Shown piece after piece: positions 1-64,000 of a DNA stretch of 64,000 nt. Numbering within the stretch: position 1 is the stretch's first letter; the number at the start of each line of letters is the position of its first letter. The notes under the pieces were generated by a model. It worked only from the letters and a program-made list of their open reading frames with translations, searched no databases and was not told where the DNA came from. Origin of the DNA: the human T2T-CHM13v2.0 reference genome, Homo sapiens. Made by a program: the position numbers and the translations under genes. Location: the NCBI RefSeq assembly GCF_009914755.1, contig NC_060926.1; one strand, given 5' to 3'.

Positions 1-282
1 TACTGTAAAATAATGTGCATTCTATTACTTTTGCTATGCCACCTTAAGGCCTACAATAGATTTTCCATCATTTATATCAATTTTAAGATTTTCATTCTCT
101 ACTTTAAATACTTTATACTCAAAGTGTGTCCAAATATATCTCACTTCTGCCACTCTGAAGTAAATATTACTCCTCATAACTTAGAGACACATACTCAAAA
201 CTTTCATAGTTCAGATTGCCACCTTTGAACATCCACCAAATGTAAGAAATAACTCTCCTCATAGCCTACCATGCAATATGTC

Positions 283-480
283 TGTGGTGAATTGATTATA
301 CTAATAGCCCTAACTCTTCACATGTCCCTGTATCTAAAAAACACACCTGTATTTAATGAGACATATGAGAAAATTCAGCTAAAATCAGCTGAGTTTAGCC
401 CAGACCAGCAGATGTGCCCAGCCAACTCAAATATGTGAGAAATAACAAACTGCTGTTGGGCTAAGCTTCTACGTTTAGGG
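283..480 (+). mobile_element. Degraded MaLR LTR fragment (MLT1-like)
   Basis: Starts tgtggtgaattgatt and has an MLT1-like 3' portion (cagctgagtttagcccagaccagcag...atgtgagaaataacaaactgctgttg). Recognised from memory only. Confidence 0.35.
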
Positions 481-676
481 ATAAAAAGAGGGACAGAGCC
501 TAGACATGCAAATCAGAGCAATTTAATGGAAGGAAAATCTGTCTAGTGGCTACGTTTGGGAGACAATACAACAAATCTGGAAGTCTATGCCATAATTGAA
601 CTTAGGTCTATGACCATGGACAAGAAGCAGCTGACCCAGTCAAGACAGGTTATGAACCAAACGATTTTCAGCCTTA

Positions 677-2478
<1,802 letters not shown>

Positions 2479-2599
2479 AAAAATAAATGTGACTAAAGAT
2501 AAAAAGAAAAATCTAAATTCACTTATAGGCATAGTTCACATAAGGCCAAATTTAATGTAACTTATGTGTATTTGAATAAATTCAAGAAAAGAACCTATA

Positions 2600-4430
2600 A
2601 AATTGCCTTTTACTCATTTATCCAGTCAACTAATATTAACTGACCACAAATTGGCTGATTTTTCCATTTTAATTTTTTGTTGTTTATTTTTTCTACTTTG
2701 ATTACCTCAGTCGGTAGTTCTTTTAGCCAAAAATCTAGTTGAGTAGTTATTATTTCTTATGCTTTTCCATGTTTTAATTCATTAACTTGTGCTTTTTATC
2801 TTTATATTAATTTTTCTTTAAATAGACTTTGGTTTATTTTGTTTGAAAGAACATATTTAGTTCATAAAGTAGTCTTTCTTGTTTAATAATATAGGTGCTT
2901 GGCTGTGATTCTTTCTTTAAGCCTTACATTAGCTGTATTCCTTAGGTTTTAATACATGCAGTTTTAAGTTTTCATTTTTTTAATCTATATAATATGCCAG
3001 TGATGCTTTATTTTTCTTTACCTCAGAGATTTTTGAAAGGAAGAATTGTTTTTCTTTTTAAATTTCCATATGGAATTTTTTGTTTATATCCTTGTTTTAT
3101 GCTATCACTTTAAATTGTATTGATTTTTGAGTTCCAAAAAGTTGTTTTGTACCACTTCTTCATTTTGAAAATTATTAAAGTTTTCTTTGCTCTTCATCTA
3201 GGATCAGTTCTAGATGTTCTTCTGTGTGTGTGTGATTCTGTCTCTCTTTCTCCCCAACTGTACAATTCATTATATATTATTTAAATCTACCTGATTAATT
3301 ACATTAATTTGCCCTTCATAGGCTTCTTTTGTGATTTCGTTCCTCAGATATAAGAAAGATAAATTAATGTTTTAATTATAGTTATGTTACTGTTTATTAT
3401 TTTACATTGTTTCTCATGGCTTTTGTTTTCTTAATATTCATGGCATATTACTTGGTACATAAAGATTCACAGACTCCATCCTTTTACTTTCCATTTTTAT
3501 TTCAAATGTATCTCTTATATATACCACATAAAGATATATTATTATTATACCATCTGAAAGTTATTTTTAATAAAATATTTTACTGATATGAAATTTAATC
3601 AGAATTCCATCATGTTATTTTGTTCTTATGTTCTCTTAGTGTTTTTGTCTTTTATATAATGTGATTTGTAATTTTGTTTGTATAATACTTGTTTTGTTTA
3701 ATACTTGTTTGTATAATACTTGTTTTGTTGTTTAAAAACTTTTTTTCTGGTAATGTGGAAAGAGTATGATCTGTTCAACTAATCTGTAGCATTATACATG
3801 TAAATATGATTATTTTAATCTTGAAAACTTAAATGTATATCACTTCCACTTTCCAATTTTATCAAATTATTATTTCTATATTGTCAGGATTTAGAATATT
3901 TACGTTGTCTTTTGTAGCCATAATTTTAACACTTGTTATGAATTGAAATAATTTAATTCTTACTACCAGTCCCTTCCTTCACAGGTTTTAAATTTATCTC
4001 CTGGTAAGCTAAATTTCCTTTTTTTTTTCTTTGTCTTGCTTTTCTAAGAAGAATGTGTGCTGCTATTGTTTCTGAATTCTTACATGTTTGAAAATGTTTC
4101 CTTCCTGTTTTAACTCTGAGCAAAAATTTGGTTGGTTAAACAATTCTTAGAGCATCCTTTATTTTACTAAAGATGTTGTAGACAATGTTTTGCTGTTGGG
4201 GCATATAAAGTACAGAACCAACCTAGTTTAGTTTTCCTAAAAATGGTGACAAATTAGTCTCCTCAAATGTGCACGGTATTTTTTTCTCTATCTTGAACGT
4301 CTAGTAACTTTACCAAGACATGTCTCAGTATAGATTATTTATAATAACTTGATAAAATTTCTGATAAACTATTATCTGGAGAAATTGTCTATCTCTTTTC
4401 TAATAAAGCTGTTATTTTAAACCTAATTTT
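2600..4430 (-). mobile_element. Highly degraded ancient L1 (L1M-type) fragments
   Basis: T-rich, strand-skewed sequence with faint antisense L1 resemblance. Boundaries are approximate. Confidence 0.35.
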
Positions 4431-4808
4431 TAAAATAAAAATTAAACTTTAAGTTTAAAATTTTATTAAATAAAAATTTTATTTTTATGAATGTCATGTG
4501 AGATATTGGGGAAAATGCTATATTCAGTTTCACATGTAAGTTACATCAAATAGATGTTTTGAGGCTACAAAATTCTTCTATTCCTACCTATTTAACAAGA
4601 TGTATATGATCTTGTAATTTTATTCAATTTCCTATGATACCAGTAGTTATCTCACACTGGATTGATATATTTTAAAATGTATGATTAATATGATTCAATC
4701 ACAAGATAGAGAAAAGACTCAGGCTTATACTGTGGTAAAGAAGTAAAGATAAAAGTAAAAAGAAAAGAATATTATTATAACTTTTTCTATTTTCCAAAAT
4801 TTTTCTAC

Positions 4809-4853
4809 TTTTAAAGCAAACTAAATATGTCCTGAGAAGGACTCCATATTTCT
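4809..4853 (+). mobile_element. MER57A-like ERV1 solo LTR, 5' portion (split by L1)
   Basis: ttttaaagcaaactaaatatgtcctgagaaggactcc resembles the MER57A-type LTR start. It is preceded by ctac (4805-4808), which recurs after the LTR end (11286-11289) as a 4-bp TSD. Confidence 0.75.
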
Positions 4854-5074
4854 TTTTTTTTTTTTTATTATTATACTTTAAGTTTTAGGGTACATGTGCA
4901 CATTGTGCAGGTTAGTTACATATGTATACATGTGCCATGCTGGTGTGCTGCACCCACTAACTCGTCATCTAGCATTATGTATATCTCCCAATGCTATCCC
5001 TCCCCCCTCCCCCCACCCCACCACTGTCCCCAGAGTGTGATATTCCCCTTCCTGTGTCCATGTGATCTCATTGT

Positions 5075-8926
<3,852 letters not shown>

Positions 8927-8962
8927 TTAGTTGATGCAGTTTCTTCCTAGTCTTCATGGTCT

Positions 8963-9979
8963 TTACATTTTGGCATGATTTTGCAGTGGCTGGAACCGGT
9001 TGTTCCTTTCCATGTTTAGCGCTTCCTTCAGGAGCTCTTTTAGGGCAGGTCTGGTGGTGACAAAATCTCTCAGCATTTGTTTGTCTGTAAAGTATTTTAT
9101 TTCTCCTTCACTTATGAAGCTTAGTTTGGCTGGATATGAAATTCTGGGTTGAAAATTCTTTTCTTTAAGAATGTTCAATATTGGCCCCCACTCTCTTCTG
9201 GCTTGTAGGATTTCTGCTGAGAGATCTGCTGTTAGTCTGATGGGCTTCCCTTTGAGGGTAACCCGACCTTTCTCTCTGGCTTCCCTTAACATTTTTTCCT
9301 TCATTTCAACTTTGGTGAATCTGACAATTATGTGTCTTGGAGTTGCTCTTCTCGAGGAGTATCTTTGTGGCGTTCTCTGTATTTCCTGAATCTGAACGTT
9401 GGCCTGCCTTGCTAGATTGGGGAAGTTCTCCTGGATAATATCCTGCACAGTGTTTTCCAATTTGGTTCCATTCTCCCCATCACTTTCAGGTACACCAATC
9501 AGACGTAGATTTGGTCTTTTCACATAGTCCCATATTTCTTGGAGGCTTTGCTCATTTCTTTTTATTCTTTTTTCTCTAAACTTCCCTTCTCGCTTCATTT
9601 CATTCATTTCATCTTCCATTGCTGATACCCTTTCTTCCAGTTGATCGCATCGGCTCCTGAGACTTCTGCATTCTTCACGTAGTTCTCGAGCCTTGGTTTT
9701 CAGCTCCATCAGCTCCTTTAAGCACTTCTCTCTATTGGTTATTCTAGTTATACATTCTTCTAAATTTTTTTCAAAGTTTTCAACTTCTTTGCCTTTGGTT
9801 TGAATGTCCTCCCGTAGCTCAGAGTAATTTGATCGTCTGAAGCCTTCTTCTCTCAGCTCGTCAAAGTCATTCTCCATCCAGCTTTGTTCCATTGCTGGTG
9901 AGGAAGTGCGTTCCTTTGGAGGAGGAGAGGCACTCTGATTTTTAGAGTTTCCAGTTTTTCTGTTCTGTTTTTTCCCCAT
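8963..9979 (-). CDS. L1 ORF1p (p40), intact 338 aa
   Basis: Canonical length, MGKKQNRK start, coiled coil, and REKG, ARR and YPAKLS motifs retained. Confidence 0.95.
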   Translation of the reverse strand: MGKKQNRKTGNSKNQSASPPPKERTSSPAMEQSWMENDFDELREEGFRRSNYSELREDIQTKGKEVENFEKNLEECITRITNREKCLKELMELKTKARELREECRSLRSRCDQLEERVSAMEDEMNEMKREGKFREKRIKRNEQSLQEIWDYVKRPNLRLIGVPESDGENGTKLENTVQDIIQENFPNLARQANVQIQEIQRTPQRYSSRRATPRHIIVRFTKVEMKEKMLREAREKGRVTLKGKPIRLTADLSAEILQARREWGPILNILKEKNFQPRISYPAKLSFISEGEIKYFTDKQMLRDFVTTRPALKELLKEALNMERNNRFQPLQNHAKM

Positions 9980-10879
9980 CTTTGTGGTTTTATCTACTTT
10001 TGGTCTTTGATGATGGTGATGTACAGATGGATTTTTGGTGTGGATGTCCTTTCTGTTTGTTAGTTTTCCTTCTAACAGACAGGACCCTCAGCTGCAGGTC
10101 TGTTGGAATACCCTGCCGTGTGAGGTGTCAGTGTGCCCCTGCTGGGGGGTGCCTCCCAGTTAGGCTGCTCGGGGGTCAGGGACTCACTTGAGGAGGCAGT
10201 CTGCCCGTTCTCAGATCTCCAGCTGCGTGCTGGGAGAACCACTGCTCTCTTTAAAGCTGTCAGACAGGGACATTTAAGTCTGCAGAGGTTACTGCTGTCT
10301 TTTTGTTTGTCTGTGCCCTGCCCGGAGAGGTGGAGCTTACAGACGCAGGCAGGCCTCCTTGAGCTGTGGTGGGCTCCACCCAGTTCGGGCTTCCCAGCTG
10401 CTGTGTTTACCTAAGCAAGCCTGGGCAATGGTGGGCGCCCCTCCCCCAGCCTCGCTGCCGCCTTGCAGTTTGATCTCAGACTGCTGTGCTAGCAATCAGC
10501 GAGACTCCGTGGGCGTAGGACCCTCCGAGCCAGGTGTGGGATATAATCTCGTGGTGCGCCGTTTTTTAAGCCGGTCTGAAAAGCGCAATATTCGGGTGGG
10601 AGTGACCCGATTTTCCAGGTGCGTCCGTCACCCCTTTCTTTGACTCGGAAAGGGAACTCCCTGACCCCTTGCGCTTCCCAAGTGAGGCAATGCCTTGCCC
10701 TGCTTCGGCTCGCACACGGTGGGCGCACCCACTGACCTGCGCCCACTGTCTGGCACTCCCTAGTGAGATGAACCCGGTACCTCAGATGGAAATGCAGAAA
10801 TCACCCGTCTTCTGTGTCGCTCACGCTGGGAGCTGTAGACCGGAGCTGTTCCTATTTGGCCATCTTGGCTCCTCCCTCC
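9980..10879 (-). promoter_or_regulatory. L1 5'UTR with sense internal promoter and antisense promoter (ASP)
   Basis: CpG-rich 900-bp UTR with the YY1 core CAAGATGGCC at its 5' end (~10858-10868). The ASP would fire towards increasing coordinates. Confidence 0.85.
10428..10643 (+). CDS. L1 ORF0 (primate antisense ORF), intact 71 aa
   Basis: ATG at 10428 gives MVGAPPPASLPPCSLISDCCASNQRDSVGVGPSEPGVGYNLVVRRFLSRSEKRNIRVGVTRFSRCVRHPFL. Splice-donor-like CAG|GTGTGG (~10533) and CAG|GTGCGT (~10618) are intact. Confidence 0.85.
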   Translation: MVGAPPPASLPPCSLISDCCASNQRDSVGVGPSEPGVGYNLVVRRFLSRSEKRNIRVGVTRFSRCVRHPFL

Positions 10880-11285
10880 AGGACTCTATACTTCTATATT
10901 TGAGTCCTTGTGGACGAACCATAACCTAAATTAATAGGCCGATAAAATTGAAAACCTAACTTAATAGTGTGCACCTGTAAGAAAAGCTGAGTTTTGGCCA
11001 ATTCCAGCAGCCATACTTCAACCACTCATGGACTGCTGAATGTTCAAACTGCATTCAAATAAGGCTAACGCCGAGCTGTAACCAGTATCGCCGTTTCTGT
11101 ACCTCACTTCCAATTCCTGTATGTCAATTTACCTTTTTGTCTGTACATTTCTTCTGACCATGATCCACCCCTGTAGTCTCTCTGAATCTTCTGTGATTCT
11201 GGAGGCTGCCTGATTCGCGAATTGTTTCTTTTTTTGCTCAATTAAACTCCATCAAAATTAACTCGTCTAAAGTTTTCTTTTAACA
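10880..11285 (+). mobile_element. MER57A-like ERV1 solo LTR, 3' portion
   Basis: Continues the LTR (cttctatatttgagtccttgtgg...ttcaaataaggctaacgccgagctgtaacc...ctcaattaaactcc...ttttaaca). Ends in CA followed by the TSD ctac. Confidence 0.8.
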
Positions 11286-11574
11286 CTACCTTCTAATATG
11301 CTTAATCAAAACTTGGATTTACCTTCATGTGTTCAAGGCATTGTACTGAGTATCTTGTAATGCACGTAATACAAACTCAGGTTGTGCCCATAGTATATGA
11401 ACATTTATAAAGCAGTTAATAAAATAAATGAGATGTCTAAATATTTCCTCTTAATTTTGATATATTTCTGTTTATTGCTCCTTTATATCCCCACCCACTT
11501 CCCTACTTCATTGACTTTCTGCAGAGAATATAAAGGATAGAACTAGTGCTTTTTATTCCATTCAAAAAGCTGCT

Positions 11575-17113
<5,539 letters not shown>

Positions 17114-20100
17114 TGCCATCTTTTTCCCTACTCATCCTAATCACATCAGCCATGACCTGCAAAATCACAATGGAATAATCAATTTTAATCAAATTAAATA
17201 TTACTTAAAGGAAGCACAAAATTGTAAACTGATAGTAGGAAATTCTATGTTATTCCAACCACCTTATGTAATTCCTAAATTATTACATAAGGCTGATCAC
17301 CAATGAAAGAATGTCTAGGTACAATGATAATGTACTTTTAAAGTAATGTGACATATTTTCTAATACCTTTTTCCATATGGGGCTACATATATCCTATATC
17401 CCTGTATTACTAAATGAGGGAATGGAAGAGAGAGTTTGAGTAAATTCTCCATCTAGTCATTCTAGCATATTATAAGAATAAACACCTTAGAACCCTTTTG
17501 CAAAGTTCTATTTTCCTATAAATCTCACTTGCCACCCTTTATTGAAAAGAACATAATATAGTAAAATCTTCTTTGCTTGGATCTGAAAATACTGTTTTTT
17601 AAATAGGAAGAGCGTCCATAGAAAAAAATGTTTAAAAAGTCACCTTTTATCTTCAAGAAGAAGGAAAAAGCATATTGTATAAACTCAAAAGTATTTTCAC
17701 ACAGCCCCCAGAATGACTTCCAAAGGAACATAGATCCTTTCTCAAAGTTAGTTTGACAATGAGACAAAGATTTTTCTCTAAAGGTGTAAATAGTCAAACC
17801 ACTACTTGAAGGAGCTATTTTTCCTAGAATAAAATTGTTAAGATCTCATCCACTTTAAGTGTGAAATCTTTGTCAACTCTTTGGAATTAGTTTTATAGCT
17901 CACAGCAAAGCTTTTAGCAGGTACAATTTGAAAAAGAAGTGAAAATTTTAAAAAATGAAACTGTAGAGGTTCTTTATATAAAACCATGGGGAACAAGAAG
18001 ATCCCAAGGAAAAGGAAAAAGAAAAAAAAGCAATTGCAAAAACATGTGAATAGTAACAAATAAATAATCTTGGAGTATTCAAAAAAACAGATTTTCTATT
18101 TTGACACTAACACTAAATTACAAAACATTTCCTATTTGTTAAGGAAATTCAAGTAAAGCCTTATTCAAGTTGCTGTATAGAATAAGGGACAAGAGGAGAG
18201 GTAATTGAGGTTGGGGCAAAGTTCAATTGTCAATGGAGCTGTATACAATTTTGTTTTTCATTTACCGTGTTACAAAATCTGCTGTTCTTTGGGAATTGAA
18301 ATTTTCACACTACATTACATTTTAAAACAACATCTTCTCCCTGGGTTTTCTGGATTGATGTGCTTGAGGAAGGTAAGGAGAACCCAACTATGTTAAACAA
18401 ATACGTTTCATGTATTTCTCTTATCTGAGTAGGGGAACAAATAAAGTGACACAGCTAGCACCAAAGAGATAACTAAACATTTAGTCACCAGTTTGTAGCT
18501 CAACACTTTCGATTAAATGGATTATTATTGAGGCAAAGCAGCTAGCATCTTGTTAAACCAGCGTTAAGGGAGTTCCCATTCCACAAAATGTTCTGGGACA
18601 TTGTGTCCCGTAGAAGAAAACAACCATGAATTTGGTAGACTTAGCTGCTTTTTGAATTTTTCAGTTAACTGGTTAATGCATATTTAGTCTCTCCTCTTAA
18701 GCATTTTCCTGGAAGTTACTTAATCTTCCCAATATTTTTGTAAAATTAGGGCAGGGTATTTTCATCTGCCCAGTTGCCTAGGTGTGCCATACTTCAGATG
18801 GGTTAGCACGGGACTCAGTTGGTATTGGTTATCACTAAAAGATAAAATATCAAAAATCATCAAAGCATCCATGATTTATAATGGGTTAAATCATAGTTTT
18901 AAGAAAAATGACAAAGGAGAAAACCATAAATATATATTGGAATTAAATAGTCTGGCCAGAAAATATAATCTCTAAAATATTAGATGAAAGCAGTATTCTA
19001 TAATCTTCTTAAAGATGCCTTTAGGTTTAATTCATCTTTATGTCCCTCATAGTATCTAATGTGATAAATAACTTACATGCGGAAGACAATAAATACATGT
19101 CAAATTAATGGATGAAAGAGTTAAAGAATCGCAGTATGTTTTTAATACTCATAGGCAACAATGGTGATACCTTCTTTGATAGAAAAAATTAAAAATTATA
19201 ATGAAAACAGTTGGAGAGTAAAATTCAGTAAGTGAAAAAATTACAATTTTAATTGAAAAGTGCAAAAGCTAAATATTATATTTACTGCACTCTTTATATA
19301 AAGTTCCTTGTTATTTTCAAAGCACAAATACACACAAACAAACAAGTAGCATTCAGGGAAAAAAATTTATGCAGTTGTTTTATTGACTTGTGTGTCCTGA
19401 ATGTTCTTGAAAAGTGCACATACACATACACACATACATAATTTAAAGCCTATAGATCACAAATGTCATAAAGGTCACCACAGATTAAAGATGCAGCCAG
19501 AATCTGCAACTCCTTTGCTGCCATCTCATAAAGAAAAATAGTGTTTTAAAGTTTTCTTAATGAAGTTACATTTATCATTTTCCTGTTCACTTCTTTCTGT
19601 TCTCAGTATAATCCTGTCAGCTCTAGAGTTGACATCAATGAACTTGAATTTTTCTTAAGTCAGACTCCCAACTAAGTGAGATGAATGAAATCAATATTCT
19701 TCTTTTACAGGTGAAATGAGTTTGGTAACATATGTAGTACTGTACCTTCCTCCTCTTTTTTCTTCTTTGTACTGCAATCCATCAAGGTATAGCTCTTGGC
19801 ACCTGAATGAACACATCTTAATACAAAATTTCAAGCAACAATTCTTTCTAAATGTAATAACATATTTCAGTCTTTGTTCTTAAAATCCCTACCTAGATCT
19901 ATGTTCTTTCCTTCTCCATGATAATTTATTTCTATTATTTTTACAGCATTCTTAGTATTCACAAGCGATTAGTCAGGTCCTTGAATTCATGAAATATCTG
20001 ATCTCTACATACAAAAGCCTAAATGCTATTCAATTCTGAGGACTACCTCTGAAAAAACAGGACTTTCATAAAGGGAATTTCATATTCAAGGACACCATGC

Positions 20101-23100
20101 TTCATGGTTTTACTTTGTAACACAAAGCACCTATTTGCCGTTATTCATGAAGCTTCTTCTATTAATTCAAGAATTCTCTCTGCAATAGATCTTATAGGTA
20201 AAAAGTAACCTTATCAGATTGCTTGGTGATGCATTTGTGAATTACAAAATGTCATGTGATTTTTTTAAGTTTTTCAATCCCATAAATCATGATTATTAGC
20301 CTATTCTAAGTACACATCCCGATTACATAATATGTTACAACATATGATGATTTAAGCAGGTGATAAAAATAATTCAATAAGGAAAATATTAATTTATGCT
20401 AAGAGGTTGCAAAGTTGTTTTTATTTTCATATATTCATATTTTTCACATTTTGAACACTGGTAAGAAAGAATTATATTGTTCAGTTTTTATCACAAGAAA
20501 ACTCTAGAGGGGTGATTAGAAATTTATTATACAAACTAATAGAAGTATTTGGACTAAGGACTCAGAAATATTCTGTATGTTGGACTAGTAAATTTGGGGA
20601 AACTTAAGAAAATCAAACTGGATAAGGAGAAAGAGGCTACAGAGTTGCTAAATCATGTTACCATACAGATAGGATGAGCAAGGAACACAGAGGAGTTTCC
20701 ACCAAATGAAGAGAACCTGGTTGACACACAACTTGACACCATTAATGTTACAATTGATCCTCCTTTCAACCCCATTCCCACCACAACCTTATAATAATTC
20801 CACTGTATGTGAAAATCAATGAGCAAATGGAAGTAAAGAGTAACTAGCAAGTGTTTGATGAAATCCGTGATCTAATGGGCTTGGAGGAATGGCTGGGGAG
20901 TAGCTGAGAGGGATTTGTTCAGTGGACAAAAATGTAATCAAAATGAGGAAGATCTGTGTAAATACAAAGGATTTTCTCAAGCCCGATAATCTAGGGAATA
21001 CTTGCATATCTCAGATCTCTGGTATCTCTCAATGTAGCCAATGTAGATGAATCTTTGTGTACACATGTTGCCTCACCTGTTGTCCATTATTGACTGGGGA
21101 GGAAAGGACTGCCAGATGACAGAGATCTTTCTTCAGGTTTGGTGGTTCCTGTAAACAGACCTATTAAGCTGAGGGCTGCAATTGCCTGTTGTGTGGATTA
21201 TTCTCCCTTGCACTAGCTGCCACCTGTAAAAGTTGAATGCACCCAGGAGATAGGATGGTATAGCAGAAAAACAATAATGAGACTAAAGGAACTTATTCCT
21301 CAGACCCTAGTGAAAGGTACCACAAAATAATCAATGGCAATAAAACAGACATTAAAGCAAACAAAAAAGCTTATCAGTACTTCTCATCAGGAAGAAAAAG
21401 CATAGCTTTTGTACCATAAACTTTTAAAGTTGTAACCCAGAGAGAAGAGATAGAAGACTCAAGGAATTAATTCTATGCAAATAAATTTTAAAATGTGGTA
21501 TAAATGGATTACTTTTTGAAAAGAAATAAAACACAAACATTGGCACCTGCTTCTAAATAATGTTTCAGACTGCTTGCTAGCTACAAGAGCAGCAGGAAGT
21601 TGGTTTCTCTCTCCTCTATTCTGCCATCTAAATCTCTTACAGTTATATCAATTTTCCAAAAAAATAATTTAAATCCAGAAGCCTAAATACAAGGGAGACT
21701 GGTAACATAATTTTAGGTTTTCCAATCTCTTAATCTCAAAGAAAAGTGGAAGCCAATCAATGTGGCTCCAGAGCCCAAGCTCTACTGCCCCCGAAGCTTG
21801 GGAGCTGCTATTAACATTAAAAGAAAACAGGGCTTTTTTTTACTTTTCACCTTTAACCACATAAATATGGTTCCAATTATCTAAATCAAAATGAGATATT
21901 TTACCAACTATATTAATTGTCAAATATATAAAAATTAGGGAACATGATATACAAAATGTAATTAATATTCATTTTATGTAATATATTAATAAACATGCAG
22001 TAAATATTTTACATCATTAATTATTTGATATCATTTTGTTTTGTGGAGCAGTGATCAGAAAGACACCTACACCTACAGATTCTCCCAGGAAACAACAATA
22101 TCTTCACCCCATCCCCCACTAGATATAATAATTTTTTCAATAATTGCTTGCATCTTGTAAGATAGCAGACACACAGCCAGATTTCTGCAACAGTCAAATG
22201 GCTGAGGTTGCATAATGGGGTGCAAGGAGAATTTAGCTGGGGAATCCACACTCTATCAATTATCATCTTACCAATCATTGCCATGGGAACTTGGGGGTAC
22301 CTGAGAACTCATAGTTCTATCCAATATTATCTCTCATTTCTTGCTTTAAACAACTTCTTAAGTTCTGTATCTTTTTCAATAAATTTCAAAATCACTTCAC
22401 AATCTCTTACTATGATTACTGGCATTTTATTAATTACATTTCTGGGGGAACAATGATTCAATCTGCAAACCAATAAATGAGATCCCTCAGTCAGTAAAAA
22501 GGCCTTATTTAAGAAATAGAATGTAACTGTGTTGATTTTAATACAGTTTTCAAGGTATTTAAGAACAATACTTTCAAACTAATGACATTATTATCAATAA
22601 AATCCTACTTTTATTAAAGGAGTAGAGATAAAGATGAATGAATTAATTTGACAAACTTTTTCTAATCATCTAAAATATTTTACAATATTTAACTTCTCAG
22701 TCTAACTTTATTCTCTTTTTTCCCTCCTATTTTCTAGCCCAACTTGCCAATAGTTATAACTTGATTCCAATTCTTGCTCTCCTTTTTTTCCTGCTACAGC
22801 CCAAATATAACAAGGGCATGTGTGGGTTGGATCTCGTTATGCAAGGATCTCATAGCAGTTGTTAAATGCAGCCTATCTCTCTTTGAGGGACTTAATTATT
22901 CAACAGTTATTTCTACTGATTATGAACCTGAAGATACCGACAGATTGGTTGGCAAGGCGGCGGAAGTGGGGGAACATTAGTTATCTGAAATAAGCCTCCT
23001 AGCATTCTCTAGGATCAAAATGGAACCTAAATTTTCTCCCACTGCTGACTTCATCCTATTGCTGCATGACATTAATGTCTCTGCTTGGCTGACTGCCCTT

Positions 23101-24500
23101 TTCTCTTCCAAAGAATCCTTCTAACATTTGAACAACAGATTAAATATTTTTGCTACTGCCAGCCAAATATAACTGCACCAACTTATGGTTACTCAACCTG
23201 AAGGTCTCCTCTACCCTGGGTAGGAAGCTGGGTGCCACATAGGAGCCATAAATAAAAGGAACATATAGAATACTGTAGGTACAGAATAGGAGGCACATAG
23301 TTTCTTTTTGCCTATTGTTTCTCCAAATGCCAAAATAATAGATTGGAAAATAAGGAGCTTACTAGATACTAGAAAATCACAATAGTATCCTCCAAATTTG
23401 CATAAAGAAAGAAAGCACAGACTCAATCCTTGTGTAGTCTTGATTCTTTCTCCCAAATGAGATATACATAGACAGAAATTTATAGTATTTTAGGAAGATT
23501 AATTGCATTGTATTATGAGCCATTTATCGTGCAGCATTCACTGACCTTAATATTATCAGATATTTACTAAGAATATGGAACGTTCTTCCTTAAGAACAGA
23601 CTGCACATACACATACAAATAAATAACCAACCATATGTCAGTAATGCCCAAATCATAAACTGCCCACACATTTTATAATAGCTTTCACAACTGTGTATCT
23701 AACCTGTTAAAAGTTGACATGGTGCATTAGACAACATAAATTCTAATAAATCCTTTCTACTTTAGGCTACCCTTCTTTTCTTACTGTTTCACACCAAACA
23801 ATTTTCCCTAAAAGAGTACTTGCTGTATCATTTCCCTAAACACCTACTCACTGCTCAGCCTACACCAATTTGTTTTCAGACCCCCATTACTTTATCACTG
23901 ACCTCTTTCACTCCATCAGTGAATTTTATGATTTGACTTTTCAGCAGGATTTAATATTGTTCATCCATTCTACATTCCTAAATATTATTTTTTGTCTGTG
24001 TCCATGTCACTTCACTCTTTTTTTTCTTTCATCTCTATTTTTTTCCCAGTCCCCATCACCCTCTGCTACCTGAACTCTAAATCCCAGATTAGACCTGAAG
24101 TTCTTATTCTTCTAAGCAGCCTCATCTACTGCCTTCATTCAACTTTAATTATCTTCTAAAATACCATAACGAACAAACAAATATCCCCTACACTGACTCT
24201 CCTCTCAACACCTGGCCTATATACTCTATTGCCTACTTCACATTTTTGCTTCAGTGTCTCAAAGTCTCAGCAGGTCTGTAGCAGATGTCTGGTGTTTGGA
24301 TGTGTCTCTTTAAATTTTCTGAGTTGATTGTAACCTGTGGACAGTGGTACACACTAACAACCTCCTGTGGCTCTGTGCCTGAGGAAATAGAAAGTTAACC
24401 TTCACAGAGAGCCTTTTTTCTCACCCAAGAGATTAATCAGCAACTTTAATTGTTTTCTTCAAATCATGAAAGTAACTAGTCTTGGGTCATTCTCTTGATC

Positions 24501-24815
<315 letters not shown>

Positions 24816-25223
24816 AATCTTTTCTTTCAATTTTATGTACGTTGCTAGGCAAGATTATAAGTTTAAAAACTTCTTGATATTTTGATCTATACCTTCTCCT
24901 TTCAACCATGATTCTTGTCTATTCTGCTCATTCCCAAAAATCGCTATGGCTTTCACTTCCATCTTGCCCTTAGAAAAAAGTTCTTAACTTCATGATAATG
25001 TTCACTACTAAAATTTTCACCAAATATTTAATCAAAATTAAAAGTTCCATCATACATAATATGACTACAAAGGATACTATGGTGTAGTGACCTCAAAACA
25101 TTTTGACTCTAACTATCAACAAGTTTGTTTGAGACTGTTTCCCATACATATATATGGGAAAGAATTATATATATACACACAGTTGTTGGTTAATTATATC
25201 CAAGCATTAAAATATTGTATTCT

Positions 25224-26826
<1,603 letters not shown>

Positions 26827-27933
26827 AAAATACATATTCAGTAGGTAAAAATACAAAAAATTACACATTTTTAAAAATAAAAGATGAAATAAAAATATTT
26901 TAAAATAGGGCTCATTCTCTTTTAAAATTGCATAACAATACAAAACAACTTTTGCTCTCATTAGAATATTTTTATTTCCAGTTCTCACAGAAAACAATGT
27001 TATTGAGTCTTAAATTATTTTTGAAAATTTTATTTTAACATTTAGTTATAGAGTAATATAACCATCCACTTTATCTACAACAAATGGCCTCATAAAAACA
27101 GTCAACTCATATGTGATCCAGTTATCACTATACCCATGAGAGGATAGTGAGCAAGTTCTCAGAATTTCAGTTTATTGACAGAGCCTGCTCAGAAAACAAA
27201 ATTTGAGTGCGGAGAGAGAAGTTATGGGTTGATAAGAAAACTTCCATCCTGAATTTGAGGACTGACAGGAGTGGTACAGAGCCAGAGATATGTAGTCAGA
27301 GAAGAGGCTTGCTATGTTACAGATGAGAGATGGCAAGAGCAGAGATCCAAAAGAAAAAAGAAAAAAAAAAACTTAGCTTTTGAGAAAAGAAAATAGTGAC
27401 AGAATTTTAGAAGAGATGGGATTGAGTTAAAAAGAGGTTTTCCTTATGGGTTGGCAAAACGGTAGTAGTGCCGACCATGACACTAAAGTGTAGATAAAAA
27501 GGATGATAGAGAACATATATTTATTATCATTGACAAAGAAAGGTAACCTATGCTATGAATTAATTGAAGATATATATTGCCACCTAAATAAGGTAAAAAC
27601 ATCATTAACAATAGTATTAAAACTTACATTCCATATAAAGAAACAAACGCAATTTATTTGGTCTAGTCAGATATGACTAAGGCTTATCATAAACTAACTC
27701 ATTCAAAAGTACGTATTAAGCATCTTTGAAGCCCTTTGCTAGGAACTAGGGACACAACGAGTAATAAGATCATTCCTGCTCACATAAAAGAAGTCGAGGA
27801 GACTGGAAGTAAATGTGTGATTACAGAGGAGTGAGATGAGTGCTAAAATAAATAAACATAGCATGTTGTTAGAACACAACACAAGGACCAAACCCATGTT
27901 GGAGATGTTAGAAAGGTCAGACTGAAAACTCAG

Positions 27934-28110
27934 TGTATTAATCTGTTTTTATGCTGCTGATAAAGACCTAATACCCGAGACTGGGTAATTTATAAAGAAA
28001 AAGAGATTTAATGGACTCACAGTCCCAAGTGGCTGGGGAGGCCTCACAATCACAGTGGAAGGTGAAAGGCATGTCTTACACAATGGCAGACGAAAGGAAA
28101 ATGAGAGCCA
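27934..28110 (-). mobile_element. THE1 (B/C-like) LTR, 3' half only
   Basis: tgtattaatctgtttttatgctgctgataaagac...ggctggggaggcctcacaatcac is the reverse complement of a THE1 LTR end. Confidence 0.8.
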
Positions 28111-29317
28111 TTATAAAATACTAGGAATTGTTTTATAAAATTGCTGCATGAAATAGGTAAACAGAATGGCTAATGAAATAGAAAATAACTTCTAATAGCA
28201 CAGTCAATGCCAGAGACCATGAATTTCTTGTAATGAAAATTGCATTATTGTGTCATTTTTTAGCAGTCATTAGAAGGTCATAAGTAGGACTAGAAAAGAA
28301 AATTTTTTCCGAGGAGATAGAAGAAGAATAAAAGGGAGCAAGTATTTTGTTGGTATTGGCAAGAGAATTATTAAGGATATGGACCATAGGTCTATGCTGA
28401 AGAAGGGAGAAAGTGAGAAGGGTTCTGATAGCCAGGAGACAGTAGGGGAACCAACATCTCAAAAGGTTTGAGTAGGTTTTTGTAGTAGAAATAATAAATG
28501 ATAATACATTTGCTGACCACTTAGTATATTCCAGTGGCTCTGCACTTACTCATAGCTAGTTCTGCTAGTCGTGAGTCTAAACTGACCAAAGGGGAAAAGT
28601 CACCTGCAACCTTCCAAAATGAACACATAAAATAATACATGCTGAATATCATGCATAGATGCAGTTGTATGTCATATGTTCTAGCTAAGTAACTCATGTT
28701 TTTCTCTCCTGGATCAGAAGAGAGATAGTATAGGACACTAAAGTGAGCTTTAATATTTAATCTAAAAAAGATAGGAATGTGTATTTCTTTATATTAGATG
28801 CAATCAAAAGTTTAAAGAACCTGAAGCAAATGTGTAGTAGGCTTATAACTGGACTACGTACCTTAACTACTACTTAGAAAACTAAAGCCTAATTTAATTA
28901 AGTAAGCTACTAAGGATCTGTTTAAAAAATTCAAAATTTAAATCCAAACCCAGGTCTGACTAATTTAAAAGTTTGCATTCTTAAGCGTGACACACTCTCC
29001 TTCTGTGTGAGAGAGTTGAAAGTATAGATATTTGTAGATATAGAGTATTTTATGACAGGAACTTAGAAGTGACATAATTATGGATAAGGAAAATTTCCAA
29101 GGTAGATCTTAGGAGTGCATAGCTGAAGTGGAGTTAAGGGACAGTTAACTGACATGCCTATAGTGCCTTAAGCATTGGATATTGATCTTATGTTAGAGGA
29201 TGGCAGAAGACGGTTCAGAGGGAAAAACTGTAGATAAATACCAAAGTCTTTAATGAGTGACCAAGAATGATCAAGAGGTCAGAAGATGTTATTAAAGCAA
29301 TGAGATGTGTAGTTAAC

Positions 29318-29387
29318 ATATATATATACACACACACACACACATATGTATATATACACACACACGCACACATATATATATATATAT
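29318..29387. repeat. Compound (TA)n/(CA)n microsatellite
   Basis: Read directly from the sequence. Confidence 0.9.
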
Positions 29388-30774
29388 GGCTCCAAGAAAA
29401 TTAAATGACAGAAGCTGGATTTGGAGAGTGGTGAGGATGCCTACCCTGCTCCCAATATTGAGTATTCTGGCTTGTAAGATAATGAATAACATTAATTAAA
29501 AGACCTACGAGGCAGTTTCTTTGAAACTATCTAAGATTCAGAGAAAACGGTGAGATTTAGAGAAGGATTTAAGAATTTTGTACCACAGAATAAGAATTTC
29601 AAAAGGCAAAAGAAAGAGTTTTAGGAAAATAGAACTATGGAAGTTGGTTCAGGAGAAAAGAAAGTGGTTGCAGTACAGAATATTGATTACTGAAAAAGCT
29701 AGAGTTTGGTGTAATAACTAAAGACAACAGGTATCTGAGGCATAAAAGGTTGTTGACCCCAGCAAACTTTCCCCAAACAAAAGACCCAACAGTTTCCTGG
29801 AGCATGGGCAGGACTTGTTCTTTTTGGGAGGAATCAGTCATCATAGATTAACTTCCAAGACAATCCAGCAGATGTCAGCAAGCACAGAATAGGATGTGTC
29901 CCCAGGGGTCCCACAGTCCTAGAACCCCTAGTAATCTGTTGGAGCAGAACTGACTCAAAATTACAAAAAAAAAAAAAAAAAGAAAAAAAAAGCTACTTTC
30001 AAGATTTTCTCACTAATATCAAAGACCTAAAAAGTTGCTTCTTCAAAATTTTTAGAGCTCTAATTTTAAAATTGTTTTTTAAAATTATAATTTATCTACA
30101 AAAACAGTTACCTTTAAGAAAAAATGGGTTATATTTAAATATTAGAATTTTGTTAGGGCACACCTACAAGCTGCACATTAATGAACTTAAAAATTACTCA
30201 TTTTTTTCTAGTTTTAAATCAAGTTTGAATAATTTCAAGGTCAGTAAATTATATTTATCTGTCGTAGAAGAGTCAAAAATGCTCTCAGTATTACATTAAA
30301 TAATATAATCTTAAATTACTATCACCAGAAAAGTATTTAACTCATACTATCAAGTAAAATTAATATGCATCACCAAATGCATTTTCATTAACTCTCTAGC
30401 TCCCTGGAGGGACACAAGGATCATCTCCATACTATTCTAGAAGTCACACAGTGGGTGTCATTTTAAATTAAGGATAATATGCATTTATGTACTACTAAGA
30501 AAGTGTAAAAAATACTGATGAAAAGTAATTATATTCTAAATGCATTTGAATTAACCCTCTATTTTTAACAAGGAACAAAAATGCAAAAATCTTATTTTAT
30601 GCTTGATTGAGCACAGTTTTACACCCTGCCGTTTTGAAACTGATCTTACTTCATCCCAAATAAGTAGATTCTCTGCAGAGGGATAAATGCCTTTTATTTT
30701 TTTGAAAGGAGAACAGAGACACCTACCATAAACAAGTCCCAAACCTAGTGTTAACTGACAGGATCCAGGCCACT

Positions 30775-31190
30775 GTGGCTGTGAAAATGGTTATCCTACA
30801 CTATTCTTTCACCTCTTCCTACATATATGGCCACCTAGAGTTAAGACTATAATTCTCAGCAGGTGTGCCTCTATATGATTAAGTTCTCCCAATGGAATGT
30901 GAAGAGAAATGATATAAGCAACTTACAGATATGTTCTTAAAGGAAGGAAAAGGTGACTCTTTCCTCCTCCTTCCACTAACTTGCTGCTTTAAACTTGGAT
31001 ATGATAGGGAGCCATGTTGGAACATGCAGACAAGCATAACATTCCAAGGATAGAAGAGCAACAACCAGAAGGAGCCTAAGTCCCTGGACCTCGTGGAGCA
31101 GATCTGCAATACCAGGACCTTCTGCTTATAAAGTGTTATGTGAGAATAAAACAAATTTTCCTATTGCAGATGAAACTATGTCCTAACCAA
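30775..31190 (+). mobile_element. MLT1 (J-like) MaLR solo LTR
   Basis: caatggaatgtgaagagaaatgat...agcaacaaccagaaggagcctaagtccctg motifs resemble MLT1J. Boundaries are approximate. Confidence 0.6.
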
Positions 31191-34097
31191 AATTGCTACC
31201 ATATTCTCTAAATTCACTGTTGTATGACATTGGTGACTTATGTGCTTGGCATGAATGGTAACTTCAGAAGCAAAGCCATTTCTTTTTTTTTGTAGTTCTA
31301 GATGGTATAAAACATCCCTCTGACTTACTAAGGGAGAAGTAGTGTATAAAATACCCATTACCTCTATACAGAACAACTCTAGAATAAAGCAAATCCAAAT
31401 AAATGACCCAGTCCCTAAATTTGGAAGAATGTTATATAATTTTCATCTTCACAATAAACACATTTTTGGTATGAGCAAATTCTTTCAGGCATCAAAAACT
31501 ATCATCTATCAAATCAGGTAGTATGTCAGAGATTGTTAATATTCAATAAATAGGAGGATTCTTCCAAAATGGTGGTGTAAAAGCAATCTGGCTTCCCTCC
31601 CCCACCCCTATATAATTAAAAACAAATATAGAGCACTGAGATTATCACCTGCAATATTCCAGAATTCAAACATGAGGATGAGAGAGTTCCCAAGGCCACA
31701 AAGAAGTGAAAATACTTAGAGCATACGATAAGATAATTGGACTTTCATATTTACAATGTACTTCCTCTGAACCTTTTTGGCACCAAGTACATAAAAAATT
31801 CCCCCATGACTCATGGTTTCTGCACTGGAAAAAATGAGATTTCGGTGAACAACCAGCCTCCTTGGGTTCCCTGCTTCAACCTAAAGGAAGCATCATGAGT
31901 GCCTAAAGGGAGAAATATCCCTGAGGACATCCAGAGACAAAAGGGGGAAGTGAGACTACTATCCCCAGCCCTGGAAACTCTGTTCTGTAACTCAGCCAAA
32001 GAGGGTGCCAAATCAGAGTGGCTGTTCAGAAGGGTCATGCTGTAAGGGGTACATTCCATAGGTCCCTTGGGCAGAAATACCTTGGCATCCTTCCTACACT
32101 GTTGGAAGGACCTTTAGGACCTCCCCCATTTGAGATGGGCAGCACTCTGATAATTTACTAGAGCCATAGCAAACCTAAGCTTAAAGCATCATCTAGTGTC
32201 AAAAAGGAGGGAGAGATCTAGCTGGGGTGAGGGGGAGGAACACAGAAATTCAACAGATAGGTAATAAAGTTTCTCTATGCGAAACATCCAATAAAAAACA
32301 AAACATAGCAGACAGAGAAGACTAAAATAGGTAACTAATTCTTTGATGCAAAGACACAGATGTACATTCACGAAAAATAACAGCAGAGAATGGACAAAAC
32401 AAGGAAGCAGTGACTGACCCCAATGAGATGGTAATGTGTGAGCTATCTGATCAAGAATTCAAAATAGCAGTTTCAAGGAAACTCAGTGATTTCCAAGACA
32501 ACACAAAAAAGTAATTTAGAAATTTATTAGAGAAATTTAACAAAGAGATTGAAATAATTTTTGAAAATCAAAGAGAAATCTTGGAACTGAGAAATACATT
32601 TGCTGCACTTCTTTAGAGAGTCTCAGCTGCAGAATGGATCAAGCAGAGGAAAGAATCAGTGAGATCAAAGACAGGCTATTGGAAAATACACAGGAGAAAA
32701 AAATAATGAAAAGAAAAATCACCTACAAGACATAGAAAATTACTACCTCAGAAAGCCAATTCTAAGAATTACTGGTCTTCCAGAAGCAGTTGAGCAAGAA
32801 CAAGGGGTAGAAAGCTTATTCAAAAAATAATAATAGAACGCTTTCTAAAACTTAGGAAACAGATAAATATCCAGGTACAGGAAGATCAGAGAATACCAAA
32901 TGGATTCTAGCCAAATAAGACTACCACAAGGTATATAATAAACTCTCAAAGTTCAAGAAACAAGAAAGGATCCTGAAAGCAGCAAGAGAAAAGAAGCAAA
33001 TAACACACAAAGGAGCTCCAATTCATCTGGCAACAGACATCTCAATGAAAACCATACAGGCCAAGAGGGAATAATAATGACATTTTCAAAAAGTGCTGAA
33101 AGAAGAAAAAAAGTGCCATATAAAAATACTGTGCCCAGCAAAGCTATCCCTCCAACAAAAGCTGAGAAAATTCACCACCATGAGACCCATCTTAAAAGGA
33201 AGTTCTTAAGTATGAAAGAAAAAAAAGCCCACCAATGTGCAAAAACAAAATAAAACTAGTTGGAAGTCTAAAACTCACTGGTAAAACTAATCATAGACAA
33301 ACCGAGGATACTCGAATACTGTAATTTTGGTGTTCAACCCACTATTATAAAGCCTAAAAAAAAACTATCTAAAACAATCATAGCTAATGCAACCTATTAA
33401 AAGGTAAACAATATAAAGATGCACACATTGAGAAAACAAAAACCTAAAATGGTAGGGAGGATAGAGTTAACATGTAAAGATGGTTTTGGTTCTATTTTTA
33501 GTTTTTTCTTTGTTTGTGTCAAATCTTTCCTTTGTGATCTAAAATAAGTTTTTATGTATTTAAAAGAACTTGTTATATCTATACAATGTTTTTGTAAGCC
33601 TCATGGTAACTGCTATGCAAAAACCTAAAACAGATACATTAAAAGCAACAAATTAAAAATACTACCAGAGAAAATTGCTTAACAACAAAGACAATAAGAA
33701 AGGAAGAAAGGAAGAGATGAGTTACAAAACAACCTGAAAGCAAGCAACAAAACTGTAGTAGTGAGTCCTTACTGATCATTATTAACACGGAGTATAAATG
33801 GACTAAATTCTCCAATTAAAGGACATAAAGTGCCTGAATGGATAAAGAAGCATGAACCAACTCCATGCTGCCTACAAGAAACTCATTTCACCTATAAAGA
33901 CACACACAGACTGAAAGGGAAGAGATGGAAAAAGATATTCCATGTAAGTGAAAATCAAAAATGAGCAGGAGACGTTACACATCAGATGATAAAATACACT
34001 ACAAGTCAAGGACTATAAAAAGAGACAAAAAGGGTCACTATATAATGATAAAGGAGTAATTCAGCAAGAAGATATAACAATTAAAAACATCTCCACT

Positions 34098-34402
34098 GGC
34101 TGGGGGTGGTGGCTGATGCCTGTAATCCCAGCACTTTGGGAGGCTGAAGTGATTGGATCACTTGAGTCCAGGAGTTTGAGACCAGCCTGGCCAATATGGA
34201 GAACCCCTGTCTCTACTAAAAATACAAAAAGTTAGCCGAGTGTGGTGGTGTATGCCTGTATCCCAGCTATTCAAGAGGCTGAGGTGGCAGAATCACCTGA
34301 ACCCAGGAGGGAGAGGTTGTAGTGAGCCAAGATCATGCCACTGTACTCCAACGTGGGTGACAATGCAAGATCCTGTCTCAAAAAACACAAACAAAAACAA
34401 AA
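34098..34402 (+). mobile_element. Alu (old AluS/AluJ boundary type) nested in L1
   Basis: Full dimer. TSD core acatctccac at 34087-34096 and 34404-34413. Confidence 0.92.
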
Positions 34403-36249
34403 CACATCTCCACACCTAACACCAGAACACCCAAGCATATAAGGCAAACATTAATCTAATGGGAAAGATAGATTGCAGTACAATAATAATGGGGAACTTC
34501 AATACTCTACTCTCGGTAACAGATGGATCATCCAGACAAAAAAAAATCAGCAAATAAACACTGGAGTTATATTACACACCAGATGAAATAGACCTGACAT
34601 TTTCAGAACATTTCACCCAACTGCTGCAGATCACATGTTCTTTTCATAAGCCTATAGAATATTCTCCAGAATAGACCATTTCTAAGGCCACAGAAGAGTC
34701 TCAACAAATTCAAAAAAGTAGAAATTACATCAAGTTTCTTTTCCAACCATAATGGAGTAAAATTAGTTATCAGTAACAAAAGAACTAATATCACTGACAA
34801 ACATAGATGGAAAAATCCTCAACAAAATACTAACAAACTGATTTCAACAACGCATTTAAAAGATTATTCCCATGATCAAGGGGAATTCATACCAGGGATG
34901 CAAGGATGGCTCAAAATATGAAAATCAGATTAACAGAACCAAGAATAAAAACTGTACGATTATTTCAATAGAAGCTGAAAAAGCATTCAAAAATTTAACA
35001 TTCCTTTATGATAAAAACCTCAACATACTGAGTATAGAAGGAACATACCTCAAAATAATAGGGGCCATGTTTGACAAACACACAGCTAACATCATATTGA
35101 ACAGGAAAAGACTGAAAGTCTTTCCTCTAAGATCTGGAGCAAGACAAAGATGCCCACTTTCACCGCTTTTATTCAACATAATACTGGAAGTCCTGGCCAG
35201 AACAGTTAGGCAAGGAAAAGAAATAAAGACCATTTAAATTGTAAAGCAATAAGTAAAATTAACTTTATTAGTACATGACATGATCGAATATTTAGAAAAA
35301 CATAGATTCTACGAAAAAAACTGTTAGAACTGATAAATAAACACAGTAAAATTCCAAAATACAACTCAACATACAAAAAGTCAGTAACATTTATATATGC
35401 AAATAGTGAACAATATGAAAGACAAATTAAAAAACCATTTATAATAGCTACAAAGAATATAAAATACCTAGAAATTAATTTAACCAAAGAAGTGAAAGAT
35501 CAGTACAAGAATAACTATAAAACATTGATGAAATAAATTGAAGAGGACACATTGAAAGATATTCCATGCTCATGGATTGCAAGAACTAATATTCTTAAAA
35601 CGCCAACACTACCCAAAATACTTCCCAGGAAAAAATGGAGTGGGGCAAGTGTTGAAAAACTACCTGTTGGGTGCTACATTCACTATTTGGGTAACAGGTT
35701 CAATCGAAGCCCAAACGGCAGCATCACACAATATATCCATGTAACAAACCTGCACATGAGCCCTCTGAATCTTAAAAAAAAAATATGTATACAGAATAAA
35801 ATATTATTCAGCCTTTAAAAAGATTCAATGCAATCCTTATAATAATACCAATGAAATTTTCCATAGACAAAAAAAAAATCCTAAAATTTATATGGAACCA
35901 CAAAACATGCAGAATAGCCAAAAAAAAAAAAAAAAAAAAAAAACTGTGAGCAAAAAGAACAGAGCTGGAGGCATTACACTGTCTCACTTCAAAATATACT
36001 AGAAAGCTATAACAACCAAATTAGCATGGTACTGGCATAAAAACAAACACACGGATCAATAGAAAAAAATAGGTAACACAGATATAAATCCATGCATTTA
36101 CAGCCAATTCATTTTCAACAAAGGGGCCAAGAACATACAATGGGGAAAGAATAATCTTCAATAAATGGTGCTGGGAAAACTAAATAACCATATGCAGAAG
36201 AATAAAACTAGACCCCTATCTCTCACCATATACAAAAATTAACTCAACC

Positions 36250-37260
36250 TATACAATCGTAGAAGAAAACCTAGGAAATACTCTTCTGGTCATTAGCCCC
36301 GGCAGAAAAAAAGTATGACTAAGACCTCAAAAGCACATTCAACAAAAATGAAAACTGAAAATTGTGACCTAATTAAACTAAAAGCCTTCTACATAGCAAA
36401 ATAAACTATGAATAGAGTAAAAAGACAACCTATATAATGGGAGAAAAATGTTTGCAAACTGCATATGGCAAAGGGCTAATATCCAGAATCTAGAAGGATC
36501 TTAAATCAACAAGCAAAAAACAAGTTGTTAAAGTGCGTAAAGGACAAGAACAGACACTTCTCAAGAGAAGACATGCAAGTGGCCAACAAACCTATCAAAA
36601 AATGCTCAACATCATTAATCATCTTAGAAATGCAAATTAAAACAACAGTGAAATACCATCTTATGCCATCTAAACTGGCTATTACTAAAAAGTAAAAAAA
36701 AAAAAACAAACAGATGTTGGCAAGGTTGCAGAGAAAAGGGAATGCTAATACACTTTTGGTGGGAGTGTAAATCAGTTCAGCCACTGTGGAAAGCAGTTTG
36801 AAGATTTCTCAAAGAACTTAAAATGTAACTACCATTTGGCCCAGCAATCCCATTGTTGGGTATATACTCAAAGGAAAATAAATTATTCTGTCAAAAAGAC
36901 ACCTGCATGGGTATGTTTATTCTAACACTATTTACAATGGCAAAGAAATAAAATCAACTTAGGTCCCCAACGATGGTGGATTGGATAAAGAAAATGTGGT
37001 ACATATACATCCTGAAATACTACACAGCCATTAAAACGAATGAAATTATGTTTTCCAGCAATATGGATGCGGCTGGAGCCATTATCCTAAGTGAATTAAT
37101 GCACAAACAGAAAATGAAATGCCACATGTTCTCATTTGGAATAACGGATACTAGGGACCCCAAAAGAGAGGAAAGAGGGAGTGGGGCAAGCGTGCCACAG
37201 CATCATGCAATATATCCATGTAACAAACCTGCACATGAGCCCTCTGAATCTTAAAAAAAA
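36250..37260 (+). mobile_element. L1PB-like 3' end embedded within the L1MA-like element
   Basis: ORF2 C-terminal remnant and a PB/late-PA-type terminus (tatatccatgtaacaaacctgcacatg...) plus poly(A). The L1MA 3' sequence resumes after it. Confidence 0.6.
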
Positions 37261-37964
37261 TAATAACATGTATACACAATGAAATGTTATTCAGCTATTA
37301 AAAAGAATAAAATACTGTCATGTCCAGCAATATGAATGGAAGTGGAGGTAATTAAGTGAAATAAGCTAAGCACAGAAAGACAAATGTCACATGTTCTCAC
37401 TCATATATGGGAGCCAAAAAAAAAAAATAGGCTTCATAAAGACAGAAAGTAGATTGGTGGTTGCCAAAGGTTGGGAAATATAGGCGGGACAGAGGAAGGA
37501 AGACAGGTTTACTAATAAGTACAAATATACAGTTAGATAGAAGAAATAAGACCTTAGTCTTTGACAGATCAATAGGATGACTGTAGTTAACAATAATCTA
37601 TTGCACATTTCAAAATATTTAGAAGGGAATAATTCAAATGTTTCTAGCATAAAGAAAAAGTTAATGTTTAAAGAGACGGATATGTCAATTACCCAAATTT
37701 GAGTTGCACACATTACATGAATATAACAAAACATGTACCCCCAAAATATGTACATCTATTATGTATCAATACAAAATTAATATAAAGAATTCAACAAATA
37801 TGTATGTGTTTTTCCCTTTCCCAGCCACCCTTGCAGCTAGGTTTAAGACACGTGACTGGGTGTTGGAAAAAGCGTTCCCTTTTCCTCTGCCGTGGCAGGT
37901 TTGGAAGGCACAAGTTCTAAATAATTCATCTGTAAAATGGAGAAGGCCAATCACAGTGGATGCT

Positions 37965-38145
37965 GTAGTATGTCCCCAAGATTCCCTTGTTAGTGTTGGT
38001 GATAGCTTTCAGCTGAGTTGCTCCCTCAGCATTTCTCTTAGCAGAACAGAGCTGCTTTCCCAAGTATTACTCTTCCCCAGGGTTAGCAAACATCCAACAA
38101 CTGGTCAAAGTAAAGGTATACAAGCCTAGACCCTTTTTTCCTGAA
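37965..38145 (+). mobile_element. LTR16-like fragment
   Basis: gatagctttcagctgagttgctccctcagc...ggtcaaagtaaaggtatacaagcctag resembles LTR16A. Weak. Confidence 0.35.
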
Positions 38146-38247
38146 GTCAGATAACCCATATCATATGGAAGGAAGAGACTTAATCCTTTACCTCGTTTAC
38201 AGTGAAAATTCCAACCAGTCACTAAGCTTAGGTGATTGGTACTCTAA

Positions 38248-38280
38248 TCTCTCTCTCTCTCTCTCTCTCTCCAGCACCCC

Positions 38281-38315
<35 letters not shown>

Positions 38316-38477
38316 GTGTGGGTGTGTATAACAGATGACTATGGCTATTACAACTGCATATATATATATATATATACACACACACATATATACATACATA
38401 TATACACACACATGTATATACACGTTGATGTTTTGTGATACACACACACACACACACACACATATGTATATATGTAT
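38248..38477. repeat. Compound microsatellite (CT)n, (GT)n, (TA)n, (CA)n
   Basis: Read directly from the sequence. Contains a 25-bp non-repetitive insert (see findings). Confidence 0.92.
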
Positions 38478-40089
38478 GGCTATTGTGAATAGCGTACTAG
38501 ATATTTTTCTTGGACCTGGAATGTCAGGTTTTTTTTGCATATAGTCTACATGAAGTAGTTGGGGTGGGGACTTAAAAAGGGAGGAGAATAGAGAGCATTA
38601 TATTATTGTGAAAGCATTACAGGATACAGAGACATATCAAAAGTAGACTCTCAATTAGGGAAAAAGCAAAAGGATACGTCAACCAGTTAAATACATTTCC
38701 TTAAAACTTTTTCTTTGTTAAACCAAAATAAAATGAAAATGATTGGCATTAGATATCAATCAGATTATAGTAGACATCAGTTATAATTGATAACTGTCAG
38801 AAATTAACATAATTATTTGTATTATGTAAATATCTTTTTGTTATTTGCTTTCAGAATATCTCACAAGTGTTTCTTCAGTTGAAATTTATGCATTTATACC
38901 AAAAATAGCGAAGGTGACTTAAAGTTATAATTTCTTCATACTAACTTTATGGTTCTTGCGTAAAATCTTCATATCCTATTTCTTCAAAGATGGAAAAAAG
39001 ATTATGAAAGGCAACCAGTGAACTTTAAGATAATCCATGATCCTTCTGTACATGACAGTGTCATTTTTCACACAGTGTAATAATGTGTGAATTCTGCATT
39101 ATTCTTTTCATCACAAGTTTGTAATCGTTTCTCTGGAAAACAACAGCATAACTCATATTTTGCTACTAATGCTGTGAATGCATGGGATGACTGAAAGAAA
39201 TGTTTTGGTGAAAAATATAGTTTGTGGCATTCATGTACTCAACCAACATTAAAACTGTTTGAAGGATAAATAAAGGTTTGGGGAATAGTCACTTTTATAA
39301 GCTGTACATGTTTGATTGAATGATTCTGACATGCAGGGCTCTGAGTGAGTTGTGAGTCCCAGGGGAACAGCATGAGTTTTTTAAGCTGGGTGTTTAAACG
39401 TAAGTGATGTACAGTATTTATAACCACATAAATTCCTGTTATAAGAAGCGGCTCCAATGAGACTTACTCAAAGTGATAATATTTCATATAAGACAATATA
39501 AAATGTTTGAAAGGAGTTGGAATCAAAAGCTGAGCCAGAGAAAGTTTTTCTGAATTATCAGTTAGAAAATCAGAAGAATAAAAAAAAAGCGAATGGGAAT
39601 AAAAATTAAAGAGAAGATGAGGAAGAAAAAGAGAAAAGAACTGATACCCAAAAGCGGTTCAGTAAATGTTTGGTGAATTAACATGCTAAATCAGGGAGCG
39701 GGGGGAGCAAGAAACAGATCTGCCTCACAATTTAGCTGGAGTCAGTGGCCAAAATGACCTCCTTCGACTCATAGGATTCTGCCTTTCTACCCTGTACACA
39801 AATCTTTAGTTGTATATTGAGCCATTACCCAAATTTTTACCATTTTCCAGATCACTCACCCACAGCCTATACCTGATTCTGGAAGACCATAGAGATCATA
39901 ATTACTGGAAAGTACCTTAAGTCCTGTTTTCTTCATCCTGAGATAATGGTCATTCTAACTTTTATCACCATTGATTAATTTAGCCTGTTCCTGAATTTCA
40001 CATAAATAAAATAATAAGTATATGTTACATAGTATCTGGTGGGTTTTTTTCCCTTTCTCATCGTGTTGTTTTTGAAGTTCATCCAGCAG

Positions 40090-41220
40090 CAGCATTGCTG
40101 GTGCTCCATCTTTTAAGAGATGACTATGGCTATTACAACTGCTAACAACTTTTCCCTTCTCTAGAGGATTCGATTTGGCATCTCATAGGTAGGGCAACCT
40201 GGGGTCGGTGTTTGACTAATGCAGGGTTCAAAAGGCCAGCCTTCTTGCCTCAATTTGTGAATAACTCTGTGGTGTGAATCCCCTCTACAAAAATAAGTCA
40301 AGGCTATGCTTTATTCTTGCTCAGCTTTTTCCCCTTTGCTTTTTTGCTTCTCTCGCTTTTTTATAGTTTCCTTGAGAAAAGCCTTCCCTCAGAAAATAGT
40401 GTATAACTGACTTTCTGTCTCACATTTTGCTTCTAAGGTTGAGTCAGTCTCACATAATTGGTAACGGGGATGGTTCAAGGAAGCTGGCTGCATGGAGATT
40501 CCAAGATGGATTATCCACACGTCACTGGTAATCCCTGGCATGCTATAGGGGTGTAATTGTTCATACATTTACCTGGGGTAAATGAAACCAGGAATATGTT
40601 GAAGAGGGTGCACTGGCTTATACAGCATCTGGCATTTCAAAGGTATAGGGGAAATAGCACTTATAAGGATTGTCCAATGGGATGGGTGTTCCTGATTACC
40701 AGTGATACTTTGAAGAGAGAAAATAAGAGTCAGGACGATCAATCGCCAACTTAAAGAAAAGTATAAAAGCCAGAGATCTTCTTTGCCAGGTTTTAAAGAA
40801 GCTCTTACCTTCTGTATCTGGAGAGGTGATTGTACTGAGAAACAGACTCAGAACTTAATATTAAGAGTAGGGGAACTTCAAAAAAAGTTGAATTCTCAGT
40901 ACTGGCAAAACTTTTATGCTATAGACAGAATTTTAATAAGGAAGAAGTAGATCTCGGAGACTTGAACTGGAAATATTTGGGTAGATGCACTTGAGGACCC
41001 TTGATCCATAGGGACTACAGCAATAGCTCACACTCCTAGTTAGAGTATAGTTATTTAAATTTTAATGGGAATGATTCTGTAGCAGGGAAGATGTTGAAGT
41101 TACAGAAGAGAAACAAGATGACCACTAGATATGTCTATTAAACTATAAAACAATAAGATTTTAATGGTCATAGTAATGAAAGGAAGATTGCTGACTAGGC
41201 TTGCTTGGTATTGAGGAGAG
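40090..41220 (+). mobile_element. LTR16-like LTR (~40090-40455) plus ERVL-type internal (ERV3-16A3-like) remnant
   Basis: LTR16 motifs (aaaggccagccttcttgcctcaa...aactctg) followed by ttggtaacggggatggttcaaggaagc and degraded gag-like sequence. Confidence 0.55.
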
Positions 41221-41242
41221 TCTAGATGAAATTGAAGACCAT

Positions 41243-41301
41243 ACACACCTGCACATCTTGCACATGTACTCCTGAACTTAAAATAAAAGTTGGGGGGAAA
41301 A
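41243..41301 (+). mobile_element. Ultra-short L1 3'-end insertion (~59 bp)
   Basis: cctgcacatcttgcacatgtactcctgaacttaaaataaaagt flanked by aaattgaagaccat (41229-41242) and aagttgaagagcat (41302-41315). Confidence 0.7.
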
Positions 41302-42367
41302 AAGTTGAAGAGCATGAATTTATAGTAGCAAAATCATTACACCTGTACTCAGAACTTGAAATTAAGTGCCAAAAAAGTGGATGATTGGATTTACCCAGTT
41401 TGGGGATTTTTCTAGACTGTTGAAATCAGAAATACAATAAGGAAATATTGCAGAGAATATAAGTGACTGTGATGAGGGTACAGGGTGCAAGGAAGATAGG
41501 GAGAGATATATGGGTAAAGAGAAGGCTAGAAGGTTTGCTGATTATAATTAAATGAGAATATCTGAATTTGTCAGTTAAGCAATAAAAGAGTTTTCCAATA
41601 TGAAGATCTACGGTATAGCCCATTGGAATGATGACTGACATTACACCATGTCACTGAAGGACAAGGCCAATAAGGACTGGATATCAGAACATGCCCACAG
41701 ATATAGAGACTATTATTTCCAGATTACAAATCATGCCATTATATGGTACACTCCCTTTAGCAATTGACCAGGAGACTGGTCACTGACATATACCCCCTCA
41801 TTTGCTGAAGAGTTTTAATACCTGGATCACACATTGCTCTTCAATCCAAGACTTTCTATCAATGCTCTCAGGTATTTAGGGGTAAAGTGCAAAATTTCTG
41901 AAAACTATTCTCAAATTAAAACAAAGATAACAAAATTTTAAGAATCTGTTAACATTCCTAAAGGTTATATGGCTACTATTCTACTATTTTTGAAGCTTTT
42001 CTAACAGTTTGAAATTATGAACATTCAAATAATTAGTTAAATATACATGTGTTATAGCATTAAAATAAAAGGGCTTACTAATGAGTCTGTTACCTGCTAA
42101 ACAAGATTAATTGAGTCTAATATAACATACAGCAATAATCATAACCTTACTCAAGCAGCATCTGTGCATATGAATGTGCCTCATAATGCAATTAAACTGC
42201 TTTTGCAAATATTTTAATGCAAATAAAACAATCTGTTTCACCTGACATAGCTGTGGTTTTGTATGATATCTGCACTTCTCAAGTACAATATTTGATATCT
42301 CGCTTTCATGTAATATACTGTTACAAAATCTGTCTTTTATGCCATAGATCTTGAGAAGCTACCTCCA

Positions 42368-45192
42368 CACAACAAAAATGGAAAACTTCAGGCCAATATC
42401 CTTGAGGAACATAGATTTTAAAAATCTTCAACAAAACACTAGCAAACTGAATTAAGCAGCACACCAAACAGCTAACCCATCACAATCAAGTAGTCTTTAT
42501 TCCTGGGATGCAAGGTTAGTTCAATATATGCAATTCAATAAATGTGATTCATCACATAAACAGAACTAAAAACAAAAACTTCATGATTATCTCAACAGAT
42601 GCAGAAAAAGCTTTCAATAAATTCAACATTCCTTCATGTTAAAAACACTCAACACACTAGGCATTGAAGGAACATACTTCAAAATAATAAGAGCTATCTA
42701 TGAAAAACTCACAGCCAATATCATGCTTAATGGGCAAAAGCTGGAAGCATTTTCCTTGAAAACTGGCTCAAGACCAGGCTGCCCTCTCTCAACACTCCTA
42801 TTCAGCATAGTATTGGAAGTCCGGGCCAGAGCAATTAGGCAAGAAAAAGAAATAAAAGGTATTCAAATAGAAAGAGAGGAAGTCAAACTACCCCTATTTG
42901 TAGATGCCATGATTCTATATCTAGAAAACCCCGCAGTCTCTTCCCAAAAGATCCTTGAGCTGATAAACAACTTCAGCAAAGTTTCAGGATACAAAATCAT
43001 CATACAGAAATCACTAGCATTCCTATACACCAATAACATCCAAGCCAAGAGCCAACTGAGGAATGCAATCCCATTCATGCTTGCCACAAAAAGAATGAAA
43101 TACCTAGGAATACAGCTAATCAAGGAGGTGAGAGATCTCTCTATAATGGGAATTACAAAACACTGCTCAAATGAATCAGAGGTGACACAAACAATTGGAA
43201 AAACATTCCATGCTCATGAATAGGAAGAATAAATATCATTAAAATGGCCATATTGCCCAAAGCAATTAACAGATTCAGTATTATTACTATCAAACTACCA
43301 ATGACATTCTCCAAAGAATTAGAAAAAAATTACAATTCTTATGGAACCATAAAAGAGCTCGAATGGCCAAAGAAATTCTTAGCAAAAAGAACAGAGCTGA
43401 GAGCATCACATTACCTGACTCCAAACTATGCTACAGGGCTACAGTAACCAAAATAGCATGGAGGTATAAAAACAGACACAGAGACCAATGGAACAGAATA
43501 GAGAGCCCAAAAATAATGCCATACCCCTACAACTATCTGATCTTCAGCAAAGCTGACAAAAACAAGCAAAGCAATGGGGAAAAGGCTCCCCATTCAATAA
43601 ATGGTGCTGGGATTACTGGCTAGCCATAAGCAGAAAAATAACACTGGACTCCTACCTTACGCCACATAAAAAAATCAACTCAAGATGAATTAAAGACTTA
43701 AATATAAAACCTAATACTATACAAATCCTGGAAAATAACCTAGGAAATAACACTTTGGACCTAGAACTTGGCAAAGGTTTTATGATGAAGATGCCAAAAA
43801 CAATTACAACCAAAGCAAAAATTGACAAATGGGATCTAATTAAACCAAAGAGCTTCTGCACAGCAAAAGGAACTATCAAAAGAGTAAACAGACAAGCTAT
43901 AGAATGGGAGAATATATTTGTAAATTATGCATCTGACAAAGGCCTAATAGCCAGAATCTAAAAGGAACTTAAAGAAATTTACAAGCAAAAAACAATCCCA
44001 TTAAAAAGTGGGCAGAGGACATGAAGAGACGCTTTTCAAAAGAAGACATACATGGGCCAGGTGCAGTGGCTCATGCCTGTAATCCCCACACTTTGGGAGG
44101 CCACAGCGGGAGGATTACTTGGGTCCAGGAGTTGAAGACAAGCCTGGGCAACATGACAATACCCCTTCTCTACAAAAAAATACAAAAAATAGCTAGGTGT
44201 GGTGACATGTTCTTGTGGTTCCAGCTTTTCAGGGCGCAGAGGCCAGAGGATCACTTAAGCCCTGGAGGCAGACGATGCAGTAAGCCTATGATGACACCAC
44301 TGCACTCCAGCATGGGCAACAGAGTAAGTAAGACCCCGGCTCAAAAAAAAAAAAAAAAAACATACGAGTGGCCAAGAAACAAATGAAAGAATGCTCAATA
44401 TCACTATGCATTAGGGAAATGCAAATCAAAATCACAATGAGATCCAGTCAGAATGACTGAATGAGAAGTATTCACACCAGTCAGAATGAGATCCATTCAT
44501 ACCAGTCAGAATGGCTAATATTAAGAAGTAAAAAAATAGCAGATGCTGGCAAAGTTGCAAAGAAAAGGGAATGTTTGTACACTGCACTGCTGGTGGGAGT
44601 GTAAATTAGTTCAGCCATTGTGGAAAGCAGTGTGACAATTTCTCAGAGAATTTAGAACTACCATTTGACCCAGCAATCCTATTACTGGGTATATACCCAC
44701 AGGAATATAAAGCATTGTGCCATAAAGACACATGCACATGTATGTTTATTGCTGCACTATTCACAATAGCAAAGACATGGAATGTCCATCAACAGTAGTC
44801 TGGATAAAGAAAATGTGACATATATACACCATGGAATATTATGCAGCCATAGAAGAGAATGAAATCATGTTGTTTGCAGCAACATGGATGGGAGACCATG
44901 GTCCTAAGCAAACTAATGCAGGAACAGAAAACCAAATCTGCATGTTCTCCCTTATAAGTGGGAGCTAAACAATGAGAACACATGGACACTAAGAGGAGAA
45001 CAACAGACACCAGGGCCTACTTGAGAGTGGAGGGTAGGAGGGGCACAGGATCAGAAAAAAACACCTATTGGGTACTTTGCTGATTACCTGGATGACAAAA
45101 TAATCTGTACACCAAACCCCTGTGGCACAAGCTTATTTATATAACAAACCTGCACATGTACCCCTGAACTTAAAATAAACATTAAAATAAAA
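42368..45192 (+). mobile_element. 5'-truncated LINE-1 (L1PA13-16-like)
   Basis: RT to C-terminal ORF2 remnants (ORFs 42636-43961) and a 3'UTR ending cctgaacttaaaataaac. Confidence 0.88.
44055..44360 (+). mobile_element. AluJ nested in L1
   Basis: Diverged dimer with J-type features (cctgggcaacatg, gcagtaagcctatgatg), poly(A), and a degenerate acatac TSD. Confidence 0.88.
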
Positions 45193-45234
45193 GCTGTCTC
45201 CAAATGCACATTCAAGTTTTTAGAGGTAGTAAAA

Positions 45235-45450
45235 TAATGTAGTAGAACACTAAATTTAACCTCTACAAATCTGGATTAAATTTTGGACCTGCTACATACA
45301 AGTTATGTTACTTTGGACAAATTATACAATAACTGTGGCCTCCATGCCTCATCTAGAAAATGAGGACAACGATAAATCTTTCATCTTTATTGTTGATATT
45401 AGAGCTATTGTACACAAAGCATTTTCACAGTTGTTCCTCAATACATACTA
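45235..45450 (+). mobile_element. MIR
   Basis: ttatgttactttggacaaattat...cctcatctagaaaatgagg core. Confidence 0.55.
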
Positions 45451-46689
45451 AATATTTTACTAAAGTGGGAAAATTGTTGAAAGATACACTACTGTCATTT
45501 AAAATGATTGAGAAATGAGACATTTGAGTAAATCATATATTTTGAGTTACAAAGCATTATCACATATATATTACATCCTTACCAGTTTCCAAGGAATGAC
45601 AAAGATACACATTTAATACTCAAATTCCATTGAAGTAAATTTTATGCTACCTTAGTGATAAAGCATCACATCAGTTCCTGCATGTGAATCACACATACCA
45701 GACATCACATGAAAGGTGTATTCAGGAACTTTTCTGCTCATGAATAAAGTTGATACATGTCATTTACTAAAAATTAATAGCTGTTAGAATGCAAGCAACC
45801 TGGCTTTTACTATAATTATGAAAACAGAGACTATGACTAATTTGTAAAAAATAAGTATGTTTAAGTAAATAAATAACCTTTGAAGAAAAATAATTAATGT
45901 ACGGGGAAAAGACTTAGAGATGTTCAGCAAATGTGTGCTGATCTTACAATGTAAGTTCCTCTAAAAGAGAGGTTTTGTTCCTCTAGTTCACTGCTTAGAA
46001 CAGTGGATACATACTGGATGCTTAATACATCTTTATTCAAGAAATGATTGATAGAATGAGTATACTAACATATGCTTAGCGTACTTCCATACTTTTAACT
46101 CTCCTTCTGCAAGAATACCTACATTAAATGTATCTCGTCTAGTCTTGGTTGGTGGTATACTTGCCAATGAATTTAAAAGACTGTGCATTTTTCAGCATGT
46201 TTTGTATCTATGTATGTTTACATAAGCTGCAATACTTATTATCTCAAATTAGGTATTGTTTCACAGTCTGTAGCAGCATGAAATGGAAGATGATCTCTTT
46301 TATAAAATTCTGGATATGTTCCAAGAAAATGCTTAGAAAATAACAGCAGACAAATTAACAAGCTCATAATGGGAGGTAATTCTGATCATCTTCATCGCAT
46401 TCCTCTTTATCACAACAGAACGGAAATGAAATACCTACGATCTTGAAAACAGACGGCTTTGGGCGAATGCCTTCTTGAGTTAATTAGAAGAATCCACTTG
46501 TTCAACATACCACATTGACAAGAAGCAGTCAGCCCTTGCTTTAGAATCCAAGGGAAATGCTCCAGGGAAATGCTGCAATACAACAGTGTGTACCCCAGTT
46601 AGAAAGCTAGTTGTCAGATTTCTCACCTGAAATGGTTAAGTCTGGATTTGCTTCATAATATGCCCCCTTTTATATAAATTTCACAACAC

Positions 46690-46862
46690 TAAAAGGGGGA
46701 TATTCTTATCTTCATTTTTCGGATGAAGTAACTGTGTCTCAGAGAGCTATATAAATTTCCTACGAACACACAGATCAGATAACAACTAGTGGATCTAGAA
46801 TTCAAAACAGGTCTGCCACCTATGAAATCCATGCACCTAAACCTATACTATTCAGCCTCCTG
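46690..46862 (-). mobile_element. MIR
   Basis: cattttt..gatgaagtaactgtgtctcagagag...gaattcaaaacaggtctg. Confidence 0.55.
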
Positions 46863-47139
46863 TTTCAGAATTAAATAAAATATAATTTTGCTTTTCCATA
46901 TTCCGATTGTGCATTCCAACTCATTATGTCTAAGTACTTTCTATGAGCATTTCCATAAAGCAGTAGGAATTCTCACTCCTTAGGAAAGTACAGCTTCCCA
47001 TCAGACGTTTCAAGAGAATAATGACTTACCTAATTAGTGACATTATGAGAGAAAGCTGAAAAAAAACCTGGTCAGCCTTGGACTCTTGTTTGAACCATCC
47101 TGCCTTCAGCATGTTTGCATTCCCTACTCATCAGTGTGG

Positions 47140-49035
47140 AATAGACAAAGAAAGGTTAAAAAGCAATAAAGCACACCTACAAAATCTAGAAAATAGCCTC
47201 AAAAGGGCAAATGTAAAATTTATTGGACTTAAAAAGGAGGTAGACAAAAAGATAGGGGTAGAAAGTTTATTCAAAGGGATAATATCAGAGAACTTCCAAA
47301 CCTAGAGAAAGATATCAACATTCTAGTACATGAAGATTATGAAACACCAAGCAAATTTAACCCACAGAAGACTACCTCAGGCATTTAATACTCAAAGTCC
47401 CAAAGGTCAAGGATAAAGAAAAGATCCTAAAAGCAACAAGAGAAAAGAAACAAATAACATACAATGGAGCTCCAATACGTCTGGCAGCAGACCTTCCAGT
47501 GGAGAACTTACAGGCCGGGAGAGAGTGTCATCACATATTTAAAGGGCTGAAAGAAAAAATATTTTACCCTAGAGTAGTATAATTAGAGAGAATATCTTTT
47601 AAGCATGAAGAAGAAATAAAGACCTTCCCAGATGAACAAAAGCTGAGAGATTTCATCAACACTAGACCTGTCCTACAAGAAATGCTAAAGGGAGTTCTTC
47701 AATCTGACAGAAAAGGATGTTAATAAGCAAGAAGAAATAATCTGAAAGTATAAACCTAGAGATTTTTCTCTAGGTTTGGAAGATCTATTTATAAGATCCA
47801 TTTTCTAGATCTTATAAGCACACAGAGAAACACAGAATAGTGTAACATTGTAATTGTGGTGTGTAAACTTCTCTTGAGTTAAAGGAAGATTAAATGATGA
47901 CTTTGATTGAGAGTTTGATGATTAAATGCCTTGAGGTAGTCTTTGGATTAAATCTGGTTGGTGTACCACAACCTTCTTGTACTTGAATGTTGATATCTTT
48001 CTCTAGGTTTAGAAGTTCTCTGATATTATCCCCTTGATAAACATTCTACCCCTATCTCTTTGTCTACCTCCTCTTTAAGGCCAATGAATCTCAGATTTGC
48101 CCTTTTGAAACTGTTTTCTAGGTCTTGTAACCACACAGAAAAACACAGAATAGTATAACATTGTAATTGTGGTGTGTAAACTTCTCTTCACTTACATAGA
48201 AAGACTAAATGGTGAATCAATCAAAAATAATAACTACAACAACTTTTCAAGACATAGTACAATAAGACATAAAGAGTGTGATGGTTAATATTAAATGTCA
48301 ACTTGATTGGAATGAAGGATGCAAACTATTATTCCTGGGTGTCTCCGTGAGAGTGTTGCCAAAGGAGATTAGCATTTGAGTCAGTGGACTGGGAGAGGCA
48401 AACCCACCCTCAATCTAGGTGGGCACCATCTAATCAGCTGCCAGCAAAGCTAGAATAAAAGCAGGCAGAGGAATGTGGAAGGACTAGACTGGCTGAGTCT
48501 TGTGGCCTTCATCTTTCTCCTGTGCTGGATGCTTCTCAAGGATCTAAGGAAGGTCTAAAGGTGTAAAAGATCTAAGACTTTCAAACAAGTCTTAAAACAT
48601 TCAAAATAAAATTGAAATACTATTAAGCATCTTCTATGACAATAGAATAAAACTGCAAATCAATAACAAAAGCAATTTTGGAAACTACACAAACATATGA
48701 CAATTAAACAATATACTCATGAATGACCAGTGGGTCAATGAAGAAATTAAGAAGAAAGTTGAAAAATGTCTTGAAACAAATGATTATGGAAACACAACAT
48801 AACAAAACCTATGAGTTATAGCAAAAGCAGTACTAAGAGGGAAATTTATAGCCATAATTGCCTACAACAAAAAATAATTTAAAAAACTTCAAATAGATTG
48901 CTCAATAAAGCATTTTTAAAAACTAGAAAAGCAAGAGCAAACTGAACCCACAATTAGCAGACGAAAAGAAATACTAAAGATCAAAGAAGAAATAAGTGAA
49001 TTTAAGACAAAGAAAACAATGAAACAAATGTTGCC
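47140..49035 (+). mobile_element. Old L1 (L1MA/PB-type) ORF1 and EN fragment with internal rearrangement
   Basis: ORF1 C-terminal remnant 47140-47723, inter-ORF sequence, an inverted ORF1 copy at ~47905-48129, and an EN-linker remnant at 48537-49035. Confidence 0.8.
48277..48536 (+). mobile_element. MLT2A1-like ERVL LTR, 5' part
   Basis: tgtgatggttaatattaaatgtcaacttgattgg...gtcagtggactgggagaggca...caccatctaatcagctgccagc. Truncated where the L1 resumes. Confidence 0.85.
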
Positions 49036-49779
49036 TTTATTTGAAACCAAGTTCAAACTATTAATACAACTGACTTTGCAACTAGTCCCAGCCTCAAATT
49101 TAATTTTAAAGAGCTCTCCTTGATTAAATATTGCCTATCATAGACTATTTTACTAAATGGCTTCCTAAAACTACTCTTTTTAAAAAAATTACAATTATGT
49201 CAATGTACTACTATTTTCATTAATACAATTACACCAAATATTCAAATATACCAACCACAGAGTGCACCAAATCAAATGTTTTAAGCACCTAAATCTGCAT
49301 ATTATTTCTTTTTATTCTTTGAAAACATTTAATGTTCCCATATAGAGGGAAGTCAAAAGCATGGCTATTTTTACCAAAAAATGAGTTGCTGGGCTTTGAA
49401 GAAAAAGCATAGTTATTTTTATCAAAGACAAGTTGCTGGCTTCACTAACCAACAAAGCAGAAATATTATTACTAGTGAATGGGACAGTCTCCATTACAAA
49501 GAGCCAAACTGTGAGTGTCTGCAATCGTTCTTCAGCTATAACAGGCTGACTTGCTAGCAATTTGTCTGCAAGCAGTAATAAAGTGTGCAGAGTAATTAGC
49601 TTGAGTCTCTAATTAATCTGAGGATGATTTTTGTTTTTAAATTATTTAACATTAAAATTTTTATTAGATTTCAGGACCTGAAGCCCCAGGCATACATGTA
49701 TAAATTTTAAAGTATCATTTGTCTCAAGTCTTAAAAATGTCTTAATACTAAATAAATTAAATTGTAATATTTCCAGTAA

Positions 49780-50016
49780 TTTTATTATTTTTTATTTTTT
49801 ATATTTTTCCATAAGTTATTGAAGTACAGCTGGTAGTTGGTTACATAAGTAAGTTCTTTTGTGGTGATTTGTGAGATTTTCATGCACCCATTGCCCAAGC
49901 AGTATATACTCGGTATACATATTTGCAGTCTTTTATCCCTCATCCCCCACCCACTCTTCCTCCCCAAGTCCCCAAAGTCCATTGTATCATTCTTATGCCT
50001 TTGCATGCTCATAGCT
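49780..50016 (-). mobile_element. L1PB1-like 3' end
   Basis: ttccataagttattg...gtccccaaagtccattgtatcattcttatgcctttgcat with a T-rich tail. Confidence 0.8.
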
Positions 50017-50124
50017 ACATCTCTTACATTGAACTTCAAATTCCAGAATACAATAGGACATTTAGAAAGAAGTCCTTCTATACTCCAAGGTATTTTCTAA
50101 ATTTCAATGCAATATTATCTTCTA

Positions 50125-50474
50125 AAATTAGTTGTGTCCCTTCAAAATTCATATGTTGAAACTTAATCCCCAATGTGACAGTATTAGAAGGTGAGGTCTT
50201 TGGGAGATGGTTAAGTCATGAGGGCAGAGCCCTCATTAATATGATTAGCATCTTTACAAAAAGAGGCAGCAGAGGGCTAGCCAGCCCCTTCCGCTATGTA
50301 AGGATATAGTGAGAAGTTGTTATGTGTAAGGAATGAGACCTCACCAGACACTGAAGGTGCTGATGTCTTGCTATTGGACTTCCCAGCCTCCAGAACTGTG
50401 AGAAAAATGTTTGTTGTTTATAAGCTGTCCCATCTATGATATTACTGTTATAGCAGCCTAAACAGGCTAAGACA
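50125..50474 (+). mobile_element. MLT1A-like solo LTR
   Basis: tgtgtcccttcaaaattcatatgttgaa...ggacttcccagcctccagaactgtgag...ctaagaca. Confidence 0.85.
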
Positions 50475-50763
50475 ACTAAGTCCTCTAACCAAGAACTCTG
50501 AATACTCAGTGAGTGTTTGTGTAATTAAGGTAGGTTGAGATGTCAGAGAGGACAATGACACTGAAATACATAGTGACACAATTGAGATCAATATATCCCC
50601 TTCACAATTATTTCTGAGACTACTCCTATCAAGAAAACCATGAAATCTGGACCTATAACCCCTACGTAATCCGCTATGTCCTATTTTCTATAGGATAAAT
50701 CCCACCTGAAATCATTTAAAAAACACAAATAGGAAGACTTTAAAAGAATAAAAGTTTTCCTTC

Positions 50764-53161
50764 TGCTATGGTTAGGCTTTGTGTCCCCATCCCAATCTCA
50801 TCTTGAATTCTAATCCCCAGGTGTCAAAGGTGAAACCAGATGGGAAGTGATTGGATCATGGGGGCAGTTTCCCTGTGCTGTTCTCATGATAGTGAGTGAG
50901 TTTCACATTATCTGATGGTTTTATAAGGCAGTTTTCCTTGCTCTTGCTAGGTTTTCTCTCTCCTGCCACCATTTGAAGAAGGTCCTTGTTTCCCCTTTGT
51001 CTTCTGCCAAGATTATAAATTTCCTGAGTCCTTCACAGCCACGTGGAACTGGGAGTCAATTAAACCTTTTTCCTCTATAAATCACCAGTCTTGGATATTT
51101 CTTTATAGCAATGTGAGAATGGACTAATACAGTAAATTGATACCAAGGTAGTGGGGCACTACTATAGAGATACCTCGAAATGTGGAAGCAACTTTGGAAC
51201 TAGGTGATAGACAGATGTTGGAACAGTTTGGAGGGCTCAAAAGAAGACAGAAAAGTGTGGTAAAGTTTGAAATCTCCTAGAGAATTGGAGAGCTCAGAAG
51301 ACAAGAAGATGCAGGAAAATTTGAAACTTTCTAGAGGCATATTGAATGGCTTTGACCAAAATGCTGATAGTGATATGGACAATGAAGTTCAGGCTGAGGT
51401 GGTCTCAGGTGGAGAGGAGTAACTTGTTGGGAACTGGAATAAAGATGACTTTTGTTATGCTTTAGTAAAAAGACTGGTGGCAGTTTGCCCCTGCCCTAGA
51501 GATCTGTGGAAACTTGAGCTTGAGGGAGATGATTTAGGGTATCTGGCAGAAGAAATTTCTGGGAAGTAAAATGATCAAGTGGGACAGATTGTAAAAGTTT
51601 GGAAAACTTGCAGCCTGGTGATACAATAGAAAAGAAAAACCCGTTTTTGGAGGAGAAATTCTAGCCAGCTGAAGAAATTTGCATAAGTAACAAGGAGCCA
51701 AATGTTAATCACCAAGACAATGGAGAAAATGTTTCCAGGGCATGTCAGAGACCTTCACAGCAACCCCTCCCATCACAGGACAAGTGGCCTGTGAGGAAAA
51801 AATGATTTCAGGGCCCAGGGCCCTGCTGCTGCTCTGTGCAGCCTCAGGACTTGGCACCCTTCATTCCAGCAGTGGCTGAAAAAGGGCAAAATACAGCTTA
51901 GGCTGTTGCTTCAAAGGGTGCAAACCCCAAGCTTTGGTGGTTTACACATGGCATTGGGGCTGTAGGTGCACAGAAGTCAAGAATTAAGGTTTGGGAACCT
52001 CTGTCTAGATTTCAGAGGATGTATGGAAATGCTCAGATGTCCAGACAGAAGTTTGCTACAAGAGAAAAGCCCTCATGGAGAACCTTAGCTAGGACAGTGC
52101 AAAGGGGAAATGTGGGTTGGAGCCCCGACACAGAGTGCCCACTGGAGCACGGCCTAGTGGAGCTGTGAGAAGAGGGTCACTGTCCTCAGACCCCACAATG
52201 GTAGATCCACCAAAAGCTTGTGCTGTGCACATGGAAAAGCCGCAGACACTCAATGCCAGCCATAAAAACAGCTGTGGAGGGAAGCTGTACCCTGCAAAGC
52301 CAAAGGTACAGAGCTGTGCTCAAAACTGTGGGAGCCCACCCTTTGCATTATTGTGATCCGGATGTGATCACGATAATCAAAGGAGATTGTTTTGGAGCTT
52401 TAAACTTTAATGACTGCCCCCTGGGTTTCAGAATTTCATGGGGCTTCTAGCCCCTTTGTTTTGGCCAATTTCTTCCATTTGAAATGGGATCATTTATCTA
52501 ATGCCTATAGCCCCATTTCATCTTGGATGTAACTAACTTGCTTTTGATTTTACAGGCTCATAGGTGGAAGGGACTTACCTTGTCTCAGATGTGACTTTGG
52601 ACTTGGACTTTTGAGTTAATACTGGAATGAGTTAATACTTTGGGGGACCGTTGGAAGGTACAATTGGTTTGGAAATGTGAGGACATGAGATTTGGGAGGG
52701 TACAGGGGTGGAATAATATGGTTAGGCTTTGTGTCACCACCCAAATCTCATCTCGAATTGAAATCCCCATGTGTCAAGGTAGAAACCAGGTTGGAGGTAA
52801 TTGGAAAACGGGGGTTCCCTCATGCCATTCCTATGATAGTGAGTTTTCATGAGATCTGATGGTTTTATAAGGCATTTTCCCTGCTGTTGTTATCTCTTCT
52901 CTCTGCTGCCACCATGCAAAGGAGGTCTGTTTCCCCTTTGCCTGATGGTTTCATAAGGCATTTTTCCCGCCCTTGTTAGTTCTTCTCTCTCCTGCCACCA
53001 TGCAAAGGAGGTCCCTGTTTTCCCCTTGCCTTCCACCATGATTGTAACTTTCCTAAGGCCTCCCTAGCCATGGGGAACTGTGATTGAATTAAACTTCTTT
53101 CCTTTATACACAAACCAGTCTTGGATATTTCTTTATAGCAATGTGGAAACAGACCTATACA
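50764..53161 (+). mobile_element. Complete MaLR provirus (THE1D-like): 5'LTR 50764-51131, internal 51132-52713, 3'LTR 52714-53161
   Basis: Two homologous LTRs starting t(gc/aa)tatggttaggctttgtgtc and ending (a/t)ataca, THE1-int sequence, a polypurine tract before the 3'LTR, and a degenerate 5-bp TSD ccttc/tcttt. Confidence 0.9.
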
Positions 53162-54857
53162 TCTTTTTTTGAAGAAGCTTGTAATTTAACTAAGCTCAAA
53201 ATTATAGAAAATTTTTACAGTCAGTTTTGAATGAAAAAGATAACATCTGCCCAGTCAGCTAAATCAGCTGAATAACCCTGCCAACAACAGGACAGCAAAT
53301 CTTTCATTCATTTTAAGATGACAAACTAAGGAAGGAAAAGTAACATCCCAATGCCTGTGGACATCTCACACCCATCCCCTAAACCAAGGTTAAGAGTCCA
53401 GGCCCAGGCCATACAATTCGTTTCTTTCTCAAATACACATCATCTGCAGAGGAGGATGACATTCTCAGGCAGAGTAAAGGAGTGCTCACATCCACAAAAA
53501 CTGAGGCATGCAAAATATTTTCACATTATGAAACATGGCAATAAGCAGAAGAACCACACCGAAGCAAACAGGACTAATGAAACAGAAAGAACCAGAACTT
53601 TAATCAGAATTACTATCCTACTAGAGAAAGCAGAAAATCTTATATACCTTAAAGCAAGGACACAAGGTTTCAAAGAATAATTGTTTGAAGCTATTAGACA
53701 TAAATAATTATTAGATGTGATACAGAATCATTGGATGGGTTGGCCAACATAACAAAAACAGTTATAACAGTCACATCACATTGAAATCCCTCATGGATAG
53801 ATACCCCACCATTATCTGAAATGTAATATGTTAGAACTGATATTATCTTTTCTCTCCCAAACGCAAATGCTTTTCCAGTTTCCATGTTACTATTCAACCT
53901 AATAGGCTTCTCAAGTCCACAAGGTTTGCCACTTAGAAGTTCATGCTTTTAATTACTTTGAAAGCTCTTTGGGGAACTCTTTTGTTTTAGTTGTTTTGTA
54001 CCTCTTCAACTCCCCAGCAGTATATAGTCCATACTCTATAAATACTTCTGCGGTTGACACCAATTTTATCTCATATTGAGACTTGCTGAACAAAATCTCA
54101 GATTTGGAGAATCTTTTAGAACCAGAAAATAATGTTTTTAAAAACTAATACTATGGCAAGGGTTATCAATAGTATCATTATGGAAATTATCCTCAAACCT
54201 GTTTAAAATTTAATAACCTGAAATAGCATTGAAATCAAATTTTGCTACACAGTAGCGTTTGTTGTTAAAGAAAATAAATTGTAAATGTTAGCACACATTT
54301 ATATTGTTCAATGCCAATGCTGATATTGCAATTCAGAGTGATCTTAAAGAATAAACTAGAGTTTGACAGTTAATTATTATTGCATATGTCAAATACTCAT
54401 TTCTCAATGCCAAAGTTTTCCTCACTCAGAAAAAATGTGATTTTTTGTTATTATTTCCCTTCTGTCCTAAATGTTAGTGTCAGCTCAAAATGCATAAAAG
54501 AGCCCACAGGGAATAAACATATCCATTGTCATTATTAAAATAGGACTGCAGCTGTTTTGCACCTGTTGCAAAAATCTTTTTAGACATTCTCCATTGAGAC
54601 TCTAATAATTCTGTGAATATGCAGTTCTGTACTTTTGCATGAGAAGAACCATGTAAATATTATACACAGTTTTGAAGGAACAGCTTTCTGAATTTTTTTC
54701 ATAAAACTTTACATTGTAAGTCTCATACTAAAATCATCTTACTATTCTTTCATGGTTTATGTGGTCAATAACAGAAACATTTGGAATTGAGAATTAGCAA
54801 TTAGCTTGCCTATCTCTCCTGCCATGATGGATGAGAAAATGTTACCCATGATTTTAG

Positions 54858-55030
54858 TAATAATAGCTAACATTTACTGAATGATTGGCATGTAGTTATT
54901 AGCAGTCTCATTTCATGAATACATAAACTGAGCCTTTAGAGAAGTCAAATCACTTGATCAAGGTTATGGAACTAGAAAGTGGCTGACCCAAAATCCCATG
55001 TTTTAAATCATTATGCAAGCTGCCTCCCCT
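54858..55030 (-). mobile_element. MIR
   Basis: aatagctaacatttactgaat...aaactgagcctttagagaagtcaaatcacttgatcaagg. Confidence 0.55.
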
Positions 55031-56069
55031 CTGTGATAATAGCATTTGATTACCATCCTATTTTATACAAGATACACATGTGTGAAGTTTCCATTGAGAT
55101 ATAAAGCATCAACTTATGAAAACCTATTACATCCTTCAAAAGTAATGGCCCATAATCCAGAGTGATCCAATAAAAATCACAATGAATATTGTTCTATTTT
55201 TAGGAAAATAAAATATATTCATATAAATTGTTCTTTAGAATTATCTCTACAAATTACCCAGCATTTTTCAATCAAGTAATTTCTTGATTAATACGTATAC
55301 CATCTTCAAAAGAAATCTTCAAGTACATACAACAGAAAAGCTTAATGGTACTCTACCTTGAACTAAATACAAAGAGACATAATTTCATGAGGTTGTGTGT
55401 TTTCTAGTCTCTTTCAAGTCTTTACCGAAATGTCAATTGATCATCTTAGAAAAAATTGCTAAAGAGAGATGTTTAAGAAAAAACTATGCTTAGAATATCA
55501 TTTTATAAACGATTTGATAGAAATATAAGCTTACCAATTCACCAGTTAGATCCTCTGAAAATCTTTGAAGTAGGGATAGAAACATCCTTTAAGGCATGGC
55601 ATCTTATTTTACAAATAATTAAGGTGAATTTTTTAAATTGATTTTAACCTACAGGATTACAAGCATATTAACATTAACAAACTGTTTCTTGGTAACAAAT
55701 ATTTCAGGCAAAATGGTCTTTTTTCCTTTTCATCAGATGCTATAAAGCACTGAAGCATTGCTCAAAGCATTCCTAAGCGGTCTAATGTGTTTGGTCTTTG
55801 TAATCCGGGCTTAAAATGCAGCATAGCTAGTAGGCTGACTAAGAAACTTTTCACCTCACCAAGACATTAATAACTTTTTTAAAAGTCAGTTATTATTTAT
55901 TGAGCTCATTGTTATTTTTTACGTTGATATTTGAGTCATTTAACATAATTTCAACTCTAACATTTTTGGCACTTTGGTTTTGCCACACTAAGTCATCTTT
56001 AGTTATAGTATGTATCACTGGCCTAAATTTGCTATCTATGAAGGCAATATGGTATTTTTGAAGAAAAGC

Positions 56070-56350
56070 ATATGTTTTAAAGCAGAGAAATCTAGATTTA
56101 AATGCCAGTATTGTCATGTATTAGTTCACTTAATCTCTCTCCAGGCTCCTTCTTTCTTCTTTTATAATCAAAGCAAAATATGACAAATTCACAAGCCTCT
56201 AGGGAAGATTTAAATTATATGTATAATTGGAATTATATAATACAGATATATTACATATGTACTCACATAATATAATTGTAGATCCTTAAAAAATGACTGA
56301 GTAAATAAAGATAAGTTAATATATTGAATATACAAAGTGCTTGATAGAAA
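56070..56350 (+). mobile_element. MIR (degraded)
   Basis: tctagatttaaatgccag...tcacttaatctctct...aaagtgctt. Confidence 0.4.
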
Positions 56351-56589
56351 GTGCTTTCTTTCCTCCTGTTCCCCTGGGTCATAAAATGATTCTCTGCAAA
56401 GAAAAACTTTACTGATACATTGTAATTTAGGGGAAAAAAGAATCATCCAAGTTAGCCATAGGTCTCAGACTATAATTTTTTATAGAATATTATCAATACT
56501 ATTACTCCTCATAATGTTTTCTAGTAGTAGGCACTACTTTATAGATAAATTCATTTAAAATAAATGCTACTTACATATAAACCATAGAT

Positions 56590-56810
56590 AATAGTAAATA
56601 TTATAGAGTGCTAACTATGTGCCAGTACTGTTCCAAGCCTGTTTAAATATAATGACATAATTGTAATCCTCACAGGTAATTACTTTTTACTGATGAGGAA
56701 GCTAAGACTTTTGCAAGTGACTTGCCCAAGGCCACAACACTTACTGAGTGACAGAACAGGAATGAAAGCACAGGCAGTCTGACCACAGAGTTCACTCTGC
56801 TTTCCACTTT
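56590..56810 (-). mobile_element. MIR
   Basis: gagtgctaactatgtgccag...ctgatgaggaagctaag...gtgacttgcccaaggccac...ggcagtctgac. Confidence 0.7.
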
Positions 56811-57675
56811 CTATAATAAATGTAAAAAGCATTTTTACTCTTAAATGGGTAAAACATGTTGTTTTACAATGTGGATTTCATTATTATTATCTTTCTTAAG
56901 CAAAACTATTTCTTTATGACATCCCCTGTGTGCCACTTGTAAACGGTCAATTATAAATAGTCCAAATAGATTAATATTTGTTGATCATTTTAAACAAGGA
57001 GAGAATATTGAAAACAAATTACATCAATTGAATTGAATTTTACAATTCATATTTTTACTAAACAGTAATTACTACCCATGCTTCAAACTATACATAAGTT
57101 CAGACACTTGCTTAATAAGGCATAACTATGATAACCAAATCTTCTCAATTTTTTAAATTCACTTCTGAAAAGAGAAGTACAAATTAGTATGAATACAATA
57201 TTCAACTTCCTTCGAAGCTGTCTAAAAAGTAAAAACACTTTAACTGAACAAGATTAAGAAATAAAATAAATCTTCAGTTACATCATTAATTTTTAAATCT
57301 CTCAACAATCAAAATGGAGGGGGTTCATACTTAATTGTTCACCTTTAATATTCTTGTGGTGATCTCAGAACTAAGTTTAGAAGTTACAAACTAGCAAATG
57401 GGGATGGATCTAAATTATACCAGAAATAAATTATATTTCCGAGTATAAGGTTTATGAAAAAGTTATTTTAAAAGGCTACATAATTTTACCTGACTTTAAG
57501 ATTTTGCCAACACATATCCACAATATTTCTGTACTGTTTTATTTTGCTTAAAAGCAGGGGATAGAACTAAATGAGCTTGATTCCTTTCTGAATTCTAGCC
57601 CATTAATACATAATTCAATATATTTTAAGATGTCCATGATAAAAGTTACAGAATTCTGCCTTTGCAATTTATTTT

Positions 57676-57719
57676 ATATATATAAAATATATATATACAT
57701 ATAAATATATATACACATA

Positions 57720-57760
<41 letters not shown>

Positions 57761-57828
57761 ACATATATATACATATAAATATATATATACATATATATAC
57801 ATATAAATATATATATACATATATATAT
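57676..57828. repeat. (TA)n/TACATA-type low-complexity repeat at the Alu tail position
   Basis: Read directly from the sequence. Lies between the Alu 3' end and the left TSD. Confidence 0.9.
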
Positions 57829-58109
57829 TGAGACGGAGTCTCACACTGTGGCCCAGGATGGAGTGCAATGGCATGAGGGCTCACTGCAACCTCTCCGCAT
57901 CCTGGGTTCAGGTGATTCTCCTGCCTCAGCCTCCTGAGTAGCTGGGATTAAAGGCGCACACCACCACACCTGGCTAATTTTTTGTATTTTTAGTAGAGAC
58001 GGGGTTTCACTATGTTGGCCAGACTGGTCTCGAACTACTGACCTAATGACCCGCCCACCTCGGCCTCCCAAAGTGCTGGGATTACAGGTGAGAGCCACCA
58101 CCCGTGGCC
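57829..58109 (-). mobile_element. Alu (AluSg-like)
   Basis: Dimer with the 2-bp-shorter tgacct--tga motif. TSD tattttatat at 57670-57679 and 58110-58119. Confidence 0.92.
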
Positions 58110-60009
58110 TATTTTATATTTTTTAGCTCCCCAGTCAACACCCCATTTGAGAATACCTTTAATGTGAATGATAGAATTAAAGAACATTCTTATATTGTAG
58201 CATAGTAGACAAAATTTAAGAAAAAGGAACATGGAGATACTTGACTATAATAAGTGAAATTAAATCTCAAAGTTTCAGCAACAAATGAACTCCATGGAAA
58301 TGCTTGATCTCTAGCAATGTCGTAATTTAAATAGTTTTAATTTTGATCAAATTAGTTAAAGTCTTTATAAATGTTTGTTTGTTCATTTCAGAAGATGTGG
58401 AAATAAATTCATGGCCCATTGACTTTTTTTTAAGTAAACAAAAAAAAAAATAACCCTCTAAAACTGTCAACACTTCAGTACAGTTTTAAAATTTTTCCAG
58501 AAAGCAAAAATTCAGTGTCACATTATAAAATTGACTTTAATTGATTGGCAAAGCACTTTAAAGATTAGTAGTATTAATTGCTTAAAATATTCTGTGACAT
58601 AAAATTTTTCATGTTTGTGAAAATTATTGCATTGTCTCTTTTAGAATCAGAAACTTCTTTCATATGAAAACTCTTAACCCTTTCATTTAATTCTGAAAAT
58701 ATAATATAGTTGATTTTGTGTCATACAGGGTTAATCCATTCTCCCCAGTGAAGTGCACAAATTTCAGCAATAACATATTCTGTTCCACTGTCATCCGTAT
58801 AAAATATTGTTTACACTCCGGGACTATTGCTTCAGGAAATTATTGATGAGAGCAGCTGCTCCTTCAGAAGAAAAGTAGAAAAGCCCTTTCTGTCCAACCA
58901 GGGGCACTTTTAGTCCCTTGCTTTATCTCTATGGCACAGAAGCATGCAAGATTGGATTTCAGACTTTGAATATTAAAAAATAATAAAATGAAATAAAAAT
59001 ATTTCGAAAGAAATTCTTTAAAACTTCACTTGGGAACTTTTGTCAAGCTCTGAGCCATCTCCCTTTACTCAGAATCCTTTGTTAAAATGAAATGAAAAGC
59101 AGAGCCTAAGCTATATGGTGTAATCGGCATCCAACTTCAAATGCAACTCATTGCTACTGAACTAAACGTTGTAATTGCAATTATAACTCTACACTGGTTT
59201 ATGCATAAATTATTCAAATTCATGCAATAGATTATTCAAACATTATCTCCAAGAAACACTTCTGAAAGCTCACTAACAATTATGCTACAACCCTTTACCA
59301 ACAAATGTCATGCAATTAAAAGCTTAATGTGCTTTTTAGACCCTGAATTGGTCAATAACATTGTTTTAACAAAAATCTGTTTTTGGCTATAATTTACTAT
59401 TAAAAATGTCTTTCTTGTCAAATCTTGAAAAACTTAACACTCTATTTCTGTAAAAAAAAAAAGGTTGAAAGTTCATCTACATTTTTTGAATAGGGTATGT
59501 ATACTTCAAAAGACTAACTTCTTTTATAAAAATATGGAAATGTGAACATTTTTAAAAAGATTTTTAATGATGGTTGAAATGCTGATACAATGCCAATTTC
59601 ATATGACCTAACTGACTTTTCTCACCAAGTTGCACAAAACTGTCTTTTCACACCAAAAATTGAATCAAACATTTGGATAACTACATGAGTACCAAAGTCA
59701 AGCATTTGGACCTGACTTTGCTCAAGTCATAAAACTCATAAATCTTGGGGCATCACTCATGTTGCAGATTTTGTGAATTGCCCCTTTAAGGACTGTATAA
59801 TTCATGATTTACCTGGATATACCTGGTATCGCTGATTGCCTTCCTGGAGCACTGTATCAAGTAGGTCGTATAGAATGTTTTGCTTCAATATTATTGTCTG
59901 ATCCTCTATGGGTGTCTCCATGACCAGTGTACCATTTTTTTTTCTTTTGAGAGAGAGACTCAATAAATGATTACTGCCTAAACTCCAAGGAATTTATTAC
60001 TCATCTTAC

Positions 60010-60180
60010 TGAAAAGGCCCAGGCAGATGTTTCTTCTGCCATGGTTTGGTCTCCTACTGGCCCTCTTATTCCGATTGCTTCTTATTGGTTCTGAGTGGGT
60101 CATATGCCTATTTCTGAGCCAGGCACTGGGGCATTGACATGTTAATCTGGGATTGGCTAGGACTGAGTCACATAACCAGG
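60010..60180 (-). mobile_element. Degraded MLT1-like LTR fragment
   Basis: cttattggttctgagtgggtcatatgcctatttctgagcca...gattggctaggactgagtcacat. Confidence 0.35.
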
Positions 60181-61978
60181 AATAACATTGGAGAGTTACA
60201 ATGACACTATTCTTTGTTCTTGATATTTGCATATTTAAAATGTAAATACTTTCTTGCCTTGGTTATATGCAGATGACAAAATATCAAGAAGTTCTCTTGT
60301 TACTCATTATCTATTTTGCTTAACCTGTGAATGAAATGTTCTCTTCCACTCTTGAATAATACATATTCCCTTGGTGTGAAAAACAGAGGCTTGTACTTTG
60401 TCTTACTCTCAACTCACAATCTCTTCTTATTGAAGGTTAGAATTTACAGGCAGCCCTTGATAGCTGTATTTCTGCCAGCATAGCAGAGGTGCATACTATA
60501 AGCAACAGTGTGAAGTTCTATCTGTATGTACACATTTATCCCCCACATTATTCCATAAAAGCGTTCAACATGGCTTACAGAAAAATATGCTGTACAACAA
60601 GATGAAACCAAATGGGTTTTGGAATCACAGCTAAAGAAAAACAGGAATGTTGAGACAGCAGGAATAAGATTTTTGAAAGAATAATGATTATAACTGTCAT
60701 AAACTTGTATGCAATCAAATTAAGAAACACTGTAAATTTGCTTTTGAGCTTCCGACCAGGAAGACCGCAGAGAAGATGATCAGCCACTTGACTAGTAAGA
60801 GTTTCTATAAGACTTAAAAAACAAAAACACACTCACAGAGACACACCAAACTCCACAACAGTAACAAAAGGGCACATCAATTTGTCCAACAGCCTAGGTA
60901 CTAATAATTCAGAGAAATGCCTTACAGTGATCCCCTCAAAGAGACTTTGCTTTACACACTAATTTACCTTATTATTACATTACATACATTACATGTCACT
61001 TTACATACTAATGTAACTGATTTTTCTTCCCCACTAAAGGGACTCAAGTATACAAAAAGGTGAGGCTGGCTCAAAGCTAACCTTAAAGAAGTTGCCCTGA
61101 AATGGTAGTCATAATTCCACCGCTAACAAGTGGAGATCTGCAACCTTATTTTTATTCTGTTTATGAAGCCCTGTGGCAGAAAAGGAAGGGAGATGCAGGT
61201 TGAGGATATGCCATAAACTGTTCAGTGTATGAGTATGGAATAGATATGAAACTATTAGCAGAATTTTTGCTGCCAGCAAAGAGAAATTCATGTATACAGG
61301 AGATGTAGTTTATCAGTTAGGACTCTCTGAGAAGAAAAACAAACCAGCAAAATTCAGCCTTCATTTTTCATTGTCAGAAAAATGAAATTGCTACAAAAAC
61401 CTTGCATATCAAAATTATATTTATTATCATTCAAACAAAGTAAGACCAAAAGAATTAGAACTGCATTTTAAAGAAAAAAATAGCATTAATCTTTCTTCTT
61501 TCAACTTTACTGTAAAATAAAGTGATTAGATTTTGTATTTGCATTTAATGAATAATTTAGGAGTTATGAAGAAGGCACTAATTGTTGATGGAACAACCTT
61601 TGCTGAAGAACACTCTATTTAAATAACGAGAGTGCCTCAGGGTATTTCTGTCAGGAGAACCATTTCATTTCACTCTAGGAACTTTTACAGTTCAATGTTG
61701 CACTGCAGTACTGTAACTGAAAGAAAAAGTTTTAAGCAACACAGTTGTTTATGCACACCAATGGACAATCTCCAGAGAGATATTCTTTCTGATTTTTGGA
61801 TAGTAGTAAGAGGGTAACAGATCATGTGGGGCACAAATATAAATAAAAATGGGTGGGGAATCATAAAGAATTTCACAAAAGCGTCATTGCCACAACAGTG
61901 TTACATACTTGGCTAATCTGTACTACACAGTCTGTAGTAACATCAATTGGTAATGAACTTATGGCCTATAAATGACAC

Positions 61979-63806
61979 TGTCACGGGCTCCTTAAGGTGT
62001 TGCTTCACCAGCCAGAAATTTCTGTGGCAGGCAGCACCTTCTGACTGAGTATTTGCTCGTGCCCACTGGGTTTGTTCTGCCCACTCGGCCTGGCAGGCTG
62101 TGCTCAGCTTACGCTACAGGCCCAGGTCCCACACCTGCCAAGCGCAAGACAGGCACGAAGCGGTGAGGGTTATGTGAGCAAGTGAGAGTGGGTTCCAGCC
62201 ACTGTGCACAGCCAGGTGGGCATGCTGGCTGCTTAGGCGGAGAAGTCAGCTCCAGGTGCCTGGCACAGGTGCCAGCTCTGTGCAGAGTCACAGCTGGATC
62301 AAATGCACTGCACGTGGCTTCTGCTGCAGGTACCCATGTCTAGATGAAGGGAATGCAGTGGCACCTGGAAGCTTGGAGATGCCAGGAACTGCAGAGACCC
62401 AAAGAGGGTATCACAGCCCTGGCTCAGGGAGTCCCTAGGTCTGGACTCCCCAAAGGGCCACATCTCTTCTCTCCTTCTTGTTGCCTGCAAGCAGGAGAGA
62501 AGCAGGGATTGGGGGTGGGTTGCAGGGTCATGTTTCAGCTCTGTTTGTGTTATAGCTCTTTTAGTCCCGCCATTCAGCAGGTCCAAAGTTCTTGTCCCAT
62601 GTCCTGGAAAAATGAGGTACACAGACACCTGGAGGATAAGCACGGTGGAGAAGAGCTTCATTGAGCAGCAGAACAGTTCTCAGGAGACCCAATGGCCATA
62701 GCTCCTTTCCACTGGCAGATCATCCCGATGTCTGTGCAGCCCTCAGTGGAGAGGAGAGGAGACCCAGAGTGAGTAGCTCCTACCTGCAGTCAGGTCACCC
62801 CATTGTCTGCCCAAGTCTAGCTGTATCTGGGGGTTTTTATGGGTTTCCAAGGAAAGGAAGTGCATGCTGATTGGTCCATAAGCAGCCATGGGCACCCCAG
62901 AAAAAGCACCATAAGTTCTCACTCCAGTCCACGGAACTGGCAGCCCAGTCCTCAGGCCTCAGGCCTCAGGCCAGCATTGGCTTGAAGGTAGGGCTTCACC
63001 GGGGACCTGTCCATTTTTTCCCAGGATTCTGTCTGCTTCCTGCCACCATCAACCTGCTCTCCATGGTGCCCATGGCACCCAGGCTGTTTGTGCCAGGGGG
63101 TGCCTGCAGGCCCTTGCCAAGCTGCCCTCAGCACCCCTGGCCTCCCTCCTGTGCTTGTCAGTGCCCAAAGTCTGGAGGGGGCCAAGGCAACAAGGGGCTG
63201 GTGTGTCAGCACTGCCCCAAGCACACACACTTAGCCGGGTTGCAACAGTGCCTGGGCTCAGCCTCAACTTTGCAGGCACTGGGAGCAGGGAGAGGCCAGG
63301 CAGCAAGAGCAGAGACTTCTGAGCCTACAGGGGCATGAGGGCTTCCCAGTCCCGAGAGCACTGGAATGCCAAGGTCCGCAGCCTCAGCTGGGGCTTGGGG
63401 CAGTGCTGACACACCAGCCCCTTGTTGCCTTGGCCCCCTCCAGACTTTGGGCACTGACAAGCACAGGAGGGAGGCCAGGGGTGCTGAGGGCAGCTTGGCA
63501 AGGGCCTGCAGGCACCCCTTGGCACAAACAGCCTGGGTGCCATGGGCACCATGGAGAGCAGGTTGATGGTGGCAGGAAGCAGACAGGATCCTGGGAAAAA
63601 ATGGACAGGTCCCCGGTGAAGCCCTACCTTCAAGCAACTGTGCCTGGGAGGGTGGGGCTCCCACCCTTCCAACTCAGAAGCAGAAGGGGCTCCCACCTAT
63701 TCCTAGCTCCCACTGGGTCTGTGGAGTGCTCAGCCCCAGCCGTACCTTCCCCACTGCAGAAGGCATCATGGCAGCAGTTGCTCCAGATGGGCCACCACTG
63801 TCATCA
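61979..63806 (-). mobile_element. MER52(A)-like ERV1 solo LTR
   Basis: GC-rich long LTR bounded by tgtcacggg (61979) and tgtcatca (63806), with a perfect 4-bp TSD acac at 61975-61978 and 63807-63810. Confidence 0.85.
62980..63635. repeat. Near-perfect inverted repeat: 243-bp arms (62980-63222 and 63393-63635), 170-bp spacer
   Basis: Manual base-by-base comparison gives 241/243 reverse-complement identity, with mismatches at right-arm positions 63519 and 63587. Confidence 0.97.
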
Positions 63807-64000
63807 ACACCAGCAATCACTTTACCAATAACCCAACAAGGAGATTCAGTCAACCCATATTTACTGAGTGCTTGCTGTATATGAAGTACTTTTCTGGACA
63901 TTAAAGTAAGAGAAGCCTCTATGTATTTATGAATCATGAAAGCTCACAAACATTATGTTTCGTATAAGAAGAGACCATCAAACCAGAGAGAGGGGAACAT

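What the first reader, a model, noticed from the sequence alone, without database searches (positions are those of the whole stretch)
62980..63635. Recent 243-bp near-perfect inverted duplication inside an ancient MER52 LTR, a potential long dsRNA hairpin
Seen: 62980-63222 is repeated inverted at 63393-63635 (241/243), 170 bp apart and GC-rich. The flanks ...gcctcagctggg and gcaactgtgcctgggagg... look like adjacent MER52 sequence, so the right arm reads as an insertion with only a few bases lost and GC microhomology. Both mismatches would be G.U wobbles in a plus-strand transcript, giving an uninterrupted 243-bp stem, although chance gives this about 1 time in 4. Established: MER52 copies are old and far more diverged than 1%, and long perfect hairpins are ADAR/MDA5/PKR/Dicer substrates and fragile DNA structures. 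Inference: this is a recent fold-back or template-switch event, or one homogenised by gene conversion. It may be polymorphic and could make the LTR an endogenous dsRNA or siRNA source.
Basis: partly seen in the sequence, partly recalled or inferred. Interest (0 to 1): 0.72.

Follow-up and report, generated by a model that had tools for sequence, protein, structure and literature searches.

The report
Inverted copy inside old retroviral LTR
A solitary MER52-type retroviral LTR on human chromosome 2 later gained a 243-base reversed copy of its own neighbouring sequence; this gives a striking hairpin on paper, but it is an ordinary kind of copying error and no activity has been shown for it.

Summary
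Window 62980-63222 recurs reverse-complemented at 63393-63635, with 241 of 243 bases matching and a 170-base spacer. The repeat sits in a complete solo LTR, 61979-63806, with TG..CA ends and a 4-base target-site duplication. Print anchors name it MER52, MER52A-like, of the ERV1 class. The subfamily was not settled because no Dfam library was available.

The left arm and spacer are ordinary LTR sequence. The right arm is an insertion: 14 of 37 other copies bridge the site, and the window carries a median surplus of 236 bases there. None of the 37 copies has a second arm. The arms differ by 0.8%, against 17-35% between each arm and other copies. This is therefore a local templated copy of the "3-2-1-4" template-switch shape, not two insertions.

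At both mismatches the inserted arm keeps the family-common base, which argues against an assembly artefact. The point estimate of age is about 4-8 My, with a range of 0.5-30 My. The LTR itself is far older.

Both strands fold into the long stem. Transcription, editing, small RNAs and polymorphism remain untested. The only annotation is an intron of a predicted minus-strand lncRNA.

The parts
61975..61978 (.). Left copy of the 4-base target-site duplication (ACAC)
   Evidence: Read. It matches 63807-63810 and lies directly outside the LTR end set.
61979..63806 (-). Complete solo LTR of the MER52 group (MER52A-like, ERV1 class). It is 1828 bases including the 243-base insertion, with TG..CA termini.
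   Evidence: Left end: 32 of 39 other copies start at query base 179-180 of 61800-62540, which is window 61978/9. Right end: most of the 40 other matches end at query base 171-172 of 63636-64000, which is window 63806/7. The LTR is colinear end to end with the LTR that hosts MIR1202 and with most of the print-named MER52A of lncMER52A. The minus strand is taken from the strand printed for the chr4 copy and was not tested here.
62946..62972 (.). 7-base tandem repeat, 3.9 copies, ending 8 bases before the outer edge of the source arm
   Evidence: Tandem Repeats Finder. Any role in the event is only a guess.
62980..63222 (+). Source arm: ordinary LTR sequence, colinear with other copies
   Evidence: It is contiguous with the spacer in other copies. 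It carries the derived base at both mismatch columns.
63223..63392 (+). Spacer (loop), 170 bases of ordinary LTR sequence
   Evidence: it matches other copies at 71-76% identity, directly next to the arm.
63393..63635 (-). Inserted reverse-complement copy of 62980-63222 (241 of 243 bases match)
   Evidence: The window has a median surplus of 236 bases relative to the 14 of 37 copies that bridge the site. This arm keeps the family-common base at both mismatch columns (C in 32 of 37 copies, A in 35 of 37).
63696..63775 (-). Stretch homologous to the mir-1202 precursor. The match is below the family threshold, so it is a naming clue and not a miRNA gene call.
   Evidence: Rfam RF03587 scores 25.7 bits against a gathering score of 80, E 0.03. 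MIR1202 itself lies in a copy colinear with this LTR.
63807..63810 (.). Right copy of the 4-base target-site duplication (ACAC)
   Evidence: with the LTR end taken.

Best explanation
A MER52-type (MER52A-like, ERV1) provirus integrated in an anthropoid ancestor and was later reduced to a solo LTR at 61979-63806. Much later, in a single event, DNA synthesis left its template at 63392 and copied the stretch 63222 back to 62980 in reverse-complement. It then returned a few bases downstream of where it had left. This added a 243-base inverted copy and removed about 5-7 bases.

This is the '3-2-1-4' outcome of the four-point template-switch model. Whether the switch occurred at a replication fork or during repair of a break is not resolved. 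Two substitutions have since accumulated, both in the source arm.

Shown here: the anatomy, the direction of copying, the family, the relative age, and that either strand would fold into a stem of about 243 base pairs. Inferred: the mechanism and the absolute dates. Not shown: any transcription through both arms, and any function. My reading is that this is a neutral structural scar with latent hairpin potential.
For: - **Arms.** They match at 241 of 243 bases with a 170-base spacer.
- **Not two insertions.** No other place in the genome exceeds 82-83% identity to an arm.
- **Colinearity.** The left arm, spacer and sequence after 63635 are colinear with other copies. 14 of 37 copies bridge the site, and the window has a net surplus of 236-237 bases against 9 of those 14, with a median of 236 (sequences seen).
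- **Not a family feature.** 37 of 37 other copies give a single match to the arm.
- **Junctions.** The outer junction shares 2 bases and the inner junction shares none.
- **Real, not an artefact.** The inserted arm keeps the family-common base at both mismatch columns (32 of 37 and 35 of 37), so it was copied before the source arm changed.
- **Solo LTR.** It has TG..CA ends and a 4-base duplication.
- **Name.** The LTR is colinear with print-named MER52A copies. 41 of 48 family loci score best against those two anchors.
- **Age.** K2P between arms is 0.0083. The private branch of this LTR is 0.10-0.13 in four regions. CpG count is 19 observed against 156 expected.
- **Model.** The four-point model and its type 3-2-1-4 are described in PMC5453318 (passages).
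- **Folding.** Both strands fold into the long stem.
Against: - No orthologous locus or second human haplotype could be read, so the state before the event is inferred from paralogous copies only.
- Microhomology is 0 and 2 bases, which supports no particular pathway.
- 243 bases is much longer than the short events for which the four-point model was devised. Their length distribution is in a supplement that I could not open.
- Gene conversion between the arms could make an older duplication look young.
- The chr4 print anchor is only 67-68% identical, and its last 176 or so bases did not align to the right-end piece at E <= 0.001.
- The MER52D anchor also matches, patchily, at 69%, so the subfamily rests on colinearity and length.
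- 23 of 37 copies did not bridge the site with the limits I set.
Confidence: 0.8

Rival explanations
1. The same one-step templated inverted copy, but made during repair of a double-strand break: a resected 3' end primed on nearby sequence, synthesis followed, and the ends were joined. It was not made by a switch at a moving replication fork.
For: A few bases were lost at the site and the junctions share 0 and 2 bases, as end joining would leave. A search listing shows that breaks can induce inverted duplications by fold-back priming (PMC10622511, abstract start only).
Against: Nothing in the sequence separates this from a fork-based switch. From recall, templated insertions at repaired breaks are usually much shorter than 243 bases.
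Confidence: 0.3
2. The inverted duplication is old, close to the age of the LTR, and its arms have been kept nearly identical by gene conversion.
For: Close inverted repeats can exchange sequence (general knowledge, recalled). Arm identity of 99.2% does not by itself date the event.
Against: Identity ends abruptly at both edges, with no decayed homology beyond them. The two differences lie 48 and 116 bases from the outer edge, so there is no edge-enriched divergence. Both differences are derived changes in one arm, as simple accumulation after a recent copy predicts.
Confidence: 0.1
3. Two independent MER52 insertions lie in opposite orientation, as with inverted Alu pairs.
For: The other large inverted pairs in this window are of that kind. 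Their arms are 98-99% identical to many copies elsewhere but only 79-97% complementary to each other.
Against: Here the pattern is reversed: 99.2% between the arms against at most 82-83% to any other copy. The right arm is an internal 243-base piece without LTR ends. It interrupts one LTR that has a single pair of target-site duplications.
Confidence: 0.01
4. The repeat is an assembly or sequencing fold-back artefact in the reference.
Against: An artefactual copy would equal the present source arm. Instead it differs at two sites and holds the family-common base at both. The structure is 656 bases, is embedded in continuous colinear LTR on both sides, and is far shorter than the long reads used for this assembly (recalled).
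Confidence: 0.02
5. The hairpin is a working RNA locus: a long dsRNA that is edited, sensed or diced into small RNAs.
For: Either strand folds into a stem of about 243 base pairs. The locus lies inside a predicted lncRNA intron. Template switching is reported to create RNA hairpins and new miRNAs (PMC8794818 and 10.1101/2023.04.19.537475, abstract starts only).
Against: No transcript, miRNA or functional element is annotated here apart from the Gnomon lncRNA intron. No Rfam family reaches its threshold. MER52A and MER52C are reported silent in the cells examined in PMC13644760 (passage). Immunogenic duplexes in PMC13251931 sit in 3'-UTRs (abstract), whereas this one is deep in an intron. No polyA or TATA motif survives in the LTR.
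Confidence: 0.05

Closest known systems
Short-range template-switch mutations, four-point model type '3-2-1-4' (mirror '1-4-3-2') (PMC5453318, passages read)
   Same: [quoted passage not shown] It replaces a few bases and creates an inverted repeat with a spacer in one step. [quoted passage not shown]
   Different: The copied fragment is 243 bases, whereas the model was devised for short events. That scan required the copied fragment not to be repeat-masked, so an event inside an LTR would have been filtered out. Here the ancestral state comes from paralogous copies and not from an outgroup.
MER52A solo LTRs named in print: the LTR that drives lncMER52A (PMC11007075, Table 1 and section 4.2.3) and the LTR that hosts MIR1202 (PMC10136691, table row)
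   Same: The sequence is colinear over 1.4-1.6 kb. Lengths are alike: 1585 bases here without the insert, against 1573 printed for chr4 and 1513 measured for chr6. Both ends are shared with the chr6 copy.
   Different: Neither of those copies has the inverted arm. Identity is only 64-76%. This copy has no annotated promoter use.
Inverted-repeat Alu duplexes, the main known endogenous dsRNA (abstract starts of PMC8313407 and PMC11978871; abstract of PMC13251931)
   Same: An intramolecular duplex of a few hundred base pairs, formed by two inverted copies of a repeat within one transcription unit.
   Different: The arms here come from a local copy and are 99.2% complementary, whereas Alu pairs are independent insertions and are less well matched (recalled). 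No expression or editing is shown here. The position is intronic in a predicted lncRNA, not a 3'-UTR.
Large fold-back inverted duplications (PMC3907307, title and abstract start only)
   Same: An inverted duplicate separated from its source by a short single-copy spacer.
   Different: Those span many genes and are modelled with a dicentric intermediate. Here 243 bases are inserted and both flanks are kept.

Membership tests
MER52 LTR (ERV1 class; LTR of MER52AI/MER52-int) | Sequence homology along the whole length to copies that print names MER52A | tested here: met
   The chr6 LTR that hosts MIR1202 aligns from window 61979 to 63806, in pieces, at 64-76% identity (named). The chr4 LTR of lncMER52A aligns to window 61989-63392 at 67-68% (named). 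Its last 176 or so bases did not align at E <= 0.001.
MER52 LTR (ERV1 class; LTR of MER52AI/MER52-int) | LTR ends TG..CA flanked by a short target-site duplication (4 bases for class I elements, recalled) | tested here: met
   TG lies at 61979-61980 and CA at 63805-63806. ACAC lies at 61975-61978 and 63807-63810.
MER52 LTR (ERV1 class; LTR of MER52AI/MER52-int) | Assignment to one subfamily (A, B, C or D) by a curated family model | not testable with these tools
   No Dfam or RepeatMasker library was available. The MER52D print anchor (2439-base amplicon) matches only in patches. 41 of 48 family loci score best against the two MER52A anchors and 7 against MER52D. No MER52B or MER52C anchor was compared.
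MER52 LTR (ERV1 class; LTR of MER52AI/MER52-int) | Association with the MER52 internal region | not tested
   This is a solo LTR. Inner genes were not needed for the name and were not fetched. The pairing of LTR and internal part comes from PMC5753468 (passage).
Template-switch mutation, four-point type 3-2-1-4 | The inserted fragment is the reverse complement of nearby sequence, with switch points in the order 3 < 2 < 1 < 4 | tested here: met
   with the definition.
Template-switch mutation, four-point type 3-2-1-4 | An ancestral or outgroup sequence lacks the fragment and is otherwise colinear | tested here: inconclusive
   Only paralogous copies could be used: 14 of 37 bridge the site and lack the fragment. 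No ape ortholog was within reach.
Template-switch mutation, four-point type 3-2-1-4 | Short range and short fragment | tested here: inconclusive
   The range is short, with the source 170 bases away. The fragment is 243 bases. The printed length distribution is in a closed supplement.
Endogenous long dsRNA / hairpin RNA locus | Both arms lie in one stable transcript | not testable with these tools
   The only annotation is an intron of the Gnomon lncRNA LOC105376755 on the minus strand.
Endogenous long dsRNA / hairpin RNA locus | A-to-I editing clusters or small RNAs of 21-23 nt on the arms | not testable with these tools
Known RNA family (Rfam) | A score at or above the family's gathering threshold | tested here: not met
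   There were 4 matches at E <= 1, all far below threshold. The best was mir-1202 at 25.7 bits against 80.

The most novel reading that the evidence does not exclude
The event produced, in one step and within the last few million years, an ape- or human-specific near-perfect RNA hairpin of 243 base pairs. When the surrounding lncRNA intron or the LTR is transcribed, this hairpin is hyper-edited, diced into small RNAs or sensed by PKR or MDA5. It would then be a naturally occurring long hairpin locus far better paired than inverted Alu pairs, and possibly variable between people.
Probability: 0.05. Interest if true: 0.6.

Novelty: new member of a known kind. Interest (0 to 1): 0.3.

Why it matters
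This is a clean and unusually long example of a one-step inverted templated copy in the human germline. It lies in repeat-masked DNA, which published template-switch scans left out on purpose. It shows that such events can build stems of several hundred base pairs as well as miRNA-sized ones. If orthologs date it and RNA data show transcription, it would be a natural test case for how cells handle a near-perfect long hairpin. As it stands, it is a neutral-looking scar in a gene-poor intron.

Tried and rejected
**Orientation from sequence.** I looked for AATAAA, ATTAAA, TATA-like and CCAAT motifs on both strands of the LTR. No polyA or TATA motif was found, so the strand rests on print.

**Rfam.** Nothing reached threshold. 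The weak mir-1202 match served only as a lead, which searches then confirmed by locus comparison.

**Length of known template-switch events.** Passages of PMC5453318 and PMC7954356 gave no figures. The distribution is in supplements, which are closed.

**Print on this locus.** Three searches were run.
- One search listed 15 of 6,295 papers, none of which holds MER52.
- One search found 12 papers that hold both MER52 and 'inverted', of which 11 were listed. By title and abstract start, none concerns an inverted duplication in MER52.
- I opened one of these, PMC7518892, and found no MER52 term in its main text.
- I therefore found no description of this hairpin. Papers outside the library and supplements were not seen.

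**Catalogue of long inverted repeats.** One search gave nothing specific.

**Subfamily.** A MER52C copy is mentioned upstream of a HERVH provirus near CALB1. I did not go there, to avoid fetching proviral genes, so A versus C is unresolved.

**Rejected readings.**
- Two independent insertions (arm identity pattern).
- A family-level palindrome (37 of 37 copies have a single arm).
- An assembly artefact.

**Dating.** I made no consensus. The private branch was derived from pairwise distances only. The substitution rates used (0.5 and 1.0e-9 per site per year) are recalled.

Full report
**1. The observation.**

The sequence and the repeat finder show one inverted pair near the end of the window. 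A base-by-base comparison fixes it as 62980-63222 against 63393-63635. It has 241 of 243 complementary positions and a 170-base spacer (63223-63392), with G+C of 0.62 throughout.

The five extra bases that the repeat finder added at the outer edge pair at only 3 of 5. Beyond both edges pairing is at chance level.

The mismatches are 63028 T with 63587 G, and 63096 G with 63519 T. Both are transitions. They give G.U on the plus strand and A.C on the minus strand.

As RNA, the plus strand folds into an unbroken stem at -660.7 kcal/mol (z -39). The minus strand folds into the same stem with two 1x1 mismatches at -652.8 kcal/mol (z -37). As DNA the fold is -397.8 kcal/mol (z -33).

**2. What the surrounding sequence is.**

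Searches of the window's own genome show that the arm, the spacer and both flanks belong to one dispersed family.
- There are 1222, 518, 1473 and 364 first-look candidates for the four queries. Only 40 were scored each time, so these counts are lower bounds.
- Of the 39 other copies scored with 61800-62540, 32 begin at query base 179-180, which is window 61978/9.
- Most of the 40 other matches to 63636-64000 end at query base 171-172, which is window 63806/7.
- The element therefore runs from 61979 to 63806. It starts with TG, ends with CA, and is flanked by ACAC on both sides.

This is a complete solo LTR with a 4-base target-site duplication. That duplication length is typical of class I (gamma-like) elements, from recall. 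CpG is heavily depleted, with 19 seen against 156 expected, and no polyA or TATA motif remains.

**3. Name, from print.**

No Dfam or RepeatMasker library was at hand, so I used copies that papers name.

(a) *The lncMER52A copy.* PMC11007075 (Table 1 and section 4.2.3) lists a MER52A solo LTR on the minus strand at chr4:65241174-65242746, which drives lncMER52A.
- I placed it in this assembly with an offset taken from EPHA5, whose hg38 coordinates I recalled. That put it at about chr4:68678111-68679683.
- LINC02835 (minus strand) starts there.
- Window 62015-63392 aligns to chr4 68678139-68679507 on the same strand at 67-68% identity.
- With the LTR cut at its ends, the match starts 10 bases in.
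- The last 176 or so bases of that interval did not align to our right-end piece at E <= 0.001.

(b) *The MIR1202 copy.* PMC10136691 (table row) gives miR-1202 as derived from LTR/ERV1, LTR/MER52A.
- MIR1202 lies at chr6:157149117-157149199, inside a match to our right-end piece.
- The LTR around it, chr6:157149089-157150601, is colinear with ours from the first base to the last at 64-76% identity.
- Rfam's mir-1202 model gives a weak full-length match at 63696-63775 on the minus strand, 25.7 bits against a threshold of 80.

(c) *The MER52D copy.* A MER52D copy was located with the primers printed in PMC10653712. It matches only in patches at about 69% and is much longer.

Of 48 family loci, 41 score best against the two MER52A anchors and 7 against MER52D. 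PMC5753468 (passage) lists MER52A-D as the LTRs of MER52AI in the ERV1 group.

The verdict is MER52, MER52A-like by length and colinearity. No MER52B or MER52C copy was compared. The strand (minus) follows the printed strand of the chr4 copy.

**4. Which arm is the copy.**

In other copies the arm and the spacer are contiguous and on one strand. They run on, after a few bases, into the sequence that in the window follows 63635.

With fixed limits, 14 of 37 loci bridge the site. Against 9 of those 14 the window has 236-237 extra bases, with a median of 236 and a range of 164-253. The other 23 did not give paired matches within my limits.

So 63393-63635 is an insertion into the LTR, and about 5-7 bases that other copies carry there are missing. 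The outer junction shares 2 bases (GC) between insert and recipient, and the inner junction shares none. All 37 other copies give a single match to the arm, so the palindrome is not a family feature.

**5. Local copy, not two insertions and not an artefact.**

The arms are 99.2% alike, while the best other copy in the genome is 82-83%.

The window holds a useful contrast. Its other large inverted pairs (1524-2452 with 4858-5793, and 8349-10286 with 11627-13701) are made of a young repeat with more than 4,600 first-look candidates. Their arms are 98-99% identical to many copies elsewhere but only 79-97% complementary to each other. That is the signature of independent insertions.

At both mismatch columns the inserted arm holds the base common in the family (C in 32 of 37 copies, A in 35 of 37), and the source arm holds the rare one. 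The copy was therefore made before the source arm changed. An assembly or read fold-back could not produce that pattern.

**6. Age.**
- K2P between the arms is 0.0083.
- With recalled rates of 1.0 and 0.5e-9 per site per year, the point estimates are 4.1 and 8.2 My. The Poisson 95% limits for two events are 0.5-14.9 My and 1.0-29.7 My.
- Without any consensus, the private branch of this LTR is estimated as the mean distance to other copies minus half their mean pairwise distance. It comes to 0.10-0.13 in four regions.
- The per-arm divergence since the copy (0.004) is thus about 3-4% of the LTR's own branch.
- PMC10653712 (passages) states that MER52 numbers rise in New World and Old World monkeys and then stay level in great apes. 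This places the family in early anthropoids.

The duplication is therefore recent relative to the LTR, but it is most likely millions of years old. Polymorphism in people is possible and untested. Gene conversion could hide an older origin. The sharp edges and the lack of edge-enriched differences argue weakly against that.

**7. Mechanism.**

The anatomy is the '3-2-1-4' case of the four-point template-switch model. In PMC5453318 (passages) that type creates an inverted repeat and, with its mirror case, made up 31% of high-confidence human-chimpanzee events.

That scan required the copied fragment not to be repeat-masked, so an event inside an LTR would not have been listed. Sequence cannot tell a fork-based switch from templated synthesis during break repair. 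A 7-base tandem repeat (62946-62972) ends 8 bases from the point where copying stopped. Whether it played a part is a guess.

**8. Function.**

Nothing is shown.
- The whole window is an intron of a Gnomon-predicted lncRNA on the minus strand. That is the strand with A.C mismatches.
- No Rfam family is matched at threshold.
- PMC13644760 (passage) reports MER52A and MER52C silent in the cells it examined.
- The abstract of PMC13251931 places immunogenic duplexes in 3'-UTRs.
- The abstract start of PMC10164571 says that distance between inverted repeats lowers their power to cause rearrangements. This suggests a 170-base spacer tempers DNA fragility.

I therefore read the structure as a neutral scar with latent hairpin potential. 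The RNA reading is kept as the bold alternative at about 5%.

**9. Verdict.**

The family is named at group level. The event belongs to a known kind but is unusually long. The functional and polymorphism claims are untested. Interest 0.3.

Noticed in passing
window 1524-2452 and 4858-5793: A large inverted pair (790 + 155 nt, 96-97% complementary, 2.4-2.7 kb apart). Its arm is 98-99% identical to many copies elsewhere (5090 first-look candidates). These are therefore two copies of a young, very abundant repeat in opposite orientation, not a local duplication. The family was not named here.
   Followed up: partly
window 8349-10286 and 11627-13701: A second set of inverted segments (79-93% complementary, 1.3-4.8 kb apart). 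They also come from a very abundant young repeat, 98% identical to many copies (4664 candidates).
   Followed up: partly
window about 63190 (source arm) and about 63425 (inserted arm): The RefSeq start of LINC02835 in the chr4 MER52A copy (68679308, minus strand) maps, by arithmetic on the alignment, to about window 63190, inside the source arm. The inverted copy would then carry a second equivalent of that start point facing the other way. This was not aligned base by base, and no promoter activity is known here.
   Followed up: partly
window 62946-62972: A 7-base unit repeated 3.9 times, ending 8 bases before the outer edge of the duplicated segment.
   Followed up: no
window 63068-63185 and 63430-63547: The RefSeq soft mask covers only these two mirror-image 118-base stretches of the 1.8-kb LTR. 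The mask in the supplied table therefore under-reports this old repeat.
   Followed up: no
window 62682-62813 against loci L007, L014, L015, L022, L023, L026, L029: Overlapping matches show that some family copies carry an extra tandem copy of roughly 50-100 bases of this part of the LTR.
   Followed up: no
window 63696-63775, minus strand: The stretch homologous to the mir-1202 precursor scores 25.7 bits against a threshold of 80. The true MIR1202 sits in a sister LTR on chr6.
   Followed up: yes
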